Sequence record: ON529852.1
Strand: one strand, 5' to 3'
Length of the DNA: 64,000 nt
The position numbers and the translations under genes were made by a program. Under the pieces are notes generated by a model. That model did not search any database and was not told where the DNA came from. It saw only the letters and a list, made by a program, of their open reading frames with translations. Shown here piece by piece: positions 1 to 64,000 of this stretch; positions within the stretch are counted from its first letter, which is position 1; each line of letters starts with the position of its first letter.

Positions 1-252
1 GAAATCGTTGTAGTCCTTGAAGCGGAACCCGAAGGCGCGGCCGCGCCGGGCGTAGAAGAACGCCGTCAGTTCATCCATCTGGACCTGGCTCTTGATCCCG
101 TGGCTGACGTCATACTCGGCGCGCGTCATCGACCAGTCGATGTTGCGCTGCTCGTAGCCGGAATCGGCCGTGAAGATCGTGGTCTTGAATTTCGGGCCGC
201 CCGACGAGCCGTAGGAAATCTCCGTCGGGAAAAGCACCTCGTGAAAGGCCAT
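1..252 (-). CDS. DUF2460 distal tail protein paralog 2 (5' part, runs off window)
   Basis: ATG at 252; MAFHEVLFPTEISYGSSGGPKFKTTIFTADSGYEQRNIDW is closely similar to the N-terminus of the 595-aa ORF. Confidence 0.85.
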   Translation of the reverse strand, partial: MAFHEVLFPTEISYGSSGGPKFKTTIFTADSGYEQRNIDWSMTRAEYDVSHGIKSQVQMDELTAFFYARRGRAFGFRFKDYNDF

Positions 253-254
253 GG

Positions 255-2042
255 TTAGTCCAACTCCAGTTCGGACCAATCCCGCACTTCAACGAGGGGG
301 ATGGAGTCCCAGGACCGATAGGTCCAAAAATCATGCTTCATGTTGAGGTGATCGGTGTCGAAGCGGACCCCGATGTGGAACTCGGCGCTGTCCATCGTCA
401 GCACTTCCGGCGGGGTGAACGCCACGCCGTCGAAGTCCGTGGAATAGACGGAGGACGGGTCGATGACGGCGATGCCGCCAAAGGCGCCGACGTATTTCCG
501 GTCAGGGTCGTAAACCTGGTATTCGCCGCCGGATTCAGGGGTCCGCCGGGAGACCAGGACGCCGGACTCGGTATTGATGCTCCACATCCGGTCGCCGAAC
601 GGCGTGCCGGTGCCGCGCACCCAGCACAGTTCGCCGTTCAGCACCGTCTGGCCGTTGGTCAGGGCGTGGAAGGGCGTCAGGGACGGCGGCATACGCCGCG
701 TCCAAGCCCATTTCCCTTCCTCGGGCAGAAACAGGCCGCACCAGTAGTCGTAGCTGTAGGACGAATTGTTGATCCCCTCCTCGCCATTCCAGAAGATCAG
801 GAGCCCTTCGGTCTTCTTGTCGTAGAAGACGGCGTCGGGGCGGGCCGTGCTCGCCCCCCATTCGATCGCCGTCCACATCGTGCCGCCGAACCAGATCGAC
901 AGGGCGCATCCGTGACCCGGAGAGGAGTCGGGGAGGAAGTGCACGAAGGCGAAACCGTTCAGCTTGTAAGGGCACGCGCCACGATACCGCTGCGAGATCA
1001 GGCTGCCGCCGAACCGCCCCAGATCGGCGACCATGGTCAAGGTCTCCGTCGAGTAGATGCGCACATAGCCGAAGCTGTCGCCGTTGAGCAGGTACTGCTC
1101 ATTGGAGGACACGCATCCCGGTACGATCGGTTCCTGGATGGCGGGGTTCCAAATGGTCGCCGGAGGACCCTTGGCGACGTATTGCATCGTCCGCCCGTCC
1201 ACCTTCACCAGGGTGTTCGCCATTGTCAGGTAGACCATGCCGGCCGGGCTGACGCCGACGATGTGGTCGAAGGCCTCGCCGCCAGGCACCTGCATCGTCA
1301 GGTGGGTGGCCTGGGCGTCTTCCTTGGCTGTCGGCAGGTGGAACCGACGCAGAACGAAATAGCCCAGACCCGTGCCCGCCCAGCCTCGGACGAAAGCATG
1401 CCCGGACTCCGAGGCGTAGAACAGGACCGGTCGGGTCACCGAGCCGCTGGCGTAGCTGTTGCCGAGCAGGGCGCCGGGATCGAACGGAGGCAGGAAGGTC
1501 ACGCGCTGATAAGGCGTCGTCGCCGCGTAACGACCGCCCCACATCGGCGTGTTCAGGGTCAGCTTGCCGGTGTTGTAGTCCAGCTTGTAGTTGCGGGACG
1601 CCGAGATCGACTTCGTCAAGGTCGATCCATCGATCTGAACGCCCTTTTCGGAGTTCCACTCCACCTTCTCGATCCGGCGCGTCGTCAGGAACTCCTGACC
1701 GGTCGCCGACGTGTTCCGATATTCCTTGTGAAGCTGGTAGACGTGCGTGGCGTAGTCGCCCTGACCGAGGGTGACGTTCTCCAGCCTATAGTCGTTGAAG
1801 TCCTTGAACCGAAACCCGTAGGCCCGGCCGCACCGGTTCATGAAGAAGGTCGTCAGGGCTTCGGCCTGGGCCTGCGACTTGACGCCGTGACTGACGTCGT
1901 ATTCCGCACGGGTTTCGGGCCAGTGGTCGACCCGCGCCTCGAAGCCGGAGTCCGCTTCCCAGACCGAGGTCTTGAACTTCGGTCCGCCCGACGATCCATA
2001 GGAAATGTCCGGCGGGAAGAGGATGTCGTGGAAATCGGACAT
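255..2042 (-). CDS. DUF2460 distal tail (Dit-like) protein with large internal insertion
   Basis: N-terminal FHDILFPPDISYGSSGGPKFKT and C-terminal VRFDTDHL...WDSIPLVEVR typical of DUF2460; directly downstream of tape measure. Confidence 0.85.
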   Translation of the reverse strand: MSDFHDILFPPDISYGSSGGPKFKTSVWEADSGFEARVDHWPETRAEYDVSHGVKSQAQAEALTTFFMNRCGRAYGFRFKDFNDYRLENVTLGQGDYATHVYQLHKEYRNTSATGQEFLTTRRIEKVEWNSEKGVQIDGSTLTKSISASRNYKLDYNTGKLTLNTPMWGGRYAATTPYQRVTFLPPFDPGALLGNSYASGSVTRPVLFYASESGHAFVRGWAGTGLGYFVLRRFHLPTAKEDAQATHLTMQVPGGEAFDHIVGVSPAGMVYLTMANTLVKVDGRTMQYVAKGPPATIWNPAIQEPIVPGCVSSNEQYLLNGDSFGYVRIYSTETLTMVADLGRFGGSLISQRYRGACPYKLNGFAFVHFLPDSSPGHGCALSIWFGGTMWTAIEWGASTARPDAVFYDKKTEGLLIFWNGEEGINNSSYSYDYWCGLFLPEEGKWAWTRRMPPSLTPFHALTNGQTVLNGELCWVRGTGTPFGDRMWSINTESGVLVSRRTPESGGEYQVYDPDRKYVGAFGGIAVIDPSSVYSTDFDGVAFTPPEVLTMDSAEFHIGVRFDTDHLNMKHDFWTYRSWDSIPLVEVRDWSELELD

Positions 2043-2096
2043 GGTCAGGGGGCGGCTCGGGAGAGAACAGCCTTGATGCCACGTTGGGACCTGTTC

Positions 2097-2122
2097 GTCA
2101 AGATTTCCGGCAATGGGCGCCG
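2097..2122 (-). promoter_or_regulatory. Late-promoter motif copy 1 (GGC-N7-TGC-N4-AATCTTGAC)
   Basis: Same motif recurs upstream of five late genes. Confidence 0.6.
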
Positions 2123-2144
2123 TGAATCACGGCACCCATTACGC

Positions 2145-5100
2145 TTAGCTGAGGTTCCGGGTCGAGGCCCGCTTGAGGTCCCGGTTCTGCTGACGCTGGA
2201 TCGAGCCCTGCGACTTGCGGAAGGCGTCCGGGTTGGGCGCGATGACCGTGATGTTCGACGTCACGTTGGCGCCGCCCGAGGGAACATTGCCCATGTCGAC
2301 CGGAACCGCCCGACCGTTCGGCAGGGGGATGATGGCTTCGTTCGGGTGAACGATCGCCGGCATGCCGCCGTTGGAGGTGTTGGCGGTGCCCACGTCGTAG
2401 TGCGGCGCCTTGCCCCAGTCCATGCCGGCGTTCGAGACATAGCCGCCGTCGGCGAACTGTTTCATGACGCCGGACGCCATTTCCATGTAGGTCCCCACCT
2501 TACCCCAGGTGCCGCCGGTCAAAATGTTGGCCCCGAAGTTGATCACATCCGCGATCGGGTTGGAATGAGCGGCGATGGCGGTGGCGTCCACGGTCACGCC
2601 ACGATGCTCGCCGATGACGCCCTTGACGGCCTCGGGGTCCTTCTCAGGAGCCTTTTCCTTCTTGAACAGGTCCGCCAGGGTGCTGATCAGGGCCGCGCCT
2701 TGCATGAAGCCTGCGCCCCGCTCTTCCATGGTCCGCCCCTTGCCGAACATCTCACCGACGAACGACAGCGGACTATCCGGCTTGCCGTTCTTGCCGCGTC
2801 CGAAGACGTTCGACATGGTCGGCTTGGTGAACTTCTCGCCGAAGTTGGTCTTGGCCGAGGAGAGCATGTCGGAGAACCAACCGCCGCCCGCGAAGCCGGG
2901 GAGGCCGTCGACCAGGCCGCCGTTGGCGTAGGCCTTGCCGTTGTTGATCGCTTCAAGGAGGGCGCGATTCTGCGACGTCGCCGCCGCGTTGATGACGAAC
3001 TCGCCGTTGGACAGCCGGGCGTTGATGTCGTCCGAGCGCGGGCCGCCGCGCCCCGAGACATAGCCGCCGTCCGCGTAGAGACCGGTCAGGTCCGGGGCGA
3101 ACGACTTGCCCTCGAAGGTGAACCCTTCGGTGGCGTCGCCCAGACTCGGCTTGGCGCTAGGCTTAGCGTCGCCCTTGCCGCCGCCTTTCGCCATTACAGC
3201 CGCTGCTTTTTCCAGCTTTTTGACGGCTTCCCCAAAGGCTTCGACCTGGGTCTTGAAACCTTCGGCCGCCGTGTTGAAGGTCGTGGGGACCTGCATCAAC
3301 ATCTGCGCCGCCGTATACAGCGCCGTCGCGGCTTGATCGTAACCGGCGCCGGCGTCGTCTCCGGACAGCATGACAGGGCCAGCGGAAGGAGCCGTCCCCA
3401 TGGAGGACGTCGTGGACATCCGCTTCGTGGTTTCGCTCGTGGGGCTGGTCTCGCCGCCGATGAGATTGAAGGCCTTGCGCCAGAGCGGAGTCGTGTCGCG
3501 CTCTGCCCCGAGACCGTGCGGCGTGGCGGGGGCGTGCCCCTGAACGGCGCGGGCCGGAGTCATGCGGCCGAGCGACGACATGATCGGGCGCAAGCTGACC
3601 GGCGCCATCGGGTCCATGACCTCGCCGCCCAGCGCCGGCGACTTCAGGCCGAGCGACGTCATCGTGCGGTCCATCAGGCCCTGCACGTAATCCAGGGGTC
3701 CTGCGGGCGCCGCCGCAACAGCGGGGGCGGGCTTGTTGAGCAGGCCCGTCGAGATGGCGCCCGAACGCACGCCGCCGGCGTGATTCAGGGTGCTCTCAGC
3801 GGTGGTGTTCAACACGCGAGAGATGGCGCCGTCGGGATCGAAATAGGCGGCGATCGTCTTCAGTGCATTCGCTGCGTCGGTCAGGGCCTTGACCTCGGCG
3901 TTGATCGCATCCTGCTGATTCTTCTGAGCGTCGACCAACGCTTGCTGGGCCGCCAGGTCCGACTGCGCGTCTGCCTTGGTCTTGTCGATCATCGCCACGG
4001 CGGCGTTATACTGAGCCGTCGCCGCCTCCAGCCCGGCTTGCGCCTCCGAGCCAGGCTTCTTGACGCCCATGACGCCGAGCATGCCGCTGAGCGCGTCATC
4101 CACCGTCGCCTTCACGATCTGACGCCGGATGTTCTTGAACATCGCCTGCCAATCGACGTCTTCGCCCATCAGTTCATCGGTGATGCCGTCCGAGAGGCCT
4201 TCCATGAAGGCGCCCTTGATGTTTTCCATGCGTCGGGCGAACGGCTCCAGGCCGTCGACCCAGGCTGCGAATCCGGGCGGGTTCTCGATGGTGTGGCGGG
4301 CTTCAGCCAGGGTCTTCGCCAGCTTCGCCATGACAGGCTCCGCCGCTTCAAGCTGCGCCAGGGTCGCGTTCGGCATGTTCGTCAGATCGCGCAGGATGTC
4401 GCGATACGAGGCGCGGTATCCGCGCATCGTCTTGTCCGTCGCCGAGTCGATGCCGTCGCTCAGTTCGACGATGATCGAACGCAGGGACTCAGCCTGATCC
4501 GACATGGCCTGCACGTCGGCCGTGCGGGACAGCGCCGTCAACAGAGCCGGGTTGGCCTCGACCTGGGCGCGCTTCTGATCGAAAGTGCCGCCTTGGACCG
4601 ACTGGTTGATCAAGTCGTTCAGGTAGGTGTCGCGATTGGACACGACGCCGCTGGCCTTGCCGACGCGCATCTGCGCTTCGTTCAAGGTGTCCATCAGGCG
4701 AACCTGGGCTTCCAGGGCCTTGGTGCGGTCGCGCTCCATTTCCCACTGCTGGCGCGCCGTGTTCAGGCTTTCGACCTGAATGTCCTTGCCGGTCAGTCTC
4801 AGGCCGTTGACGTGTTCCGTCCACTTGGCCTCGTCCTGCATCAACTCGATCGGGTAGCCCTGCTCCTTCATCTCATTGATGCGCTCCTGCCACTCGGCCT
4901 CCTTGCCCATGCCTTGCAGGGTCTTGAGCGTCAGGTCGTTGGTTTCGCGCGCCAGGCGGTTCGCCTTGGAGACGGGGTTCATCGCGTCTTGCAGTTCCTT
5001 CGCCTGACGGGCGATGGCGGCCGAGATTTGGTCGCGAATCGGCGAGGTCACGAGCGCGGCGTTCGGACCGTTCTTCTTGCGCAGTTCCTCATCCGCAGCG

Positions 5101-8100
5101 GCGATGTCGTTCAGCTTCTCCAACATGGCGTCGAAGGAGGCGTTCGCCTGCGAGGCCGGGTCCGGCAAGGCGAGAATCGACTGCATCGCCTTCCAGGTGT
5201 TGAGGTGCTTGTTCTGATCCTTTTCGATGTCGTCGGCCGCTGCGGCGGCCACGCCCGTGACCCCCGACGTGTCGAAGCCCTGCCCGCTCTGACCGACCTT
5301 GCGTTGCCCCCAGTTGTAAAGTTCCTGGAGGGTCGTGGCGCCGTTCTTGAACACCGGGTTCTTGTTGTATTGGTCCTGGTTGCCGACGCGGGCCTGGGCC
5401 ACGGTCTGCGTGGGGTCCTGCGCATACTTCGCCAGCATGTTCTTGGCGCCGCTCGTTCCCAGGAAGTGGGCCAGATACTGCTCACCGGCGTTGGCGTCGC
5501 GCTTCAGCACGTCGCGCAGCGCCGCCTGGTTCTCCGCCATGTAGCGCGCCGTGGCTTCCATGTTCAGGTTGGCGTTGCGGCGCGGGTCGGCGGCACCCAT
5601 GGTGCGGCTGGTCACTTGCGGACCATCCTTCATGACGCGGTTCCACGTCCCCATGGTGAACTGGCCGAGGCCGACGGCGTCGCCGCCCGTCCCTGCAACG
5701 TCCTTGTTCCAGGTGCTTTCAGCCGCGATCAGGCGCGCCATGACAGCGGGATCGACGCCGTTTTTGGTCGCCGACGCCGTCATAGCGGCGCGGTATTGCG
5801 CAGGGACGGCCACGCCGCCCATGGCGGCGCGCTGATCCGCGTAGTCGTTGGTCATGGCGACAGTCCGCGCAGCGGTGTGCGCGGCGTAGTCGCGGTTCCA
5901 GGCCGCGCGCGTCTCTTGAGTCAGCGGCGTCGAGGACTGCGGCGCGATCATGTTGGTCGCCAGTCCCAGGGCCGGGTTCAACGTACCGGCGACGCGCAGG
6001 CCGCCGCGCACCAGAGGGTTCTGCATCAGGGCGTTGACGGAGCCCGGACGCGCCGGCGCTTCCGCGCCAGGCGGGCGCGTGCGGGTGCCGAAGTTCGGCG
6101 CCAGGGCGTTCGGCCCAGCGGCCTGATAGTGATCGAAGATCGCCTTGGCGAGGTCTTCCTGCGAACCCGCCGTCAGGCGCTTGCCGCCGATGACTTGGGT
6201 GTAGGTCTGACGCGAGCCGGCGGCGGCCGCCGTCGGCGCGGCGGCCGGCGCGGCGGCGGCCTGGGTCGCGCGCGCAGTCTCCACGTTCTGGGCGGTGCGC
6301 TGTTCAGCGGTCATGCTGGGGTTGGCGCGATCGAACGAGCCGTTCGCCAGGGCGTTGATGCGCTCCATGACCGAGTTCACGGTCGGAACCTTGAAGTTGT
6401 CCTTCAGCTTGTTGGCGGCTTCCAGTTGCAGGTTCGCGGCGCGCAGTTGATCGTCCGCCGCTTTCTGGGCCTGAAGCTGACGCTCGGCTTCGCGCAAACG
6501 CTCGGCGGCGGCTTCGTTGCTGCGCTCGCCTTCGCGACGCTTGTTTGCAGCCGTCAAGGTCGCGGTGATGCCGTCCGTCATCCGCTTCTGGATCGAGTCC
6601 ATGCCGTTGTCGGACCAGTCCTGGGCCATCGCGCCCATTTCCGCCTTGGCCCCGGCGACGTCGCCCGTGGCGGTCTTGTAGGCCGCCACCCCGAGGTGAA
6701 CCAGGACGCCGATGGTGTCGCCCAGGACTTCGCCCAGGTAGGAGAGCAGCACCGTCGTGGATTGGAAGGCCATCCCCATGGCGTCCAGCGATTCTTGTAC
6801 GCTGCCCGTGCCCAGCATCCGGCCGAACAGGTCCTGGAACCAGGTGCCCATCTTATCGCCGATGCCCGACAGCCATCCCTTCATGATGTCGCCGTACTTG
6901 ACGGTGTTGTTGCCCAGCTTGGTCGTCTCGTCCGACAGGATCGCCAGGGCCGCGCCCACGCCGACGGCGGCGACGCCCAGGGCGCCGAAGGTCACGCCAA
7001 GCGCCATCGCGCCCGTCTTGAGCGCGCCCAACGCGGCCGTCGGCGCGGCGCGCGCAGCGGTCATCGCGCCCGCGCCCAGGGTGGACATGAGCGGCGTGCG
7101 TGCGGTCTGGGTCGCCAGTCCGGCGCTGCGCATGGCGAGCACGTCGGCGGTCGCGCCCGTCGGACGGGCGATGTTGGAGAATCGCGCGCGGCGGCCGAAC
7201 CCGGACATCGGCGGGACGGCGGGCGCGGCGTTCATCTGAGCCAGGCGGCCGCCGCCAGGGGCGTGGCCGCGCGCGTTGCGCCAGTTCTGGATGTCGACCA
7301 TGGAGGCGCCGCTCAGGGCCGCGTCAGCGGCGAGCGCGGGTCCGTTGGTCTTGACCCGGCCGCGCGCAGCCGGAATCAGATCGCCGGCGATGTCGGAACC
7401 CTCGACGGCCTTCTTGGCGATCGCAAGCCCGGTGATGGCCTTGGTCAATTGCGTGATGGAGCCCATCGCCGTCATGGCGGACTGGCCCCAGGACAGGAAG
7501 GTCTTGGCGACGAACAGGGTCGCGATCGCCTTACCGGCGAACATGACCTTGTCGAAGTTCTCCGCCAGCCAGGCGGCCGCGTCCGCCGCCTTGCGCGTCA
7601 TCGACGCTAGGTTCTGCCCCAGTTGCTTGGCGAGGTCCTGGAACTTCGGCTTCAGCTTGAAGACGCCGTTTTCGGTGGTGCCGAACATCTCGGCCAGGCG
7701 GCTGAACTGGACGCCGAGTTCAGCGATGAAGCCGGACTTGCCGATTTCCTGCTGGAAGACGGTGAAGGCCGTCTTGAGTCGGTTCAACGCAACGTCAGGA
7801 CGGTCCTTGACCAGGCCCATCAGTCCGCCGAACATAGTATTCAGTTCTTCAGCCCAAAGCTTAGTGAACTCGGGAGACATGATCTTGCCAAGACTCATCT
7901 CCTTGAAGAACTGGGCCGTGGAGACAGCTTCCCCCTTCATGCGCTCCAACGCGCGACGGCCTGCTTCAGCGTTACCGGGGATTTGCTCGCCGATCTGACG
8001 CGAAAACTCTTCGGACGACACTTTTCCTTTCTGAATCATCTGGGTAAGCCCGTACATGGCGTAACCAGTTTGCTCAGCGGAGGCGCCGACAACTTGCAGA

Positions 8101-9479
8101 GTTTGAGTAACGGAGCGGAAGATCGCCGACGAATCTTGCGCGCTCATGCCCGCCGCGCCCGCCGAGATGGTGAAGCGGCCGAAGGGCTCGGCGACCTGAT
8201 CCAGGGCCAGACCCATGTCGAAGACCGTGCCGATGAACTCCTGCGTCGCGCGCTTGGAGCCTTCAGCCGATTTCGTGGAGAAGAGCATCGCCTTCTCCAG
8301 CTTCTGGAGTTCGATGTTGGCGTCGTAGACGCCCTTGATCAGTCCGCCGATGGTGAAGGCGCCGAAGGCGTGCGTGAACAGGGTCGAGGCCTGATAGGCC
8401 AGGTCGAACCGGTGGTTCAGGCCGCGCAGGCGCTCGCCCAGGGTGTAGGAGGACTTGCCGGCCTTGTCGGCCTGGGCCGAGTAATCGCCCAGCGATCCGC
8501 CGGCCTTGCCGGCGCCCGAGGCGGTGCTGTTCAAGGTCGGGCCGTGGTCGCCGCCTCCACCGCCCGCCGCTGCTGCACCGCGCCGGCGCCCGCCGCCGCC
8601 GCCGCCCAGGTTGAACCGGCCGCCCGGCATGGCGGAGAGGGCCGCCGCCGCCCGCGTCGCCGAGGCGGCGATCAGGTCGAGGTCATGCGCGACCGCGCGC
8701 GCGTTGGGGATGGGCTTGGCCGAAGCCAGCACCTTGAACATCTTGTCGAGGCGGTCGATCGAGCCCTTGCCCGGTGCCTTGAAGCCCTCCATGGCGCGGC
8801 CGAACTCCATCAAGGAGCGGGCGGTGGCGGGATCGAACTTCAGGCGCTGCGAGCGCGCGGCGACCTCAATGAAGTCGACCCAGGACTTCAACTTGGACTG
8901 GCTGATGGCGCGGGTCTTGGCCGCGTTGTCCATCGCCTGGGCGAACATGTTGAAGCCCACCATAGCGGCGGCGCCGCCGCCACGCAGTTGCGCAGCGCGG
9001 GCGCCGACTTCGATGAACTTGACCCAGGAGGCCAACTTGGAGGAGGAAATGTCGCGGGTCTTGGCGGCGCGATCCATCACGCCGATGAAGGAGCCCATGG
9101 CGGCGACCGCGCCGCCGTCCATTTTCAGACGCGACGTCTGCGCGCCGATCTGGATGAACTTGGCCCAGGAATCGATCTTGCCCTTTTCGATTTCCTTGGT
9201 GCGCGCAACGGCGTTCATCACCTGCGCGAACTCGGCGACGGCCTTGGTGCCGTCCGAGTTGATCTTGATCTTGTTGATCGCCGCAGCGACCTGGGCGAAC
9301 CGCTCCATGTTCGCCATGGAGCCCTTGATCGCCCGATCGGCGCCGGACATGCCTTGCGACATGCCGGCCGCCATCCGGTTCGCAGCCGCTCCCGTTTCGT
9401 CGAGCGCACGCGCCAGGGCGTGCAGGTCAGCTTGCGCCGAACCCGAGTCGATTTTTACGTTAAGCGGTTGAGTATCCAT
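2145..9479 (-). CDS. Tail tape measure protein with internal lytic transglycosylase (SLT) domain
   Basis: 2444 aa, Ala-rich helical; tape-measure domain (MIQKGKVSSEEFSRQIGEQIPG); SLT motif LIAAESTWN..GLGQF..YLAHFLG; ADGGYVSGRGGPRSD motif; follows tail chaperones. Confidence 0.95.
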   Translation of the reverse strand: MDTQPLNVKIDSGSAQADLHALARALDETGAAANRMAAGMSQGMSGADRAIKGSMANMERFAQVAAAINKIKINSDGTKAVAEFAQVMNAVARTKEIEKGKIDSWAKFIQIGAQTSRLKMDGGAVAAMGSFIGVMDRAAKTRDISSSKLASWVKFIEVGARAAQLRGGGAAAMVGFNMFAQAMDNAAKTRAISQSKLKSWVDFIEVAARSQRLKFDPATARSLMEFGRAMEGFKAPGKGSIDRLDKMFKVLASAKPIPNARAVAHDLDLIAASATRAAAALSAMPGGRFNLGGGGGGRRRGAAAAGGGGGDHGPTLNSTASGAGKAGGSLGDYSAQADKAGKSSYTLGERLRGLNHRFDLAYQASTLFTHAFGAFTIGGLIKGVYDANIELQKLEKAMLFSTKSAEGSKRATQEFIGTVFDMGLALDQVAEPFGRFTISAGAAGMSAQDSSAIFRSVTQTLQVVGASAEQTGYAMYGLTQMIQKGKVSSEEFSRQIGEQIPGNAEAGRRALERMKGEAVSTAQFFKEMSLGKIMSPEFTKLWAEELNTMFGGLMGLVKDRPDVALNRLKTAFTVFQQEIGKSGFIAELGVQFSRLAEMFGTTENGVFKLKPKFQDLAKQLGQNLASMTRKAADAAAWLAENFDKVMFAGKAIATLFVAKTFLSWGQSAMTAMGSITQLTKAITGLAIAKKAVEGSDIAGDLIPAARGRVKTNGPALAADAALSGASMVDIQNWRNARGHAPGGGRLAQMNAAPAVPPMSGFGRRARFSNIARPTGATADVLAMRSAGLATQTARTPLMSTLGAGAMTAARAAPTAALGALKTGAMALGVTFGALGVAAVGVGAALAILSDETTKLGNNTVKYGDIMKGWLSGIGDKMGTWFQDLFGRMLGTGSVQESLDAMGMAFQSTTVLLSYLGEVLGDTIGVLVHLGVAAYKTATGDVAGAKAEMGAMAQDWSDNGMDSIQKRMTDGITATLTAANKRREGERSNEAAAERLREAERQLQAQKAADDQLRAANLQLEAANKLKDNFKVPTVNSVMERINALANGSFDRANPSMTAEQRTAQNVETARATQAAAAPAAAPTAAAAGSRQTYTQVIGGKRLTAGSQEDLAKAIFDHYQAAGPNALAPNFGTRTRPPGAEAPARPGSVNALMQNPLVRGGLRVAGTLNPALGLATNMIAPQSSTPLTQETRAAWNRDYAAHTAARTVAMTNDYADQRAAMGGVAVPAQYRAAMTASATKNGVDPAVMARLIAAESTWNKDVAGTGGDAVGLGQFTMGTWNRVMKDGPQVTSRTMGAADPRRNANLNMEATARYMAENQAALRDVLKRDANAGEQYLAHFLGTSGAKNMLAKYAQDPTQTVAQARVGNQDQYNKNPVFKNGATTLQELYNWGQRKVGQSGQGFDTSGVTGVAAAAADDIEKDQNKHLNTWKAMQSILALPDPASQANASFDAMLEKLNDIAAADEELRKKNGPNAALVTSPIRDQISAAIARQAKELQDAMNPVSKANRLARETNDLTLKTLQGMGKEAEWQERINEMKEQGYPIELMQDEAKWTEHVNGLRLTGKDIQVESLNTARQQWEMERDRTKALEAQVRLMDTLNEAQMRVGKASGVVSNRDTYLNDLINQSVQGGTFDQKRAQVEANPALLTALSRTADVQAMSDQAESLRSIIVELSDGIDSATDKTMRGYRASYRDILRDLTNMPNATLAQLEAAEPVMAKLAKTLAEARHTIENPPGFAAWVDGLEPFARRMENIKGAFMEGLSDGITDELMGEDVDWQAMFKNIRRQIVKATVDDALSGMLGVMGVKKPGSEAQAGLEAATAQYNAAVAMIDKTKADAQSDLAAQQALVDAQKNQQDAINAEVKALTDAANALKTIAAYFDPDGAISRVLNTTAESTLNHAGGVRSGAISTGLLNKPAPAVAAAPAGPLDYVQGLMDRTMTSLGLKSPALGGEVMDPMAPVSLRPIMSSLGRMTPARAVQGHAPATPHGLGAERDTTPLWRKAFNLIGGETSPTSETTKRMSTTSSMGTAPSAGPVMLSGDDAGAGYDQAATALYTAAQMLMQVPTTFNTAAEGFKTQVEAFGEAVKKLEKAAAVMAKGGGKGDAKPSAKPSLGDATEGFTFEGKSFAPDLTGLYADGGYVSGRGGPRSDDINARLSNGEFVINAAATSQNRALLEAINNGKAYANGGLVDGLPGFAGGGWFSDMLSSAKTNFGEKFTKPTMSNVFGRGKNGKPDSPLSFVGEMFGKGRTMEERGAGFMQGAALISTLADLFKKEKAPEKDPEAVKGVIGEHRGVTVDATAIAAHSNPIADVINFGANILTGGTWGKVGTYMEMASGVMKQFADGGYVSNAGMDWGKAPHYDVGTANTSNGGMPAIVHPNEAIIPLPNGRAVPVDMGNVPSGGANVTSNITVIAPNPDAFRKSQGSIQRQQNRDLKRASTRNLS

Positions 9480-9500
9480 TGGCCCTAAAGGGGATCACCC

Positions 9501-10327
9501 CTAGTGAGGGTTACCCAAAGCGTTGGTGCGCTGTTTAGAAGGTGGGGGCTTGTTGCCGTGTTTCTGCGCTTCCTTTTCTTGGGACTCCTTGACGAAGCCC
9601 ATATACTTCTCGTCGAGTCGCTCGACGTAGAAGAGGAAATCTTGAGACTGCTCGTAGCTGAACCGACGGAGGCGGCAGTAAGCTTCGACTTCAGTGATCG
9701 GGATGCGCTGTGGGCCGGAAAAGCCAATGGGCCGCACGTTCGAGAGCCGCCAGAAGCCGTCCATTGCCCAGCGGAGGTCGTCGTAGACCGGAACCGGGGG
9801 AGGACCCTCGGGCTCAAGGGGAGGGAGCCCCTTGAGCGCGCGAGCCTCGTTTTTGAACGCCAGGGCCTTGAGGTCCTGGGGGGTGGACTTCAGCGTGCTT
9901 TCGAGCGCGCTTAGGAGTTTCCCACCCCGCCCTCGCGGGCCTCGTCCTTGAAGTTCTGCGCTTCGAGCGAGAACTGGATGACGAAGTTCGCCATCTTGGG
10001 CAGGGCCTTCAGAATGGCGTAGGCTTCATCGGCGGTGTAGGGGACGATGACGCCGTCGGCGTTCTTCACGTTCTTCCAGTCGGCGATGACGGCGCCGGCC
10101 AGGACCCGCAGGCCGATTTCTTCGTTCTTGTCTTCGGGAATCTTGGAGCCGACGCGCACCAGTTGCGCGTAGGGCTTCATCAGGTCGTCGCGCAGATCGG
10201 ACACGACCTTGGCGCCGAAGGCCCGAATCTTGAAGGCGGTGCCGGAGCCGAGTTCGACCCAGCGGCCGTGCTCTTCGCTCTCCTTGTTGGAGGCGAAGAT
10301 GTCGAAGAGGTTCAGAGCGTCGCTCAT
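9501..10327 (-). CDS. Tail assembly chaperone, long (-1 frameshift) product
   Basis: The -1 frame from G GGA AAC is open (GKLLSALESTLKS...) and continuous with ORF 9501..9764. Confidence 0.8.
9911..10327 (-). CDS. Tail assembly chaperone, short product (138 aa, MSDALNLF...)
   Basis: Lies between tail tube and tape measure; SD-like AGGA upstream of ATG 10327. Confidence 0.85.
   Translation of the reverse strand: MSDALNLFDIFASNKESEEHGRWVELGSGTAFKIRAFGAKVVSDLRDDLMKPYAQLVRVGSKIPEDKNEEIGLRVLAGAVIADWKNVKNADGVIVPYTADEAYAILKALPKMANFVIQFSLEAQNFKDEAREGGVGNS
9917..9923 (-). other. -1 ribosomal frameshift slippery site GGGAAAC
   Basis: X XXY YYZ heptamer in the correct phase two codons before the stop. 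Confidence 0.8.
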
Positions 10328-10533
10328 GAGGTTTTCCTTAAAGTCAGGGAGAGGAAAAGAGGGGCGCGTCCCTGGGGTACAGCGGGCAGCCGGGACGCGA
10401 AGCTGGCCGTGATCTTGTTCGAGCACCCTCGGGGAAGGGTGGGCGGTGCTGGCCCCGACTCCTGCACCGCCCTGCTCACGCGTGAGACTTTCGATGCCCG
10501 AAGGCGATCTCTGGTCTGTCGGGGAAAGAGGGG

Positions 10534-10564
10534 AGAGTCACGTTAGCCTGGCTAACGTGACTCT
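10534..10564. repeat. GAGTCACG-N13-CGTGACTC palindrome copy 1
   Basis: Perfect 13-bp inverted repeat just after the tail-tube stop codon. Confidence 0.7.
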
Positions 10565-10568
10565 AAGA

Positions 10569-12404
10569 TTACGCCGTGGTCGCCAGGATCGACGAGTAGC
10601 GGTCGATCTGGATTTCGCAGCCGGTGACCGCGTCACGCTTGGCGCCGAACTCCATGTTCTCCATGACGTCCTGGTTGCCGCCGGGCGGGTTCACGGTGTC
10701 GGTGGTGAAGTTCGCGGCCGGCACGGTGTATTCGTAGTGGTTGCCCAGAACGTCTTCGATCGAGAACTCGATCGACACGGTGCGGTGCTCGATGAACTTG
10801 TCCCACAGCGAGCCGTCGGCGAAGTAGGCCACCAGGTTGCCCGTGATTTCCATGCGGCCCGCGCCGATGCCGGCGGGGAACTTGTAGGAAACCGCGTTCT
10901 GGTCACGCAGGTTGTTGTTGCCGTTCATCGTGATCGACTGGATCGCGGTGGACAGTTCTTCACCGTTGATGATGATGGCGCCGACGTTGACGGTCGCGTT
11001 GGCGACCGGGGTCGAGGTCGTCTCCAGGACGGTGTAGGGGGCGGCGCCCAGCTTGGTGGTGCCCTGACGCTTGGTCTGGCGGCCGTTGAAGCCGAACGAG
11101 CCGGTCAGGATCGAGTTCGACGCGATGTTGTAGCTGAAGGTGCCGACGCGCAGGCCGTCGGTGATCCAGTATTGGTCGACGTCTTCGAAGCCGGTCTCGA
11201 TGGTGAACGACTGCGGCGTGATCTCGTCGGCGTCCGACGGGTTGCGCAGCATCGAGCCCTTGATCGTGACCTTCAGTTCGGCGGCGTTGTCGAACGTCGC
11301 CGGCGACGGCGTGACCGTGATCTTGTCGTCGGTCATGGTGTCGATCTTGAAGACGCCGTGCAGGGTGGCGTCGCCGCCCGCGAAGTCGACGACCGCGATG
11401 GCGTTGCCCGAATCCAGGGTCTCCAGCATCTGACCGCCGGTGCGCAGCAGGTTCTTGATGGTCACGACGCCCAGGGCGACCGTGGCCGAGACTTGCAGTT
11501 CGCCGCGCACGCGCTTGGCGTTCAGTTCCGCAGCGAACAGAGCCGCTTGCGTGGCGGCGTCCGTGCCCAGGCCGACGGCTTCAGCCGAGGGCGGGACCGA
11601 TCCGCCGAACTGGAAGACCAGGGTCTTGTCGCCGTCCGAGACCGTAACGCGCGAACCCACGGCGGGGACCGCCGAGAAGGTGATCGTGCCGGTTTCGATG
11701 CCCAGGCCGTCGATGAACAGCTTCTGGCCGACGTGCAGTTGACCCGCAGCGATGGCGCCGGCGAAGGCGTTGGTGCCGTTGGAGTCGAAGGCCGATTCGC
11801 CGGCCGTGCCTGCACGAATGTCGGTGTTGTTCAGCACGATGACGTCGTTGGCGTCGATCATGGCGGTGTAGGCGGAGCCGTTCTCGGCCTCACCGGTCGT
11901 TTCGGCGACCGTGATCTCGGTGCGGTTGGCGCCGGCGTTCCAGGTGATCGCGTCGATCTGCCAGTAGGCGTTGTTCGCCGACTTCAGGAAGCCCGAGGTC
12001 TTGATGCGGCGGCCCGTGAAGAAGTAGTTGGTGACGTCCACGCCCTTGACGTGCAGCATCGACGCCGAGGCCCAGGCCAGGGCGGTGCCCTTGACCGAGT
12101 CGAAGGTCATCGGGCGCGTCCAGGCGCCGTAGACGAAGGCTTCCATCAGGTCGTCGTGCGAGCCGGCCGAATATTCGATGTTGATTTCACCGGCCGAGCG
12201 CGCGCCCGTTTCGATGTAGTCAGCCACCATGCGGTCAGCCCGGATTTCTTCCGAGGTCGCGGTCTCTTTGTTGGCGTTGATGGTCGAGCCGGTGTAGCGC
12301 ACTTCACGAGTGCGGCCGGCAGCGGGAGTGGTGCCCCAGGCGTTGTCGTCTTCCTTCAGCATGCGAAGACGGGCGCGGTTGGAGTCAGCGAAGATTTGGA
12401 CCAT
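10569..12404 (-). CDS. Major tail tube protein with inserted domain
   Basis: 611 aa; N-terminal EVRYTGSTI..SEEIRADRMVAD and C-terminal SFTIETGFEDVDQY..NNNLRDQNAV tail-tube-like segments; upstream of chaperones. Confidence 0.85.
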   Translation of the reverse strand: MVQIFADSNRARLRMLKEDDNAWGTTPAAGRTREVRYTGSTINANKETATSEEIRADRMVADYIETGARSAGEINIEYSAGSHDDLMEAFVYGAWTRPMTFDSVKGTALAWASASMLHVKGVDVTNYFFTGRRIKTSGFLKSANNAYWQIDAITWNAGANRTEITVAETTGEAENGSAYTAMIDANDVIVLNNTDIRAGTAGESAFDSNGTNAFAGAIAAGQLHVGQKLFIDGLGIETGTITFSAVPAVGSRVTVSDGDKTLVFQFGGSVPPSAEAVGLGTDAATQAALFAAELNAKRVRGELQVSATVALGVVTIKNLLRTGGQMLETLDSGNAIAVVDFAGGDATLHGVFKIDTMTDDKITVTPSPATFDNAAELKVTIKGSMLRNPSDADEITPQSFTIETGFEDVDQYWITDGLRVGTFSYNIASNSILTGSFGFNGRQTKRQGTTKLGAAPYTVLETTSTPVANATVNVGAIIINGEELSTAIQSITMNGNNNLRDQNAVSYKFPAGIGAGRMEITGNLVAYFADGSLWDKFIEHRTVSIEFSIEDVLGNHYEYTVPAANFTTDTVNPPGGNQDVMENMEFGAKRDAVTGCEIQIDRYSSILATTA

Positions 12405-12499
12405 AGGTCGAAAGGTTCCACGAGGTTGGAGACAGGCGGGCAGCGACCGCCCCGGTCTACGCCTCGAATGCGTGGACCCTACTCGAAAAGACCTTCAAT

Positions 12500-12525
12500 G
12501 TCAAGATTTCAGGCATTGACTGCCG
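12500..12525 (-). promoter_or_regulatory. Late-promoter motif copy 2
   Basis: GGCAGTCAATGCCTGAAATCTTGACA-17-TAGGGT. Confidence 0.65.
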
Positions 12526-12543
12526 CGTTTCGCGGCAGTAGCC

Positions 12544-13023
12544 TTAGGCGCGGAAGTCGCTTGCCTGCGGATCGCGATGGTAGAAGTGGAACGTGCCGTC
12601 GCAGATGATCTGGAAGTAGCCGTTCTTGGCCCCCGTGAACGGGGTCTTCACATTCGACACCAGCAGCTTCAAGTGGCCGTCGGGAGCCACCTCTTTCTCG
12701 CGCCGGTTCATCTCACGGCGGATGGCGTCGGCGATGGTGATGCCAGGGCCGGACCCGATCGCCTCGGGCACCATGATGTCGAACTGGTAGATGCCGACGG
12801 TCATTTCGAAGCCGCGCCGGCCGCCGAGTTCGGCCTGGCGGGACCCGCCGGTGCGGAACCAGAAGGAGGCGTAGATCGCCGCCTTCTCGCTGCCCTTCTT
12901 CACCGGAGGCTTGGTGAAGGGCTCGTTCATCAACTCCACGCGCGTGCCGTCGAGGCCGCCTTTGAGGGCGGCCTGAAGAGCGGCTTTATCGAGCACGCGG
13001 CGCAGGCTGTTGAAGACGTCCAT
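12544..13023 (-). CDS. Putative tail terminator/completion protein (159 aa, MDVFNSL...)
   Basis: Position before tail tube; GIYQFDIMVP..G.G motif of tail-completion folds. Confidence 0.55.
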   Translation of the reverse strand: MDVFNSLRRVLDKAALQAALKGGLDGTRVELMNEPFTKPPVKKGSEKAAIYASFWFRTGGSRQAELGGRRGFEMTVGIYQFDIMVPEAIGSGPGITIADAIRREMNRREKEVAPDGHLKLLVSNVKTPFTGAKNGYFQIICDGTFHFYHRDPQASDFRA

Positions 13024-13051
13024 GAGAGTTCCTTGACTGCAAGTTCCGGGC

Positions 13052-13543
13052 CTAGAAGACCCCGGCCTGCACCTCTGCGATCGCCAGCCGCACAATGCCC
13101 TTTTTCGAGCGGGACAGTTCCGGGGTCGGCAGTTGGCCGTACTCCAGCCCGACGGCGCTGTCGGAGGTGTTGGTGAGATAGATGTCGACCGGCGTCTTGG
13201 CCTTCAGCGCCGCCGCCAACGAGCGCCGGGGGCGCTGTTCGTTGACCTTGCGGCGCGGTTCGTCGCCCAGGGCCATGGAGTTGGTCGGTCCAGGATCGAT
13301 GCCGCCGCCGCGCGGCGCTTCGTGGGCGGTGTCCGGACGCAGGGTCGACCAGCGCCAGTTCAGGATCGTGTCGCCCTCCCAGACCGGGGTGTTCGCCAGG
13401 ATGCGCTCGTTCAGCGCCACCAGGATGGCGTCCGCCTTGCGATCATAGGTGGTCTCGACGTGGTCGAAGAACTTCTCGAACGTGTGGGCGAAGGGATTGT
13501 TGATCTGGACCCCGACCTTGGTCCCGCTCCGGGAAAAGGACAC
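13052..13543 (-). CDS. Putative neck/tail completion protein
   Basis: TPVWEG..W..S and LEYG motifs (HK97 gp10-like); synteny. Confidence 0.5.
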   Translation of the reverse strand: MSFSRSGTKVGVQINNPFAHTFEKFFDHVETTYDRKADAILVALNERILANTPVWEGDTILNWRWSTLRPDTAHEAPRGGGIDPGPTNSMALGDEPRRKVNEQRPRRSLAAALKAKTPVDIYLTNTSDSAVGLEYGQLPTPELSRSKKGIVRLAIAEVQAGVF

Positions 13544-13918
13544 CTAGCTGGCCCGGCACTGAAGTTTCGCCAGAAGCGAGGCCGGATCGGTGAGGACCCG
13601 GATGATCTGCCACTTCAAGCCATTGTCGTCGGTGAGGATGTCGGTGTCCTTGGGGAAGACGCCCAGTTCGTCCATGGGGAACAGGACCTTGGTGTCGGTC
13701 ACGACGATCAAGGGGTCGGCCTCCTTCTCTTTCGAGGAGAAGGAGGTGAAGACGACCATGTTCAGGGTCTTGTCGGTATAGCCCTGGGTCACCTCTCCGG
13801 CGTCCAGGTCCCGCACCGGCGAGGCGCCGGCGATATGATAGGTCGCCTTACGCGGGACGTCGTCCAACGCAAGGAAGGCTTGCCGCACGGCGCGGCGAAG
13901 GGTCGCCTTCAACGCCAT
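13544..13918 (-). CDS. Putative head closure protein
   Basis: 124-aa beta protein directly after the head-tail adaptor. Confidence 0.55.
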   Translation of the reverse strand: MALKATLRRAVRQAFLALDDVPRKATYHIAGASPVRDLDAGEVTQGYTDKTLNMVVFTSFSSKEKEADPLIVVTDTKVLFPMDELGVFPKDTDILTDDNGLKWQIIRVLTDPASLLAKLQCRAS

Positions 13919-13923
13919 GGCGG

Positions 13924-14454
13924 TTAGGTCCGGACAATGCGCTTGAAGCCGGGACGACGGCCGGTCTTGGCGCCGCCCAGGTCCTCCAGCATCGCCAGCA
14001 GGAACTCCGGCATGACGCCTTCACGCTCGCCGCTGTCCTTGAACTTGACCTGGATGACGTCGACCTTGATTTCGCTGAACTCACCCGAGCCGCCGTCGGC
14101 GTTGGCGCGGGTCCAGTCCGAGGTCATCAGATAGGCGGCGAACTCCGCCGTCGCTTCCTTGAGCAGACGAGGGATCACATTGTCCGGGATCATCACCCCG
14201 TCCAGGGTGACGCCGGCGCGCGGCCAGGCCAGACCGGAGTCTGGCTCGACGCGCGTGCCGTGCCATTTGAAACGGATGTCCAGCACCTTGGAGGCGCGGA
14301 CGAGGAGGCGCTGCTTGTCCTCCTCTTCCTGATCGAGCCACTCGGCCGAGATGTGGCCGTTCGCCTCGATGTAGTCGTCGGCGAATTCAACCGTGCAGTA
14401 GGAGTTGGCCTGGGGGTCGCCTTGACCCTCCTCGACCACAAAGTTGAATGCCAT
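13924..14454 (-). CDS. Head-tail adaptor (DnaT-like family)
   Basis: ANSYCTVEFADDY..W..K..LL.RA..LD..W.G.R..L.WPR signature. Confidence 0.7.
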   Translation of the reverse strand: MAFNFVVEEGQGDPQANSYCTVEFADDYIEANGHISAEWLDQEEEDKQRLLVRASKVLDIRFKWHGTRVEPDSGLAWPRAGVTLDGVMIPDNVIPRLLKEATAEFAAYLMTSDWTRANADGGSGEFSEIKVDVIQVKFKDSGEREGVMPEFLLAMLEDLGGAKTGRRPGFKRIVRT

Positions 14455-14475
14455 TCTGGGAAAGTGCTCCGATTA

Positions 14476-14504
14476 GAGTCACGCTTCGTAGGGAAACGTG
14501 ACTC
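14476..14504. repeat. GAGTCACG-N13-CGTGACTC palindrome copy 2
   Basis: Same arms and 13-nt spacer as copies 1 and 3. Confidence 0.7.
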
Positions 14505-14505
14505 C

Positions 14506-15333
14506 TTAACGCGCCGCAGAGTGCACGAAACCGGGCAAACTGTCAAGGTTTCCGTGGCCCGCCGCCTGGGCTTCCTGAGCCGCCTTGCGCACGCGGTTGC
14601 GGTGCGAGATGGCCTTGACCCACTTCTTCGCCATTTCCGAACGGACCACGTCGTCCTCGGTGAACTCGACGATGTCCATGATCTCCCAGTCGTCGGAGAT
14701 GTTGACGATCTCTTCCAGGCCGGAGTTGTGGATGTCGATCTGCGAGTGGTCGCCGGCGACGACGACCTGGGTGCCGTTGCCCGTGCGGGTCAGCAGCAGG
14801 TAGAGGTCGTCGAACTCGGCGTTCTGGGCTTCGTCCAGGATGACGCAGGCGTTGTCGAAGGTGCGGCCGCGCATGTATTCGAACGGCACGATCTCGAACT
14901 TGCCCTCCGACTTCCACATTTCCAGTTGGGTCTTGGAGACCTCGGCGCGGATGCCCTCGATGACCGGCGTCAGCCAGGGCGCCATCTTGGCTTCGATGTT
15001 GCCCGGCAGGAAGCCGATCTGGTGTCCCTTCTTGGAGGCGGTCACCCGGCTGATGATGATCTTTTCGATGTCGCCCTTGAGCATGCGCTGGGCGGCGATC
15101 CGGGCGGCGAGGTAGGTCTTGCCCGTGCCCGCCGGGCCGATGGCGAAGACCGAATCGCCTTCCTTCAGCACTTCCAGGTAGTCCGCCTGGTTCTCGGTCT
15201 TGGGGACCAACGGCTTGGCCGTGTGCTTGGTCTGCTTGGCGGAGCGTTCTGCGCGGCGAGCCGCGCGTGCCTGAGCCTTGGTGAGGGGCCGTTCGTGCAT
15301 CGGTTCGAACGGGGTGTAGGCGGGTTCAGTCAA
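14506..15333 (-). CDS. phoH: PhoH family ATPase
   Basis: GPAGTGKTYLA Walker A; IGFLPG; YMRGRTF; ILDEAQN; GDHSQID. Confidence 0.95.
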   Translation of the reverse strand: MTEPAYTPFEPMHERPLTKAQARAARRAERSAKQTKHTAKPLVPKTENQADYLEVLKEGDSVFAIGPAGTGKTYLAARIAAQRMLKGDIEKIIISRVTASKKGHQIGFLPGNIEAKMAPWLTPVIEGIRAEVSKTQLEMWKSEGKFEIVPFEYMRGRTFDNACVILDEAQNAEFDDLYLLLTRTGNGTQVVVAGDHSQIDIHNSGLEEIVNISDDWEIMDIVEFTEDDVVRSEMAKKWVKAISHRNRVRKAAQEAQAAGHGNLDSLPGFVHSAAR

Positions 15334-15360
15334 GCAACTGTCCTGGGCTATGGCTGGGTC

Positions 15361-15612
15361 TCAGCCGGATGTGGCCTCCAGACGGATCGCGCTGGCGGCC
15401 TGACAGTGGAGAAGGTTGGAGCGGAAATGCTCCACCAGTTCTCCGAGGATCGCCATGCTTTCGGGAGTGAGGTCCTCCAGGAGCATGTCGTTCATCGCGG
15501 CGGCGCCGCGAATCATGTCCATGTGCCGGGCTTCGATGTCCGCGCTGGGCGACTCCACCGCCTGGACGAATGCCGCCACGGGCGGGAACGTAGGAGCGAG
15601 TGCGGCGTTCAT
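15361..15612 (-). CDS. Hypothetical protein (83 aa)
   Basis: Co-oriented ORF, GAGG upstream. Confidence 0.6.
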   Translation of the reverse strand: MNAALAPTFPPVAAFVQAVESPSADIEARHMDMIRGAAAMNDMLLEDLTPESMAILGELVEHFRSNLLHCQAASAIRLEATSG

Positions 15613-15714
15613 CGGGGTTCCCTCAGAGGAAATGCTTAACTGAGGGGAACCTAACCCGACCTTAGGGTGTTGCGCAAGGACGGTCTGGGAACAATCCCCT
15701 ACCGCGTGAGTGGT

Positions 15715-16161
15715 TTAGCCCGCTCCCGTAACCATGGTTACAATGGCGCCGACGACCGCCGCCAGCAGGGCCGAGCCCCCGGCGGTCAACGGACCGATGA
15801 TGATCTCCATCCGCGTCAGGCGCTTTTCCAGCGCCAGCTTGTCGGCGGTGAACTCACGCTCCAGGCGGTCCAGTTCGTCCGCCGCCTCTTTTTCGACGCG
15901 GGCCGTTTCCTGGGCGGCGGCCTTGAGGTCGCGTTCCAGGTTGGCGATTTTCTGCGGCTGATCCTGAGCCTCGATGCGCGTCAGGCGATCGCGCACGTCC
16001 TTCATGTCTTCGCGGAATCCGTCGAAACGGGTGTCGACCTTGTCGACAAGCCGATCCATCTTGTCGTTGAGCGTCGTGAAGAGACGGTCCACGGCGTCGC
16101 GGAACCGGTCTTCGGGCGTCATGCCCACGGCCGGAATGGGAATGTTACCGGCCATCGACAT
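15715..16161 (-). CDS. Coiled-coil protein with C-terminal transmembrane anchor
   Basis: Heptad-rich body, then IIIGPLTAGGSALLAAVVGAIVTMV; the true start may be slightly downstream. Confidence 0.7.
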   Translation of the reverse strand: MSMAGNIPIPAVGMTPEDRFRDAVDRLFTTLNDKMDRLVDKVDTRFDGFREDMKDVRDRLTRIEAQDQPQKIANLERDLKAAAQETARVEKEAADELDRLEREFTADKLALEKRLTRMEIIIGPLTAGGSALLAAVVGAIVTMVTGAG

Positions 16162-16645
16162 AGACCTCCTCGATCTGAGCGATGCCGCACACCGCGACCA
16201 CGTCCCCGTTCACCATGATGGGCCACTTCCACCCCGCGAAGCGCAGCAGAGCGCCGCTGGAGGCATGCGGAATGACGCCGTCGACCTGGATCGTGCGGCG
16301 CTCGATGACGCATTGGAGGTCTTCGTCCTCAAAGGCGCTGGCGTCGCCGTTGTCCCAGATGGCGTGATCCGGCTGCGCCAGGTAGTCGAGCGCGGTCACG
16401 CCCGTCATGGCGGTATAGGGTCGGTTGACGTGAACCATCACGAACGATCCGTCCGCTTGCAAGGCCTTGATCCAGGCCGGCAGGGGCATGTGTTCGAAGA
16501 AGCCCGTCATCAGGAGGCAAGGGTCCTCCGAACGGCACTCTTCGGCGGCGTCACGCAAAATGTTGAGCAGGGCTTCCACGTCTTGACGCGGTTTCTGCGG
16601 GATACCCGTCGGTTGGGCCGAAGGGCTGCTGTCGTTGTTCGACAC
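16145..16645 (-). CDS. Stand-alone PAS-domain protein
   Basis: FFEHMP.PAWIK....F.MV.VN..Y....G......L...D..IW....A..F..ED..C.......G....WKWPI...G.VVAVCGIA (PAS_4 pattern). Confidence 0.75.
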   Translation of the reverse strand: MSNNDSSPSAQPTGIPQKPRQDVEALLNILRDAAEECRSEDPCLLMTGFFEHMPLPAWIKALQADGSFVMVHVNRPYTAMTGVTALDYLAQPDHAIWDNGDASAFEDEDLQCVIERRTIQVDGVIPHASSGALLRFAGWKWPIMVNGDVVAVCGIAQIEEVYVDGR

Positions 16646-16710
16646 GGCCTTCGTCCCCGACGGTTAGCGCGTTGATATTGACGCGGAGGCTACGCGCAAA
16701 CCCCTTGAAA

Positions 16711-16736
16711 GTCAAGATTTTTGGCAACGATTGCCA
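16711..16736 (-). promoter_or_regulatory. Late-promoter motif copy 3
   Basis: GGCAATCGTTGCCAAAAATCTTGACT-17-TAGCCT. Confidence 0.65.
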
Positions 16737-16875
16737 GCCAATAAATTCCTTGACGAAGCGCAGCGCCGGAATCACAACGCCCCGCACCGGACGGGGGCCA
16801 GTGCGGGGCGCTGCTTGACGACGGAGGACCGCGTCAGCCGGACAAAGCCCCGTGGCTGACTGCGACGCTGTGCGG

Positions 16876-16904
16876 GATGTAGAGGACTGCGCGGTGCGTG
16901 TCAA
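16876..16904 (-). promoter_or_regulatory. sigma70-type promoter
   Basis: TTGACA-16-CTACATC, matching Caulobacter TTGAC..GCTANAWC. Confidence 0.6.
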
Positions 16905-16921
16905 CCCTCTCGGTCAGATAA

Positions 16922-17002
16922 TGGCGGGGACGGAGGGAATCGAACCCCCTGGATGACGCCTTCGGAGGGCGTTGCCTACATTCCGGTCGGCACTTCGCCC
17001 CC
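16922..17002 (-). tRNA. tRNA-Arg(CCG), atypical D arm
   Basis: GGGGGCG/CGTCCCC acceptor, ACGCC-CTCCGAA-GGCGT, GGTTCGATTCC, CCA. Confidence 0.8.
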
Positions 17003-17035
17003 GAGGCGGTGGGCCGGACAGGCCGGCAGAAAGAG

Positions 17036-17117
17036 TGGCGCCCAAGGCAGGATTTGAACCTGCGTTTGCAACTCCGCTACGGATAAGGCCTTCGTAGGAC
17101 CCCTCGGTTACTTGGGC
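17036..17117 (-). tRNA. tRNA-Arg(ACG)-like, no D stem, branched variable region
   Basis: GCCCAAG/CTTGGGC acceptor, GGGTC-CTACGAA-GGCCT, T arm GCAGG-TTCAAAT-CCTGC, CCA. Confidence 0.6.
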
Positions 17118-17120
17118 ATT

Positions 17121-17204
17121 TGGCTCCTATGAGAGGACTCGAACCTCTAAGTCTTGCGACGGTCGATTAACAGTCGACTGCGTTTACCATTCCGCCACAT
17201 AGGA
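17121..17204 (-). tRNA. tRNA-Asn(GTT) with long variable arm
   Basis: GTCGA-CTGTTAA-TCGAC; variable hairpin GTC-GCAA-GAC; CCA. Confidence 0.9.
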
Positions 17205-17229
17205 ACAAACTGAATACTGATATTTTACC

Positions 17230-17303
17230 TGGTTCTGGCTCTAGGAATCGAACCTAAATCTCGGAGACCAAAACTCCGCGTGATACCGTTACACTAAGCC
17301 AGA
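17230..17303 (-). tRNA. tRNA-Gln(TTG)
   Basis: CGGAG-TTTTGGT-CTCCG; full cloverleaf; CCA. Confidence 0.9.
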
Positions 17304-17314
17304 TCAGGAAAACT

Positions 17315-17392
17315 TGGTAGGAGGTACTGGATTCGAACCAGTGAAATGTCGGTATGTGAAACCGATGCCTTGGGCCGCTTGGCGAACCTCCC
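17315..17392 (-). tRNA. tRNA-Val(CAC)
   Basis: TCGGT-TTCACAT-ACCGA; G1.U72; CCA. Confidence 0.85.
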
Positions 17393-17436
17393 ATGCAAGA
17401 GCAGCGTATCTCCACCGCTCAGGGACAAAGTAAAGT

Positions 17437-17513
17437 TGGTCCTAGCACCAGGATTTGAACCTGGGACCGAGCGGTTATCGACCGCGCGCTCTACCAAACT
17501 GAGCTATGCTAGG
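17437..17513 (-). tRNA. tRNA-Ile(GAT)
   Basis: GCGG-TCGATAA-CCGC (C33); CCA. Confidence 0.9.
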
Positions 17514-17517
17514 GCTG

Positions 17518-17592
17518 TGGTAGCGGATACAGGAATCGCACCTGTGCATGTCGGCGTGTCATACCGATGCCTTTCTACTTGGCTAATCCGCC
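17518..17592 (-). tRNA. tRNA-Val(GAC)
   Basis: TCGGT-ATGACAC-GCCGA; T loop TGCGATT; CCA. Confidence 0.85.
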
Positions 17593-17605
17593 ACACAGAA
17601 AAGTG

Positions 17606-17680
17606 TGGCCCACCCAGGAGCGCTCGCATCTCCGTCTCGGGGATTTCACTCCCGCGCTAATCTGTCTCAGCTATGAGTGG
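17606..17680 (-). tRNA. tRNA-Phe(GAA), divergent
   Basis: CGGGA-GTGAAAT-CCCCG; weak T arm; CCA. Confidence 0.7.
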
Positions 17681-17681
17681 G

Positions 17682-17765
17682 TGGTGGGAAGGGAGAGAAT
17701 TCGCACTCTCACAGCTTGCGCGGGGGATTTACAGTCCCTTGGGCTCACTCGTGCCCAGCCTGCCC
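17682..17765 (-). tRNA. tRNA-Tyr(GTA)
   Basis: AGGGA-CTGTAAA-TCCCC; class II variable arm; CCA. Confidence 0.9.
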
Positions 17766-17832
17766 AAAATGTTACGGCTCAGTCGCCGCCGGTCATGGTG
17801 ATCTCCTGGATCAGATGAAGGTGTTGAAACGG

Positions 17833-17868
17833 AAAAGGCCCGCCTGGCGGAAACCAGGCGGGCCTTCG
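17833..17868 (-). terminator. Intrinsic terminator (attenuator) upstream of tRNA array 1
   Basis: GAAGGCCCGCCTGG-TTTCCG-CCAGGCGGGCC followed by TTTT. Confidence 0.8.
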
Positions 17869-17897
17869 AAACTTGGGAGTTCTAAGTGGGTATCAGA

Positions 17898-17993
17898 TCA
17901 AATCTGCGTCCCACCATCGCCCATGCACGAATGGCCCGCCCGGTTAAACCGGACGACCTGAATTTGCTGCACGTTGTTGCGATAGGTGAACAT
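17898..17993 (-). CDS. Leader peptide 1, MFTYRNNVQQIQVVRFNRAGHSCMGDGGTQI (probably leaderless mRNA)
   Basis: ATG lies 7 nt after the -10 box; 16 of codons 2-18 are read by array-1 tRNAs. Confidence 0.8.
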   Translation of the reverse strand: MFTYRNNVQQIQVVRFNRAGHSCMGDGGTQI

Positions 17994-18000
17994 GAGAAGA

Positions 18001-18029
18001 CGTTTACTACAGGCGGCGACCAGTGTCAA
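18001..18029 (-). promoter_or_regulatory. Promoter of leader 1 / tRNA array 1
   Basis: TTGACA-17-TAAACG. Confidence 0.6.
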
Positions 18030-18031
18030 CA

Positions 18032-18247
18032 TTATTGTCGCCGATGGACCCAAGTTTTTTCGAGGGCGCTGTCCCAGGTCCCCCAGTTGCAGGGGTCAGG
18101 GTAGTCCCGATAGCGCCAGCCGCCGCAATAGCGGCACATGGCTTCAGTCTGATGGGCCTCGGCGGGGTGCGGTTCACAGTCCCCCGAGACGTCGCACAGC
18201 GGCCAGCCGTCGGGTCCCAGGGTAGGATCGTCGTCCGGGTCCGTCAC
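18032..18247 (-). CDS. Small Cys-rich hypothetical protein (MTDPDDDP...)
   Basis: GTG start overlaps upstream TGA; CxxxxxC, CxxC motifs. Confidence 0.55.
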   Translation of the reverse strand: MTDPDDDPTLGPDGWPLCDVSGDCEPHPAEAHQTEAMCRYCGGWRYRDYPDPCNWGTWDSALEKTWVHRRQ

Positions 18248-18552
18248 AGAGTGTAGTCGACCGCCGGGTCGGGCATCCAGACCTCTTCCAGCATGTGCAT
18301 CTGCGGGCGTGGCTGCCACTGGGCTTCGTGGTTCCAGGACAGGATCACGCCGGACCGCGTTTCGCTGCCGTCGGTCAGCGTCGCGCAGCCGTAGACATCA
18401 AAGGGCGGCGCGCCATCATAGGAATGGTGGCGCAAGGTATAGAGATGGGGACCGTTGCCGCCGCACCAGCGCACCAGAACTTTCGCTCCGTCGGGGAGGG
18501 CGCGGATTTCGGCCGGGGTCAGCCTGGGGGTGTCGGGGACGGCGTGGGTCAT
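18244..18552 (-). CDS. Hypothetical protein (102 aa)
   Basis: Translationally coupled ORF. Confidence 0.65.
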   Translation of the reverse strand: MTHAVPDTPRLTPAEIRALPDGAKVLVRWCGGNGPHLYTLRHHSYDGAPPFDVYGCATLTDGSETRSGVILSWNHEAQWQPRPQMHMLEEVWMPDPAVDYTL

Positions 18553-18815
18553 CAGGCGCGGTTCGGCGGCGTATACGGCATGGGGCGCAGCCGAGGCTCG
18601 GCGCGCGGATGACTGATTCCGGTCGGCATGATGTTCAATTGCAGCCCGGCGCCCCGACGCAGCAGCATCATGAGATCATGGGCGCGCACCGCCTCGGCCG
18701 GCGCGGCGAATGTCAGTTCGATCAGCACGCGATTGCTGTCGGTGCTGCACGCGGTCGCGATCTGGTCAGGCTCCAGGTCCAGAGCCTGCGTGGGACTGAT
18801 GTTGAGCCGGCTCAT
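18552..18815 (-). CDS. Hypothetical protein (87 aa, MSRLNISP...)
   Basis: ATGA overlap with def stop; only the 3' part of the listed 316-aa ORF is plausible. Confidence 0.6.
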   Translation of the reverse strand: MSRLNISPTQALDLEPDQIATACSTDSNRVLIELTFAAPAEAVRAHDLMMLLRRGAGLQLNIMPTGISHPRAEPRLRPMPYTPPNRA

Positions 18816-19354
18816 GCGCGTGTCATCCGACGCACGTTGTCCTGGTGCTTCTTCAGCAGCATCGCCCGCTTCAGCGACGAGACCCGGTCGATGTTGCGCA
18901 CCCCGTCCAGGTGGTCCATCTCGTGCTGAAGGCAGATGGCCTTGTAACCCTTGCCCGACACGGTCTGCATACGGCCGTGAATGTCCTGGTATTCGACCGT
19001 CACTTCCCGATGCCGTCGCACGCGGAAAAAGACGCCCGGCATGGACAGGCATCCCTCCGGCATCTCGATCATGTCCTCGGACTTGTCGATGAACGTGGGG
19101 TTGATCAGGATCAGTTTGGGGCGATCGACCATGACGTCTTGCACCGGCAGTCCGGTGTCGGGCAGGTCGATCATGGTGAAGATGCGCAAGGGCACGCCGA
19201 CCTGAACGGCGGCGAGCCCCGCGCCCTCGGCCATCAACATGGTGTCGACCATGTCGAAGCAAAGCGCCCGCACCTCGTCGGTGATCTCGAAGACCGTATC
19301 GGAGGGCTTCGTCATCAAGGCGTCGGTGCAGGGAATGATCTGACGCAGGGACAT
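18812..19354 (-). CDS. def: Peptide deformylase
   Basis: GAGLAAVQVG, EGCLS and HEMDH motifs. Confidence 0.97.
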   Translation of the reverse strand: MSLRQIIPCTDALMTKPSDTVFEITDEVRALCFDMVDTMLMAEGAGLAAVQVGVPLRIFTMIDLPDTGLPVQDVMVDRPKLILINPTFIDKSEDMIEMPEGCLSMPGVFFRVRRHREVTVEYQDIHGRMQTVSGKGYKAICLQHEMDHLDGVRNIDRVSSLKRAMLLKKHQDNVRRMTRA

Positions 19355-19587
19355 CAGGGCAGGCTCCCCAGGCCGCCGGCTGCGGACGCCCGCCCATCAC
19401 GCCAACGGCCGACGGCGCTGACCATTCGATCGGCCTGGTCCTCGACGTTTTCCAAGACGTCGATCGCCTGCATGAGCGCCATGCGCGCGTCTTCCAAGTC
19501 AAGGTCCTGGAGTTTGACGATGCGGCCCCGCACCACGACCTGATAGTCGTGGTACGGCGCCCGTTCGGCCGCGACGGAGTCGGACAT
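19354..19587 (-). CDS. Hypothetical protein (77 aa)
   Basis: Coupled ORF. Confidence 0.6.
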   Translation of the reverse strand: MSDSVAAERAPYHDYQVVVRGRIVKLQDLDLEDARMALMQAIDVLENVEDQADRMVSAVGRWRDGRASAAGGLGSLP

Positions 19588-19590
19588 GGG

Positions 19591-19884
19591 TCAGATTTCG
19601 CCGAGCGCGCTCAGGTACAGGTCCAGGATGGCGTCTTCTTCCTGGCGCTTGGCCTTGTCCTGCTTGCGCAGGCGCAGCACCTTACGCAGAATCTTCACGT
19701 CGTAGCCTTCGCCCTTGGCTTCGGCGAAGACTTCCTTCATGTCGACCATGACGGCCTGCTTGTCCTCTTCGAGGCGCTCCAGCCGCTCGATGATCGAGCG
19801 CAGGCGGCCCTGGGCGGAGGCGGTCAGGGCGTCGTCGGCCGACATGGCGTTGGCGGGCTCGACGCCGGGGGTGTTCTCGGACAT
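19591..19884 (-). CDS. gapR: GapR/DUF2312 nucleoid-associated protein
   Basis: LRSIIERLERLEEDK...MKEVFAEAKGEGYDVKILRKVLRLRKQD...EEDAILDLYLSALG. Confidence 0.95.
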   Translation of the reverse strand: MSENTPGVEPANAMSADDALTASAQGRLRSIIERLERLEEDKQAVMVDMKEVFAEAKGEGYDVKILRKVLRLRKQDKAKRQEEDAILDLYLSALGEI

Positions 19885-19909
19885 GGGTCTCTCGGGTTAG
19901 GTCGCCGGT

Positions 19910-20155
19910 TTATCCGGTGACGAGGTAACGAAGGACCGCGAGAAGTTCGCGGTCCGCATCAGGCTGTCGGGCCTTCTGGTCGATAAGGCGCAGGGCGGCG
20001 TTCTTTCGCGCCTGCTTCTTGGCGAGGGGGACGCCGAGCGTTCGCGCCAAGTCGCGCATCTCAGCCTCGTCCACATAGGCGCCAAGGGCGTCGCCGTAGC
20101 GACGGTTGGCGGGGTAGGTGGCGTAGTCCGGGGCCAGCGGCGGGAGGTCGCTCAT
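19910..20155 (-). CDS. Hypothetical protein (81 aa, MSDLPPL...)
   Basis: Coupled ORF. Confidence 0.55.
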   Translation of the reverse strand: MSDLPPLAPDYATYPANRRYGDALGAYVDEAEMRDLARTLGVPLAKKQARKNAALRLIDQKARQPDADRELLAVLRYLVTG

Positions 20156-20331
20156 CACATGTCTCCGCAAGGATCGTGCAGGGTGTCTCCCTGGTCGATG
20201 TCTTCGACGAAGGCGCCGTTCAGGAAGCGGCCCGTCGTGGTCTGGCCGTTGAGCCGCCGCACGACCCGCAACTGATGGTCCAGCCAGTAGTAGGGCACGC
20301 CCCACGCCTCGCGATAGACCGGCTCGGTCAC
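20155..20331 (-). CDS. Hypothetical protein (58 aa, MTEPVYREAWG..., absent from ORF track)
   Basis: GTGA and TGATG overlaps with both neighbours. Confidence 0.55.
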   Translation of the reverse strand: MTEPVYREAWGVPYYWLDHQLRVVRRLNGQTTTGRFLNGAFVEDIDQGDTLHDPCGDM

Positions 20332-20588
20332 GAGTAGGTCGCGCCCGAAGCCCGGACCACCAGGTCGGCGACGGGTTTGCCGTGAGCGACGATCATCTCG
20401 TCGTAGGTGTTGATGTGGAAGCGCATCAGGGCGTTGTCGACCGTCTGCCAGGCATAGGCCTTCCAGGCGTCTCGGGCGTCTTCGCGACGGGTGAAAGACC
20501 CCACGAAGATGATCTTGCGCGGATCGCGGAAGGCTTCCTCGCGGGGGTGGGGGTGCTCGCCCCCATAGACGTAATAGGTGTCAGGCAT
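20328..20588 (-). CDS. DUF4170-like protein
   Basis: YVYGGE...VGSF...DA..AWKA.A..TVDNALMRFHI. Confidence 0.7.
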   Translation of the reverse strand: MPDTYYVYGGEHPHPREEAFRDPRKIIFVGSFTRREDARDAWKAYAWQTVDNALMRFHINTYDEMIVAHGKPVADLVVRASGATYS

Positions 20589-20590
20589 GC

Positions 20591-21478
20591 TTACAAAGTC
20601 ACGATCAGGCGGGGATTGAAGTTCGGGTTCAGTTCATGCCCGACATAGCCGCGAGGATTGCAGATCACGCGGGTTTCTCCGATCTGGTAGTCGCTGCTGT
20701 CATGCATGTGACCATGCACCCACAAGGCGGGCTCCCACTCCAACATCAGCGGCTCCAGCCGCGACGCATAGGCGGGGTTCAGCAGCGAACCCCGATAACG
20801 GGGATGGCTCGACTGCTCCGACGGCGCATGGTGGGAGATCACCACGGTCGGGCCGTCATGCGGGACCCGCAGCGTTTCCGTCAGGAAGAAGCGGCTTTCC
20901 AGATGGAGGCGTCGCGTATCTTCCGCCGTCAGGCGCTGCTGCTGCTTCAGTTCGATCTGCTGATAGTCGTTCATGTCCGACTGGGCATGCCGGATCGACA
21001 AGGGCCAGGTCCCATAGAGATCGAAGTCGGTCCACAAGGTGGAACCGAGGAAACGCACGTCGCCCACATGGACCTGCTCGTTATCCATGACGAAGACGCA
21101 GGCGGGCGCCAGTTCGTCAGCCTTGGCCTTCATCTTCTCGATGTGGCGGTGGTAGCGCCGCTTGCCGTAGAACTCGTGGTTGCCCGGCACATAGAGGCAG
21201 GGGACGTCGGGGAAATGACGCGCCAGCCAGATCACACCGACGACGCCCGTCGCCAGGTCGCCGGCGGCGATGACCACGTCGATCTCATCAGCCGTGGGCG
21301 CCGTCCAGGTGCGCCGGTCCATGCCGCCGAACTCCAGATGGAGGTCCGACAGGATCAGGGCGCGCAACGGCCGTCGTCCGGGCGTTCGCCGCGCCAGGCC
21401 GGCTTCGATGTCAGCCTGCATGTCGGCCGCAGCCGCCACAGTGAACTCCATCTCGGCCTTGCTCCACTCTGTCTCCAT
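20591..21478 (-). CDS. Calcineurin-like metallophosphoesterase
   Basis: SDLHLE, AGD, GNHE, HH, HGHMH motifs; start moved to ATG 21478 so it does not overlap the RNA gene. Confidence 0.92.
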   Translation of the reverse strand: METEWSKAEMEFTVAAAADMQADIEAGLARRTPGRRPLRALILSDLHLEFGGMDRRTWTAPTADEIDVVIAAGDLATGVVGVIWLARHFPDVPCLYVPGNHEFYGKRRYHRHIEKMKAKADELAPACVFVMDNEQVHVGDVRFLGSTLWTDFDLYGTWPLSIRHAQSDMNDYQQIELKQQQRLTAEDTRRLHLESRFFLTETLRVPHDGPTVVISHHAPSEQSSHPRYRGSLLNPAYASRLEPLMLEWEPALWVHGHMHDSSDYQIGETRVICNPRGYVGHELNPNFNPRLIVTL

Positions 21479-21499
21479 CGTGGAGCATCCTTGAAAATC

Positions 21500-21618
21500 T
21501 GGAGCGGGTGGACAGACTCGAACTGCCGCCTCCGGGTTAGCCACCCGGCGCTCCTGGGTCCACGCGAACCCCCGACGATGATTCGCGTGATCATCGTCGG
21601 CCCTAGAGCCTCACCCGC
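21500..21618 (-). ncRNA. tRNA-like RNA (GCT at anticodon position) with two extra hairpins in the D loop
   Basis: GCGGGTG/CACCCGC acceptor + CCA, D stem GCTC/GAGC, CCGGG-TGGCTAA-CCCGG, T arm GGCAG-TTCGAGT-CTGTC; 119 nt. Confidence 0.75.
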
Positions 21619-21856
21619 ATAAGTTGGCAGGAGTTTTCAGATATGGCGAACCATACCCAGGGCGACCCTCCTGCCAGGAACCCCCGTCTCGGTTTCTTTC
21701 ACTGGCCCCGACACGAGCACCTGTCAAAGCCTATCTAGCCGCCAGGCTTGCGGAACGTCACGGGCGATTAGGCGCCTCGGGATGAACAGCGTTGCGGACG
21801 GCGTAGCATCGGCTTGCCGTGATTACTGGCAGACGGCGCCACTGGTGTCAACAATG

Positions 21857-21887
21857 AAAAACGCCCCGACCTTTCGATCGGGGCGTT
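21857..21887 (-). terminator. Intrinsic terminator
   Basis: AACGCCCCGATC-GAAA-GGTCGGGGCG followed by TTTTT. Confidence 0.8.
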
Positions 21888-21889
21888 CT

Positions 21890-22201
21890 TCACAGGTTCG
21901 TCATCCACTGCTTGCGGCAGCGGGTGTGATCCTTCCAGGACTTGCCGCCAGGACGCGACGCCATGAGGTCGTCGTAGGACGAGGGAAGGATCATGCGGCG
22001 CCCACGAGCGCGGTAGAGGCGGTCGTGGGCCTCGCCGGTGTTGCGCCGCCGCTCCTGCATGGTGCGGGGACAGCGGTGCATGTGACGCCAGCGGTGGCGG
22101 AAGCGCCGGCAGCGGTAGGGTTCGCCGGGCTCCAGGTAGAGGACGCGCCAGCCCACGAAGTAGAAGCCGGAGTGGGTGACGCGTTCGAATTGGGGCTTCA
22201 T
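21890..22201 (-). CDS. Basic hypothetical protein (103 aa)
   Basis: GGAGG upstream; LPSSYDD...KSWK...KQW pattern recalled from other phage ORFs. Confidence 0.65.
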   Translation of the reverse strand: MKPQFERVTHSGFYFVGWRVLYLEPGEPYRCRRFRHRWRHMHRCPRTMQERRRNTGEAHDRLYRARGRRMILPSSYDDLMASRPGGKSWKDHTRCRKQWMTNL

Positions 22202-22301
22202 GTCAGCCTCCTGCTAGGTTGAGTACCTAGCGGGTGCTGTATTCCAGGTAGAACTTGATCATGGGATCATCCTAGCCCAAGCGGGGCTGTTCGTCCAGGA
22301 A

Positions 22302-22390
22302 TGGCGGATGGGGCAGGGATCGAACCCGCGTAACCCTTTCGGGTGTCGACCGCTTAGCAAGCGGCTGCCTTACCTCTCGGCCACCCATCC
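22302..22390 (-). tRNA. tRNA-Ser(GCT)
   Basis: CCGC-TTGCTAA-GCGG; long variable arm; CCA. Confidence 0.95.
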
Positions 22391-22397
22391 GGGGTGT

Positions 22398-22482
22398 TGG
22401 CGGTGCGCCAGGGAATCGAACCCTCAACCTTGCGGTCGGCGACGGTTTTCAAGGCCGCTTGTCCCCATGGACGCTGCGCACC
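22398..22482 (-). tRNA. tRNA-Ser(TGA)
   Basis: Loop CTTGAAA; class II; CCA. Confidence 0.9.
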
Positions 22483-22487
22483 GAAGG

Positions 22488-22578
22488 TGGCGGACGGCAC
22501 GCGATTCGAACGCGTGGGACCCAGGGGGTCCGCCTGCCTTCCAAGCAGGTGCCTTAAGCCGGGCTCAGCCAGCCGTCC
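22488..22578 (-). tRNA. tRNA-Ser(GGA)
   Basis: CCTGC-TTGGAAG-GCAGG; class II; CCA. Confidence 0.92.
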
Positions 22579-22583
22579 GGTGT

Positions 22584-22801
22584 TGGTGGAGGCGAGGGGA
22601 TTCGAACCCCCGTAGACGCCGAACCCTCGCATTACCAAGGGCCGATCTCAGGTTTAGAACGCGTGTGCCGCCCTGACCATCTTCCGCAGGCCAGGGGGTC
22701 TATCGTAACGACCCCGTCGATCGGTTGCCTCTGCGTCCCGGATTTACCCGGACCGTTGCTCTGTTCCACGGTGCTCATGCCGAAACCCGAGCGACGCCCC
22801 C
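22584..22801 (-). ncRNA. ssrA: Compact one-piece tmRNA
   Basis: 5' GGGGGCG pairs with 3' CGCCTCC-ACCA giving G3.U70; GGGTTTCGGC D-loop analog; T arm GGGGG-TTCGAAT-CCCCT; internal GCA-start frame 22734..22654. Confidence 0.8.
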
Positions 22802-22810
22802 GTGAAGATA

Positions 22811-22898
22811 TGGAGGATGGTGTGGGATTCGAACCCACGGAACCTTGCGGTCCACCGGTTTTCGAAACCGGCGCGATCGGCCTCTCCGCCAACCATCC
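22811..22898 (-). tRNA. tRNA-Ser(CGA)
   Basis: CCGGT-TTCGAAA-ACCGG; class II; CCA. Confidence 0.93.
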
Positions 22899-22905
22899 AG
22901 AACAG

Positions 22906-23094
22906 TCAGGCCGAGGCCGGACTGTAGTTGTCGATGTCGTCGACCCGGATCGCCGTGCCCGCCGCAATCTGGCGGTCGGCGCTCAACAGTTCGGCGACCA
23001 GGTCGTCGGCCGTGACGGCGGAGCCGGAGGTGGCGAACTTCACGTTCACCAGGCGGCCGTCAGCGAACATCTCGTCGATCGCGGCGCGATCCAT
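22906..23094 (-). CDS. Hypothetical protein inside tRNA array (62 aa, MDRAAIDEMF...)
   Basis: AGAAAGG upstream; fills the gap between tRNA-Ala and tRNA-Ser. Confidence 0.6.
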   Translation of the reverse strand: MDRAAIDEMFADGRLVNVKFATSGSAVTADDLVAELLSADRQIAAGTAIRVDDIDNYSPASA

Positions 23095-23127
23095 GATAGA
23101 CCTTTCTGCCGGCCTCGCCGGCGGTGA

Positions 23128-23198
23128 TGGTGGAGACAGTGGGGCTCGAACCCACCAAGGCTTCCTTGCAAAGGATGCCTGCGCCCTGCGCTGTCCCC
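23128..23198 (-). tRNA. tRNA-Ala(TGC), 3-nt D loop
   Basis: G3.U70; loop TTTGCAA; D arm GCGC-AGG-GCGC. Confidence 0.88.
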
Positions 23199-23235
23199 TT
23201 AGGGGTTGAGTGCCAGCCATGCTGACAATCAGTGT

Positions 23236-23311
23236 TGGTCCTGGCACTCAGATTCGAACTGAGCCATCGTGCTCCACAAACACGCGCCTCCACCGCAGAG
23301 GCTTTACCAGG
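23236..23311 (-). tRNA. tRNA-His(GTG), no G-1, A73
   Basis: CGTGT-TTGTGGA-GCACG; CCTGGTA/TGCCAGG acceptor. Confidence 0.88.
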
Positions 23312-23313
23312 GT

Positions 23314-23401
23314 TGGTCGCGACGACAGGGATCGAACCTGCCCGGCCTTTCGGCCACTACCACCTCAAGGTAGCGCGTCTACCAGACTCCGCCACGTCGC
23401 G
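23314..23401 (-). tRNA. tRNA-Leu(GAG)
   Basis: CTACC-TTGAGGT-GGTAG; class II. Confidence 0.93.
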
Positions 23402-23410
23402 ATCGAATGT

Positions 23411-23496
23411 TGGTGCCCGTCCCCGGACTCGAACCGGGACGCCGCGAGGGCCACGCCTTTTGAGGGCGCTGCGTCTACCTTTCCGTCCAGACGGGC
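23411..23496 (-). tRNA. tRNA-Leu(CAA)
   Basis: GCGCC-CTCAAAA-GGCGT; class II. Confidence 0.93.
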
Positions 23497-23506
23497 AGTT
23501 GAAAAA

Positions 23507-23592
23507 TGGTGCGGGCGAGAGGATTCGAACCTCCCCGGCACAAGGCCACGAGTACCTGAGACTCGCGCGGCTACCAACTTCGCCACGCCCGC
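23507..23592 (-). tRNA. tRNA-Leu(CAG)
   Basis: CGAGT-CTCAGGT-ACTCG; class II. Confidence 0.93.
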
Positions 23593-23596
23593 ATTT

Positions 23597-23678
23597 TGGA
23601 GAACCCTGGTGGAGTCGAACCACTTGCGCCTGGATTAAAAGCCCAATCCCGGCCACCCGGATTTAACGCTCAAGGTCC
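23597..23678 (-). tRNA. tRNA-Lys(TTT), atypical D region
   Basis: TTGGG-CTTTTAA-TCCAG; displaced D hairpin TCCGG-GTGG-CCGGG. Confidence 0.75.
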
Positions 23679-23691
23679 CCTAAAGTTATGT

Positions 23692-23782
23692 TGGTGAACG
23701 TGGTCGGACTCGCACCGACGATGAAGGTTGTAACCTAACGGGATTAAGAGCCCCGGCCTCTCGCTACTGAGGTGACACGTCC
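23692..23782 (-). tRNA. tRNA-Lys(CTT) with long variable arm
   Basis: CGGGG-CTCTTAA-TCCCG; variable AGGT-TACA-ACCT; T loop TGCGAGT. Confidence 0.85.
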
Positions 23783-23818
23783 AAAACTGTTGTTCTTCTC
23801 CTGAAGACTTGATATGGA

Positions 23819-23889
23819 TGGAGCCGGCGGACGGTGTCGAACCGTCCCATGTCCACTACGAAAGGTCAGCCCTGCCACCAGGCGCCGGC
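23819..23889 (-). tRNA. tRNA-Thr(CGT), weak anticodon stem
   Basis: G1-C72/C2-G71 Thr identity; loop TT-CGT-AG with only 3 WC pairs in the stem; ACG occurs three times in leader 2. Confidence 0.65.
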
Positions 23890-23895
23890 GTTGTT

Positions 23896-23966
23896 TGGTG
23901 CCAAGGGAGGGAGTCAAACCCTCGCTGAACCCATACCAAGGGCTCGACCGATCACCCGGCCTTGGC
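23896..23966 (-). tRNA. tRNA-Thr(GGT)
   Basis: AGCCC-TTGGTAT-GGGTT; CCA. Confidence 0.85.
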
Positions 23967-23978
23967 GTTGATGTTAGT

Positions 23979-24053
23979 TGGTCGGAACACCAGGATTCGA
24001 ACCTGGGACCCCTAGCTTCCCGAGCCAGTGCGCTACCGCTGCGCTACATTCCG
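23979..24053 (-). tRNA. tRNA-Pro(GGG)
   Basis: CTGGC-TCGGGAA-GCTAG (C33); CCA. Confidence 0.9.
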
Positions 24054-24062
24054 AGTTGATGA

Positions 24063-24139
24063 TGGTCGGCGAGGGAGGATTCGAACCTCCGATCCCTCCG
24101 ACCCGAACGGAGTGACTTACCAGACTTGCCCACACGCCG
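24063..24139 (-). tRNA. tRNA-Pro(CGG)
   Basis: CTCCG-TTCGGGT-CGGAG; CCA. Confidence 0.93.
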
Positions 24140-24148
24140 ATGGAAACG

Positions 24149-24183
24149 AAAAAAAGGCCCCGGAGGCTTTGCGCCTGGGGCCT
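24149..24183 (-). terminator. Intrinsic terminator (attenuator) 10 nt upstream of tRNA array 2
   Basis: AGGCCCCAGGC-GCAA-AGCCTCCGGGGCC followed by TTTTTTT. Confidence 0.85.
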
Positions 24184-24255
24184 GAAACATCTGCTGTTTT
24201 GGGGTTCAGCAGGTGATCGGCCCCTTAGGGCGCCTCACCTGCTTGGTGCCTGTTG

Positions 24256-24387
24256 TTACAGGAAACCTTCCAGGGAGACGCCACCGGTGGTGGGGGACTT
24301 CGTCGACAGTTTCGGCGCATGCGCGAGCGTCGACAGCGCCGTGGCGGCGGTCGAAAGCGGGCTCAGCTTGTGCGACAAGGTGGTCAC
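24256..24387 (-). CDS. Leader peptide 2, MTTLSHKLSPLSTAATALSTLAHAPKLSTKSPTTGGVSLEGFL
   Basis: GTG start; codons 2-34 are all T/L/S/H/K/P/A, exactly the amino acids of array-2 tRNAs. Confidence 0.82.
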   Translation of the reverse strand: MTTLSHKLSPLSTAATALSTLAHAPKLSTKSPTTGGVSLEGFL

Positions 24388-24440
24388 GATGAAGGTCCAG
24401 TCCGAAGAAGGAGCGCAAGTGCGCTGTGATGAAGTCTGAT

Positions 24441-24469
24441 CTTCTACAGGAAGCTTGAGCGTATGTCAA
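24441..24469 (-). promoter_or_regulatory. Promoter of leader 2 / tRNA array 2
   Basis: TTGACA-17-TAGAAG. Confidence 0.7.
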
Positions 24470-24653
24470 GAACTTCAGAAGAAAAAAAGTTGAGGAGCGA
24501 TGTGTGCGTCCCGCTCGAAACGTCTTGTGCCAGGATCAACGGCAGACGTCAACAGGAAAATGCACGCGCGCGGCCGAGGGGGAGCGGAAGACCGCGCGCG
24601 TGCCGGCAGACCGTCGGGGGACGGGGCCTGGGGTCGTCGGGGGACGGGGAGGG

Positions 24654-24890
24654 TCAGCCGGCGCGGCGCTTGAGCGTCTCGTGCAGCGGCGGATAGGGGA
24701 CCGGGGCGTAGATCACCTCGACCAGGCGAGGGCGGCGGCCGGTGCGGATTTTGGCAGGCAGGGGCACGTTGCGGCGCCGCAGTTCGGCGGCGGCGGCGGC
24801 GCTCGCCAGGGAGCCCGACAGGTAGACGCCGATCAGTTCAGCGACCGTCAGGGTCATCATGCGCTGGGCGCGGGTGGTGTTGTGAGCCAC
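24654..24890 (-). CDS. Hypothetical protein (78 aa)
   Basis: GGAGA upstream. Confidence 0.5.
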   Translation of the reverse strand: MAHNTTRAQRMMTLTVAELIGVYLSGSLASAAAAAELRRRNVPLPAKIRTGRRPRLVEVIYAPVPYPPLHETLKRRAG

Positions 24891-24989
24891 GAGGGTCTCT
24901 CCATCTGGATGTGATCCAGGCGAGAGACACGGGCGCGCGCTAGGCGGCCGCGAAGGGTCTCCGTCCTGGAAGTTACCAGATGCGAGAGA

Positions 24990-25181
24990 TTAGTCGGAGG
25001 GCTTGGCCCCGAAGACCGAGGCGATCGCCGTCAAAGCCTTCTTGACCCGGTTGGGTCGTTGGGTCAGCGCCGAGGCGCAGACCTTCTTGATTTCGTCAAG
25101 GGTGAGCGAGGCCGGGTCACGCAGGCCGCGCGCGGCGATCGAGCCGACGCTGGCGGAGGTGACTTCGGTGGTGGTGCTCAT
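24990..25181 (-). CDS. Hypothetical protein (63 aa)
   Basis: GAGG upstream; directly after tRNA-Asp. Confidence 0.65.
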   Translation of the reverse strand: MSTTTEVTSASVGSIAARGLRDPASLTLDEIKKVCASALTQRPNRVKKALTAIASVFGAKPSD

Positions 25182-25191
25182 GGAAAACCTC

Positions 25192-25266
25192 TGGCGAGTC
25201 CAAGGGGAGTTGAACCCCTCTCTCCACCGTGACAGGGTGGTGTCCTAACCGATAGACGATGGACCC
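25192..25266 (-). tRNA. tRNA-Asp(GTC)
   Basis: CCACC-CTGTCAC-GGTGG; CCA. Confidence 0.95.
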
Positions 25267-25297
25267 GTATCAGAGGGTCGATCCGCAGGAAGATGCT

Positions 25298-25375
25298 TGG
25301 AAGGGCGCCGGAGACTCGAACTCCGCTCACTTGGTTGAAAGCCAAGTATCCTGCAAACCGCTAGACGAGCGCCCC
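25298..25375 (-). tRNA. tRNA-Glu(TTC)
   Basis: CTTGG-CTTTCAA-CCAAG; CCA. Confidence 0.92.
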
Positions 25376-25409
25376 ATAAAGCACAGGGCGTCGAACACGA
25401 GAGCCGCGA

Positions 25410-25475
25410 TTAGGCGGCGGTCGTATCTCGGCCCTGGAAGGCCTCTCGTTCGTAGCTGGTCAGACGGTAGGTCAT
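25410..25475 (-). CDS. Possible leader peptide 3, MTYRLTSYEREAFQGRDTTAA
   Basis: ATG 6 nt after TTGACA-17-TACAAG; precedes Glu/Asp tRNAs. Confidence 0.45.
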   Translation of the reverse strand: MTYRLTSYEREAFQGRDTTAA

Positions 25476-25506
25476 TTGTCGCTTGTATCAGAACTGTCGG
25501 TGGGTG

Positions 25507-25686
25507 TCAAGAAGGACGGCGAATCTTTTTGGACCTTGCATGGGGTCGGTCTTCCTCGGCCTCAGGCTCGGCCGCGTCCCAGGCCATCCACAGGGCCGCG
25601 AGAAAAGCAGGCGGACCCATCAAGTCTTCCAACCGCTTCAAGGCCCGGTCGTTGGCCGCCAGGAAGGCGTCGCCGTATTCAAGCAT
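25507..25686 (-). CDS. Hypothetical protein (59 aa, MLEYGDAF..., absent from ORF track)
   Basis: GAGG SD, phage-like codon use. Confidence 0.6.
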   Translation of the reverse strand: MLEYGDAFLAANDRALKRLEDLMGPPAFLAALWMAWDAAEPEAEEDRPHARSKKIRRPS

Positions 25687-26136
25687 CGTGACCTCGGGAG
25701 ATTTCAGGGGGCCGGCTTTGGCGCGCGGCGTTTAACCGCCGGCGCCTAGACGGAGGCAGCGTGCCAGCCCTGCTCGACTGGCCCAGCCCCCTCAAGGCGA
25801 TGAGTGCCAGGAAAGGCGGCAATGGTCAAGGGGAAATGCGGTGGGTACAGCTTCAACCGGCCTTGCGGCCTGCGGGTCTTTCGGGCGTCCTGCCCACCGC
25901 GCCTACTACGACGCCTTTTTCGGCCCCGGCGCGCCGGAGAGAAAAAATCGACGGGTGACCGCTACCGGCCTCGCCTGCTGGCCCGTCCCAGCGCCTGACC
26001 TTCTCTTCGCGACGCCCTTGTGGGCGTTATGGCCTTCCCGTCCGAAGACAGACGCCGTGAAGGGTCAGCGGGACCGCATGATCGTCAGCCGCACGGCCAG
26101 CGCGGCGAGCGGATCAGAGGCCTGTCCCGGAAAGAA

Positions 26137-26210
26137 TGGAGCGACTGGTCGGAATCGAACCGACGTCCCCAGGGTGGAAACCTAGTGCTAAGCCTCTCAG
26201 CTACAGCCGC
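26137..26210 (-). tRNA. tRNA-Gly(TCC)
   Basis: CTAGG-TTTCCAC-CCTGG; U73; CCA. Confidence 0.92.
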
Positions 26211-26224
26211 AGTATAAAAGAGGG

Positions 26225-26300
26225 TGGAGCGACTCTCGGGACTCGAACCCGACCCTGCGCGTTGGCAACGCGTTGTACCCACCCATAATACGTGAGTCGC
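26225..26300 (-). tRNA. tRNA-Gly(GCC)
   Basis: CGCG-TTGCCAA-CGCG; CCA. Confidence 0.88.
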
Positions 26301-26313
26301 AGTGGTTAATAAA

Positions 26314-26395
26314 TGGCACGGGTGGAGGGATTCGAACCCCCGACGTATGCTGGTTTTGGAGACCAGTGCCTTGAGCCAGACTTGGCGACACCCGT
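26314..26395 (-). tRNA. tRNA-Trp(CCA)
   Basis: CTGGT-CTCCAAA-ACCAG; CCA. Confidence 0.92.
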
Positions 26396-26408
26396 GTAAA
26401 CTTGAAAG

Positions 26409-26933
26409 CTACTTATAACGCTCTTGAATGAACTTGACAACCCGCTGCGGCGTACTTTCGTCGGCGGTGGTGCGAAAATCGATCCGATCCCCCAGCAGGG
26501 CCAGCAGCTTCTGATCCACCTCCAGGGCTTCCGCCTCGTTGTGGTGGCGGCCGTAGGTCTGATAGGCGGACGCCGGGCGATCGAGCCAGACGTTGACGTT
26601 CTCGTAGGAATCGAAAAGGTCGAAGACCTCCTGATGGAACTCCGGCTGGGCGTAGTCGCCCTGGCCGTAGACGCAGCCCAACAGCAGGGGACTGTCGGTC
26701 AAAATCCAATCGACGTGACCGAGGAACCGTTTCAGCCGGGACGCCTGTTTCCAGGTGACGCGGCGCTGATCGGCCAAGGTCGCCCAGTCCTGACTGACGG
26801 AGCGCTCGGTGGCGTACTCCTCGACCTGGGCGGCGCGGTATCCGCCGATCTTCAGGTGAAAGAAGGTCCCGGCCTTGACCGTCGACTTACCGCCGCACGG
26901 GCCAGACCAGAAGTTCAGGACACGCGTCGTCAT
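26409..26933 (-). CDS. P-loop NTPase (AAA_28 / NadR-Ttd14-like)
   Basis: GPCGGKST Walker A; EEYA; ILTDSPLL. Confidence 0.8.
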   Translation of the reverse strand: MTTRVLNFWSGPCGGKSTVKAGTFFHLKIGGYRAAQVEEYATERSVSQDWATLADQRRVTWKQASRLKRFLGHVDWILTDSPLLLGCVYGQGDYAQPEFHQEVFDLFDSYENVNVWLDRPASAYQTYGRHHNEAEALEVDQKLLALLGDRIDFRTTADESTPQRVVKFIQERYK

Positions 26934-27001
26934 GCAGCAAACGGACTTTCAACCGGCTGAAGGGATTCAGATTGTGGGGGTGGCGCAATGCGCCGGCAGG
27001 T

Positions 27002-27301
27002 TTAGCTGCGCCAGCTTCCGTCGGCGTCGTCAACGACGTCCGGGGCATCCAGATCGGCTTCGACCGTCCGGCGCTGTCGACCTCGACCTCGTCCGCGCGG
27101 CGCCTCTTGGGCGTCTTCGGGCTCAGCCTGCACGATCAGGGCCTCGACGGCATCGACGACGATCTCAACCGGAGGGGCGACTTCGACACGGGTCCAGGGC
27201 GTGCGCGACCATCCGTGCTGAAGCACGAGGGAGCCGGCCTTCGCCGAGGGAACGTCGAAGGGTTCGCAAGTTTCCGGGTGATAAACGCGCTCGGTAGCCA
27301 T
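27002..27301 (-). CDS. Hypothetical protein (99 aa)
   Basis: Own TTGACA promoter near 27332-27337. Confidence 0.65.
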   Translation of the reverse strand: MATERVYHPETCEPFDVPSAKAGSLVLQHGWSRTPWTRVEVAPPVEIVVDAVEALIVQAEPEDAQEAPRGRGRGRQRRTVEADLDAPDVVDDADGSWRS

Positions 27302-27350
27302 AAGGAGGGACCTTATACGAACTCTGCGCGATTGTCAATTATTACGGCAG

Positions 27351-28136
27351 TCAGTCGAGCGCCCAGTTGAACCACACCGCCTTTTTCTCGCCCGGCGCCT
27401 CAGCGTATTCGGGCTCCAGCGGCGTGACGAAGTCGTTGAGGAAGACGCCGTTCAAGAAGTCGCCGGTTGCGCGGTGGCCGTGAATGAAGCGCGGCTCCCC
27501 GCCGGCGCCATAGGCGTCAAACCCCTGGCCGAGTCGCCAGCCGTTGATACGGCGAACCGTCCGCGCCTCCTGGGTCCACAGGTAAGCGCGATAGGCCCCG
27601 CGCCGCAGGCGCGTGTTGAGCGCGAGCCGCAGCATGACGCCGTTAAGCGGGGCCTCCTCGATATGCGAGAAGACGAGATGGTCGGCGGAATCGTAGAGAC
27701 CGATCCGCACGGCGCCTGCGCCCGCGCTCAGCCATACCCCCGCCTCGGTCAGCCGAATCGTGTCCGAGGCGACGTGGAAGGTCTCGAACAGGATCGTCTC
27801 GGCCGGCAAGTCGGCTTCTTCCGGTGCGCCATCGAACGCCAGTCCCGGCACCGCAAATCCCCCAGGAGGAGCGTCCACCGCCACGACCCCATCGACGACA
27901 GCCAGGGGCGCCAGGTCGGGGTCCCAGGTCAGGACGCCGGCTTTTCGCGACAGCGGCGCGCCTTGCGGCCCCGTCGCGGGGGCCACGCCGGAGGCGGCTG
28001 ACGGCAGATGGATGGATTCAGGACGGCCGTCGACGCGCAGGTGCAGCCTGCGGTCCGCCGTATTGTGCCCTACCTGCCCCGGCAGCAGGTGAGGTCGGGC
28101 GTTCGGCGTGGCCGAGTGTTTGTTCTGGATCGCCAT
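27351..28136 (-). CDS. Putative virion fibre/adhesin accessory protein (261 aa)
   Basis: N-terminal IQNKHSATPNARPHLLPGQVGHNTADRRL (Mtd_N-like); C-terminal beta domain like the C-terminus of the 3019-aa ORF. Confidence 0.55.
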   Translation of the reverse strand: MAIQNKHSATPNARPHLLPGQVGHNTADRRLHLRVDGRPESIHLPSAASGVAPATGPQGAPLSRKAGVLTWDPDLAPLAVVDGVVAVDAPPGGFAVPGLAFDGAPEEADLPAETILFETFHVASDTIRLTEAGVWLSAGAGAVRIGLYDSADHLVFSHIEEAPLNGVMLRLALNTRLRRGAYRAYLWTQEARTVRRINGWRLGQGFDAYGAGGEPRFIHGHRATGDFLNGVFLNDFVTPLEPEYAEAPGEKKAVWFNWALD

Positions 28137-28762
28137 CAGAGGAACCGCAGGGAAACAACGTGGTGTTGAGGAATGGACGACCAGGGCGACATGGTCTGGA
28201 CATGCTCCACAATCAGGTTCGACGTCGTGGGCGTCGTCTCGATCGTATAATGCCCCGGCTCCAGCCAGCGGTCGAAACCTGGCTCCAGGGTCATGGCGCC
28301 GTTGATCGCGAAGTCGTGCGTTTCGAGCAGGAGCCCTTTCACATCGAACAGACGCGCAGTGAGCGTGCCCGTGCCGCCGTTGCTGCGCAGCCGCATCGCG
28401 ATCAGTCGAGCCGGCTCGGCCAGAGCGATCGTCGTCGTGCGGACAATGCCGCCGAAGGGCAGGAAGCCGACCGCCACCGGCGCGCAGCCCGGCAGCACCC
28501 AGACCTTGCGGTCCATGGGACGCCCGCCGCCGCCTGCCTGAAGCGGGCCATGCTCGACGCCTTCGGGCGTCATCAGGCGGACGTCGTCGCCCCCCAGGGC
28601 GCGTTCCGGCAGAAGCGGCACGCTCATGTCAAAGGAGTCCTGACCGACGCCCAGGATGCGCGCTTCTCGGTCAATCGTCAGTTCGCCCGGCGCGCGAGGC
28701 TCGACCGGGCTCACCTCGAACGGCGTGAGGTAGATGGTATCAGGCATCAGGCGGTCGCCCAC
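28136..28762 (-). CDS. Putative virion fibre accessory protein (about 203-208 aa)
   Basis: Coupled to both neighbours; similar C-terminal beta domain. Confidence 0.5.
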   Translation of the reverse strand: MGDRLMPDTIYLTPFEVSPVEPRAPGELTIDREARILGVGQDSFDMSVPLLPERALGGDDVRLMTPEGVEHGPLQAGGGGRPMDRKVWVLPGCAPVAVGFLPFGGIVRTTTIALAEPARLIAMRLRSNGGTGTLTARLFDVKGLLLETHDFAINGAMTLEPGFDRWLEPGHYTIETTPTTSNLIVEHVQTMSPWSSIPQHHVVSLRFL

Positions 28763-31700
28763 ACATAGGCCAGAGCCGACGCCTCGCGGGAGGTCGGCGT
28801 CGGCGCGTCCAACAAGGAGCCCGTATCGGGCGCGGCGGGATCACCCACCATCGTCATATCAGCGGCGAAGGCCGTCGGGCCGCGTCGGGCCGACAGCGTG
28901 GGAGCGGCGCCGGTGACGGCGATCATGGCGGCGTGCCACCCTGCTTCCAGCACCACGTCCTGGTCCACGGACTTCGGTCCGGTAGGTCCGGAGGCCGACA
29001 CCTGCACGCTCACGGCGACATCGCCGGGCATTTGAAGCGCCTGGTCCCAACGACAGACGCCGAACCGGATCGTGCCGGCCGACGCCGCAGTGATCGTGAC
29101 GCCGAAACGGGTGAACCGGGTCGTGCGCGGCAGGAAGAACGGACGATAGACCACCTTGCCGACGGGCGGCTGGTTGGCCGAAGCGTCCATGCCGAAGTCG
29201 GTCAGATAGCGATCGCCCGCGCGCGCCGGCAACAGCACCGGCGCATCGTAGACGGGGTCCGGCGCGCGCCAGGTTCCGTCCGCATAGAGGATGTCCCCAG
29301 GCTCGCCGCCCTCGGGAGCCACGCCGCCCAACGCGATACGGCCCAGGGGCCGCGCCTGCATGACGCCGTAACCGTCGGTCGCGAAGAGGAGACCATCCGT
29401 CTCGTTCAGCGCAATTTCCAGCGGCTCAAGCGCGATGGGGACATTGCCGCGCACCAGGGTGCGCTTGTAGCGGATGACCACGCCGCCCGACCCCGAGACG
29501 TGCACCCCGTCATCATCTTCGACATAGCCTTCGACCGGTTGGAGATAGACCGTCGGCAAGGGCGCCGACGCCGAGGTTCCGCCCGCGCCTTCCGATTCCG
29601 GCGGAGAGACGAGGATGACGGAATCACTCAGGTCGCCGTCGACGACCGCCGCCGTCAGTTCGGCGGCGAAACCGCGCGGCGGCGTCACGTAGATGCGGTC
29701 GAAGTAGTTGATGCGGACGGTGGCGCTGCGGCTGAACGAGGCCAGCGGCGTGCCGACCAGGATCAGACCGAGGTCGCGAGACACGCTCGCGGTCACTTCG
29801 ACCAGGGGGTCTCCGTTCATGCCGACCGCGATCGTGACGAGAGGACCGCCCTGAGGCCCCGCACTGACGATGGCGTTGGCCGCGCCCGTCGCGTCGCCCG
29901 TGGCGAAGGCGATCGTGATGTCGTTCTCGAACGGCTCGGTGGTGTAAGGAATGGGCAGTTCGCCCAACCCTGCCAGCGGCACGATCTGAACCGGCGCGCC
30001 GAAATCGCCGTCGGCCGTTTCATCGGGGCCGTTCAGGTCGCCCTGCGGCGCCTGGAGCGTAACCACGCCCAGGAACTGGCCGGGCTGAGGCGCCCAACCG
30101 GCGTCGCCCTCGGCGAAGCCTTCAGGCGCCGTCAGCGGGATGACGCTGTCGATCTCGCCGATCCACATGTCGGCGACGCCCATCTCGCCCTCAATCCCGG
30201 AGACACCGATGACCAGGGGATCGAACATCTCGAAGCCGTTGCCGAGAATGTAATTCATCGGCTGGAGCGTGACCGTCAGGGTCTGATCCAGCTTGAGATC
30301 GACGCCGGCCTCCAGGCCCACGGACGGCGGGAAGGGATAGGCGAGGTCCTCGCCGATCCCCGTCACCACCAGGGCGTCGTTCTGAGGCTGACCGCCCAGA
30401 TCACCCGAGACGTAGATGGTCGGCAAATAGGCGCCGATGCCGCCTGCGGCCTTGGCCTGCGGGTCCATCATCAGGATGGATTCGCCCAGGTCACCCGAAC
30501 CTTGAGCGCCCATGGCGATGGCGCCGACCGGCGGAACGACGGTGACGACCGGCAAGGAACCGACCGCGTCTCCGGCTTTCGACCCCTCGCCCGATCCCGA
30601 CGCCGAGGTCACCAGAACCGTGCCGATCTGCGTGACGTTGAACGTCACCGGGATGGACAGTTCACCCTCGAACACCGACAGAGCGGCCAGGCCAGGCCCG
30701 CCCGCCATGCCGGGCACGATGGCGAAGTTGGGCACCCCGCCCAGGCCGACGCCGGACTGATACACCGGATTGGTGGTCCCAGCAGGCGTGCCCGTCGCGG
30801 ACGTCTCCGTGACCCCCTCCAAGAGGAGGTCGCCCAGGAAGCCGGAGCCGCCGCCGGCTGATCCCGACGTCGATCCGCTGTTGAGCGCGCCGCCGCCGCC
30901 GCCGTAGTAGCCGCCGCCGCCGCCTGCGCCGGTCGCACCCACGCCGCTCGCACCCACGACGCTTTCGCTGCCGTCGATCTGGAACCCGTCGCCGCCGCGA
31001 AGATAGGCCCCGTTGCCGTTGCCGTTGGTGTTCGACGCGCCTACGCCGCCCGTTGACTGCGTGCCGCCCGTGCCCATGCCTTGCGCCGTGCCGACGCCGT
31101 TGCCGCCGGACAGGCCGCCACCGAAACCGCCGCGACGGGCCGCCGTCGCCGCCCCCGCGCCGCCTCCGCCGACGACCGCCACCAAGACGCCATTACGCCA
31201 GACGCGGGTCGAGCCGCCGCCCGCACCGCCGCCGTAGGTTCCCGGTCCGCCGCCGCCGCCGTCGGGCCAACCGCCCAGGCTGCCCGTGAAGTTGCCAGGC
31301 GAAGAGCCGCCTTGGCCCACTTCAATGCGAATGAGGTCGCCCGGCTGGAACATGACGACGCCGGTCAAGTGACCGCCCGCGCCGCCGATCGAGTCCTGGG
31401 CGATCGTGTTGGTGTAAAGCTGCGAGCCTGCGCCGCCGCCGCCCCACAGGTTCAGATTGACGCCGCCGCTGAAGGTGGTGATGAAATCACGGGGACCATA
31501 AACGTCACCCAGCAGCGAGAGCGCGCCTTCCGGCAACGGCGCGATCGATGCGCCGGGCGTAAAGTCGAGAACCGCCCGGCCGTCGCCGCCAGGAAGGATC
31601 GCCGCCTTCGTCGCCTGAACGCCGCCCACGCCCACGCCCGCCGCATAATCAGCGTCGCCCGTCGCCGGGGGATTGGCTCCGACGCCGCTCGCGAGGCGGT

Positions 31701-34700
31701 AGTTGAGCGCCAAGGGGCCGCCGTAGCTGGAACCGCCGCCGGCGCCCCCGGCCGAGGTCGCCGCCAGATTGGTGCCAGCGGCTCCGCCGTAATAGCCGCC
31801 GCCGCCGCCCGGACCTGCGTTAAGGCCTGCGGCCGTATCAGGGGTCGATCCATCCGGATAGCCCTGCCCGCCCGACAGATATGCGCCGGACGAAATCGAG
31901 CCCACCGCCCGCCCGCGCAGAAGCCCGCCACGATAATCTCGGCCGCCGTTGCCGACGGTGGTCGCCGGACCCGCGCCGGGAAGGCCGATACGACCGCCGG
32001 CCGCACCGCCGTCGCCCGGCACAGCAGCCGAATACCAGCTATTGGCTCCGCCGCCGCCGCCTGCGACGAGTTGCAGCACGCCGTTGATCCAGACCCGCGA
32101 GGAGCCGCCGCCCGAGCCCGCCAGGCTGGTGCCGGCGGCTTCATACTTGCCGCCCCGTCCGCCGTCGGGCCAGCCGCCAAGGCCAGAGACCGTATCCGTG
32201 GGCGCCGGGACGCCGCCGCCCGAGGCGACATCCACACGGACCACGTCGCCCGGCTTGACCAGGAACTCCGCGAGGCTGAAGGCGCCCGCACCGGCGACCG
32301 AGGGCGTGGTCACCGAGGGGCGAACGGCGGCGGAGCCGCCAGCGCCCCACAGCTTGACCTTGAGGAGACCGGCGGTGGTGACGTTGAACAGGCGTTCAGA
32401 ACGGTTCGAACCATACGCGGTCTTGCCGGTCGGCAGATCGACCGGAACCAGGTAGTTGAGGATCGCGAGACCGTCGCCGCCAGGCGCGGGGTTCTGCGCC
32501 AGCGTGGACGTTCCGGCGGAGCCCTGGGCCGTGCCCAGCACGAAGCCCGGCACGGCGGTTCCGCCCAGGCCGACGACGCTTTCGCCGTTGGCGGGCGTCA
32601 GGTGAGAGCCGCCCCCAGCCGAGCCGGCGGCCGTCGCCGCATTCAAGGAGGAGCCGCCGCCGCCGCCGTAGTAGCCGCCGCCGCCGCCCGGACCCATGCC
32701 CAGGCCGATGCCGTTAGAGCCGAGGCTGTATCGGGCGTTGCCGACGCCGAAGCCGTTGCCGCCCCGGAGGCTGGAGCCTGCGTAGGTGGTGTCGGTCGGA
32801 TAACCCGTGTTGACGCCGCCGGAGACCTGAGTGCCGCCGGTTCCGGGCTTCAGATTGGCGTTGCTCGCCGGTCCGCCGTCCGCGCCGCCGCCGGCGCCGC
32901 CAGCCACTGCGACACTGGAGCCGCCGCCACCGCCGCCACCGCCGCCGGCCACCATGACCAGGACGTCGTTCTTGTAAAGCCGCGTGGAGCCGCCGCCGCC
33001 GCCGTAACCCGTCAGGGCGGAGATGCGCGCGCCGTCGCCGCCGTCGGGCCAACCGCCTTGACCGCCGCCCGACGTCGCGAAGGGACGACCGCCTTGTCCG
33101 ACTTCAACCCGCAGCGTGTCGCCGGGCACGACTTCAATGGCGGCGCGCGTGTAGCCTCCGTCGCCGCCAGGGCGGAAGGTGCCGACCGTCGCGCCGGAGC
33201 CGGCGCCGCCCCACAGGTTGACGTTGACCGTCCCCTTCTGGGAGATGGTGATGGTCCGGGCCGTCGCCGTGTGGCCGAAGACGTTGTTGCCCAGAACCAG
33301 GGTCGTCGGCTGGAGCGGGATCGCCGCCGGGGTCTCATCAAAGCGGATGAAGACCTGACCATCGCCGCCCTCAGTCACCCAGGGCTGGGTCAGCGTCGCC
33401 GATGCGCTGGCCGGACGCGCAACGCCCGAGACGTATTCCGGCAGGTCCGCGCTGGGAGGGGTGAACCCGCTGCCGGCCGCATTGGTGCCGTTGAGCGGGG
33501 TCAGCGACGAGCCGCCGCCCGCACCGCCCGCACCCGTGACGGCGCCTGCGACCGTGTCGCAGCCGCCGGCTCCGCCGTAATAGCCGCCGCCGCCGCCGGG
33601 GCCGGTGCCCTCGCCGACCGAAGCGTTGGAGCCCCCGACCGGATAGCCGTGACCGCCCTTCAGGTAGTCGCCGGCGTAGGAGGCGTCCGTCGTGTAAAGC
33701 TTGTTGACGCCGCCCGCCGTCTGCGTGCCGCCGCCACCGACGGCGAAGTTGGCGTTGGAGGCCGGAGCACCATCCTGACCCGTCTCGCCGCCGCCTGCGC
33801 CGCCCTGGGCCGTATTGATGCCCGCGCCGCCCGCACCGCCGCCGGCGGCGACCGCCAGCAGACTGCTGTTGAGATAGACGCGGGTCGAGCCGCCGCCGCC
33901 GCCCCAACCGATCGCCGCCGAGCCCATGCCGCCGTTGCCGCCGTCGGGCCAGCCGCCCAGGCCGCCGGTCGTTGCCGTGGGGCCTCGACCGCCCTGCGCC
34001 ACCTGGAAGCTGAGCGTGTCGCCGGGCACGACGTCGCGCGTGAACGAGACCATGCCGGCCGCGCCGCCGTTGGCGAGCGTTCCCGTGCCCGCGACGCCGC
34101 CGGCGCCGCCGCCCCAGGCGCGGACCGTCACCTTGCCAGGCTTGGTGGCGACCCAGGTCTGATTGACGGCTCCGGCGTAAAGCAGGGTCCGTTCAGGTGC
34201 GACCGTTTGCTGCGCGACCAGTGCCAGGACCGCAAGACCATTGCCGCCGTGCGTCGTCGACGAGAGGTTGGACGTGCCGTTGCCGCTGGCCGCGACGCCG
34301 GCGACGTAGTCGGGGTCCGAAACGTTCGGAACGCCGTTGGAACCCGTGTTGTTCGCGGCTCCTGCCTCGGTTCCACCGGCCTTGCCGTTGTTCCAGCGCC
34401 GCGTGTAGCCGTCGTAGCCCGCATGGATGTAACTGGAGCCGCCGCCGGAGCCCGCGCCCGATCCACCCGAACCGCCGCCATAGTAACCGCCGCCGCCGCC
34501 GCCGCCGTTGCGCGTGTCCGCCGTGGTCCGGTTTTGCCCGACGCCGTATCCGTGACCGCCGCGCAGCAGGCCGCCCGTCGCGGCCGCATCACCGTAGCGA
34601 CCGACCGCATAGCCGCCCGCCGCCTGGGTGCCGCCCGCGCCGTAGTTGCTGCTGCCGCCGTGTTCGCCGTAGTAGTAGCCGCCGGAGCCGCTGAAGAAGG

Positions 34701-37700
34701 CGCCGCCGACGCCGCCGCCCGCACCAGCGACCGCGACCAGAACGTCGTTGACGTAGATGCGCGTCGAGCCGCCGCCGCCGCCACCGCAATAGGTCGAGGA
34801 GGCGTAGCCGCCGTCGCCGCCGTCGGGCCAGCCGCCGAGGCCGCCTTCGGTGGTCACCGACGGCTTGCGCCCGCCTTGCCCGACTTCAACCCGGACCGTG
34901 TCGTTGGCCTTGACGGGGATGGCGACATGCGTGAAGCCGCCCGCGCCCGCATAGCGCGTGCCGGAGTTGGCGTAGCCGCCGGCTCCGCCGCCGCCCCACA
35001 ACTTGGCCTCCAGAATGCTGTCGGCCGCGACCTTGTATTCAACCGGCGCGCCCCGGAAGGCGAGCGAAATCTTGGAGGGGAGTTCCGGCGTAGCGGCCGG
35101 AGGGCCGAGGTCGAGAACCGCGCGGCCGTTGCCGCCGGGCAGAGCCTGGTCAGTGGGTCCGCCCTGGACGGAGCCGGCCGCGACGCCCGTGACGTAGTCC
35201 GGGTCCAGCGCCCGAGGGGGGTTCTGGGCCAGGCCCATCTCGGTGACGCCGTTATCGACAGCCGGGTGCAGGAAGGACGAGCCGCCGCCCGCGCCGCTGG
35301 AGGTCGAGGACGCCAGGCCAGACGAACCGCCGCCGCCGTAGTAGCCGCCGCCGCCGCCCGCGCCGACGGTGCCCGAGGCGTTGGAGACTTCGACCGGCAC
35401 TGAGGTGCTGCCGCCCGAGCCGCCCCGGAGGTATCCGCCCGAAGAGACCGCATCAGCCCCCCGCGCCATGCAGACGCCGCCGGCCGTCTGTGATCCGCCC
35501 GTTCCACGCACGCCGCCGGCCTCATCGCCGTCGGCCCCCGTCAGGCCGCCGCCCGCGCCGCCGTAACCGCGCGAGGCGGTCGTATTCTCGTGGACGTTGC
35601 CGCCGCCGCCGCCGGCCGCGACCGCCACCAGGGCGCCGTTCTTGTAGATGCGCGTGGAGCCGCCGCCCGCGCCCGCAGACCGCGAGGTGGCGAAGAACCC
35701 GCCAGGGCCGCCATCAGGCCAGCCGCCGACCGACGGCCCGGAACCGATGGCCCCCGTGTTGGCGCCGCCCGCGCCGACTTCCACCGTCAGGATGTCGCCG
35801 GCCTTAAACCGAATCACGCCCGACACGAAGCCGCCAGGGCCGCCGTAACTCAGCGGTCGGGTAGCGACAATCGACGCCCCGGAGCCCCCGCCGCCCCACA
35901 GTTTGAACGCGAGGTCCGAGGTCTCGGTGACCTCGTAGGATTTGGCGAAGCCTTCAAAGGGCAGCACGAACTTGCCGCGCCCCACGGGGGTCGGCGGATC
36001 GATCGCCATGACGACCACGCGGCCGTCGCCGCCGGGGACGCCGACGCCGCGATTGCTGCCGAATGCGGCGCGACCGGCCGCCTTGCCGCCGCGATCCGAA
36101 TCCGAAGCCGCGCCAGGCGCGCCCGTCGTGATGACGCCCGTTTCCGTCAGGCCGTCGACCACGGAGGGATGAATATAGGAAGAGCCGCCGCCCGCGCCGC
36201 CGCCGGGGATGAAGGTGCCGGTGCTGGCGCTGCCCGAGCCGCCGTAGTAGCCGCCGCCGCCGCCCGCGCCGGAGTTGACGGAGTTCGAGGAAATCGTCTC
36301 CCCTACGGTCGAGTCGTAGCCGTCGCCGCCGCGTGCGCCGACGCCGTTGAACGCCGGTTTGAACGGGCTGACCCCAGGTCCGGTTTGCGAGCCGCCGATG
36401 CCGCGATAGGAATCGTTGGTGTAGTCAAGCGTGGCGTTGTTGGCTGCGTAGCCGTTCTGCCCGATCAGCCCGCCGCCGGGGCCGCCGTAGCCGCCGCTGG
36501 CGTAGCCCATGCCGGAGCCGCCGCCGCCGCCCGCGACCAGCATGATGACGCCGTTGACCTTGACGATCGTCGCGCCGCCGCCGCCGCCGAGTTGCCCGAC
36601 GGTGAAATACTTGGCGCCGTTGCCGCCGTTCGGCCAGCCGCCAAAGCCGCCGCGCTCGGAACCGGTGCGGCCGTCGCCACCCTGCCCGCCCTGGGCGACG
36701 GAAATCTCGACCAGGTCGCCCGTGACAAGCGCGATCTTACCACGCACGAAGCCGCCGCCGCCCGACGCGCCGCCGAGCGCTGCGCTGCCGTCCGAACGGT
36801 GAGCCGGCGCACCGGCGCCGCCCCAGGCCTTGATGTCGAGCGTGGTGTTGCGGTCCGCCACGAAGGACTTGACCGCGCCCGTGAAGTCCAGGGTGGTCTT
36901 GCCCGGCGGAATCGGCGGGATGACCACGGCCGCGATGGTGAGCACCGCCAGGCCGTTGCCGCCAGGCAGCGCCATGACGCCCGTCGAGCCGTTGTCCGCG
37001 CCAACGGCGACGCCCGCGACGTAATCCGCATCATCCGTCTTGGGCGCAGTCTTGCCCGCGCCGGCGACGTTGAGCGGGGTCGCGACCGTCGCGTGGAGGA
37101 AGGATGAGCCGCCCCCGGCGCCCGAGGACAGGTTGGTGGTCCACTGACCGGCGCCGGCGCCGCCGCCATAGTAGCCGCCGCCGCCGCCGCCGCCGTTGCG
37201 GTTGTCGGCGTTGGCGACGAATCCGGAGCCGCCGCGCAGAGAACCGCCCTGCTTGGCGGGCATATTGCTGGGATTGGAGAAGCCGCCGGCCGACTGCGTG
37301 CCGCCAAGGCCGGCCCAACCCGCCTGGCCGAAGCCGTCTTGACCCACGAGGCCGCCGCCAGCGCCGGAGTAACCCAGGGCCACCGTCGTGCCGGTCTCGT
37401 TGTGGTTGGCCCCGCCGCCGCCGCCCGCAACCGCGACGAGGACATTGTTCACATAGAGGCGCGTGGAGCCGCCGCCGCCGCCTGCGGCGCGAATAGTGAA
37501 AGCGTATCCGCCCACGCCGCCGTCGGGCCAACCGCCGGGGGAGACCGCAGCGCCCGTGAGAGGATCAGTCCGCCCGCCGCCGCCGACTTCGATCTTGATC
37601 GTGTCGCCCGCCGCCACCACGACCTCGCCCGACACAAAGCCGCCGGCGCCGCCGTAGCCGACGCGAGGCGCGATGTTGGAGGCGTTGGAGCCGCCGCCGG

Positions 37701-37806
37701 CGCCGCCCCACAGCTTGAACGACAGGGCTCCGCCCGTGGCGATCGTGTAGGTCTGCGCCACGCCCGAGTAGGGATGCGAAGACTTACCGGAGGGGAGATC
37801 AGCCAT
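28747..37806 (-). CDS. Giant glycine-rich virion protein: 8 tandem ALK/LTK-type GRD modules, Pro/Val/Gly-rich stalk, C-terminal anchor
   Basis: 8 copies each of GGWP(D/N)GG and GGGGGYYGG, each module opening with (L/A)WGG(A/G)G-like motifs; ~295-aa period. Confidence 0.85.
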   Translation of the reverse strand: MADLPSGKSSHPYSGVAQTYTIATGGALSFKLWGGAGGGSNASNIAPRVGYGGAGGFVSGEVVVAAGDTIKIEVGGGGRTDPLTGAAVSPGGWPDGGVGGYAFTIRAAGGGGGSTRLYVNNVLVAVAGGGGGANHNETGTTVALGYSGAGGGLVGQDGFGQAGWAGLGGTQSAGGFSNPSNMPAKQGGSLRGGSGFVANADNRNGGGGGGGYYGGGAGAGQWTTNLSSGAGGGSSFLHATVATPLNVAGAGKTAPKTDDADYVAGVAVGADNGSTGVMALPGGNGLAVLTIAAVVIPPIPPGKTTLDFTGAVKSFVADRNTTLDIKAWGGAGAPAHRSDGSAALGGASGGGGFVRGKIALVTGDLVEISVAQGGQGGDGRTGSERGGFGGWPNGGNGAKYFTVGQLGGGGGATIVKVNGVIMLVAGGGGGSGMGYASGGYGGPGGGLIGQNGYAANNATLDYTNDSYRGIGGSQTGPGVSPFKPAFNGVGARGGDGYDSTVGETISSNSVNSGAGGGGGYYGGSGSASTGTFIPGGGAGGGSSYIHPSVVDGLTETGVITTGAPGAASDSDRGGKAAGRAAFGSNRGVGVPGGDGRVVVMAIDPPTPVGRGKFVLPFEGFAKSYEVTETSDLAFKLWGGGGSGASIVATRPLSYGGPGGFVSGVIRFKAGDILTVEVGAGGANTGAIGSGPSVGGWPDGGPGGFFATSRSAGAGGGSTRIYKNGALVAVAAGGGGGNVHENTTASRGYGGAGGGLTGADGDEAGGVRGTGGSQTAGGVCMARGADAVSSGGYLRGGSGGSTSVPVEVSNASGTVGAGGGGGYYGGGGSSGLASSTSSGAGGGSSFLHPAVDNGVTEMGLAQNPPRALDPDYVTGVAAGSVQGGPTDQALPGGNGRAVLDLGPPAATPELPSKISLAFRGAPVEYKVAADSILEAKLWGGGGAGGYANSGTRYAGAGGFTHVAIPVKANDTVRVEVGQGGRKPSVTTEGGLGGWPDGGDGGYASSTYCGGGGGGSTRIYVNDVLVAVAGAGGGVGGAFFSGSGGYYYGEHGGSSNYGAGGTQAAGGYAVGRYGDAAATGGLLRGGHGYGVGQNRTTADTRNGGGGGGGYYGGGSGGSGAGSGGGSSYIHAGYDGYTRRWNNGKAGGTEAGAANNTGSNGVPNVSDPDYVAGVAASGNGTSNLSSTTHGGNGLAVLALVAQQTVAPERTLLYAGAVNQTWVATKPGKVTVRAWGGGAGGVAGTGTLANGGAAGMVSFTRDVVPGDTLSFQVAQGGRGPTATTGGLGGWPDGGNGGMGSAAIGWGGGGGSTRVYLNSSLLAVAAGGGAGGAGINTAQGGAGGGETGQDGAPASNANFAVGGGGTQTAGGVNKLYTTDASYAGDYLKGGHGYPVGGSNASVGEGTGPGGGGGYYGGAGGCDTVAGAVTGAGGAGGGSSLTPLNGTNAAGSGFTPPSADLPEYVSGVARPASASATLTQPWVTEGGDGQVFIRFDETPAAIPLQPTTLVLGNNVFGHTATARTITISQKGTVNVNLWGGAGSGATVGTFRPGGDGGYTRAAIEVVPGDTLRVEVGQGGRPFATSGGGQGGWPDGGDGARISALTGYGGGGGSTRLYKNDVLVMVAGGGGGGGGGSSVAVAGGAGGGADGGPASNANLKPGTGGTQVSGGVNTGYPTDTTYAGSSLRGGNGFGVGNARYSLGSNGIGLGMGPGGGGGYYGGGGGSSLNAATAAGSAGGGSHLTPANGESVVGLGGTAVPGFVLGTAQGSAGTSTLAQNPAPGGDGLAILNYLVPVDLPTGKTAYGSNRSERLFNVTTAGLLKVKLWGAGGSAAVRPSVTTPSVAGAGAFSLAEFLVKPGDVVRVDVASGGGVPAPTDTVSGLGGWPDGGRGGKYEAAGTSLAGSGGGSSRVWINGVLQLVAGGGGGANSWYSAAVPGDGGAAGGRIGLPGAGPATTVGNGGRDYRGGLLRGRAVGSISSGAYLSGGQGYPDGSTPDTAAGLNAGPGGGGGYYGGAAGTNLAATSAGGAGGGSSYGGPLALNYRLASGVGANPPATGDADYAAGVGVGGVQATKAAILPGGDGRAVLDFTPGASIAPLPEGALSLLGDVYGPRDFITTFSGGVNLNLWGGGGAGSQLYTNTIAQDSIGGAGGHLTGVVMFQPGDLIRIEVGQGGSSPGNFTGSLGGWPDGGGGGPGTYGGGAGGGSTRVWRNGVLVAVVGGGGAGAATAARRGGFGGGLSGGNGVGTAQGMGTGGTQSTGGVGASNTNGNGNGAYLRGGDGFQIDGSESVVGASGVGATGAGGGGGYYGGGGGALNSGSTSGSAGGGSGFLGDLLLEGVTETSATGTPAGTTNPVYQSGVGLGGVPNFAIVPGMAGGPGLAALSVFEGELSIPVTFNVTQIGTVLVTSASGSGEGSKAGDAVGSLPVVTVVPPVGAIAMGAQGSGDLGESILMMDPQAKAAGGIGAYLPTIYVSGDLGGQPQNDALVVTGIGEDLAYPFPPSVGLEAGVDLKLDQTLTVTLQPMNYILGNGFEMFDPLVIGVSGIEGEMGVADMWIGEIDSVIPLTAPEGFAEGDAGWAPQPGQFLGVVTLQAPQGDLNGPDETADGDFGAPVQIVPLAGLGELPIPYTTEPFENDITIAFATGDATGAANAIVSAGPQGGPLVTIAVGMNGDPLVEVTASVSRDLGLILVGTPLASFSRSATVRINYFDRIYVTPPRGFAAELTAAVVDGDLSDSVILVSPPESEGAGGTSASAPLPTVYLQPVEGYVEDDDGVHVSGSGGVVIRYKRTLVRGNVPIALEPLEIALNETDGLLFATDGYGVMQARPLGRIALGGVAPEGGEPGDILYADGTWRAPDPVYDAPVLLPARAGDRYLTDFGMDASANQPPVGKVVYRPFFLPRTTRFTRFGVTITAASAGTIRFGVCRWDQALQMPGDVAVSVQVSASGPTGPKSVDQDVVLEAGWHAAMIAVTGAAPTLSARRGPTAFAADMTMVGDPAAPDTGSLLDAPTPTSREASALAYVWATA

Positions 37807-37971
37807 CAGCAGGACTCAGACGCAGAAAAGCGCCCGGCGCGAAAACGCCGGACGCAAGAAGGTGTGGGATGAGCGGAGAAGTCGCGCCGTCACAGCAAAC
37901 CAAAGGGAACCGAAGCCCGCCTTGTACCACAAGACGGGCTCGATTGCCAGGAATTACGGCGTTGTCTGCTT

Positions 37972-38385
37972 TTAGTTCTGGAAGCGCAGGGGCGCCGAGA
38001 AGGTCACGGCGAACGAGGCGTTCGTCGACGAGATTTCCTGGTTGAAATCGACGTAGGCGACCAGAGGGTTGGCGGTGGCGACGCCGGCGGCGAAGTAGAT
38101 CACCGCGCCGCGCGCCGTGACGGTGGCGTTGGACCAGGCCACGTTCGAGAAGGACAGGTCGACGCGGTTGCCGACGTTGTCCTTGGAGACCGTGACGGTG
38201 GTGCCCTGGCCGCCGGCGGTGTAGCCGGTGCCGGTCACTTCATTGGTGACGTCCGACATGCGCGTGTGCGACTTCACGGCGTTATAGCCAGCGCCGACCA
38301 ACGCGACCTTGAAGCCGGTGACATCGAACTCAAGGTCCCCTTTGCAGAGGTCCTCGATCATGGAGTTGTAAACGAGAGAGGCCAT
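37972..38385 (-). CDS. Small virion structural protein (137 aa)
   Basis: DLEFD..FKVALV..GY.AGG..FSNVAW..ATVTARGAVIY..LVAYVDF pattern of phage fibre subunits. Confidence 0.6.
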   Translation of the reverse strand: MASLVYNSMIEDLCKGDLEFDVTGFKVALVGAGYNAVKSHTRMSDVTNEVTGTGYTAGGQGTTVTVSKDNVGNRVDLSFSNVAWSNATVTARGAVIYFAAGVATANPLVAYVDFNQEISSTNASFAVTFSAPLRFQN

Positions 38386-38437
38386 GGGGTTTCTGTCTCC
38401 TAGAGGCCGTTAAAGTTGGGTTCCGACCGGCCCCCGG

Positions 38438-39127
38438 TCAGAAAGTTCCGCCGTCAATCTTGACGTTGGTGAGGGTCACGCCATCCAGGATTCCACCCGT
38501 GACGTTGATGTTGTCGGCGTCTTGGAGCGCCATGGTGCCGAGATCGTCGGGGTTGCCCGACCCTGAGCCCACGCCGGTCTCGCCGATGTAGCGGTAGGCC
38601 TCGAAGTAGACGCCGTGACTGGCGACGGAGACCGCGCCGGACCCGATCGTGGCGGTCTTGCCCGCCGGGATCGTGCCGGTGAAAATGAGGACGCCGGCGG
38701 CGTAGTCGAACACCCACTCTTCGTCGGTGGTGTCCGGGAAGATGCGCGCCGCCGGGCCGACGTTGGGATCGCCGACGAAGACCTTGACCGCGTAGCCGGA
38801 GCCGAAGGTGGGGGCGATGAAGTTGATCGCGCGCGTCTCGACGTCGCCATGCGTGGTCGTCGCCAGCCAGGCCACGTTCGCCGGCGAAGTCGGATCAACC
38901 GTCGCCCGAATGCGCTGGGCGCCGGCGTAGGCCTGAATGAAGGCGTTCTCCACCGGCGTCGCCGGAATGTCGTCGCCCTGCTGCCAGACCGTCGACGGCA
39001 GGACCGGAGACGGCGACGCGATCGTTTCGTTCGAGCCGAACTTGAGCGCGGCGCTGGCCGTCTTGGAGACGCCGAAGATGATCTTCTTCCAGAGGAAGTC
39101 GATCTTTTCGCTATCAATGATCGCCAT
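38438..39127 (-). CDS. Virion protein, paralog of the N-terminal domain of the 723-aa ORF
   Basis: MAIIDSEKIDFLWKKI vs MAIVDSEKLDLLWKKI; identical GPAAR.FPDTT.EEWVFDYAAGVL. Confidence 0.75.
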   Translation of the reverse strand: MAIIDSEKIDFLWKKIIFGVSKTASAALKFGSNETIASPSPVLPSTVWQQGDDIPATPVENAFIQAYAGAQRIRATVDPTSPANVAWLATTTHGDVETRAINFIAPTFGSGYAVKVFVGDPNVGPAARIFPDTTDEEWVFDYAAGVLIFTGTIPAGKTATIGSGAVSVASHGVYFEAYRYIGETGVGSGSGNPDDLGTMALQDADNINVTGGILDGVTLTNVKIDGGTF

Positions 39128-39137
39128 CGTCCGCGCC

Positions 39138-41309
39138 CTAGTTCGTGAACGACAGGGCCGTGATCGCCTGCCCGGCGTTCAGCCGGAACCGGACCAGGAT
39201 TTCGTTGCCGGTGGCGTTGGTCGACGACTGCGTGCCGAAGGTGATCTGGAAGGCGCCGGTCGCTCCGGTCATCACCGAGCCCAGGGCGCAACCCGCATCC
39301 GCATCGCCCGCTTCACCAGGGACGCCTGCGCCGTCATAGGGCTTGAAGGCGTTCCACCAGCCGTTGGGGGCATTCGGCGCACTATCCGACGCGCCCGGCA
39401 GCTTGATGCGGCAGTCGGCGTAGGTGCCGGTGACGTTGATCTTGAAGGCTGACAGAGCCGAGCGGTTGAAGCTGAAGGTGACGTATTGCTCGCCCGAACG
39501 GCCGACTGACATGTTGGGGCCGGCGGGCAGGTAGGCGCTGTAGTCGGTCTGGTCGTGCTTCAGCACGCCGCCGACCACCAGGGCTTCGTGGGTCGCCGGC
39601 GTCGGCGTGGAGTCCCAGGTGGCGGCCCCGCCCGCAGGGGTCGGCCCCGCCGCGAGCGACTTGCGCACGGCGGCGTTGCCGTTGGGCGCCGCGCCCAGGC
39701 CGGTGACCGGAACCGACATCTCATTGATGCGGCTGCCGGACGTGCCGCGCTTGACCAGGATATTCTTGGCCTGGATGGTGGTGGCGGCCGTCGCGCCGTT
39801 GACATTGCGGGCCGTCGCCTGGAGGACGCCGACATTGTGGACATTGGTCCCGTCGATCGCCACGGTGGCGGGCGTGATGGCGACCGCAGCGACGTCGCCG
39901 CGCGCCATCGGCGTGGTGATGCCCAGGGCGGCGTAGGCCAGCGTGTCGGACGAGATGATTCCGTTGGTGCCCGAAATCACCAGCGGGTCCGCCCCGCCGT
40001 AATAGGTCTCGCCGGGGACGAGATTGGCGAGCGTCAGGCCGACCGTCAGGGTCGCGCCGTCGCCGTAGTGGGGGACGCCCGAGGAATAGGCCAGGGTTCC
40101 GGCGGTGGCCTGAACGACCGTCCCTGCCGAAATCGTCGGATTGCCGGCACCGGCGTCGCGGACGAAGAAGACCTCGTTCGTCTGACCCGCGCCGGTGTGC
40201 GCGATACGGGCCTTATTGACCCCGATCTGAGCGGCGAAACCCGTCAGGCTGACGTCGATCGATTTCCAGAAGCCCGGCGTGGAGAGGGGGAAGTCTTTCT
40301 GATCCGCGATCGTCAGACCGTCGACCGTGCCGTTGTCGGCCGTGCCCGTCAGGACCTTGGTCGCGACCACGGCGCCGTTGAGCGAGGCGGTGATGGTGCC
40401 CACGTCGCCCGGACCCACGTCGCCGAACACGTTGGAGTTCACGCCGGCGCCGGTGATCCGCGTGACGGCGTCGCCGGCCGCCAGGGTCGAGGCGGCGTGA
40501 TCGGTCACGCCGGTCGCCAGGCGCGGCGAAGAGCCGGCGGCGTTCGCCACCGACAGGGTCCCGTTCGGGAACATGGGGGGTTGGCTCGGGACCAGCTTGC
40601 CCAGGACCTCATTGAGGCGGTCGACGGCTTCCGAGACCGGGGTCTCGTCGTCGAGCGGCACCGCGCCGGGCGTCCACGACCCGTCGCCGTGCGCGACGAT
40701 GTCACCCAGGGGGAGTTCGAATCCGTCCGAGGCCCCCGACTTCGGGATGCCCCGCAGGCCTTGATACTGGCAGGCTTCAATGAAGATGCCCGAGGTGGCG
40801 ATGTCGACGTTGCCGGTGCCGATGGTGGCGGGCTTGGCCGCCGGGATGGTCGAGGCGAACAGCAGGACGCCGGCGGCGTAGTCGAACACCCACTCCTCGT
40901 TGGTGGTGTCCGGGAACAGGCGCGCGGCCGGGCCGACCTCAGGGTCGCCGATGAAGACGCGCGCGGCGTAGCTGGACCCGAAGGTCGGCGGGATGAAGTC
41001 GGTCAGACGCGTGGTGATGTCGCCCTGGGTCTCGGTCGCCAGCCAGGTCAGGTTGGGCGTCGAGGTCGGATCAGTGGTGGCGGCGATGCGCGACGCGCCC
41101 GTGCGCACCTTGACTTCAGGCGTGTCTGCGGCCGGCGCGAAGTCCGGGATCAGGTCCGTCGCGCCCCAGATCGATTCCGGGTAGACCGGCGAGGGAGAGG
41201 GGATGGTCTCGTTGGAGCCCGCCTTGTCCGCCGCCTTGGCCGACTTGGTCGTGCCGAAGCCGATCTTCTTCCACAGAAGGTCCAGCTTCTCAGAGTCTAC
41301 AATCGCCAT
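39138..41309 (-). CDS. Virion protein (723 aa), mosaic of the 229-aa and 680-aa paralogs
   Basis: Shares HGDGSWTPGAVPL...PSQPPMFPNGTL through ...ALSFTN with the 680-aa ORF. Confidence 0.75.
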   Translation of the reverse strand: MAIVDSEKLDLLWKKIGFGTTKSAKAADKAGSNETIPSPSPVYPESIWGATDLIPDFAPAADTPEVKVRTGASRIAATTDPTSTPNLTWLATETQGDITTRLTDFIPPTFGSSYAARVFIGDPEVGPAARLFPDTTNEEWVFDYAAGVLLFASTIPAAKPATIGTGNVDIATSGIFIEACQYQGLRGIPKSGASDGFELPLGDIVAHGDGSWTPGAVPLDDETPVSEAVDRLNEVLGKLVPSQPPMFPNGTLSVANAAGSSPRLATGVTDHAASTLAAGDAVTRITGAGVNSNVFGDVGPGDVGTITASLNGAVVATKVLTGTADNGTVDGLTIADQKDFPLSTPGFWKSIDVSLTGFAAQIGVNKARIAHTGAGQTNEVFFVRDAGAGNPTISAGTVVQATAGTLAYSSGVPHYGDGATLTVGLTLANLVPGETYYGGADPLVISGTNGIISSDTLAYAALGITTPMARGDVAAVAITPATVAIDGTNVHNVGVLQATARNVNGATAATTIQAKNILVKRGTSGSRINEMSVPVTGLGAAPNGNAAVRKSLAAGPTPAGGAATWDSTPTPATHEALVVGGVLKHDQTDYSAYLPAGPNMSVGRSGEQYVTFSFNRSALSAFKINVTGTYADCRIKLPGASDSAPNAPNGWWNAFKPYDGAGVPGEAGDADAGCALGSVMTGATGAFQITFGTQSSTNATGNEILVRFRLNAGQAITALSFTN

Positions 41310-41321
41310 GCCAGGGCCGCC

Positions 41322-43364
41322 TTAGTTCGTGAAGGAGAGCGCGGAGATCGCCTGGCCCTGGACCAGCTTGAACCGCACGAGGATGAGGTTGTCGGTCGCG
41401 TTCGTTGACGACTGCGTGCCGAAGGTGATGGTGAAGGCGCCGGTCGAGCCCGACATGACCGTGCCGGAGGCGCAGCCCGCCAGCGGGTCGCCGGCTTCGC
41501 CGGGCACGCCCGCGCCGTCGTAGGGCTTGAAGCCGTCCCACCAGCCGCCAGGGGCGTTCGGCTGCTGATCGGACACGCCCGGCAGCTTGACCCAGCATCC
41601 GGCGTAGGCGCCGGTGACGTTGATCTTGAAGGCCGAGCGCGCGGCGCGGCGGAAGGCGAAGGTGACGTACTGGGCGCCGTCGCGGCCGACCGACAGGTCC
41701 GGTCCCGCCGGCAGATGGCCCTGGGCGTAGTTGGTGCGGTTGTGCGCCAGGACGCCGGCGACGACCGCTGCTTCGTAGGTCGGCAGGACCGCTGTGGCGT
41801 CCCAGGCCGCATGCGCCGCAGCCGGCGTGTCGCCAGCCGCCGTAGACACCCGCACGGCGTTGAGCGCGTTGGGCAGGGCGCCGAGACCCGTGACCGGCAC
41901 GCTCATCTCGTCCAGGCGGGCGCCGGCCGCGCCGCGCTTGATCAGAATGGTCGGACCGCCGAGATCGGTGGTGACGGAGCCGTTGACGTTGCGAGCGACG
42001 CCGGAGACCTTGCCGGACACATGGCCCGAACCGTCGACCGCGATCGTCTGCGGGCTCACCGCCTGCGCCGACAGGGTGTTGCGCGCCAACGGCGCGTCGA
42101 TGCCAGTCGCCGGCACGTAGCCGAAGGTCTTGGTCGCGATGACGGGTCCCGAGAACTGAACGGGATCGCCGCCGCCGTAGTAGGTTTCGCCCGCCAGATT
42201 GGCGATCGACATGGAGACCGTCAGGCTCGCGCCGTCGCCGTAGTGAGGCACGCCCGAGGAATAGGCCAGCGTCCCCGCCGAGGCCTGGGTCACCGATCCG
42301 GCCGAGATGACGGGCGAGGCCGTCATGTCGTCACGCATGAAGACGACGGGATTGGTGATCCCCGCCTGGCTGTGCGCCATCTGGACCGAGTTCAGTCCGT
42401 AGGGGGCAGGCAGGAGGTTCAAGCTGACGTCGATCGACTTCCAGAAGCCCGGCGTCTCGACCGGGAAGTCCTTCTGGTCCGCAATCACGAGCCCGGCGTA
42501 GGACCCGTTGTCGCCCTCACCCGTCAGCGTGCGGCTGGCGACCACGGCGCCGTTCAGGCTGACGGCGATCAGGCCGGCGTCGCCCGGCCCGACGTCACCG
42601 AACACAAACGACGAGAAACCGGCGGCCGTGATGCGGCTGACGGCGGTGCCCGGCGTGAGGGATGCGCTGAAGTTGTTGGTGTACCCCTGGGTCAGGCGCG
42701 GCGAGGCACCGGCGCCGTTGGCGATCGCCAGGGTCCCGTTCGGGAACATCGGCGGCTGCGAAGGGATCAGCTTGCCCAACACTTCATTGAGGCGGTCCAC
42801 CGCTTCGGACACCGGCGTGGCGTTCTCCAGCGGCACAGCGCCCGGCGTCCAGGACCCGTCACCGTGCTCTACGATGTCGCCCAGAATGACGTGGAAGCCG
42901 TCCAGGTTGTCGATCTTGTCGGCAGCGTCCTGGAGGCGGACGTTGACCTTCGAGATCGCCGTGGCGACGTCAGTGGTCTCGTCCAGTTCGACCGCGCCGG
43001 TCTCCCACAGACCTTCGCCCGAGATCGGATCGATGCGGTCGCCCAGGGGGATGTTGATCCCGATGGGGGAGAAGTTCGCGAGGGCCAGGTTCAGGCGCTG
43101 GAGCGCCTCGGCCATATTGTCGGTGGGCTCCAGCACCACCAGACCGCCGGTCCAGTCGGTGTTGTCGCCCAGCAGGATTTCGTCGGCGTCGCGCGCCTCG
43201 GCGACGACGACGCTGACCGAGCCGTCAGCCCCGTATTCGCCCGCGAACAGCAGCCCGCAGGTGTACCCCTCGTCTTCCGGCGGGGTCTTGGCGAAGAGGG
43301 GGAACGCCCGGTGGGTTTCGACGTCGACTGCGACATCGCCCGTGACGTCGACGAGCAGAGCCAT
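41322..43364 (-). CDS. Virion protein (680 aa), paralog of the 723-aa ORF
   Basis: ~500-aa shared C-terminal region; internally repeated LGD.I...GEG.W..GAV.L motif. Confidence 0.75.
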   Translation of the reverse strand: MALLVDVTGDVAVDVETHRAFPLFAKTPPEDEGYTCGLLFAGEYGADGSVSVVVAEARDADEILLGDNTDWTGGLVVLEPTDNMAEALQRLNLALANFSPIGINIPLGDRIDPISGEGLWETGAVELDETTDVATAISKVNVRLQDAADKIDNLDGFHVILGDIVEHGDGSWTPGAVPLENATPVSEAVDRLNEVLGKLIPSQPPMFPNGTLAIANGAGASPRLTQGYTNNFSASLTPGTAVSRITAAGFSSFVFGDVGPGDAGLIAVSLNGAVVASRTLTGEGDNGSYAGLVIADQKDFPVETPGFWKSIDVSLNLLPAPYGLNSVQMAHSQAGITNPVVFMRDDMTASPVISAGSVTQASAGTLAYSSGVPHYGDGASLTVSMSIANLAGETYYGGGDPVQFSGPVIATKTFGYVPATGIDAPLARNTLSAQAVSPQTIAVDGSGHVSGKVSGVARNVNGSVTTDLGGPTILIKRGAAGARLDEMSVPVTGLGALPNALNAVRVSTAAGDTPAAAHAAWDATAVLPTYEAAVVAGVLAHNRTNYAQGHLPAGPDLSVGRDGAQYVTFAFRRAARSAFKINVTGAYAGCWVKLPGVSDQQPNAPGGWWDGFKPYDGAGVPGEAGDPLAGCASGTVMSGSTGAFTITFGTQSSTNATDNLILVRFKLVQGQAISALSFTN

Positions 43365-43365
43365 A

Positions 43366-43737
43366 CTAGCGGAGACGGACCTGGATGTGGTCCTGCGGGA
43401 TGATGATCCCCTGACCGGCTTCGGTGGCCCGCGACGTGCGCAGACGGCCGTAGAGAACCATGTCCCCAGCGGCGTCGAAGATCGCGAAGTAGTTGACCTG
43501 GACCCAGTCGTTGAGCGCGGGGCCGAAGGCCAGCGGGCCGACCGAGGTCAGGTTGGTGATGCCGGCGGCGACGGTCTTGGCGAGCGTGATCGGACGGCGC
43601 TCGTAACCGAGGTCGGCCGCCGGCTCGACGATCAGCGTGCCGTCAGGCTCGGGTGCGGACGCGAGCAGGCCCAGGGTGAGATCATCACCCCAGGCCGCGA
43701 GGATCGCGTCGTGAGTCTTGTACGACAGGTTGGGCAC
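43366..43737 (-). CDS. Small virion structural protein (123 aa)
   Basis: LGLLASAP...YERRPITL...FGPA..DW..VNYFAIFDAAG..LYG pattern of phage fibre subunits. Confidence 0.6.
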   Translation of the reverse strand: MPNLSYKTHDAILAAWGDDLTLGLLASAPEPDGTLIVEPAADLGYERRPITLAKTVAAGITNLTSVGPLAFGPALNDWVQVNYFAIFDAAGDMVLYGRLRTSRATEAGQGIIIPQDHIQVRLR

Positions 43738-43748
43738 GGTGGCGGGCC

Positions 43749-44297
43749 TTACTTGGCCTTGCGACCGCGACGGGGAGTCTTGGAGACGGTGGTCGTGTCG
43801 GCGGCTTCGGCGACAGCCGAAACGTCGATGGCGTCTTCGTTGTCCAGGTCCGACGAGTCGTCGGCCGGGGCGGCGGAGAAGTCCTTCACCTCGGGCTCCG
43901 GCAGGTGGGCGGCGGCGGCCGCAGCAGCGGCGGCCTTGGCCTGCACTTCAGCCTGGGCAGCCGCAGCAGCTTGTGCGGCGGCGGCTTCCAGAGCCTGCTG
44001 CTGAGCGATCGCGGCGGCCATGGCGGCTTGCTGCTGTTGCAGGGCCTGGGCGGCCTGCGACGCGGCCGGGGACTGCCCGTTCTCGTCCTTGCCGGTGGCG
44101 CGGTCGAGCACGCGCTGCGACGGCGCGGGGCCTTCCGGCGGGGTCACAGTGGCGAAGGGCGCGTAGGCGGCCGGGTTCGCCGGAACGAAGCGAGTCCACG
44201 AATAGCCGGCGCCGACGACGAGGTCACGCGCGTTGGGGCGGGTGTGACGTTCGGGGTTGCCGTTGGAGTCGTAGATGATGACGGTGTTGTCGGCCAT
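43749..44297 (-). CDS. Hypothetical Ala/Gln-rich protein (182 aa, MADNTVII...)
   Basis: Downstream of a late-promoter motif; low-complexity QQQQAAMAAA. Confidence 0.7.
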   Translation of the reverse strand: MADNTVIIYDSNGNPERHTRPNARDLVVGAGYSWTRFVPANPAAYAPFATVTPPEGPAPSQRVLDRATGKDENGQSPAASQAAQALQQQQAAMAAAIAQQQALEAAAAQAAAAAQAEVQAKAAAAAAAAAHLPEPEVKDFSAAPADDSSDLDNEDAIDVSAVAEAADTTTVSKTPRRGRKAK

Positions 44298-44389
44298 GTG
44301 CGGCGTAAATCCTGCGTATCGGGTAGATGCGAAAAAGGGCGCAGTCGAGCCGCGCGAGACTAGGCTTTCTGGCATGAATCCTGCTCAAA

Positions 44390-44415
44390 GTCAAGATTTC
44401 CAGCACTGAGCGCCA
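44390..44415 (-). promoter_or_regulatory. Late-promoter motif copy 4
   Basis: GGCGCTCAGTGCTGGAAATCTTGACT-17-CAGAAA. Confidence 0.65.
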
Positions 44416-44497
44416 GGAATCGCGGCAATCAGAGTCCCCTTGACGAGCGATCTAATCTCGATCTAAATCCGATCGTCTTTAGATCGAGAGGAAACCC

Positions 44498-44668
44498 ATG
44501 GACAAACTGTATAGCTGGTCGAGCAAGCGCGCCGGCGGCCGCATCACCATCAAACATGCAACCGGAAAGATCGTGAACGTGGACGTGATCGAACCCATCA
44601 ACGGCAAGGTCGTCGCGATCGACAAGGACGGCCGCTCCTATGAACTGGTCGTCGCACCGCCCGTTTAA
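44498..44668 (+). CDS. Small plus-strand protein (56 aa, MDKLYSWSSKRAGG..., absent from ORF track)
   Basis: TTGACG-16-TCTAAATC promoter at 44441; GAGAGGA SD. Confidence 0.7.
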   Translation: MDKLYSWSSKRAGGRITIKHATGKIVNVDVIEPINGKVVAIDKDGRSYELVVAPPV

Positions 44669-44747
44669 TCCACATATCCACAACAGCAGCGCTTCTGTGG
44701 ATAAGTCAGGATTCCTGATTGACGGTCCAGGGCAGCCCGGCTACATC
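44666..44747 (+). promoter_or_regulatory. Three DnaA-box-like 9-mers plus sigma70 promoter
   Basis: TAATCCACA 44666, ATATCCACA 44674, TGTGGATAA 44696; TTGACG 44719 and GCTACATC 44740. Confidence 0.7.
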
Positions 44748-44751
44748 CCTA

Positions 44752-45225
44752 ATCGTCGCTTCGGAAACGGAGCGGCCGGCAACCGGGCCTCGGCCCTACT
44801 AGCCGGGCTTCCAAGGGTATGCAGCCTACGGGCTGATCCCACGGGAGTTGAGACCGGACGCCGGGGTGACCCGGTCCATCCGCCGAGACATGGTATCTCA
44901 AGGCTGCCGCAGCCCAAGAGACCACCCCTCGGACCGCCCGAGGCCGTAAGGCTGGAGGTCAGGAGTCTCAGGAGATCGGTCAGCAATGATCCGGTCGACC
45001 CTAAGGCGTCGCGGACTTCGCACCCTCGGGTGCGGGAGCCAAGATGTAGAGATGCGGGTCTAGGCGTCACAGCTTCGACCTTCAGGTATGAGCCCCTCCA
45101 CGGCGACGTGAAGGAAGCGTCAGCCTCACCTTCTTCGGGGAAACCTGATGCCCTGGTGAACTCTCCTGCCCAGACTGTAACGGTCGAAAGCAGGCGCGAA
45201 GTCGGACCAGAACCAGATTGTCGGG
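44752..45225 (+). ncRNA. Candidate large structured ncRNA (~480 nt)
   Basis: Bounded by promoter and terminator; no credible ORF; many stems with GNRA/UNCG loops and nested long-range helices. Confidence 0.65.
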
Positions 45226-45264
45226 AAGGCCCGCCTCGTATCTTCGGATGCAGGCGGGCCTTTT
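45226..45264 (+). terminator. Intrinsic terminator of the plus-strand RNA
   Basis: AAGGCCCGCCT...TTCG...AGGCGGGCCTTTT. Confidence 0.85.
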
Positions 45265-45280
45265 GCGTTTCAGCCTAAAG

Positions 45281-45308
45281 AAAAGGGCCGCCCCGAGAGG
45301 CGGCCCTT
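45281..45308 (-). terminator. Convergent intrinsic terminator of the capsid operon
   Basis: AAGGGCCGCC-TCTCGG-GGCGGCCC followed by TTTT. Confidence 0.8.
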
Positions 45309-45313
45309 GTGGT

Positions 45314-46249
45314 TCAGGTCGACACCGTGAACGTCACCTCGACGGGCGGCGAGGTTCGCGTGATGGTGGTCGCGGTCAGGGTGACCGTGAAGTCGCCGCC
45401 GACGTAGCCGTGGCGGTAGAACGACAGGCGCTGGATGTTCTGATAGACGAAGCCATCCGTCGTGCCGTCGACAATGTCGATGCCCTCGGCCGGATTCTCC
45501 AGGTGGACCTTACCGGCGGCGTCGGTGCGCAGCGTCAGCACCAGGTCGTTTTCCGGAGCCTTGGCGGTCACGGTCAGCGTGATCGCATAGAGTTCCGTCA
45601 ACTTTTTGCCCGAGACCTTGTTGGTCAAGCCGAAGCTGAACGGGATGATCCAGTCGCGCCCGGCGGCGTTCGGCAGGGCGTATACGCCCTCGACCGGCGT
45701 GACGACCGTCAGATCGTTCGGGTAGCGGGCGGCTCCGGCCAGTTCGATCTCGCCGTTCGAGGCGACCGTCATCCCGCCGATCGGATTGCCGGAACCGTGG
45801 GTCAGGTAGCCTTCGGGCGACTGGAAGGCCGGCTCCGCGTCCGGCGTCACCTCAGGCTCGACAAGTTCAGCCGCCGCGACAACGGGGATCGCGTAGATTT
45901 CCGCGACCGTTTCCAAGCCGTTATGGGCGCGGACCGTGACGGACAGCGGGTCCAGGGCGGAGGTTTCGACCGCGCCCGCCACAAAGCGGGTCCCATCCAG
46001 GGCGATGCGCCCGCCGGCGTCGTCGATCAGGGTCAGGGTGGCTTCGGGGTCGGACAGGTAGACTTCGCCGACCGGCGCCCCCGCCTCGGATTCCGCCGCC
46101 AGCGTGCCGCCGCTGTAGAACAGGCGCAAGGGCAGCCGGCCCTGGCTTCCAGCGCCGCTCATGCGGCCCGAGATACGGCGCGGCGTGGGGTCGCCCGGAG
46201 AGGCTTTCGCCAGGGCCGAGAGATTGATACGGCGAGTACGCACAGCCAT
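45314..46249 (-). CDS. Hypothetical virion-associated protein (311 aa)
   Basis: Downstream of capsid genes; beta-rich. Confidence 0.65.
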   Translation of the reverse strand: MAVRTRRINLSALAKASPGDPTPRRISGRMSGAGSQGRLPLRLFYSGGTLAAESEAGAPVGEVYLSDPEATLTLIDDAGGRIALDGTRFVAGAVETSALDPLSVTVRAHNGLETVAEIYAIPVVAAAELVEPEVTPDAEPAFQSPEGYLTHGSGNPIGGMTVASNGEIELAGAARYPNDLTVVTPVEGVYALPNAAGRDWIIPFSFGLTNKVSGKKLTELYAITLTVTAKAPENDLVLTLRTDAAGKVHLENPAEGIDIVDGTTDGFVYQNIQRLSFYRHGYVGGDFTVTLTATTITRTSPPVEVTFTVST

Positions 46250-46404
46250 GATGAGTTTCCTTGTCGCGTTGAAAGTGGTGATCGGCCGATACCCGATCCG
46301 ACGTCGTTCGACCTTATGTCCTGGCCGACGTCCGCGCTGCGCGGTCCCACAGACCTCGCGATCTGCTCCATATTTACCCAGCGCGGGGCGTAAGCGCGCT
46401 GCAT

Positions 46405-46432
46405 GAAAAAGGCCGCCCCTTTCGAGGCGGCC
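46405..46432 (-). terminator. Intrinsic terminator after decoration gene
   Basis: AGGCCGCCTC-GAAA-GGGGCGGCC followed by TTTTT. Confidence 0.8.
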
Positions 46433-46462
46433 TCAATCGTTACCCGAAGGTGAAGGCCTGGA

Positions 46463-46891
46463 TTAGGCCTTCGAGTTCGGGGCGGCGAACGCGTAGTACG
46501 ACACCGTGCCCGTGGTCGGCTCGACGTCGGCGAAGACGCGGATGCCGGCGGCGTCGGCGTCAGCCGCAGCCAGGGTGGCGGGATCGAACTTCAGCACGAA
46601 GGTCTTGCCGGCGACGGCAGTGACCGTGCCACCGGGGGCGTCGACCGGGTTGGCGCCAGCGGCGTCAACGGTCTGGACCTTGAGGGTGGCGTCCGTGGCG
46701 GCGTCGACGACGATGACGACGTCGAACGGCGTTTGGCCGTACAGGTTCTTCAGGTCGCCGCGACCAGCGGTCAGGCGGTGAAGGTCGACGACCAGGCCGC
46801 CGGGGCCATCAGCCGTGACGGCGGTGGCGCGATCATCGATCGAACGGAGCGCCAGAAGGGCGTCATAACCGTGCTTGATCTTGGAGTTCAT
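46463..46891 (-). CDS. Putative minor capsid/decoration protein (142 aa, MNSKIKHGYDALL...)
   Basis: Immediately after the major capsid gene; GGAC SD. Confidence 0.6.
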   Translation of the reverse strand: MNSKIKHGYDALLALRSIDDRATAVTADGPGGLVVDLHRLTAGRGDLKNLYGQTPFDVVIVVDAATDATLKVQTVDAAGANPVDAPGGTVTAVAGKTFVLKFDPATLAAADADAAGIRVFADVEPTTGTVSYYAFAAPNSKA

Positions 46892-46967
46892 CTTGAGATG
46901 TCCGTTTCGAAGGTTTTGTAGAGAGAAAGCCGGGGTGGCCGAAGCCACCCCTTAGCCATCATCGCCC

Positions 46968-47903
46968 TTAGGCGACGACGGCAGCCTTCTTGATGCCCCA
47001 GACGCGAGCGGCGGCGCGGCCCGACAGCACCGCGAGGCTGATCAGCCACTCGATGCGGGTACGGTAGACCGGCTTGTCGTTGACTTGGCCGAGGTCGTCG
47101 ACTTCCATCACGCCGTTTTGCAGGCCCATGACGCCCGAGTCGCCGATGTTCACGACGTAGATCGAGGTGCCGACAGCGGCGCCGCCACCGGGGTTCGCTT
47201 CATTGAAGTCGATGACCTGGGTGTTGGTGTCGTCGTAGTCGGTGGTCAGGATGGGCAGGTCGTTGTAGAACGCGATGCGCTCGCCGAACTCGTTCTTGTC
47301 CCAGGTGATGAAGCCGGCAACCGACGTCTGGCGCGAAGCGGCCGACAGCAGGTTACGCATGCGCTTCGACATGATCAGGTGCGTGGCACCGTCAACGGCG
47401 TCGATGGCTTCGTCCAGGACTTGCAGCGACAGAGCGTCGCCGCCGGCCGAGGCGCCAGCCGGGATCAGTTGGTCGCCGACGATGCGCTTGCGCAGGCCGT
47501 CGAATTCACGCGGATCAGCTTCCGAGTCGCCGGTGATGATCTTGCCAGCCAGGAACAGCGAGAGGGCCTTGACCTTCATCTTTTCCTGCATGGTGCGGAT
47601 GTTCGCGCCATGGGTCTTGATCAGCGCCTTGTCGACGTCCAGGTCGCCGCCGACGATCTTCAGAACTTCGACCTGCGAGTTGATGACGCCGACGCCGTTG
47701 CCGTAAGCTTCGTTGAAGCCACGGAACGCAACGCCCGGCAGTTGGCCTTCCTGGGTGTAGGTGTACGAGCCACCCGGAACATCCATGAACGGCAGGACCT
47801 TCAGGAGGTCCGGATAGGCGAAGAGTTCGATGATCGCCGAACGCTTGACCTCGTCGTTGCCCATCGCCAGATCGGCGGCTTCGAGCAGAGTGAGAGCAGC
47901 CAT
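46968..47903 (-). CDS. Major capsid protein (HK97 fold)
   Basis: 311 aa; LPFMDVPGGSYTY..E..LPGVAFRGFNE; LKIVGGDLDVD; FDGLRKRI; phiCbK-like position after scaffold. Confidence 0.9.
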   Translation of the reverse strand: MAALTLLEAADLAMGNDEVKRSAIIELFAYPDLLKVLPFMDVPGGSYTYTQEGQLPGVAFRGFNEAYGNGVGVINSQVEVLKIVGGDLDVDKALIKTHGANIRTMQEKMKVKALSLFLAGKIITGDSEADPREFDGLRKRIVGDQLIPAGASAGGDALSLQVLDEAIDAVDGATHLIMSKRMRNLLSAASRQTSVAGFITWDKNEFGERIAFYNDLPILTTDYDDTNTQVIDFNEANPGGGAAVGTSIYVVNIGDSGVMGLQNGVMEVDDLGQVNDKPVYRTRIEWLISLAVLSGRAAARVWGIKKAAVVA

Positions 47904-48008
47904 GCTACTGTATCCTCAGAGTTTTTAATGGTGGTCGCGATTGAGGAGGCGGCCCCCGCCTCGGGCTCCCCCTCGGACCGACCACCGGCACCCGAGGGAA
48001 TGAGTGAG

Positions 48009-48037
48009 GAGTCATGTTTCCCAAGGAAACGTGACTC
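48009..48037. repeat. GAGTCAYG-N13-CGTGACTC palindrome copy 3
   Basis: GGAGTCATGTTTC-CCAAG-GAAACGTGACTCC. Confidence 0.7.
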
Positions 48038-48221
48038 CGTTCTTGTTTCGCGGATCGCCATGCGGGCGCTCGACGCGGAAAGTGGGTTGCCCATTCGGGC
48101 GAAATCTGTGCCGGCAGTTTACGAGGGCCGGCGGCTCGGCGGGCTGTTTAAGGAGAGCCCGCAGTCTCCGATCGACGGTGCCGCCGATCACCTCTTGGCG
48201 GAGAGGAACCCGTGGGCGGCC

Positions 48222-49016
48222 TTAGTTCAGGCGCGCACCCTTGTCGCCGTTCGCCAGGGCCAGCTTGTCGTTGGCCGACATGCCGCGCATCTCGGCGGTC
48301 GTCTTGCCGAGCGGGCCGCGCTGGTCGCTACCGCCACCACCGCCAGCGCCGCCGCCGTGCGTGCCCTTGAACATGTGCGGGGCTTCGTCCTTCAGCTTCA
48401 TGATCCACTCCTTGGGCGTCAGCGGCGAGCCGCCGTCAGCACCGTACAGTTGCAGATCGCCTTGGAACGCCAGCACACGGCCGTCGTCTTGGGCGCGCCA
48501 CACATCGGCTGCGCGGGACAGGATGTCGCGAACCGCCGAGGGCTGGACACCGAGTTCCGGGTCGATGATGGCGTCCTTGATCGCGGTCGACACCAGCGTG
48601 CGCTTGTGAACACCTTCGATCTCGCCGGCCTTGGTCTTCCAGAGCGCGCCTTCCTTCTGGGCGGCGCGAATCTGGTCCTCCAGGACCTTCTTCATGTCTT
48701 CAGTACGACGGATGACTTCTTCTTCGATCCGGCGGCTGTCGGTCAGTTGACCGTCTTTGACGCGCTGCGAGGTGGCCCGCAGTTCAGTCAGTTCGTTGGT
48801 GAAAGCGGTGGGGTCGTCGCCGACGATCGGCGCCAGGACCTCAACGGCCTTCTTGAGTTCGTCGCGCTCTTTGACGAGCCCGATGTTGGTTTCGCGGAAC
48901 TCGTCCATCTTGTCCTGGGGGACCAGATTGATTTGGACCTTATCGCCGTCGGCCTTGGCGTAGCTGCGCAGGGCGTCCGGGATAGCGTCGAGCGAGTCGA
49001 ACGTGAAAATCGGCAT
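48222..49016 (-). CDS. Capsid scaffold protein
   Basis: Coiled-coil; C-terminal PHMFKGTHGGGAGGG...MSANDKL; precedes capsid gene. Confidence 0.75.
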   Translation of the reverse strand: MPIFTFDSLDAIPDALRSYAKADGDKVQINLVPQDKMDEFRETNIGLVKERDELKKAVEVLAPIVGDDPTAFTNELTELRATSQRVKDGQLTDSRRIEEEVIRRTEDMKKVLEDQIRAAQKEGALWKTKAGEIEGVHKRTLVSTAIKDAIIDPELGVQPSAVRDILSRAADVWRAQDDGRVLAFQGDLQLYGADGGSPLTPKEWIMKLKDEAPHMFKGTHGGGAGGGGGSDQRGPLGKTTAEMRGMSANDKLALANGDKGARLN

Positions 49017-49156
49017 AAGTGGATGTGTCTCTTGGACCCTGGACCCCAGGGCATGGCGCTACGACCCGTGCGTCGCGAGATGATGTGTGCGGACGTCGCC
49101 TCGGGAGCGCAGTCCTATTCGGGATGAGCGGGACCCTAACAAAAAAGATCGCCATT

Positions 49157-49182
49157 GTCAAGATTCTCAGCAAATAACGCTT
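49157..49182 (-). promoter_or_regulatory. Late-promoter motif copy 5, embedded in a 15-bp inverted repeat (49146-49204)
   Basis: AGCGTTATTTGCTGAGAATCTTGACA-17-TAGGGT. Confidence 0.6.
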
Positions 49183-49235
49183 GCAATCCTGACAATGGCG
49201 ATCTACAGATGGGGGTTTGCCGGAAGTTCGGCGGA

Positions 49236-49805
49236 TTATTCGGCGAGACGCTGCTTCAGAGTCTTGACAGGTTTGCGGTTCTTCCGATCAATAACGAAGC
49301 CGTAGCGGGCCATGTCGTTTTTAGATTTCTCCTTGTGGCATGGGTCCTTACACAGTATCTGGACGTTCTCCGGCTCCCAGAACGACCAATCCCCAAACGC
49401 CATGAAGAGGGGGATTACGTGATCAGCCTCCCATGCGTCGGACATATACTTCCAGACAGTACCGCACTCGGCGCATTCACCTTGGTCGCGGAAGAAGACA
49501 TGCTGGCGCATGACCGCAGGATCAGATCGGAGCAAGTAGTTGCCGACGCAACGCTTCGAACACCACGACCGCCGCAGGTTGAGCGTGCCATCCTTCTTCA
49601 GAATCCGGACGCCGCACCAGCGGCAATGTCCGGGCGGCTGGCGGTTGATCTTGCTGGGGTGGGTGCGGTGGTTATAGGACACAGGCAGTTTCGAGCCGCG
49701 CGGCTTCTTGGCGCGGCGAGGCCGGCGCGAGGATGAGCGGCGGCGGCTAACAGTACGGGACGGCGTCTTCGGAGGAGAGGCGCGCCGCGCGGGGCGGCGG
49801 GCCAT
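49236..49805 (-). CDS. HNH endonuclease
   Basis: CRWCG..CSKRC; CAECG..WEADHVIP..NVQILCKDPCH..K. Confidence 0.85.
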   Translation of the reverse strand: MARRPARRASPPKTPSRTVSRRRSSSRRPRRAKKPRGSKLPVSYNHRTHPSKINRQPPGHCRWCGVRILKKDGTLNLRRSWCSKRCVGNYLLRSDPAVMRQHVFFRDQGECAECGTVWKYMSDAWEADHVIPLFMAFGDWSFWEPENVQILCKDPCHKEKSKNDMARYGFVIDRKNRKPVKTLKQRLAE

Positions 49806-49928
49806 CAGACGGTCTTCGGCTTTCGCCGGCTCCAGAAGAGGGCCGCCGTCTCGCGATGCGGCGAGCGGTCAAGCACCTTCTGCATCTCAGTCGCCAGGCG
49901 CGCGGCGCCCGGAAGGGTAGGGTCGTAG

Positions 49929-50381
49929 TCAGTCATCAGTGAAGAGGTGACGCAGCGCCATCGCGTCCCAGTAGGCGTTGTGCTGGACGGCGCCCTCCAA
50001 CGTGGTCGGATAGGCCTGGGCGCGGATCATCTCGAAGGTGAGGTGGCGCTTGGAGATCATCTCGCCCGGACCGGTCATCAGGGCGCGGCAGAAGTAGGCG
50101 ATGTCGTCGGGCCAGTCCGAGATGATGTGGGGGCGCTCATCGCCCAGCAGGAAGGCGGCGATGGTGCGGGCGGCGTTGGCCGGCGTCAGGTGATCCCAGA
50201 TGGTCTGGGTCTCGGGGACGGCGCCCATCAGCGGCTTGACGTTCTCTTCCACCCAGGGCGTGCAGGGCTGATAGGCCCGCTCCAGGATGATGTAGAGGGC
50301 GCGGCCGTCCTGGCGCACCAGGGCCAGGCTCAAGAGGTCGCCGCCGAAGCCGTCGAACTCGCAGTCGAGGAAGTAGTTCAC
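49929..50381 (-). CDS. DEDD-type 3'-5' exoribonuclease-like protein
   Basis: YFLDCEF; SDWPDDIAYF; HNAYWDA. Confidence 0.75.
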   Translation of the reverse strand: MNYFLDCEFDGFGGDLLSLALVRQDGRALYIILERAYQPCTPWVEENVKPLMGAVPETQTIWDHLTPANAARTIAAFLLGDERPHIISDWPDDIAYFCRALMTGPGEMISKRHLTFEMIRAQAYPTTLEGAVQHNAYWDAMALRHLFTDD

Positions 50382-50626
50382 AGGAAGTAAATCCGTTGCT
50401 CTCGACCAGGAGAGAGCAGGGTGGGAAGCATCTCCACCAGCCAGCGCGAATAGCCGTCGCGGGCGTCCTGGGTTTTCAGGCGGTGCTCCGGCGGCGATAC
50501 CACCAGGATGGTGTCAAACCGGGCAGCGGTGCAGGCCCCGACGACGAACACCTTGATGTCGTCGCCCAGGGCCGGCGCCAGCCGATCAGCCAGTTTCGCG
50601 TCCCAGTGAAAAAGCGCGGTCTTCAC
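50378..50626 (-). CDS. Hypothetical protein (82 aa)
   Basis: GTGA-coupled ORF. Confidence 0.55.
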   Translation of the reverse strand: MKTALFHWDAKLADRLAPALGDDIKVFVVGACTAARFDTILVVSPPEHRLKTQDARDGYSRWLVEMLPTLLSPGREQRIYFL

Positions 50627-50895
50627 GTCAGCTTCCCCTTCAGCGCCGCCAGGTGGGCCAGGTTGTCGTGGTGGATGCGCATCGCGTCGAGCAGCGCTTC
50701 GTAGGCCGTGACGGCATGCAGCCGGAGGTTCTCCAGGTCCGTGCCGCTGCGCCGGCCCTTGGCGGGCGCTTCGGTCATGGCGCTGTTGTAGGCGTTGTGG
50801 GCCAGGGCCTGTTCGCGGTGCACGATCGTGATCTGGGCCAGGGAGACCTTGGCCTGGTGGATCGCCTCGCGCAGCTTGTCCTTGCGGGTGCTCAC
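50623..50895 (-). CDS. Hypothetical helical protein (90 aa)
   Basis: GTGA-coupled ORF. Confidence 0.55.
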   Translation of the reverse strand: MSTRKDKLREAIHQAKVSLAQITIVHREQALAHNAYNSAMTEAPAKGRRSGTDLENLRLHAVTAYEALLDAMRIHHDNLAHLAALKGKLT

Positions 50896-51329
50896 AGGCG
50901 GGTGTCCTCGTCGCCGTCGTCGCCCGTATAGAGGGGAAAGCCGCGCCAATCCGCAGGCGGGGTCGGCAGGACCTCGATCTGGGCGCCCGGCGGACCGACC
51001 CACTCGGCGAACCGAACCTCATGCGGGAACCGGGCGCGGCAGTCGGCGGCGGTCTTGTCGTCGCCCTGCACGAACAGGGTCTTCAGGTCGTCCAGCGTCC
51101 ACGGTCCCGTGGGGTTTTCCAGCAGGATGTCGGACATCTCAGGCGTCACTTCATAGCCCAGCCGTTCCAGCGTGGTGCGCAACGTGAGGGGCGACGCCAT
51201 GTCTGCCGTCAGGTGAATTGTGCCTGGCTCGGTGCGCACCAGGGCGTCGTAGAGTTCCGGGTCCGACAGATAGAGGGCGCGTTCGTCCCGCTCGGCGGCG
51301 ATCTCGCCCAGGGTCTTGTCAGCCGACAT
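50892..51329 (-). CDS. Hypothetical protein (145 aa, MSADKTL...)
   Basis: GAAGAAGAG upstream. Confidence 0.6.
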   Translation of the reverse strand: MSADKTLGEIAAERDERALYLSDPELYDALVRTEPGTIHLTADMASPLTLRTTLERLGYEVTPEMSDILLENPTGPWTLDDLKTLFVQGDDKTAADCRARFPHEVRFAEWVGPPGAQIEVLPTPPADWRGFPLYTGDDGDEDTRL

Positions 51330-51744
51330 GGCGGTGCTCTTCTTCAACTTCAGCTTCTTGCTCAGCCTTTGGGCCGAGGGTGGCGCGGACCTGTTCGATC
51401 CAGGCGCGGTTATCTTCCGCCGTCGCGGCGCGCGGCGGCAGGTGAGGACGAAAGCCGACGACTTCATGGGAGCCAGGGGCGTAGACGATCTCGACCGCCT
51501 CCGCGTGAGCGATGTCGCTCTCCAGTTCCTCGGCCGGGCCGGCGATCTCAAGAATCGCCAGCGCCAGCCTGCGCGCCAGGCGACGGTCGAACAGCATCGT
51601 GTTCTGCCCGGTCACGATCTCCACACAGCGACCGTCGGGGTTGCCGATCGTGCGGAAGACGTAGTGGAACCGGGGGTCCATCGCTTCGGTGCAGCGCCAG
51701 ACCATGAGACCGGCCTGGATGGTCACGCTGAAGTCGTCGACCAA
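51319..51744 (-). CDS. Hypothetical protein (start uncertain, possibly frameshifted from ATG 51890)
   Basis: The open frame extends upstream of TTG 51744. Confidence 0.55.
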   Translation of the reverse strand: MVDDFSVTIQAGLMVWRCTEAMDPRFHYVFRTIGNPDGRCVEIVTGQNTMLFDRRLARRLALAILEIAGPAEELESDIAHAEAVEIVYAPGSHEVVGFRPHLPPRAATAEDNRAWIEQVRATLGPKAEQEAEVEEEHRHVG

Positions 51745-51900
51745 CGTCGTCAGCGCCGCGAGATCGGCTGCAAGGCGGTGGTGTTCATCAAGGCGCTGCG
51801 CAGCGTCTTGTAGACCGGGACTTCGTAGACCTTCGGCGGAGCGCCGGTGCTGAAGTCATCGACGTAGGTGTATTGGATGGGGTCGGTCATGGGGGTCTCG

Positions 51901-52131
51901 TTAACGGGGTTGGATGTTGTGGCGGCGTTGGGCGCGCCGGCGACTTTCCTGGTCGCCCAGGTCGAGCCAGCGCAGGAAGGCGAGCAGGGAAAGGCACAGG
52001 CTGAGCGCCGCGCCCAGTTCGACGCCCATCGACGAAGGCGGGGTCATGGACCCGAAGATCACGAACAGGCTGGACGCCAGCGCGATCAACGAGGTCACCA
52101 GCCACAGGGCACGATTGCTCATCGGAACCAC
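51901..52131 (-). CDS. Small two-TM membrane protein
   Basis: Two hydrophobic segments. Confidence 0.6.
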   Translation of the reverse strand: MVPMSNRALWLVTSLIALASSLFVIFGSMTPPSSMGVELGAALSLCLSLLAFLRWLDLGDQESRRRAQRRHNIQPR

Positions 52132-52367
52132 CGGCCGAACACGAACTCAGCCAGCAGATAGAGCCCGGCCGCGACAGGCGGGATCGCCGCGAAGATCGAG
52201 ACGGGCAGGATCATCACGGCGAAGTCGTGCTTCCACAGGGCGAACGGCAGCGAGAAGATCGCGCCGACCAAGGCGCCCAAGAAGGCCAGGGCCACAGCGG
52301 CGCCGAGGAAGGCCAGGCCGACGAGGAAGGTGAGCGCGCCTTTATCGATGACGGGGGCAGCGGCCAT
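52119..52367 (-). CDS. Small membrane protein
   Basis: Two hydrophobic segments. Confidence 0.6.
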   Translation of the reverse strand: MAAAPVIDKGALTFLVGLAFLGAAVALAFLGALVGAIFSLPFALWKHDFAVMILPVSIFAAIPPVAAGLYLLAEFVFGRWFR

Positions 52368-52368
52368 G

Positions 52369-53112
52369 TCATTCGCCTCCGTCGAGCAGATGTTGGACGC
52401 GGACCCAGCCCGCCGTGTCGATCTTGGAGATCGCCGCCAGCAGCAGGCCGACCAGGGTGTCCTTGTGGACCTGGGGTCCCGCCATGCCGTGCACGGGCGG
52501 CTGGCCGCGTGGCGCGATGATGCCGGCCCAGGTCTCTTCCTGGTTGAACTTCTTCATCACCGTCAGGGTGACGCCGTGGCCCCGGCTCTCGTGGTAGCGG
52601 CGCTTCGGGAAGCTGTAGGTCGCGCCGGCGCGCAGCACTTCGATGCCGTCGATGTGGAGGTCGACGCCTTTCTGGCGGATGGTCGGTTCGGCCGCGCCGA
52701 GATGGGCCGGCATGACCTCCCATTCATCGAACCGGCCGAAGCCTTCCAGAACTTCTTCGCCCGATCCGGCGGTGGTGCGCCAGCCCGGCGTGATCGACAG
52801 GAAGATGTTGGTCACGGCGCCCAGCAGCACCGTCGAGGTGAAGTCGAAGCGGTGGTCATGGCGGCAGCCGAAGGACTCCGGTTCGGTCGGCAGGTCCGGA
52901 TGCCACAGGTGCAGGCGGACGTCCTCGTTCAGATAGACCTGGGCGAAGCCGACCCCGGCGTGATAGCGCGGCTTCAACGCGCCGCTGAGCAGTCCCGCGC
53001 GGACAGTCTGGTAGAGAGGATGCGGGTCGGGCACGGAGAGGATTTCCTTGATACGGGCGTTGGCGGTCGCGCTGGCGCGTTTGAGGGTTTCGGGGGAGAC
53101 GCGCCGCGTCAC
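52369..53112 (-). CDS. Cupin-like protein (247 aa, GTG start)
   Basis: RLHLWHP..HDHRFDFTSTVL.G metal-binding cupin pattern. Confidence 0.55.
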   Translation of the reverse strand: MTRRVSPETLKRASATANARIKEILSVPDPHPLYQTVRAGLLSGALKPRYHAGVGFAQVYLNEDVRLHLWHPDLPTEPESFGCRHDHRFDFTSTVLLGAVTNIFLSITPGWRTTAGSGEEVLEGFGRFDEWEVMPAHLGAAEPTIRQKGVDLHIDGIEVLRAGATYSFPKRRYHESRGHGVTLTVMKKFNQEETWAGIIAPRGQPPVHGMAGPQVHKDTLVGLLLAAISKIDTAGWVRVQHLLDGGE

Positions 53113-54020
53113 CCCTCGCCCTCCCATCCGGCGGGGACGCGGAAACCAGCGGCGTTCTTGTGGCCGCCGCCGCCGAACTCGCTGGCGACCTGGGAGACGT
53201 CCACCGCCTTGGGGTCGTCCTTGTCGGAGCGCAGCGAGAACGACCGCTGGCCGTCCGAGGTGTCGAAGTAGCTGGCCGAGAAGGGCTCGCCGCGACACAT
53301 GATGTTGCCGCCCTCGGACGCGAAGATGTAGGGCAGGTTCGCGACCGGCACGTCGTAACCGCCGATCACCATGCGGCGCTTGGCGGCGCGGATGGCGCCC
53401 GAGATTTCGGCGTCCTGCTTCTTGACCAGGGCCTCGCCGATCTTCACGGCGTGGCGCATGCCCTCGTCGTCGTCGAGCGTCTGGGCCATGTCCATCCAGC
53501 TATCGAAGTCCAGCGGAGCCAGGCCCATCCAGGCGCAGACCGCCTTGGCGTTGGGCAGCGCCCAGGTCCACAGATCGCGATCCTGGACGTAGCGGATGAG
53601 CGCCGGCGCGCCTTCGTCGTCTTTCAGGTCCCACACGGCCGCGACACCGTCTTCACCGCCGAAGCAGAACTCCCACGACAGCATGGCGCCCGACTTGGTC
53701 ATGTCGAAGACACCCATGATCGTGCCGTCGGCGATCAGCGGCTCCAGAAGGCGCTGGGCCGAGACGTGGTGATCCAGGATGGTCACCGAGGCGGCCTCGG
53801 ACACGATCTGCAACGTCGCGTCGGGCTTGTAGGAGAAGTCGACGATCAGGACGTGCTTGCCGGCGACGTCCGGCAGGCTGTCGGCCTGGTAGACGCCGGG
53901 GACCATCTTGCAGTTCGGCCAGCGAAGCTGCACGGCCCAGGCGGCGGTGAAACCGTCCGCGCAAGGGTGGTGATAGATGCAGACGTCGGGCTCGTAGCCA
54001 TAGGGGGCGTGGTAGGCCAT
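53109..54020 (-). CDS. DHH/DHHA1 phosphoesterase (NrnB-like nanoRNase)
   Basis: YHHPCADG, IVDFS, ILDHH, DRDLW, GGGHKNAAGF. Confidence 0.9.
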   Translation of the reverse strand: MAYHAPYGYEPDVCIYHHPCADGFTAAWAVQLRWPNCKMVPGVYQADSLPDVAGKHVLIVDFSYKPDATLQIVSEAASVTILDHHVSAQRLLEPLIADGTIMGVFDMTKSGAMLSWEFCFGGEDGVAAVWDLKDDEGAPALIRYVQDRDLWTWALPNAKAVCAWMGLAPLDFDSWMDMAQTLDDDEGMRHAVKIGEALVKKQDAEISGAIRAAKRRMVIGGYDVPVANLPYIFASEGGNIMCRGEPFSASYFDTSDGQRSFSLRSDKDDPKAVDVSQVASEFGGGGHKNAAGFRVPAGWEGEG

Positions 54021-54286
54021 CAGGCTTCGTCCCCGAAACCGTCAGCGTCTTCGTCTTCATCCACGGCGAGATTTTCGATCTCTTCCACGGCGCGCTCGAT
54101 CAGGTCGTGCGTGACGGGCGTGGTGGCCGAGGAGGCGACGTAGATTTCGTCGTCGTCGGTCAGGCCGATGACGACGACCTGCTCCAGGTCAGCGTCCAGG
54201 GCGCCTTCCAGCACCTGGTGGACCGGGACGCGGAACTGCGGGCCTTCGCGCACAATGCGCTGGCGGGTGAACTTCTTGGAACTCAT
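54020..54286 (-). CDS. Acidic hypothetical protein (88 aa)
   Basis: Coupled ORF. Confidence 0.6.
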   Translation of the reverse strand: MSSKKFTRQRIVREGPQFRVPVHQVLEGALDADLEQVVVIGLTDDDEIYVASSATTPVTHDLIERAVEEIENLAVDEDEDADGFGDEA

Positions 54287-54504
54287 GGGAGGGTCTCAGG
54301 GAACAGGTCGTATTGGCGGGGGACGAACCCGGCGCCCTTGCAGGTTTTGCAAGGAACGGTGCGGGCGCGCAGGGTGTAGGAATCGATGTCGTCGGGGTCT
54401 GGCGCGATCCATCCGGCCTGACAGCCGGCGAGGCAGACGGCGTGTTTGTCGTGGTAGGCCTCGGTCATGGCCTTGAGGTCGGCCCTAGTGATCCGGTGAC
54501 GCAT
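54283..54504 (-). CDS. Small DnaJ-type zinc-finger protein
   Basis: CLAGCQAG and CKTCKGAG. Confidence 0.6.
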   Translation of the reverse strand: MRHRITRADLKAMTEAYHDKHAVCLAGCQAGWIAPDPDDIDSYTLRARTVPCKTCKGAGFVPRQYDLFPETLP

Positions 54505-54856
54505 CGAGCGGCAGGCCGGTCTTGAGGTCGAAGGTCAGACCGGCGGCCTTGGCCTCTTCCATCTTGCGCTTGACGTGGGTGAACTCGCAGCACGCGAACT
54601 GGAAGCCGTGGACCACGTCGGCGTAGACGAAGATCGGCAGTTCGCCCGCCAGCTTGGCGGCCGCGAAACGTGACTCCCACGCCGCCTTCAGGCGCACGAT
54701 GTCCAGCGGCGACTCCTTGACCGCCAGATAGTCGGTCTTTTCGGTCGCGAAGGTCGTGTGGACCAGGGTGCGGGCGGTGGAGCCGGGGCGCGCCGAGACG
54801 ATCTGCTCCGGCGCGACGTAGGCATGCTCGCCGGTGGTGAGGGTGAGGCGGATCAT
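54485..54856 (-). CDS. FlbD/SwrD-like protein A (123 aa)
   Basis: MIRLTLTTGE..YVAPEQI..VKESPLDIVRLKAAW. Confidence 0.5.
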   Translation of the reverse strand: MIRLTLTTGEHAYVAPEQIVSARPGSTARTLVHTTFATEKTDYLAVKESPLDIVRLKAAWESRFAAAKLAGELPIFVYADVVHGFQFACCEFTHVKRKMEEAKAAGLTFDLKTGLPLDASPDH

Positions 54857-55170
54857 GCGTGTGCGAGTTCGAAGACGATTTCTTCTTCGCCTTCCCCACT
54901 GAAGTGCGCATACAGCGGGGCGTCGGACACAGCCACGTAAATCTCGCGACGCTCCCACGCAGCCTTGAGTCGCACGACCACGTCGGGCGTTTCGATTACG
55001 TCGATCGGGTCGTGTCCGCCCGACATCAGGACGAAGGTGCGCTCGACGGCGCCCTCTGTCCCTACCGGCACGGAGAAACCGCGCTCGTCGCAGGTATAGG
55101 TCCCGACTTCCTGAATGAAGGCGGGGTTCAACAGGCGCTTGAGGCCGTCAAGCAGGGTCACTTGAATCAC
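54853..55170 (-). CDS. FlbD/SwrD-like protein B (105 aa)
   Basis: MIQVTLLDG...LNPAFI..VIETPDVVVRLKAAW; paralog of A. Confidence 0.5.
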   Translation of the reverse strand: MIQVTLLDGLKRLLNPAFIQEVGTYTCDERGFSVPVGTEGAVERTFVLMSGGHDPIDVIETPDVVVRLKAAWERREIYVAVSDAPLYAHFSGEGEEEIVFELAHA

Positions 55171-55643
55171 AGGATCACCGTCGGCGCCCCAGGCGCCACG
55201 TAGCAGTGGATGGAGTCGCGGAGCCATTCGTCGAAGGCTTCGCGGGTGATGAGGTCGCCTTCACGGGGCGGGATCACGACCAGGGCGCGGAAGTTCTCCT
55301 GCCGGCGGCCGACATAGGTCAGGCCCTTCGCGCCGTAGGGAATGACGCGAACGCCGTCGTGCGCCTCGGTCGGGAAGGACGTCACCAGAGGGATCAGGGC
55401 CTCGGCCTGGGCGTGGCTCGCCACTGCAAAGGCCAGGGCGCCGACCCGCTCCGGGTGGGTGGAGATGGGCCGCGTGAAGCCACCCAGCTTGTAGGCGTCC
55501 ATCTGGGCCTGGGTCGGCTCATGCAGGAAGCGCAGGTGCGTCGGGTAGACGTGCCCGTTGCCGCATCGATCGTTCCCGCCAGGTCGGCGCTCCCGCGAAT
55601 GTCCGCCGTCGCCGCAGACGGGGCAGTAGCCGAGCAGGCTCAT
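55167..55643 (-). CDS. Hypothetical protein with N-terminal Zn ribbon (158 aa)
   Basis: GYCPVCG..RERRPGGNDRCGNGH. Confidence 0.65.
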   Translation of the reverse strand: MSLLGYCPVCGDGGHSRERRPGGNDRCGNGHVYPTHLRFLHEPTQAQMDAYKLGGFTRPISTHPERVGALAFAVASHAQAEALIPLVTSFPTEAHDGVRVIPYGAKGLTYVGRRQENFRALVVIPPREGDLITREAFDEWLRDSIHCYVAPGAPTVIL

Positions 55644-55996
55644 TTCTGAGCCCACGAGACATCGAAGGAGGCGGAGCCGTGATGGCCGCCCTGATTGAAG
55701 CTGACCGCGTATCCGGCTTTCACCAGGGCGCGGTGCGTCGCCACGCGACATTCGTTGATGTAGGACGACGTCAACTGGCCGTCGTGTCGGGGCAGGACGC
55801 TGATGATGTCGACCTGGTCCTTACCAACGCGGGCGGCCGCCACGATCAGGGCTTCGATACGCTCCAGGGCTTCGTCGAGGTCGAAGACGGGCATGAGGCC
55901 GCGCACGGCGTCCGCCGAAGCGATGCCGTTGATGCGCTTGAGGCTCGGTCGTTCCATAGTCGGCTCCGGTTCAGGGCGCGGCGTCGAAGCCCACAT
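55640..55996 (-). CDS. Hypothetical protein, paralog of next ORF
   Basis: Shared VDI..P..AGY.V..SWA. Confidence 0.6.
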   Translation of the reverse strand: MWASTPRPEPEPTMERPSLKRINGIASADAVRGLMPVFDLDEALERIEALIVAAARVGKDQVDIISVLPRHDGQLTSSYINECRVATHRALVKAGYAVSFNQGGHHGSASFDVSWAQK

Positions 55997-56319
55997 CAGG
56001 CGTCGGCCGTTTCCGCCCACGAGAGGTTGATGAAGCCGCGCTTGGCGGGCGAGCCCTCGAAGGTCTCGACCTGATAGCCGGCGTCGGCGAGGGTTTCGAT
56101 CAGCCCCAGGACCGTGGCGTTGCCGGCGATCTTGCCGGTCATCCAAGCGCCCGAGTTGGGCTGGGGGACGATCGTCGAGATGTCGACATGGTCGCGGCCG
56201 AGCGAGACGGCGTTGCGCACGGCGTGGTCGATCTTGGCGTAGACGCCGGTCGGGTCCAGCGCCGGCACATAGGCGCGGGCTTCGGCGGCGGACAGGAGGG
56301 GGAGGGTCTTCTTGGTCAT
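55996..56319 (-). CDS. Hypothetical protein (107 aa)
   Basis: Paralog of preceding ORF. Confidence 0.65.
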   Translation of the reverse strand: MTKKTLPLLSAAEARAYVPALDPTGVYAKIDHAVRNAVSLGRDHVDISTIVPQPNSGAWMTGKIAGNATVLGLIETLADAGYQVETFEGSPAKRGFINLSWAETADA

Positions 56320-56320
56320 G

Positions 56321-57028
56321 TTACTCGGTGGTGGTTTGGGTCGCCAGGTAGGCCTGGATCGACTCGTGGTCGCCGCGCTGGGCGGCTTCGATCTGTTCGC
56401 GGGGAAGGCCCGTCATCCGCATGAGACTGCGGATGTTCCGCTCCGCCAGTTCAGCCGGCGTCACCTCGGGGATGACGAAGGTCTGGGGGTCCTTCATCTG
56501 ACCGAACATCCAGGTCTTGATCTGGGCGCGGTGCGCGACTTCCCAGGCGCGGACCGCATCCTGGAGCAGACGCTGAAGGTCTTCTTCGGCCGTGACGTCG
56601 TCCGGGCTGCGGATGAAAATCCAATCGCCGGCCGCCTTCGTGAGGGCCGAGATCAGGGCGATCGTGGCGGCTTCAGCGTCGCCGGTCAGGCCGTCCCAGC
56701 CGTCCTCGCCCCAGCAGTCCTCATTGGCCTCCATGAAGAGGTCCAGGACTGCTTCACTGTCGAAACGAAGCGCACCGGTGGCCTGGTATTCAGCCAGCAG
56801 CGCCTGGGTGTCGAACGCCGGCGGCACGGTGGTGCGCTTGTCGGCTTCACAGACGTAAATCGTGACTCCAGGCTCAGGACCGAAGGTCGTTTCGACCGCC
56901 TGCTTGAGCGCGTGCGCCTTGGCCTCCTCGAAGCTGTCGAACGGCCCGTGGGCGTATTCGAACTCTTCGTGGTCAGCCCAGTAGAAGCGGAAGACGCCGT
57001 CGGAGGGTGAATCGTCCCAGAGCGCCAT
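56321..57028 (-). CDS. Hypothetical acidic protein (235 aa)
   Basis: Coupled ORF. Confidence 0.65.
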   Translation of the reverse strand: MALWDDSPSDGVFRFYWADHEEFEYAHGPFDSFEEAKAHALKQAVETTFGPEPGVTIYVCEADKRTTVPPAFDTQALLAEYQATGALRFDSEAVLDLFMEANEDCWGEDGWDGLTGDAEAATIALISALTKAAGDWIFIRSPDDVTAEEDLQRLLQDAVRAWEVAHRAQIKTWMFGQMKDPQTFVIPEVTPAELAERNIRSLMRMTGLPREQIEAAQRGDHESIQAYLATQTTTE

Positions 57029-57207
57029 CAGCGCGCGCCTTCCAGGGCCGCGACCAGGACGCCGATCTCGGCCCGGTGCAGGACGAAGCGGCGATCGCCC
57101 ATGTAGGTCTCGCCCGAGGTCTGCTCAACCAGGATGAAGGGCGAGTTGGGATCGCACTCGACGACGTCGCCCTGCGGATTGCAGGGATAGATGGTGAAGG
57201 CGGTCAT
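57028..57207 (-). CDS. Hypothetical protein (59 aa, absent from ORF track)
   Basis: ATGA/TGATG overlaps. Confidence 0.55.
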   Translation of the reverse strand: MTAFTIYPCNPQGDVVECDPNSPFILVEQTSGETYMGDRRFVLHRAEIGVLVAALEGAR

Positions 57208-57551
57208 GCCGCGAAATCCTTGCGCAGGGCGTAGACGACCGGGTTGGCGACGACGTCTTCGGCCTTCGCGATGGTCTCGGTGATCTGGGCGTGCGCCTTG
57301 GTGATCGCCTCGACGTCGATGTCCAGGCGCTCGGCCGGGCTGCCTTGCAGCAGGTTGTAGAGGCGCGCCTGCTCGTGGCGCAGCGAGGCGATGCCGACGC
57401 CCTTGAAGGCCAGCAGGCCCAGGCTGATGTCGCCGGCCTGGTAGCGCGCCAGCACGTCGTTGAAGCGGCCGTCCGCGTTGTTGGCGGCGATGTAGTCCAA
57501 GGCGTCCTGCTCGGACTCCGTCGGGGATTGGAGATGCGGTTGCACGGTCAT
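57204..57551 (-). CDS. Hypothetical protein (115 aa)
   Basis: Paralog of next ORF (EQDALDY vs QEDALAY). Confidence 0.65.
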   Translation of the reverse strand: MTVQPHLQSPTESEQDALDYIAANNADGRFNDVLARYQAGDISLGLLAFKGVGIASLRHEQARLYNLLQGSPAERLDIDVEAITKAHAQITETIAKAEDVVANPVVYALRKDFAA

Positions 57552-57555
57552 GGGC

Positions 57556-57795
57556 TTAGAGGGCTCGCGGCGTGAAGTAGATCACCGGCTGGGCGATCGA
57601 GATTTCAGCCTGTTTGATGATGTCGTCGTACTTGCCCAGGACGTTCGCCTGCTTGAGGATGTGCAGGCTCGGACCGAGGTAGCGGATGATGCCGACGTTG
57701 ATCTTGCCGGCGGCGTAATCTTCCAGAGTCTGGTCGTAGACTCCGGTCTGGTTGTTCGCCCGCATGTACGCGAGGGCGTCTTCCTGGTTGGTCAT
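57556..57795 (-). CDS. Hypothetical protein (79 aa)
   Basis: Paralog of preceding ORF. Confidence 0.6.
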   Translation of the reverse strand: MTNQEDALAYMRANNQTGVYDQTLEDYAAGKINVGIIRYLGPSLHILKQANVLGKYDDIIKQAEISIAQPVIYFTPRAL

Positions 57796-57803
57796 GGTAC
57801 TCG

Positions 57804-58193
57804 TTACTTGGCAGGATAACTCGGCGCAGTCCGCTGGCTTTGATCCGTCGCGTCGTAGCGGCAGACCGCGCCTTCGAACGGCGGCGTGGTGTGGCGATAG
57901 GTGGTCGGCGCGCTGACCTCAGCCTGGACCAGGATCGCCTCGATCAGGTCCTTGACCGCGACGCCCGCGTCGACGGCCGCCGCAATCACCATACGGGCCA
58001 GTTCCGGCGCCTTGGGCTTGATGGGCGGGGCGGCGGTGATGGTGGTATCCGGCGTGCACAGGTTGTTGATGAGGTTGGCCTGGGCGGCGCTGCCGATCAC
58101 GAGGGCCTGGTCAGGCCGCAGGCCGGAGACGCCGCCTCGGGCGTAACGATCGCGCGCGACCTCGCGCTCAACCTGGGCGAAGATGTCGGTCAT
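57804..58193 (-). CDS. Hypothetical protein (129 aa)
   Basis: Coupled ORF. Confidence 0.6.
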   Translation of the reverse strand: MTDIFAQVEREVARDRYARGGVSGLRPDQALVIGSAAQANLINNLCTPDTTITAAPPIKPKAPELARMVIAAAVDAGVAVKDLIEAILVQAEVSAPTTYRHTTPPFEGAVCRYDATDQSQRTAPSYPAK

Positions 58194-59176
58194 CAGTGCC
58201 GCCCCACGACGGAATGGATCGCCGTGCCGTGCCAGGGGTAGGACGGCGGAGAAGCGGGGTTGGCCCGGCGGAAACCTTCCACGTATGCGGCAGGTGCGTC
58301 ATTATGTGGCGTGGCGTAGGCTTCGCCGGGCTTGGGGAACACGCCCTGGGTCAGGTACGCGTAACGGTGCAGGAACCGCAGGCGCGCTTCGAGCGGCGAC
58401 CAGGGTTCGATGGTGAAGGGGAGCGGCTCGACGTCGCGCAGCATCGTCCAGACGGCGTCATCGTCGGCGCGGCGCGGCATCAGATCGCGCTTCTCGGTCG
58501 CCAGCATCACCAGGTCGATCGCCTTGACCTCGGGGCTCAAGGTGGTCGGCACGCCGAAGGTGGTGAAGATGCAGTTCTCGACGCGGGCCTCGACCGTCTT
58601 GTAGCAAGGCAGAAGCTGCTTCAGCGGGCTCGACATATCGCCGATGACGCTCTCGGCGCCGTCGTGCAGCAAGGCCGCCAACTCATGACCGGGTTCGCAG
58701 TTCTCGCTCGCCAGGACCGAATGCTGGGCGATCGTGTAGATCGCGTCGTATGGGACGTGGTCGCCAAGCTGGCCCGTGAAACGACACAGCCGTGACAGGC
58801 CGGCGGCGATGTCCTCGATCGACAGAGGGGTGTCGCACGGGTTGAGGAAGTCGAAGTAGACGCCCGAAGCCAACTGGATCGACGGATACATCTTCAGCGG
58901 GGCGGTGGTCTTGGCGCGGGCGTTGATCGCCGCGACGTGAAGAGCGTTCTGGTCGTCCCGGTTCGCCTTCACCAGATCGAGATAGGCCTGGGCGACCAGG
59001 GCGGCGTCAGTGCCGGGATCGGAGGCGCCCGAGCGGTAATCCGCGCCGCCGATCCGCGTCTTCATGGTCAAGCGGAACGCGGCGCGCTCAAGTTGGACCT
59101 CGGTCATCGACAGGCGGTTGTTGTCCACTTGGACGTCGCGCTCTCGATTGTTGCGGGCGGTGTCGGAAAGGGGCAC
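58193..59176 (-). CDS. HD-domain hydrolase (YfbR-like nucleotidase) with N-terminal extension
   Basis: IEDIA.GLSRLCRF.G; YTIAQHSV; LLHDGAE..IGDMSSPLK; DLVMLATEKRDL. Confidence 0.88.
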   Translation of the reverse strand: MPLSDTARNNRERDVQVDNNRLSMTEVQLERAAFRLTMKTRIGGADYRSGASDPGTDAALVAQAYLDLVKANRDDQNALHVAAINARAKTTAPLKMYPSIQLASGVYFDFLNPCDTPLSIEDIAAGLSRLCRFTGQLGDHVPYDAIYTIAQHSVLASENCEPGHELAALLHDGAESVIGDMSSPLKQLLPCYKTVEARVENCIFTTFGVPTTLSPEVKAIDLVMLATEKRDLMPRRADDDAVWTMLRDVEPLPFTIEPWSPLEARLRFLHRYAYLTQGVFPKPGEAYATPHNDAPAAYVEGFRRANPASPPSYPWHGTAIHSVVGRH

Positions 59177-59268
59177 TGGTGCAGGGTCCAGATATGGTTA
59201 ACGCCAGTCGTTGTGTCACGACTGGCGTCCCATGTCAACAATACTGGCAATCAATGTTGCCGAAGGAG

Positions 59269-59634
59269 TCAGTCACAACCCCCGCCGCCGTCACCGCCGC
59301 TGCTGCCTCCACCGGACGAGCACGAACCGCCCGAATGATAGCTGCCGCTGCTGGACGAGGCGCCGTACTCGACATAGCCGAAGTCCACGATCTCCGACCG
59401 GTAGGGCGTTCGGGATGCGGCGGACGGCTTGCGGTAGACATCGGCTTTGGCGGTCTGGAACGACGGCGAGGGCTCGCGCGTGTGACGGGCGCGGGCCGCC
59501 GAAGCGGACGCCGCCACGTTGGCGCGCACTTGCGCCTCGTGTCGACGATTGGCGGCGGCGATCGCGCCGCGCGCCCACAGGATCAAGGCGATGGTGAGGG
59601 CGATGACGACCCCGATGGTGATGGCGAGCCCCAT
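59269..59634 (-). CDS. N-terminally anchored membrane protein with Ser/Gly-rich tail
   Basis: TM segment then SSGSYHSGGSCSSGGGSSGGDGGGGCD. Confidence 0.7.
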   Translation of the reverse strand: MGLAITIGVVIALTIALILWARGAIAAANRRHEAQVRANVAASASAARARHTREPSPSFQTAKADVYRKPSAASRTPYRSEIVDFGYVEYGASSSSGSYHSGGSCSSGGGSSGGDGGGGCD

Positions 59635-59655
59635 GCTCGTCTCCTTATGTTACGG

Positions 59656-59994
59656 TCAAAAAGGACGCCGACGGCGCACGGCCGTTCCGCCCGAGGGTGC
59701 GGCCTTGTCGGAGCCGCCGCGAGGTTGGTAGCCTCGGCCCCGTCCGCACCCCAGGGCGACGCTCAGGATCAGCAAGGCGAGGATGCAGGTCAGCAACCAC
59801 ATCGGTTCAACTCCATTCCGGCATGGTCAGCGTCAGGTAGGTCAGGCCGCCCGCCACGAACAGGGCGATGGCGCCCAGGATCACATTGATCGCCCACATC
59901 AGCGACGTCCTTCCGAAGGCAGCCACAGCACCGAGGCGACTTCCACGGCGGTGGCGGCGAGCAGCACGAACAGGATCAGGTGCGGCAGCGTCAT
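59656..59994 (-). CDS. Three tiny coupled single-TM ORFs (59899-59994, 59807-59899, 59656-59802)
   Basis: MTLPHLILFVLLAATAVEVASVLW.., MWAINVILGAIALFVAGGLTYLTL.., MWLLTCILALLILSVALGC.. Confidence 0.55.
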
Positions 59995-60287
59995 CAGAGT
60001 CGCCCCGACATGAAGGCGCGGTGCAGCCCCATGACCTGGGCGTCGGTCGCCTTCTTGGTCTGGGCCGGCAGGAGGCGGCGGCACATGGCGATGATCTGGG
60101 CGTCGCGCGCTTCGCCGTCCGGCTCGGGAGCAGTGTCGTACTGGGTGAAGCGGGCGATGTAGGCGCGGCTGGTCATGGCCCCGGAGGCCTTGGCGCGATC
60201 CTCTTCCACCTTCGGATTGATGCGGGTCGGCCGCACCGGCGATTGCGCGGCGTCCGGGCGCGGCTTGCGTTCAGTCTGTCGGCTCAA
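59994..60287 (-). CDS. Hypothetical protein (start uncertain)
   Basis: TTG overlapping upstream TGA, or ATG 60176. Confidence 0.5.
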   Translation of the reverse strand: MSRQTERKPRPDAAQSPVRPTRINPKVEEDRAKASGAMTSRAYIARFTQYDTAPEPDGEARDAQIIAMCRRLLPAQTKKATDAQVMGLHRAFMSGRL

Positions 60288-60703
60288 AGGATCAGGCTCC
60301 GAATGGGACCGCCGGAATGGATGTCCAGCTTGATGGCGGCCTCGACCGCCTCGACCGCTGAGGCGCCGGCCAGCATTGCGCCCATCGCCAGGTCGCCGCC
60401 GGAACCGAACGCCACCACGCCGGTGGTGTTGATCCAGGGACCTTGCGAGCCCCAGACGACCATGGTGCCGTCCGGCGCGATGACGAAGCCGTTGGCGTTG
60501 TTGCTGCCCTCGACCGGGCACTTGCCCCGCATGCCGCCGCGCACCCATTCAGAGAAACGGTGGCAGATGGCGGTGCAGCCGGCCCCGCCGATCAGCACAC
60601 GACCATGCCGCCAAATCTTCTGCGAGAACCCGTCCCGCTGCCCGCCGGACGTCACGAGGGAATCGGCGGCGAGCACGCCGTCCTTGAATGCTATCGTTGT
60701 TAT
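60284..60703 (-). CDS. Ntn-hydrolase/HslV-like protein, apparent ATA start
   Basis: (M)TTIAFKDGVLAADS, GSG..A.GAM..GASA.EAV.AA..D..SGG. Confidence 0.7.
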   Translation of the reverse strand: MTTIAFKDGVLAADSLVTSGGQRDGFSQKIWRHGRVLIGGAGCTAICHRFSEWVRGGMRGKCPVEGSNNANGFVIAPDGTMVVWGSQGPWINTTGVVAFGSGGDLAMGAMLAGASAVEAVEAAIKLDIHSGGPIRSLIL

Positions 60704-61149
60704 GATCCTCCCTCCATGTAACGCAGGAGTAGCCGGACCTCTTCAACCGTAGCATCCTTTTTCAATTGATTGGCACGGTTACTAATGACGCGGACGTTAT
60801 CCGGCGTGTATCCTTTCGCATTATCGAAACGATCCACACTGGGACTGTCATGCAAACCCGTAGCATTTCCGGAGCGCCCCAAGACGAGAGGAATGCCCAG
60901 AACGGGACAAATCTCAGGGACGATCAGATCGGCACCAACCAGGGTGCATTCGAAGCCGCGCTTTTTGGCGCGGTGACGTAGGCGGGGGAGAATCTGCACG
61001 CCCCACTGCTGCGGGTCGGCGCGGCGGCGTTGAGTTGCCGCTTTCTCGGCCTCCCGCCATGTGCGTCGAAGCATCTTCTTCCGCTCGGCGTACTCAGGGC
61101 GCCGCGCTATATCGTAGGCGCGGCGGGCTTCTTTTGCCTCGGAAGACAT
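60700..61149 (-). CDS. HNH-type homing endonuclease
   Basis: CPVLGIPL..PSVDRFDNAKGYTPDNVRVISNRAN..K; visibly lower GC. Confidence 0.85.
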   Translation of the reverse strand: MSSEAKEARRAYDIARRPEYAERKKMLRRTWREAEKAATQRRRADPQQWGVQILPRLRHRAKKRGFECTLVGADLIVPEICPVLGIPLVLGRSGNATGLHDSPSVDRFDNAKGYTPDNVRVISNRANQLKKDATVEEVRLLLRYMEGGS

Positions 61150-61155
61150 ACTTTA

Positions 61156-61443
61156 CTAGGTTCGCGGTTTGATGTTGCGGAAGTCCGCAGGCAGAGGCCA
61201 GCAGGTGATCAGGATGTCGTCGACGAACACATAGAGATGTCCGGCGTGGACCCGCATGTTGTTGGCGGTCCGCTCGCGCAGATAGACCCCGTCCAGGTAA
61301 CGCCGAAACTTGCCGGAGAACTGACTGTGGGTCGCGCCCTTCTCCAGGGCGGCGGCGGCCTGCCGTTCAACGGCGCGGCGGGGTAGACCCAGGCGTTTCC
61401 GCACTCTCAGGTCCGCGTGGTCGGTCACTTGAACATCGGTCAT
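61156..61443 (-). CDS. Hypothetical protein (95 aa)
   Basis: VTDHA..R.RKRLG pattern; own TTGACA promoter near 61473. Confidence 0.65.
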   Translation of the reverse strand: MTDVQVTDHADLRVRKRLGLPRRAVERQAAAALEKGATHSQFSGKFRRYLDGVYLRERTANNMRVHAGHLYVFVDDILITCWPLPADFRNIKPRT

Positions 61444-61482
61444 GCTGCATTGTCAGCTATCCCGGCATTCAGTGTCAAGGAT

Positions 61483-61677
61483 TCAGTGATCCGGGGAGAG
61501 CGTTTTCGCCGGCGTCGTTTCGGCCAGCGCCTTGTAGTCCTCCTCGGACATCAGGACGTAACGGTGGTAGCCGTCCACGATCACCAGGGGCTCGACATAG
61601 GCCTTGCGGGCGAAGTTCGACCAGTGGTCGCGAATCTGGCCGGCGGAGATGCGCAGCAGGCCGTTGAAGCTGATCAT
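61483..61677 (-). CDS. Phd/YefM-like antitoxin (orphan)
   Basis: ISAGQIRDHWSNFARKA..EPLVIV.....YVLMS.EDY..L. Confidence 0.65.
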   Translation of the reverse strand: MISFNGLLRISAGQIRDHWSNFARKAYVEPLVIVDGYHRYVLMSEEDYKALAETTPAKTLSPDH

Positions 61678-61913
61678 TGCGGACGATCCTTGAAACCGAA
61701 CTGGGCGGGGGCGCCGTAGTTGGGGGCGTAGGCCGAGTAATCCTGATCATTCAGGATCACCCCATGGAAGTTGCGCATGTAGCGCCGATAGAAGATGTGG
61801 GCGCTCTTGGCGTCGTCTTCATCGAAAGCCAACTGCCGGCCGTTGACCTGGGCGCCGAACGCCTCCAGCTTGGCCGTGCCGGACGGGTTGAGCGTGAAGA
61901 TGAACCGGGTCAC
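61674..61913 (-). CDS. Hypothetical protein (79 aa)
   Basis: Coupled ORF. Confidence 0.6.
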   Translation of the reverse strand: MTRFIFTLNPSGTAKLEAFGAQVNGRQLAFDEDDAKSAHIFYRRYMRNFHGVILNDQDYSAYAPNYGAPAQFGFKDRPQ

Positions 61914-62080
61914 ATCGTCTCCGCGATGAACTGTTCATCCCACTCGCCGATTCCCATCGTCGCCGGCCAGTGGTCAGGGTCCAGCGCGTTGTGGGCGCGC
62001 CACTTGTCGGCGAAGGCGGTGATCTCGGCCTGAAGGCGCGCGACGTACTGATCCAGTGTGAGTTCGGTCGGCTCAGGCAT
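61910..62080 (-). CDS. Hypothetical protein (56 aa)
   Basis: GGAGA upstream. Confidence 0.55.
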   Translation of the reverse strand: MPEPTELTLDQYVARLQAEITAFADKWRAHNALDPDHWPATMGIGEWDEQFIAETM

Positions 62081-62273
62081 CAGGCGTCTCCAGTTCGGCC
62101 TGCTTCTGACGGCGGGCGTGGTGTCCGGCGATGCGGGCCTGTCGGTCCCGCTCTTCACGCCAGTATTTGAGGCGGATCACCAGCCGCGCCATCTGCTCCT
62201 CCATGGAGGCGACCTGGTTCTCCAGGACGATGCAGCGCTGCGCGGCGGCGGCCGAGAGGATGGTGTCGCTCAT
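62073..62273 (-). CDS. Small coiled-coil protein
   Basis: Coupled ORF. Confidence 0.55.
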   Translation of the reverse strand: MSDTILSAAAAQRCIVLENQVASMEEQMARLVIRLKYWREERDRQARIAGHHARRQKQAELETPDA

Positions 62274-63070
62274 TCCGGGTCCCGATACGAAACGGCGCCG
62301 TCGGCCGCGATGACGCAGACCTTGCCCAGCGCGGCCTGGGCGGTCATTTTGGCTGCATCGACCTTGGTGACGCCAGGGTGATACTGAAGGGTCGCATCGT
62401 GCTCCGGATGCCAGCGCTCCATCGCCACGGCGCAGCCGACCGCTTCACGCAAGGTTTCGAACGGAGTGTTGGGTGAGCCGTTCTTGGTCCGGAATCCGGC
62501 GACCGAGAACAGCGGCTTGCCGGCGATCGAGGCCGAATGGCAAATGATCGAGGCGATCTTCACATCATCTTCAGGCATGTGGATGTCGAACGTCGGCAGG
62601 GACTTCGAATGGGTCGCGTTCATCACCCGGTATCCTGGGGAGGACGCAACGAGGGCTTCCACTTCCGCCAGCAGAGGTGTGTCCAGCGCGGGCTGGACGG
62701 ACTTGTGCCGGGTTCGCTCCAACTCATTCTTGTACGCGGCAGCCTGCTGCCGCTTGAGGTCAACGGCGTCGCGAAGGGCCTGAATTTGATCTTCGATCTC
62801 ATCCACCTCAACCGTACCCGCGAGTTGTTGGCGGTGAAGGGCCTTGGAATGCTGTAGAAGCGCTGCGCGATATTCGGGCGCGGCCTCATTTGACGCCTGT
62901 TCGCTCAGCGCATCAAGGCCGGCGACTGCGCGTCGGAGTTGCTGCACTCGCTCTTGAGTCTTGAAGAGGCGCAGTTCCAACCTGGCGCTCTCTGCGCGGT
63001 GGTCTCGGATGGCGTACAGAAGGCCGGCGATGTAATCGCTCAGCATGCACGAGGTTTCGTAGGGGCTCAC
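62270..63070 (-). CDS. Coiled-coil hypothetical protein (266 aa)
   Basis: Heptads; AT-richer middle segment. Confidence 0.65.
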   Translation of the reverse strand: MSPYETSCMLSDYIAGLLYAIRDHRAESARLELRLFKTQERVQQLRRAVAGLDALSEQASNEAAPEYRAALLQHSKALHRQQLAGTVEVDEIEDQIQALRDAVDLKRQQAAAYKNELERTRHKSVQPALDTPLLAEVEALVASSPGYRVMNATHSKSLPTFDIHMPEDDVKIASIICHSASIAGKPLFSVAGFRTKNGSPNTPFETLREAVGCAVAMERWHPEHDATLQYHPGVTKVDAAKMTAQAALGKVCVIAADGAVSYRDPE

Positions 63071-63357
63071 TTCGGTTCCCCCTCCAGCGCGACCTTGGTC
63101 AGGCGCGCGAGGTCTTCAGCGCGGAGGCCTGCCGCATTGACGGTGATGGTCGACTTGACCTCGACGGTCTTGTTGTCCTTGGTCGCGACCAGGATCACGC
63201 CGGCCAGGCCCGATCCAACGCCGCAGATCAGTTCGACGTGCTCGGGCTGCACGACGACGCCGAACGCCGCCAGCAGGGCGATGACGCCGAGCCAGGTCGA
63301 GCGCTCAGTGGCTCGGGCGAGGGCCGTGGCCCAGAGGATGTTCCAGTCGATGGTCAT
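63067..63357 (-). CDS. Two-TM holin-like membrane protein
   Basis: ERSTW.G...L..A.G....PE..E.I...G..LAG.I.V.T.D pattern. Confidence 0.5.
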   Translation of the reverse strand: MTIDWNILWATALARATERSTWLGVIALLAAFGVVVQPEHVELICGVGSGLAGVILVATKDNKTVEVKSTITVNAAGLRAEDLARLTKVALEGEPK

Positions 63358-64000
63358 GCGGTGGTTCCGGGTTTGGCGGCGCCCGTCAGCAAGGCGGCGG
63401 CGTTGACCGCCTGGGGCTTGGCCTGGGGCACGCCGAAGCGGATGTGGGAGAGGTCCAGCTTCGGTGCAGCGGGCTCATCCAGGATCGCCAGGACCCTGTC
63501 AGGCGTCATCGGCTCGGGGATCGGGGCCTGGTCCATCTCCGGGTGATAAGCCTGCGTCAGCCGCAGCGCCTGGGTCTCGCGATCCAACGGCCCCTTCGGC
63601 TCATTGATCCCGTAGGGCAGGCCGGCGAGCAGGGGCGCATAGGCGTTGTCGACGTAGAAGCGGGCCAGGCCGGTCGGCAGTTCGACGTCGATCTGGGTGA
63701 AATACTCGCCCGACCCGCAAGCCGCGACCTTGAGGCCGGCGTCCGACGCCAGGCGCGCGTAGGCGATGATCAGATGATCGTAGTCCTCGCGCAACTTCAG
63801 CGCGGCGTCGTTGGCGCCCTTCAGGTCATCCTTCAGGGTGAGGTTTTCCTGGGTGGCGGCCGCCAGGGCGGCTTCGGCGCGCTTGGCCCGTTGCAGGTTC
63901 TCATCCGCTTCCGCCCGAATCTCCTGAGCCGCCTTGGCCTGCGCCTCGTAGGCGCGATCCCGCTGCGCGATCGCGGCGCGGTATTGCTCCGGGGTCAGTT
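63354..64000 (-). CDS. Coiled-coil protein, 5' end outside window
   Basis: Frame is open to the window edge (LTPEQYRAAIAQRDRAYE...). Confidence 0.65.
   Translation of the reverse strand, partial: LTPEQYRAAIAQRDRAYEAQAKAAQEIRAEADENLQRAKRAEAALAAATQENLTLKDDLKGANDAALKLREDYDHLIIAYARLASDAGLKVAACGSGEYFTQIDVELPTGLARFYVDNAYAPLLAGLPYGINEPKGPLDRETQALRLTQAYHPEMDQAPIPEPMTPDRVLAILDEPAAPKLDLSHIRFGVPQAKPQAVNAAALLTGAAKPGTTA

What the first reader, a model, noticed from the sequence alone, without database searches (positions are those of the whole stretch)
22584..22801. Miniature one-piece tmRNA inside a tRNA array of an alphaproteobacterial phage
SEEN: an alanine-identity acceptor (G3.U70), tmRNA-type D-loop analog and T arm in only 218 nt. 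A GCA-initiated frame (22734..22654) reads AEATDRRGRYDRPPGLRKMVRAAHAF*. KNOWN: alphaproteobacterial tmRNA is circularly permuted and two-piece, typical tmRNAs are about 350 nt, and the Caulobacter tag ends in AA for ClpXP. INFERENCE: it was acquired from a different lineage and streamlined. The basic, non-AA-ending tag may free stalled ribosomes without sending phage proteins for degradation. It sits under the attenuator, so it would be induced when ribosomes stall.
Basis: partly seen in the sequence, partly recalled or inferred. Interest (0 to 1): 0.7.

Follow-up and report, generated by a model that had tools for sequence, protein, structure and literature searches.

The report
Alanine tRNA-like RNA with tmRNA-like arm
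A giant Brevundimonas phage carries, inside its tRNA gene array, a conserved 218-base RNA gene that looks like an alanine tRNA with a 137-base folded domain grafted where tmRNA carries its long arm. It is a real and apparently undescribed RNA, but not the miniature tmRNA with a 27-residue tag that was proposed.

Summary
The window is Brevundimonas phage vB_BpoS-Kabachok (ON529852.1). At 22584..22801(-) there is a real 218-nt RNA gene. It has a perfect 7-bp acceptor stem with G3.U70, A73, an encoded CCA and a canonical T arm. It lies 9 nt and 5 nt from the flanking tRNA-Ser genes. Homologues occur in seven Brevundimonas phages (312-357 kb) and in two unrelated uncultured phage contigs (543 and 607 kb), always in tRNA arrays.

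Covariation supports nine helices: 13 pairs with compensatory changes against 3.0 +/- 1.4 in shuffles. These include a true D stem and a hairpin at the anticodon-arm position, both of which canonical tmRNA lacks.

ARAGORN finds no tmRNA. Rfam tmRNA scores 24-32 bits against a threshold of 47, and aligns only the acceptor and T arm. Only UUC-UAA, inside an invariant GUUCUAAACC, is shared.

My best reading (confidence about 0.4) is an alanine-charged, ribosome-directed tmRNA analogue that ends translation with little or no tag. A tRNA-scaffolded RNA with another role is nearly as likely. The gene is unannotated, and I found no description of this architecture.

The parts
22584..22801 (-). Whole RNA gene, 218 nt. 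RNA position n corresponds to window coordinate 22802 - n. In the record ON529852.1 it is 270584..270801.
   Evidence: Model R1 scores 272 bits here and 163-275 bits in eight other loci. GenBank does not annotate it.
22795..22801 (-). Acceptor stem, 5' strand GGGGGCG (n1-7), with G3 of the G3.U70 pair.
   Evidence: All 7 pairs are invariant in all 9 sequences.
22584..22594 (-). Acceptor stem 3' strand CGCCUCC (n208-214), discriminator A (n215) and encoded CCA (n216-218).
22773..22792 (-). D arm (n10-29). The stem is 10-13/26-29; the loop carries UCGGCA (a G18 G19 N A21-like motif).
   Evidence: Two compensatory pairs in the 543-kb relative.
22753..22771 (-). HP1, a hairpin at the anticodon-arm position (n31-49). 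Its loop holds an invariant GAACAG followed by two purines, and has no U33.
   Evidence: Two compensatory pairs in the 607-kb relative and G-C to G.U in Gurke. ARAGORN draws the spliced core as a cloverleaf only at 90% threshold.
22737..22752 (-). HP2 (n50-65), a short hairpin like a class II variable arm, with loop GUAAAW.
   Evidence: One compensatory pair (G-C to A-U) and one single change.
22729..22737 (-). H2, 5' strand (n65-73). It pairs with n179-187 and closes the inserted domain.
   Evidence: Three pairs with changes on both sides. The registers are listed.
22615..22623 (-). H2, 3' strand (n179-187). A 3-nt linker follows, then the T arm.
22719..22724 (-). H3, 5' strand (n78-83).
   Evidence: CCGAUC/GAUCGG here, UGGAUUU/AAGUCCA and UGGAA/UUUCA in the two relatives. 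Three compensatory pairs.
22642..22647 (-). H3, 3' strand (n155-160).
22703..22715 (-). Conserved block GGGG-N-CGUU-N-CGA (n87-99). Rfam's alternative 5' end falls here.
   Evidence: Conserved in all three lineages. Several candidate tertiary pairings exist, none proven.
22673..22694 (-). HP4 (n108-129), the central hairpin.
   Evidence: A 6-bp stem here and an 11-bp stem of unrelated sequence at the same place in the 607-kb relative.
22651..22660 (-). Invariant GUUCUAAACC (n142-151).
   Evidence: Identical in all 9 sequences. Mostly unpaired in the minimum-free-energy folds.
22624..22641 (-). HP3 (n161-178), with the invariant loop motif GGUAAUGC.
   Evidence: Stepwise U-A, U.G, C-G change among the Brevundimonas phages. 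Two U.U mismatches in the distant relatives.
22595..22611 (-). T arm (n191-207): GGGGG-UUCGAAU-CCCCU.
   Evidence: One compensatory pair in the 607-kb relative.
22654..22734 (-). It is not a conserved feature.
   Evidence: the frame is interrupted in the 607-kb relative and the peptide is unrelated in the 543-kb relative.

Best explanation
It is a genuine, previously unannotated stable-RNA gene, co-transcribed and processed with the phage's tRNAs.

Shown: its body is an alanine-tRNA-like cloverleaf. It has an invariant acceptor stem with G3.U70 and A73-CCA, a true D arm and a canonical T arm. A hairpin with a non-decoding loop sits where the anticodon arm belongs. A short hairpin plus a 123-nt multi-helix domain replace the variable loop. 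That is the site where tmRNA's H2 helix emerges.

Inferred: the RNA is charged with alanine by the host AlaRS, carried by EF-Tu, and acts on ribosomes as a minimal analogue of tmRNA. It would accept the stalled peptide on its alanine and then present the invariant UAA (in GUUCUAAACC) for release. The ribosome would be freed with no tag or a very short one, so no ClpXP-type degradation signal. Whether host SmpB is needed is open, because the D stem and the anticodon-like hairpin occupy the place SmpB takes on tmRNA.
For: Real gene and fold:
- 95-100% identity in seven phages, plus two homologues at 72-77% identity in unrelated 543-kb and 607-kb phage contigs, all in tRNA arrays.
- 13 compensatory pairs against 3.0 +/- 1.4 in shuffles (0 of 500) and 1-3 in the slid controls. 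The helices were checked base by base.

Alanine identity:
- All seven acceptor pairs, G3.U70 included, and A73-CCA are invariant, while seven of the other eight helices show compensatory changes. This argues for sequence-specific recognition of the acceptor rather than mere pairing.
- The best-scoring ordinary tRNA against the family model is a phage tRNA-Ala (34 bits). The D stem, position 26 and the T arm resemble that tRNA-Ala.

tmRNA-like topology:
- The large domain emerges at the variable-arm site, as H2 does in tmRNA.
- Rfam's best family for all three lineages is tmRNA, though below threshold.

Termination idea:
- UUC-UAA lies in a 10-nt invariant, mostly unpaired motif. The 24 nt before the UAA carry no insertion or deletion in any lineage.

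Context:
- Huge phages are known to carry tmRNA and other translation genes (PMC7162821).
- A peptide deformylase gene lies about 3 kb away.
- From my own knowledge: phage growth is reported to need tmRNA's ribosome release rather than its proteolysis tag.
Against: - No expression, charging or ribosome data exist. The one RNA-library run holding the locus looks like low-depth DNA of a Gurke-like phage.
- The D stem and anticodon-like hairpin sit where SmpB binds tmRNA, so the canonical entry mechanism may not apply. No phage SmpB was found.
- No conserved ORF beyond UUC-UAA.
- No demonstrable PK1 or pseudoknot ring.
- ARAGORN and Rfam do not call it tmRNA.
- Two GUAA-containing hexaloops and several invariant single-stranded blocks suggest a compact tertiary fold rather than a template. 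The UAA may be structural.
Confidence: 0.4

Rival explanations
1. A tRNA-scaffolded structured RNA whose business end is the 137-nt inserted region. It would work as a protein-binding, regulatory or catalytic RNA. The tRNA-like ends would serve only for RNase P and 3' processing and for stability, like the stable RNAs of unknown function that I recall in phage T4's tRNA cluster. Alanine identity would be inherited from a tRNA-Ala ancestor, or used for a non-ribosomal alanine transfer.
For: - Invariant loop motifs GUAAAW and GGUAAUGC, and the blocks GGGG-N-CGUU and GUUCUAAACC, point to tertiary contacts and a compact fold.
- No conserved ORF.
- The anticodon-position loop cannot decode normally, because it has no U33.
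- The phage's own tRNAs tolerate insertions at the variable region: tRNA-Asn and a tRNA-Lys-like gene.
Against: - The complete invariance of all seven acceptor pairs, G3.U70 and A73 across lineages that covary elsewhere is hard to explain if only processing mattered.
- The T stem stays tRNA-Ala-like.
- No Rfam family other than tmRNA or tRNA matches the insert.
Confidence: 0.3
2. A decoy that blocks host trans-translation or another host factor. As an uncharged or charged alanine tRNA mimic it would titrate SmpB, AlaRS, EF-Tu or a host tRNA-targeting defence. This is what was proposed for the TLD-only molecule of mycobacteriophage DS6A.
For: - There is a precedent: DS6A carries little more than a TLD, and a similar molecule strongly inhibits tmRNA, perhaps by titrating SmpB (PMC4131195).
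- The acceptor and T arm are tmRNA/tRNA-Ala-like.
- The phage has no SmpB of its own.
Against: - The D stem and anticodon-like hairpin occupy the SmpB site.
- A decoy would not need a conserved 137-nt domain with invariant motifs.
Confidence: 0.15
3. One reading: a streamlined canonical one-piece tmRNA that appends the 27-residue tag AEATDRRGRYDRPPGLRKMVRAAHAF.
For: - The frame is open in Kabachok.
- Two of its three variable sites among the Brevundimonas phages are synonymous third positions.
Against: - The frame is cut by UGA eight codons before the stop in the 607-kb relative. The peptide is unrelated in the 543-kb relative.
- The proposed resume codon lies inside the covarying helix H2.
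- ARAGORN and Rfam give negative results.
- The D stem is present.
Confidence: 0.03
4. A tRNA-Ala gene interrupted by an intron or mobile insertion, or a decaying pseudogene.
For: - The body resembles tRNA-Ala.
- ARAGORN's intron mode at 80% threshold gives full-length calls.
Against: - Those calls disagree on the anticodon between lineages.
- No group I intron or other ribozyme match.
- Removing the insert does not restore a normal anticodon loop.
- The insert is the most motif-rich part and is under covariation-type selection in three lineages.
Confidence: 0.04

Closest known systems
One-piece tmRNA (SsrA; Rfam RF00023)
   Same: Acceptor stem with G3.U70, A73 and CCA. Canonical T arm. A long helix (H2) leaves the tRNA-like part at the variable-arm site and closes a large internal domain holding a stop codon in a conserved single-stranded stretch. 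Phage-encoded examples exist.
   Different: 215-219 nt, against the 230-400 nt quoted for tmRNA. It keeps a real D stem and a hairpin at the anticodon-arm position, and has an extra short hairpin before H2. No pseudoknot ring or PK1 could be shown. No conserved tag frame. Below Rfam's threshold and invisible to ARAGORN.
TLD-only tmRNA relic of mycobacteriophage DS6A
   Same: A phage-borne, alanine-type tRNA-like molecule that lacks a normal tag template (PMC4131195).
   Different: DS6A is described as little more than the TLD. This RNA carries a conserved, covarying 137-nt inserted region and full D and anticodon-like arms.
tRNA-Ala and class II (long-variable-arm) tRNAs (RF00005)
   Same: Cloverleaf core. 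The D stem GCUC/GAGC, position 26 and the T arm resemble the phage tRNA-Ala. HP2 sits where a class II variable arm does. It is processed from a tRNA array.
   Different: The loop at the anticodon position (GAACAG plus two purines, no U33) cannot be a normal anticodon loop. A 123-nt domain follows the variable-arm-like hairpin. ARAGORN does not call it, and Rfam lists no tRNA match for it.
Two-piece (permuted) tmRNA of Alphaproteobacteria (RF04321)
   Same: This is the host clade's form of tmRNA. The T arm and acceptor 3' strand match weakly (14-25 bits).
   Different: Here the 5' and 3' acceptor strands are in normal order on one 218-nt transcript, so there is no permutation. Scores are far below the gathering score of 47.
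Stable RNAs of unknown function in phage T4's tRNA cluster (from my own knowledge, not tested here)
   Same: Non-tRNA stable RNAs encoded within and processed from a phage tRNA array.
   Different: No sequence relation was tested. Alanine identity and tmRNA-like topology are not features I can attribute to them.

Membership tests
tmRNA (RF00023) | Acceptor stem with G3.U70, ending in CCA, alanine identity | tested here: met
   Seven invariant pairs including G3.U70, then A73 and CCA. Actual charging was not tested.
tmRNA (RF00023) | tRNA-like T stem-loop | tested here: met
   GGGGG-UUCGAAU-CCCCU, with one compensatory pair in the 607-kb relative.
tmRNA (RF00023) | Reduced D-loop without a stem (PMC3968760) | tested here: not met
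   A 4-bp D stem with two compensatory changes, 100% paired.
tmRNA (RF00023) | No anticodon arm; SmpB occupies the place of the D and anticodon stems | tested here: not met
   Hairpin HP1 follows the D arm after one nucleotide. It has two compensatory pairs.
tmRNA (RF00023) | Long helix H2 leaving at the variable-arm position and closing the rest of the molecule | tested here: met
   H2 (n65-73 with n179-187) covaries in all lineages and ends 3 nt before the T stem. An extra hairpin, HP2, precedes it.
tmRNA (RF00023) | PK1 upstream of the template, and a ring of pseudoknots | tested here: inconclusive
   Only short candidate pairings between invariant blocks, expected by chance at about this rate. 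No room for PK2-PK4 in 218 nt.
tmRNA (RF00023) | Conserved tag reading frame with a resume codon and a stop codon | tested here: not met
   The 27-codon frame is broken or unrelated in the relatives. Only UUC-UAA is shared, and at most 8 codons are open in all three lineages.
tmRNA (RF00023) | Reaches Rfam's gathering score / is detected by ARAGORN | tested here: not met
   32.1, 28.4 and 24.4 bits against 47. ARAGORN finds none at the default or at 80% thresholds.
tmRNA (RF00023) | SmpB binding and tagging of nonstop products | not testable with these tools
   Needs biochemistry. No SmpB gene was found in any Brevundimonas or Caulobacter phage record.
Permuted two-piece tmRNA (RF04321) | Acceptor piece upstream of the coding piece in the gene | tested here: not met
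   Normal 5'-to-3' order. What follows the CCA is a 5-nt spacer and then tRNA-Ser. Scores of 14-25 bits against 47.
tRNA (RF00005) | Cloverleaf with a 7-nt anticodon loop carrying U33, and a variable region of normal size | tested here: not met
   ARAGORN does not call it, and the Rfam gathering-mode scan lists no tRNA match for it. The loop is GAACAG plus two purines. The spliced core passes ARAGORN only at 90% threshold.
TLD-only phage tmRNA relic (DS6A type) | Little more than the tRNA-like domain | tested here: not met
   A conserved, covarying 137-nt inserted region is present.

The most novel reading that the evidence does not exclude
An SmpB-independent, self-contained rescue RNA. The RNA hairpin at the anticodon position would replace SmpB's body. 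Its invariant loop (GAAC, or AG plus two purines) would pair in cis with the invariant GUUC(U) just before UAA. After alanine transfer and translocation the A site would then see a stop codon directly: a tmRNA analogue with a zero-length tag. This could represent a tRNA-to-tmRNA intermediate form. The loop-to-GUUC complementarity exists in all lineages (4 bp, and 6 bp in the 607-kb relative). Both partners are invariant, so there is no covariation test, and a 4-bp match is about what chance predicts.
Probability: 0.08. Interest if true: 0.95.

Novelty: new variant of a known kind. Interest (0 to 1): 0.66.

Why it matters
tmRNA is thought to descend from an alanine tRNA, and its helix H2 mimics a long variable arm. 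Until now the known forms lack the D stem and anticodon arm and depend on SmpB to fill that space. An alanine-identity RNA that keeps both arms and also carries a tmRNA-like domain would be new in one of two ways. It could be a new way for a virus to act on stalled ribosomes, releasing its proteins without marking them for degradation. Or it could be a new class of tRNA-scaffolded phage RNA. Either way, it shows that the standard tools used to annotate huge phages miss a conserved stable RNA. It also gives a compact, tractable object for testing what the minimal requirements of trans-translation are.

Tried and rejected
1. ARAGORN tmRNA mode at default, 80% and 60% thresholds, and intron mode. 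Nothing at the default or 80% in tmRNA mode; the 60% tmRNA calls and the intron-mode calls were inconsistent.

2. Rfam at gathering and E-value thresholds on all three lineages. Only sub-threshold tmRNA matches over the acceptor and T arm, and no ribozyme, intron or riboswitch.

3. Rfam's alternative 132-nt reading with a 5' end at 22715. Rejected: it needs a U.C mismatch in the acceptor, the 607-kb relative has no such end, and the 218-nt form has a perfect stem and covarying helices.

4. Searches for more members.
- Five IMG/VR pattern scans, one metagenome scan and one GTDB genome scan. These gave only the two uncultured contigs (one of them seen twice). Two chance hits lay inside actinobacterial coding sequence.
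- BLAST of all three versions against 50,697 phage records found only the seven Brevundimonas phages.

5. A T-arm-like hit in Caulobacter phage CcrPW. It led to repeated tRNA-like units in the spacer upstream of a 1,410-nt gene; in CcrColossus the corresponding gene is a TROVE (Ro60-like) gene. They are probably Y-RNA-like and unrelated to this element.

6. Expression. One RNA-library run holds the locus, but as low-depth, Gurke-like contigs that also cover coding DNA. It is uninformative.

7. Second frame ending at UGG-UAA in the GGUAAUGC loop. It is open in all lineages, but open frames of that length are expected at this GC content. It also mixes non-homologous frames, and the W becomes R in some phages.

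8. Tertiary pairings between invariant blocks. There are several 4-bp candidates, and none is testable by covariation.

9. Mechanical ORFs across the element. They run through tRNA genes and are not genes.

Full report
**Identity of the window.** The stretch 22391-22812 is 100% identical to Brevundimonas phage vB_BpoS-Kabachok (ON529852.1, 356,285 bp, Dolichocephalovirinae, host B. pondensis LVF1). Window coordinate = record coordinate - 248,000. The record annotates tRNA-Ser genes on either side of the finding but nothing at 22584-22801. The genome paper states that ARAGORN detected no tmRNAs in these phages (PMC10070969).

**The observation.**
- Read on the minus strand, the element starts GGGGGCG at 22801 and ends CGCCUCC-A-CCA at 22584.
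- That gives a perfect seven-pair acceptor stem with G3.U70, discriminator A and an encoded CCA, next to a T arm GGGGG-UUCGAAU-CCCCU.
- It lies 9 nt downstream of tRNA-Ser(CGA) and 5 nt upstream of tRNA-Ser(GGA), in a long minus-strand tRNA array.
- ARAGORN reports no tmRNA in the window or the sub-region. Rfam at gathering thresholds reports only tRNAs.
- With permissive thresholds Rfam gives tmRNA RF00023 at 32.1 bits (gathering score 47), for a 132-nt alternative starting at 22715. That alignment uses only the acceptor and T arm and needs an acceptor mismatch.

**Relatives.**
- Seven Brevundimonas phages of 312-357 kb carry the element at the same place, with 98% mean column identity. The 207-kb relative Bajun matched only over a flanking tRNA-Ser gene, and no Caulobacter phage record matched at all.
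- A pattern scan of IMG/VR found two diverged homologues. One is at L009 3022-3240(-) on a 543-kb contig (also found as a JGI metagenome contig). The other is at L008 9668-9882(-) on a 607-kb contig. Both are inside tRNA arrays.
- BLAST confirms 76-77% and 72-73% identity to the Brevundimonas versions over the full length.
- Proteins near them (an AspRS, and a 418-aa protein with no Pfam family) have no relatives in Brevundimonas or Caulobacter phages. The three lineages are therefore not close kin.
- Scans built on internal motifs rather than on the acceptor stem found no further members in IMG/VR or the metagenome set.
- A scan of 185,579 bacterial and archaeal genomes with the 5' motif gave only two chance hits inside actinobacterial coding sequence.
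- A covariance model built from the nine sequences finds one copy per genome (163-275 bits). Ordinary tRNAs score 20-34 bits, and the best of them is a phage tRNA-Ala.

**Structure.** Base-by-base checking in each lineage and a formal count on the model-fitted alignment support nine helices. RNA position n corresponds to window coordinate 22802 - n.

| Helix | Positions (n) |
|---|---|
| Acceptor | 1-7 / 208-214 |
| D stem | 10-13 / 26-29 |
| HP1 | 31-35 / 44-49 |
| HP2 | 51-54 / 61-64 |
| H2 | 65-73 / 179-187 |
| H3 | 78-83 / 155-160 |
| HP4 | 108-113 / 124-129 |
| HP3 | 161-166 / 173-178 |
| T stem | 191-195 / 207-203 |

- Overall, 96.1% of cells are paired. Thirteen pairs change on both sides, against 3.0 +/- 1.4 in column shuffles (0 of 500) and 1-3 when partners are slid.
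- The alignment was fitted to the model, which favours the structure. The hand check is independent of that.
- The D stem has two compensatory changes, HP1 two, HP2 one, H2 three, H3 three, HP3 one and the T stem one.
- HP4 is an 11-bp stem of unrelated sequence at the same place in the 607-kb relative.
- By contrast, all seven acceptor pairs are invariant.
- Invariant unpaired motifs are UCGGCA in the D loop, GAACAG in the HP1 loop, GUAAA in the HP2 loop, GGGG-N-CGUU, GUUCUAAACC, and GGUAAUGC in the HP3 loop.

**What this anatomy means.**
- The molecule is a complete cloverleaf-like body, not a tmRNA TLD. It has a real D arm and a hairpin exactly where the anticodon arm belongs.
- The body resembles the phages' own tRNA-Ala: the same D stem GCUC/GAGC, A at position 26, CC opening the next stem, and the same T arm apart from the first stem base and one loop base.
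- The loop at the anticodon position lacks U33. It is either an 8-nt loop closed by a covarying pair or a 7-nt AACAGRR loop, so normal decoding is unlikely. When the insert is removed in silico, ARAGORN draws a cloverleaf only at 90% of its threshold, and disagrees on the anticodon between phages.
- The variable loop is replaced by a short hairpin plus a 123-nt three-way-junction domain.
[quoted passage not shown] It also states that SmpB sits where the D and anticodon stems of a tRNA are, and that H2 mimics a long variable arm (PMC3968760).
- The element therefore shares tmRNA's alanine acceptor, T arm and H2-like topology. It fails two defining negatives (no D stem, no anticodon arm), and it also fails the Rfam and ARAGORN tests.

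**The proposed tag.**
- In the frame ending at the conserved UAA, Kabachok reads ...AEATDRRGRYDRPPGLRKMVRAAHAF*. The 543-kb relative reads an unrelated peptide ending ...GHPKF*. The 607-kb relative has an in-frame UGA that leaves only MVYGETLF*.
- The proposed GCA resume codon lies inside the covarying helix H2.
- Among the Brevundimonas phages the frame holds three variable sites, two of them synonymous third positions. That is too few to mean anything.
- What is shared is UUC-UAA within GUUCUAAACC, and an indel-free 24 nt before it. Those 24 nt read MVRAAHAF, AVSGHPKF and MVYGETLF, with only V and F in common.
- A second frame ending at UGG-UAA in the HP3 loop is open in all lineages. It is not homologous along its length, and frames of that length are expected at this GC content.
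- So a long tag is refuted as a conserved feature. A tag of at most eight residues, or none, remains possible.

**Other claims.**
- A simple scan finds no promoter-like or terminator-like site next to the element. The one terminator-like hit nearby lies inside tRNA-His. The 'attenuator' link is therefore unsupported, and the tight spacing argues for co-transcription with the array.
- No SmpB homologue was detected in any Brevundimonas or Caulobacter phage record, using E. coli SmpB as the tblastn query.
- The only RNA-library run holding the locus contains low-depth contigs. They carry Gurke-type differences and also cover coding DNA, so they say nothing about expression.

**Mechanism.**
- Shown: a conserved, structured, tRNA-array-embedded RNA with invariant alanine identity elements.
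- Inferred: charging by AlaRS. The invariance of every acceptor pair, in lineages whose other helices covary freely, is the main argument.
- Inferred: EF-Tu delivery, from the tRNA-Ala-like T stem.
- Beyond that, I favour a ribosome-directed role as a minimal tmRNA analogue that ends translation at the invariant UAA after alanine transfer (confidence about 0.4).
- A tRNA-scaffolded RNA with a different function is nearly as likely (0.3). The GUAA-type loops and invariant blocks suggest a compact fold.
- A DS6A-like decoy (PMC4131195) is possible (0.15), but does not explain the conserved insert.
- The boldest reading has the hairpin loop pairing in cis with GUUC to place UAA in the A site without SmpB. 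The complementarity exists in all lineages, but it is only 4 bp between invariant motifs. That is about what chance predicts, so I give it 0.08.

**Novelty.** I found no annotation, Rfam family or paper describing this architecture. Huge phages are known to carry tmRNAs detected by ARAGORN (PMC7162821), and this element is missed by that tool. I rate it a new variant of a known kind (tRNA-like / tmRNA-like RNAs), of real interest to people working on trans-translation and on phage translation takeover.

Noticed in passing
window 22398-22483 (-): A tRNA-Ser(UGA)-like gene that ARAGORN misses in Kabachok. Rfam's best match is tRNA-Sec at 34.6 bits, below threshold. The same gene is annotated as tRNA-Ser in phage Domovoi. 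With it, the cluster holds four serine tRNAs (GCU, UGA, GGA, CGA).
   Followed up: partly
window 23695-23782 (-): An unannotated tRNA-like gene: Rfam tRNA 38.6 bits, above the gathering score. Its anticodon loop CUCUUAA gives Lys CUU. It has an unusual 15-nt variable-arm insertion for a class I tRNA. Gurke and Kikimora annotate an 87-nt tRNA-Lys in the same part of the array.
   Followed up: partly
window 16925-17002 (-) and 17039-17117 (-): Two more unannotated tRNA-like genes, each Rfam tRNA 32.1 bits. The first has anticodon loop CUCCGAA (Arg CCG). The published count of 24 tRNAs for this phage is therefore probably too low.
   Followed up: partly
window 23128-23198 (-): Kabachok's tRNA-Ala(UGC) is only 71 nt and has an aberrant D region. 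Gurke and Kikimora carry a canonical 76-nt tRNA-Ala at the same place.
   Followed up: no
window 17121-17204 (-): tRNA-Asn(GUU) carries an 11-nt insertion in its variable region. Insertions at this site seem to be tolerated in several tRNAs of this phage.
   Followed up: no
L013 2600-3760 (Caulobacter phage CcrPW MH588545.1, about 116,000-117,300); the corresponding CcrColossus spacer is about L014 18460-19840: An unannotated spacer of about 1.1 kb in CcrPW holds repeated tRNA-like units (GGTGGCGTAG...TACTTCG...GGTTCGA[AG]TCC) alternating with tRNA-5'-half-like pieces. ARAGORN finds no tRNA there. The spacer lies just upstream of a 1,410-nt gene; in CcrColossus the gene in the corresponding position is annotated as a TROVE (Ro60-like) gene. 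The units are probably Y-RNA-like (YrlA-type) tRNA mimics.
   Followed up: partly
window 18812-19354 (-): A phage peptide deformylase gene (KABACHOK_04220) lies between two blocks of the tRNA array. It is another translation-related function in the same region.
   Followed up: no
L009 11200-13068 (-): The 543-kb uncultured phage contig encodes a full-length aspartyl-tRNA synthetase about 8 kb from its copy of the element, within a dense tRNA array.
   Followed up: partly

Follow-up and report, generated by a model that had tools for sequence, protein, structure and literature searches.

Introduction

The classical attenuators of amino-acid operons comprise trpL, hisL, thrL, leuL, ilvL, and pheL, to which pheM is added for pheST. 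Sensing of several amino acids by a single leader has precedents among them, as thrL responds to Thr and Ile, and ilvL to Leu, Val, and Ile. The tRNA genes of phages, on the other side, are usually explained by codon-usage compensation, by replacement of degraded host tRNAs, or by escape from anticodon nucleases.

Among alphaproteobacteria, trpL has been described in Sinorhizobium (PMC7968998), and in mycobacteria leaderless, cysteine-responsive short ORFs attenuate downstream operons (bioRxiv 10.1101/834739). The genome paper on the phiCbK family discusses tRNA clusters as codon-usage compensation only and mentions neither a leader peptide nor attenuation (PMC3556154). An earlier note on the DNA studied here knew of no multi-tRNA attenuator for phage tRNA arrays; likewise, our literature searches found no prior description of leader-peptide attenuation of such arrays.

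The window is a 64 kb stretch of the Brevundimonas jumbo phage vB_BpoS-Kabachok (ON529852.1), and the leader of its tRNA array 2 lies on the minus strand. Our reading, to which we assign a probability of roughly 0.7, is that this leader is a ribosome-mediated transcription attenuator fronting a phage tRNA operon. Its anatomy, the amino-acid match to the array, the conservation of that match, and its covariation with array content are established at the level of sequence. Translation of the ORF, its coupling to transcription, termination efficiency, and the trigger are inferred, without experimental data.

Comparison with Described Systems

The array-2 leader resembles the classical attenuators in its short ORF rich in sensed codons, in the terminator before the first gene, and in an antiterminator exclusive with it, and it is proposed to share with them the decisive role of ribosome position. 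Unlike them, the leaders of phage arrays would regulate tRNA genes rather than biosynthetic or synthetase genes, so that the product sensed would be the product made. Where the classical sensor is a short run for one to three amino acids, the array-2 sensor extends over 33 codons for seven amino acids, and a leader in phage Lacusarx covers eight. Further differences are that the element is phage-encoded, that array 2 has an added layer in which an upstream segment (segment 0) opposes hairpin A, and that its computed ribosome-free default is read-through, unlike classical super-attenuation.

T-box riboswitches likewise couple the supply of charged tRNA to a choice between terminator and antiterminator upstream of translation-related genes. 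They differ from the array-2 leader in binding uncharged tRNA through a specifier loop and a conserved T-box sequence without need for translation, in serving one tRNA each, and in occurring mainly in Firmicutes. A scan of the whole window at the gathering threshold detected no T-box, and 21800-24700 gave none at E<=1 either. With the mycobacterial cysteine-responsive ORFs, the phage leaders share a short ORF enriched in the relevant amino acids, and the leader of array 1 also looks nearly leaderless, its ATG lying about 10 nt past the -10 element. The mycobacterial elements, in contrast, are cellular, respond to one amino acid, and regulate protein-coding operons.

Anatomy of the Leader and of Array 2

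The earlier note had placed a promoter, a 43-codon ORF starting with GTG, a 33-codon run of restricted composition, pairing segments, and a terminator on the minus strand upstream of the tRNAs; all of them were recovered at the coordinates collected in Table 1.

Table 1. Features of the array-2 leader and of the downstream tRNA array in the Kabachok window.
Feature	Coordinates	Strand	Description
Promoter-like site	24441..24469	-	-35 TTGACA 24469..24464, 17-nt spacer, -10 TAGAAG 24446..24441
5' untranslated leader	24388..24440	-	small hairpin AGCGCACTTGCGCT; weak Shine-Dalgarno-like GGA about 10 nt upstream of GTG; start site unmapped
Leader ORF	24256..24387	-	GTG start, 43 codons, TAA stop; encodes MTTLSHKLSPLSTAATALSTLAHAPKLSTKSPTTGGVSLEGFL
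Sensor segment, codons 2-34	24286..24384	-	only Thr, Leu, Ser, His, Lys, Pro, Ala, the seven array-2 amino acids
Segment 0 (GGCGTCTCCCTG, codons 36-39)	24271..24282	-	can pair with 5' arm of hairpin A; anti-hairpin-A element
Segment 1 (CAGGTGAGGCGCC)	24229..24241	-	partner of segment 0
Hairpin A (GCAGGTGA...TCACCTGC)	24209..24242	-	apical part sequesters GGGGCCGA 24224..24217; -25.0 kcal/mol
Antiterminator	24177..24224	-	GGGGCCGA 24224..24217 with TCAGGCCCC 24185..24177; -22.7 kcal/mol including hairpin B
Hairpin B, inside antiterminator	24212..24207 with 24196..24191	-	CTGCTG with CAGCAG
Intrinsic terminator GGCCCCAGGCGCAAAGCCTCCGGGGCC + T7	24149..24182	-	bulged GC-rich stem GGCCCCAGGC/GCCTCCGGGGCC; -20.9 kcal/mol
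Array 2, first half	22302..24139 (whole array)	-	Pro-CGG, Pro-GGG, Thr-GGT, Thr-CGT, Lys-CTT, Lys-TTT, Leu-CAG, Leu-CAA
Array 2, second half, continuing after Leu-CAA		-	Leu-GAG, His-GTG, Ala-TGC, 62-aa CDS, Ser-CGA, tmRNA-like, Ser-GGA, Ser-TGA, Ser-GCT

The putative promoter carries a TG immediately 5' of its -10 element. The pattern TTGACA-N11-16-TGTRRDA has just two matches in the 64 kb, at the array-2 and array-1 leaders, where 0.04 would be expected by chance. Its -35 element at array 2 is kept in four of five aligned Brevundimonas phages, the alignment of Bajun having a gap at that site, and sites of the type TTGACA-N12-TGTGAGAG also precede the leaders in Rogue, phiCbK, Colossus, and SC. 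Promoter function is inferred from these motifs. In the 5' leader, the small hairpin has a local folding energy of -9.3 kcal/mol; Gurke and Kikimora have a hairpin of different sequence at the equivalent position.

Array 2 had been described as 15 tRNAs for exactly seven amino acids, plus a tmRNA. The tRNA count holds, since ARAGORN finds ten with default settings, relaxed thresholds add Thr-CGT, Lys-CTT, and Ser-TGA, and the non-canonical Thr-GGT and Lys-TTT were verified by visual inspection and through homologous tRNAs that are called in relatives. Array-2 tRNAs are also matched by Rfam. The tmRNA could not be upheld as such: the element at 22584-22715 is tmRNA-like only, as its Rfam match of 32 bits falls short of the gathering score of 47. 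In every genus examined, array 2 comprises the identical seven amino acids.

Leader Composition Follows the Amino Acids of the Array

The 33-codon run restricted to Thr, Leu, Ser, His, Lys, Pro, and Ala exceeds in length every other run for this set in the six frames of the window, where the next ones reach 22 and 18 codons; this bears out the earlier claim of a composition match beyond chance. Against a background frequency of 0.43 for the set, 32-42 of the 38-44 leader residues fall inside it in 11 phages (binomial P from 1e-7 to 1e-13). These phages span at least five genera and include phiCbK. Peptide identity between clades drops to 13-24 of about 43 residues, and the composition is nonetheless kept. 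Within the Brevundimonas clade, where replacement events were tallied by hand, approximately 16 of 17 remain in the set, compared to 46% expected for random single-nucleotide changes. Judged from these sequences, the match of leader composition to the array-2 amino acids is not a product of chance.

A base-composition effect was considered as the sole cause and ruled out. G-depletion or C-richness does not account for the frequent Ala codons (GCN), and the G-free codons of Asn, Ile, Gln, Tyr, and Phe are absent here, yet compose the other leader.

The match does not extend to isoacceptors. It had been claimed that every isoacceptor of the array has a readable codon in the leader; this is true, but coverage of all 15 anticodons is no more than expected from phage codon usage (P = 0.10, 0.20, and 0.33). 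Moreover, two GCC codons of the leader have no cognate phage tRNA, as the sole Ala tRNA of the array (anticodon TGC) cannot read them under standard wobble. We accordingly gave up the term "isoacceptor-matched" for "amino-acid-matched": as far as codons and anticodons can tell, leader and array are matched at the level of the amino acid.

Homologous sORFs lie 5' of the first tRNA-Pro in Rogue, BL10, phiCbK, Colossus, PW, and SC, and the leader ORF is an annotated CDS in Bajun, Rogue, BL10, phiCbK, and SC (PHROG 12742, function unknown). Its start and stop codons are conserved across the 11 phages. In the five Brevundimonas phages the start and the aligned stop are retained and indels are mostly in frame, with a short frame-compensated stretch close to the 3' end in Bajun.

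An open frame by itself is no evidence for the ORF, because most frames are free of stops in this GC-rich stretch; five of the six lack a stop over at least 129 nt in Kabachok. Openness of the frame in every relative was for this reason dropped as an argument. One may hence suspect that the ORF is an accident of GC-richness and that the RNA, structured and untranslated, serves as 5' leader to the tRNA precursor or else is a small RNA in its own right that stops at the terminator. The weak Shine-Dalgarno-like element would be compatible with this, as would the GenBank record of Kabachok, which calls an antisense ORF at the locus instead of the leader ORF. The same holds for the first nine codons (27 nt), which are nearly invariant at the nucleotide level in the Brevundimonas clade, without synonymous drift. 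From the alignment, this invariance points to an additional constraint on RNA or DNA. An untranslated RNA, however, gives no reason why one frame should be held to the array amino acids in several genera, for two arrays, and again in Lacusarx, nor why start and stop are conserved and indels stay in frame or, in Bajun, are compensated. Furthermore, no Rfam family matches the leader (24149-24469) at gathering or at permissive thresholds. We consider an untranslated leader very improbable.

When IMG/VR was queried with the invariant 18-mer TGTCGCACAAGCTGAGCC, one unrelated contig without tRNAs came up, a chance match within a protein gene.

Leaders and Arrays Covary

Array 1 provides a second case in the same window. 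Its tRNAs serve Tyr/Phe/Val/Ile/Gln/Asn/Arg and are preceded by a matched leader of their own (MFTYRNNVQQIQVVRFNR...), whose run of 15 codons exceeds any other for the array-1 set in the window. The ORF of array 1 holds a segment identical to the 3' arm of the terminator. Pairing of this segment with the terminator 5' arm is 97% kept in seven phages, with three compensatory pairs, and only 4 of 500 shuffles attain the observed score. The element has the textbook layout of 1:2, 2:3, and 3:4 pairings, trp-like and with a covarying antiterminator.

The earlier note had suggested covariation of leader and array as a test, and phage Lacusarx, an unrelated Sphingobium phage that groups its tRNAs differently, meets it: the leaders of two of its three arrays track the altered grouping. 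The leader MFTQTTLLTQCHYWQLLSSSSL stands upstream of Ser/Tyr/Leu/Thr/His/Gln/Cys/Trp tRNAs, and a leader containing RFGKRDRREGERGF upstream of Lys/Gly/Asp/Glu/Arg/Phe tRNAs; for the first array (Pro/Met/Val/Val/Ala/Asn/Ile) no clean matched leader was found. When the four leader-array pairs are arranged as a matrix, the runs of 33, 15, 14, and 20 codons for the own array lie on the diagonal, versus at most 7 off it, and each leader contains every amino acid of its own array. In SC, the only phage whose array ends in tRNA-Trp, the leader has a Trp codon.

Not all arrays conform. In Kabachok no clean leader was found for array 4 (Trp/Gly/Gly), which lies directly behind a 174-aa CDS, and the case for a leader of array 3 is weak. 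The Rhizobium phages RHph_X66 and RHph_TM16 are uninformative, since they share only a tRNA and have no arrays.

Covariation also bears on the possibility that the ORF encodes an ordinary low-complexity small phage protein (PHROG 12742), that the terminator merely leaks into the tRNAs, and that the resemblance to the tRNA set is incidental. Annotation as a hypothetical protein in several phages and assignment to a PHROG family agree with such a protein, and Ser/Thr/Ala/Pro-rich low-complexity runs of 15-22 residues do occur elsewhere in the window. Incidental resemblance is nevertheless hard to reconcile with four independent leader-array pairs from two unrelated phage groups, each matching only its own array down to the rare Cys, Trp, His, and Tyr, and with a composition that is conserved where the sequence is not. 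In addition, the spacing of only 10 nt between terminator and first tRNA leaves array 2 no room for a promoter of its own. This explanation thus retains only a marginal chance.

Alternative RNA Conformations

The intrinsic terminator lies 10 nt ahead of tRNA-Pro (starting at 24139); a simple terminator scan had missed it because its stem is bulged. Its stem is paired in 98% of the cells in five phages. Terminators are kept in the Brevundimonas, Poindextervirus, and Shapirovirus clades, are weak in Colossus and PW (Colossusvirus), and no T-run terminator stands ahead of the array in SC. An equivalent is already annotated just 5' of tRNA-Pro in phiCbK, Swift, and Karma, and in phiCbK also just 5' of tRNA-Glu and tRNA-Phe. 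In the phiCbK record JX100813.1, the array-2 terminator occupies 49745-49769, behind gp083 at 49540-49677.

Hairpin A, which would permit the terminator, is nearly invariant in four Brevundimonas phages and altered but preserved in Bajun (85-91% of cells paired). The antiterminator is the minimum-energy structure once segment 0 is free; 89% of its cells are paired in the five-phage alignment, with two pairs changed on both sides. The region from segment 0 to segment 1 has a local folding energy of -30.7 kcal/mol and this pairing is present in the minimum-energy structure of the full leader; the segment 0 helix is paired in 83% of cells. The whole alternative state reaches 80%, versus 33-51% in slid controls. 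Rogue has a pairing analogous to that of segment 0 in unrelated sequence (GGCCTCGCAC with GTGCAGGCC) and the same antiterminator logic through GGAGCCGC with GCGGCTCC. Both conformations, as computed, exist and are demonstrably conserved; how efficiently transcription terminates is inferred.

Ribosome position was modeled by masking the RNA occupied by the ribosome and removing the RNA 5' of it from the fold. For Kabachok, the probability of the terminator stays at approximately 0.3-0.4 as long as the A site is at codons 1-34 and is 0.93-0.98 once it has reached codon 35, up to the stop. Rogue switches in the same direction, from 0 to 0.9, and Colossus rises from 0-0.4 to 0.8-0.9. Bambus, with a high terminator probability at the stop codon, also shows the predicted switch; the switch of Gurke is weak, and in Bajun the antiterminator is favored in every state, i.e., there is no switch. 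Without a ribosome, the computed default leans to read-through. As a control, the 3' parts of the ORF were dinucleotide-shuffled. The share of trials with an equal or lower terminator probability was 14% in Kabachok, 52% in Bambus, 57% in Gurke, 13% in Rogue, and 5% in Colossus, with no single phage significant. Since the native effect is matched by 5-57% of the shuffled trials, the pairing of segments 0 and 1 is not statistically established. The simulated switch, which in this model is not clearly better than shuffles, was kept out of the primary evidence. The pairing scheme of the earlier note is energetically coherent (-53.4 kcal/mol for segment 0:segment 1 plus antiterminator versus -45.9 for hairpin A plus terminator) and gives a switch exactly at codon 35 in Kabachok, but the computed switch does not clearly exceed the shuffles, fails in Bajun, and is weak in Gurke.

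These limits leave some room for a translated sensor whose output is not the choice among hairpin A, antiterminator, and terminator, but a change, brought about by a stalled or absent ribosome, in Rho loading on the C-rich ORF, in how RNases process the precursor and how stable it is, or in physical occlusion at the terminator; the response might in that case have another polarity. Evidence for the amino-acid match is much stronger than for the particular RNA switch, and the matched leader persists in SC without a T-run and in Colossus and PW with a weak terminator. The array-3 sORF of phiCbK overlaps the 5' arm of its own terminator directly, a different geometry, and Bajun and Gurke add the absent and the weak thermodynamic switch, respectively. 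On the opposite side stand the strong terminator 10 nt 5' of the first tRNA in Kabachok, Rogue, and phiCbK, the conservation of both alternative conformations, and the textbook arrangement of array 1 with its covarying antiterminator; Rho dependence cannot be assessed from sequence. We hold such an output to be unlikely, without dismissing it. The coupling of the leader to a terminator/antiterminator choice, as originally suggested, draws its support from the composition in 11 phages, the replicate in array 1, and the leaders of Lacusarx.

Proposed Mechanism

According to the attenuator reading, transcription would begin at the TTGACA-17-TAGAAG promoter, and a ribosome is inferred to start at GTG 24387 and to read the 33 codons for only Thr, Leu, Ser, His, Lys, Pro, and Ala. 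With sufficient tRNAs, the ribosome would reach codons 35-43 and the stop and cover segment 0, so that hairpin A locks GGGGCCGA, the terminator with its U7 tract forms, and the transcript ends 10 nt short of the first tRNA. If any matched aminoacyl-tRNA is scarce, the ribosome is inferred to stall upstream, whereupon segment 0 would capture the 5' arm of hairpin A, leaving GGGGCCGA free to pair with the terminator 5' arm TCAGGCCCC, and RNA polymerase would read into the array. The new tRNAs would presumably lift the stall, a negative feedback on tRNA supply. The ribosome-free default toward read-through is computed, and its place in this sequence of steps is inferred. The phage thus probably makes array-2 tRNAs only when ribosomes run short of them.

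Further points speak against an attenuator. Amino-acid starvation would stall the ribosome too, a situation in which extra tRNA gives no help. As translation signals, the leader has a GTG start codon and only a weak Shine-Dalgarno-like element.

Implications for Phage tRNA Arrays

We lean, somewhat less firmly than for array 2, toward a general and so far unrecognized class of tRNA-supply sensors in phages with large tRNA arrays, each array being gated by a matching leader peptide and the grouping of tRNAs being set by the sensor. If so, tRNA synthesis would be driven by the translation demand that the phage creates or by tRNA loss inflicted by the host, and phage tRNAs would be made on demand within a feedback loop that gauges decoding capacity at the ribosome. 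A link to anti-phage defence (PrrC, PARIS, retron) is speculation. This one would, to our knowledge, be the first attenuator to control the very molecule it senses and, with seven to eight amino acids, more multivalent than any other. It would also explain the conserved partition of tRNA genes into arrays by amino acid and would constitute a compact natural sensor for multi-tRNA availability. The design is also present in the model phage phiCbK, which opens it to direct tests in Caulobacter crescentus.

The correspondence of sORF composition and array content is a signature with which phage genomes can be scanned, and leaders can predict non-canonical tRNA genes overlooked by standard tools. 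The leaders carry codons for Thr, His, Ala, Tyr, and Asn. The genome paper missed non-canonical Thr, His, and Tyr tRNAs whose codons occur in the leaders (PMC3556154). In phiCbK, relaxed searches reveal tRNA-like genes for Thr, His, and Ala, which that paper reported as absent, and a Tyr-GTA-like gene is visible 5' of tRNA-Phe.

tRNA Gene Content

The window matches Brevundimonas phage vB_BpoS-Kabachok (ON529852.1, 356 kb, Dolichocephalovirinae) at 100% identity; subtracting 248000 from a record coordinate gives the window coordinate. In the region of the leader it carries four tRNA clusters on the minus strand. Many tRNA genes here deviate from the canonical form, through short or expanded D arms or, in tRNA-Lys, a long variable arm. 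These genes, nine in all, were missed alike by default ARAGORN, by Rfam at the gathering score and by the GenBank annotation; every amino acid they represent has codons in the leader peptides.

Of the array-2 tRNAs, ten are called by ARAGORN with default settings and three more (Thr-CGT, Lys-CTT and Ser-TGA) once the thresholds are relaxed. Thr-GGT and Lys-TTT depart from the canonical form; each has a proper anticodon loop, and their homologues are called as tRNAs in phages Bajun and Rogue. Array 2 thus comprises 15 tRNAs, exactly for Pro, Thr, Lys, Leu, His, Ala and Ser. An earlier note had counted 15 tRNAs plus a tmRNA; for the latter there is only a sub-threshold Rfam match of 32 bits against a gathering score of 47. 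This tmRNA-like element, about 225 nt long and flanked by Ser-CGA and Ser-GGA, has tRNA-like ends (GGGGGCG...GGTTCGAATCCCCTCGCCTCCACCA). At the corresponding site of Rogue and BL10, ARAGORN with relaxed settings reports a permuted tmRNA. A conserved acidic 62-aa CDS, KABACHOK_04330, lies between tRNA-Ala and tRNA-Ser-CGA and would be co-transcribed with the array. In array 1 the tRNAs are those for Tyr, Phe, Val, Ile, Val, Gln, Asn, Arg and Arg.

Coordinates of leader elements, tRNA genes and neighbouring features (window positions unless a locus is named)
Feature	Coordinates	Strand	Remarks
Array-2 promoter	TTGACA 24469..24464; TAGAAG 24446..24441	-	17-nt spacer
Array-2 leader ORF	24387..24256	-	GTG start, 43 codons, MTTLSHKLSPLSTAATALSTLAHAPKLSTKSPTTGGVSLEGFL
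Segment 0	24282..24271	-	can pair with segment 1
Segment 1	24241..24229	-
Antiterminator strand	24224..24217	-	sequestered by hairpin A
Array-2 terminator	24182..24149	-	bulged GC-rich stem, -20.9 kcal/mol, seven U
Upstream promoter-like site	24521..24552	-	TTGACG 24552..24547
KABACHOK_04410	24287..24439	+	GenBank CDS
Trp/Gly/Gly cluster	26395-26137	-
Array 3 (Glu/Asp)	25375-25192	-
Array-3 upstream element	25410..25510	-
Array 2	24139-22302	-
Thr-GGT	23967..23894	-	non-canonical
Thr-CGT	23889..23819	-	non-canonical
Lys-CTT	23782..23692	-	non-canonical
Lys-TTT	about 23680..23598	-	non-canonical
KABACHOK_04330	22906..23094	-	CDS
tmRNA-like element	22584..22810	-
Ser-TGA	22482..22398	-	non-canonical
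Array-1 element	17833..18029	-	matched attenuator candidate
Array-1 promoter	TTGACA 18029..18024; TAGTAA 18009..18004	-
Array-1 leader ORF	17993..17898	-	31 codons, MFTYRNNVQQIQVVRFNRAGHSCMGDGGTQI
Array-1 terminator	17864..17833	-	strong
Terminator to tRNA-Tyr gap	17779..17807	-	AGGAG 17807..17803
Array 1	about 17770-16922	-
Tyr-GTA	about 17769..17682	-	non-canonical
Phe-GAA-like	about 17680..17600	-	non-canonical
Arg-CCT	17117..17036	-	non-canonical
Arg-CCG	16999..16922	-	non-canonical
Lacusarx sORFs	L015 (Lacusarx locus) 1377..1481 and 2749..2817		behind TTGACA promoters, matching the arrays downstream

A Putative Leader Peptide Matching the Amino Acids of Array 2

The earlier note had proposed a tRNA-sensing leader-peptide attenuator upstream of array 2. 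Its anatomy was observed in the sequence as described there: promoter, leader ORF, four pairing segments and a terminator. The terminator ends 10 nt before tRNA-Pro(CGG). Neither a T-box nor any other leader matched in an Rfam search. Gene callers annotate the locus differently, giving an antisense ORF (KABACHOK_04410) in the Kabachok record and the sense ORF in Bajun, Rogue, BL10, phiCbK and SC. KABACHOK_04410 has no annotated equivalent in Bambus, Gurke, Kikimora or Bajun and so probably reflects spurious gene calling in GC-rich DNA. The TTGACG hexamer of an upstream promoter-like site is invariant in five of five Brevundimonas phages. Since it is present besides the proximal TTGACA, Kabachok may have tandem promoters; in Bajun, which lacks the proximal TTGACA, the upstream site (TTGACG-N12-CGTGAGAC) is probably the sole promoter.

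The leader contains 33 consecutive codons restricted to T/L/S/H/K/P/A, the longest such run in six frames of the 64 kb window, followed by runs of 22 and 18. Run lengths drop by about half per step, and the seven amino acids make up 43% of residues in long ORFs. C-richness as the sole cause was rejected: 11 codons are not NCN, every one of them Leu, His or Lys, and Ala (GCN) occurs often. This leader has none of the G-free amino acids Asn, Ile, Gln, Tyr and Phe, which make up the array-1 leader. The further claim that every isoacceptor has a readable codon holds but is unremarkable: given the peptide and phage codon usage, 13 anticodons are covered by Watson-Crick pairing with P = 0.10 and all 15 by wobble with P = 0.20. 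Because this coverage is ordinary and the phage lacks a cognate tRNA for two GCC codons, the match is one of amino acids, not of isoacceptors.

Conservation of the Match

An open frame alone is weak evidence in this GC-rich region, where most frames lack stop codons. The leader is alignable in Kabachok, Bambus, Gurke, Kikimora and Bajun (70-89% identity); GTG start and TAA stop line up and indels keep the frame, the exception being a short stretch towards the 3' end of the Bajun leader, where the frame change is compensated. About 16 of 17 amino-acid replacements in this clade, counted by hand, stay in the set (e.g., Pro/His/Leu, Thr/Lys, Leu/His), against 46% expected from random single-nucleotide changes. 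Four more genera, all of Caulobacter phages (Rogue and BL10, phiCbK, Colossus and PW, SC), have homologous sORFs before the first tRNA-Pro. Peptide identity between clades is just 13-24 of about 43 residues; 32-42 of 38-44 residues are in the set (binomial P 1e-7 to 1e-13), and only 1-4 belong to the array-1 set. SC, the sole phage with a tRNA-Trp closing array 2, has a Trp codon in its leader.

Matched Leaders Upstream of Other Arrays

The same element order is repeated upstream of array 1. The array-1 message is nearly leaderless, as the ATG lies about 10 nt 3' of the -10 element. Its segment YRNNVQQIQVVRFNR (15 codons) is the window's longest run for the array-1 set, the next being 10. The ORF segment CCGGGCGGGCC is identical to the 3' arm of the terminator and thus able to pair with the 5' arm; it also lies within a hairpin formed with the preceding regulatory codons. 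Judged from the sequence, this is the classical 1:2, 2:3, 3:4 layout. Across seven phages, the 2:3 antiterminator is 97% paired, with compensatory changes at three pairs (slid controls, 22-56%; 4 of 500 shuffles matched the observed score), and both Brevundimonas and Caulobacter phages retain the element. TTGACA-N11-16-TGTRRDA occurs in the window only at the two leaders (chance expectation 0.04). Between terminator and tRNA-Tyr, a strong Shine-Dalgarno AGGAG precedes a five-codon mini-ORF, ATGACCGGCGGCGACTGA (MTGGD); its equivalent is MNNGG in Rogue, BL10, Colossus and PW, and in SC an ATG-initiated frame at this site extends into the tRNA.

The unrelated Sphingobium phage Lacusarx (Lacusarxvirus, KY629563), found solely through a shared tRNA-Tyr-like sequence, groups its tRNAs differently, which allowed the covariation check suggested in the earlier note. 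Upstream of its array Ser, Tyr, Leu, Leu, Thr, His, Gln, Ser, Cys, Trp, a TTGACA promoter precedes the sORF MFTQTTLLTQCHYWQLLSSSSL, in which 20 of 21 post-Met residues belong to the set of that array and all eight amino acids are represented. The sORF MSQSALISFREKLTTMFTRFGKRDRREGERGFSL, which lies ahead of the array Lys, Lys, Gly, Asp, Glu, Glu, Gly, Arg, Phe, has a 14-codon run in the set of that array. In a matrix of four leaders by four arrays, own-array runs are 33, 15, 14 and 20 codons, off-diagonal runs are all <=7, and each leader holds every amino acid of its own array. Lys, Gln, Tyr, Arg and Phe share an array with different amino acids in one phage group than in the other, and the leaders are observed to change accordingly. 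No clean matched leader was found upstream of the first Lacusarx array (locus L018, from tRNA-Pro 2619). As two Lacusarx sORFs match their own arrays, leader-array matching is not confined to Dolichocephalovirinae.

Predicted RNA Switch

If the 33 sensor codons were read efficiently, the ribosome would reach and cover segment 0, hairpin A (24209..24242) and the terminator would form, and the transcript would stop before tRNA-Pro. A ribosome stalled on any sensor codon would leave segment 0 free and hairpin A opened; GGGGCCGA would then pair with the terminator 5' arm, RNA polymerase would continue into the 15 tRNA genes, and the newly made tRNAs would relieve the stall. Leader translation, coupling, terminator efficiency and trigger are inferred. 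An anti-defence rationale is conjecture; the data agree equally well with demand-driven homeostasis while phage proteins are being made.

Local folds give -25.0 kcal/mol for hairpin A, -22.7 for the antiterminator with its enclosed hairpin B and -30.7 for segment 0 with segment 1. If segment 0 is free, the energies add up to -53.4 kcal/mol for the antiterminating state versus -45.9 for hairpin A plus terminator; with a ribosome over segment 0, the latter is the sole favourable computed state. Both conformations are conserved in the five-phage alignment: pairing is 93% in the terminating state, which hardly varies, and 80% in the antiterminating state, versus 33-51% in slid controls. The antiterminating state has seven pairs changed on both sides, a result reached by 0 of 500 shuffles. 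The four-helix logic recurs with unrelated sequences in Rogue and phiCbK (segment 0 GGCCTCGCAC with GTGCAGGCC; antiterminator GGAGCCGC with GCGGCTCC), whose inner hairpins differ by a compensatory change (CTACA/TGTAG vs CAACA/TGTTG).

We computed the terminator probability by partition function with the ribosome at each codon, allowing folding only 3' of it and without co-transcriptional kinetics. In Kabachok it is about 0.3 at codons 1-33 and 0.9-0.98 from codon 35 to the stop, switching at the exact end of the amino-acid bias. From an upstream ribosome to one between ORF 3' end and stop, it rises from 0 to 0.9 in Rogue, from 0-0.4 to 0.8-0.9 in Colossus and from 0.1-0.2 to 0.4 in Gurke; Bambus goes from 0-0.4 to 0.9 at the stop, and Bajun stays at about 0 at both positions. 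The share of trials in which dinucleotide-shuffled ORF 3' parts lowered the terminator at least as much as the native ones was 14% for Kabachok, 52% for Bambus, 57% for Gurke, 13% for Rogue and 5% for Colossus, so the simulation is compatible with the model but alone not strong evidence. The proposed pairing scheme is coherent in energy terms; the computed ribosome-position switch is not clearly set apart from shuffles. With these caveats, the attenuator interpretation is supported at the comparative level.

Relation to Known Attenuators

The proposed mode of action is that of the trp, his, thr and ilv attenuators, and the array-1 element is structurally textbook. In contrast to these systems, the device is viral, its regulated genes are tRNA genes, and a long ORF is proposed to sense seven to eight amino acids; the array-2 version adds an anti-hairpin layer, and its ribosome-free computed default is read-through. 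It would be a variant of a known attenuation mechanism; full-text literature searches found no published description of such an attenuator. The phiCbK genome paper (PMC3556154) annotated terminators upstream of arrays without mentioning a leader peptide or attenuation, and reported Thr and Tyr tRNAs absent from all these phages, His in Colossus only and Ala in three only. In phiCbK, relaxed searches revealed tRNA-like genes for Thr, His and Ala, and a Tyr-GTA-like gene can be seen 5' of tRNA-Phe; the leaders contain codons for all four. The phiCbK-Caulobacter system permits a direct test.

Upstream Region of Array 3

Ahead of array 3 lie a TTGACA promoter and a conserved sORF of 20-21 codons (MTYRLTSYEREAFQGRDTTAA in Kabachok; MTHLLTRYEREATGLDTTTA in phiCbK, locus L013 1238..1360), of which just two specify Glu and one Asp. 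The 3' half of the phiCbK sORF is the 5' arm of the annotated terminator immediately before tRNA-Glu; in Kabachok the hairpin is present without a T-run. The element may be a simpler, occlusion-type attenuator.
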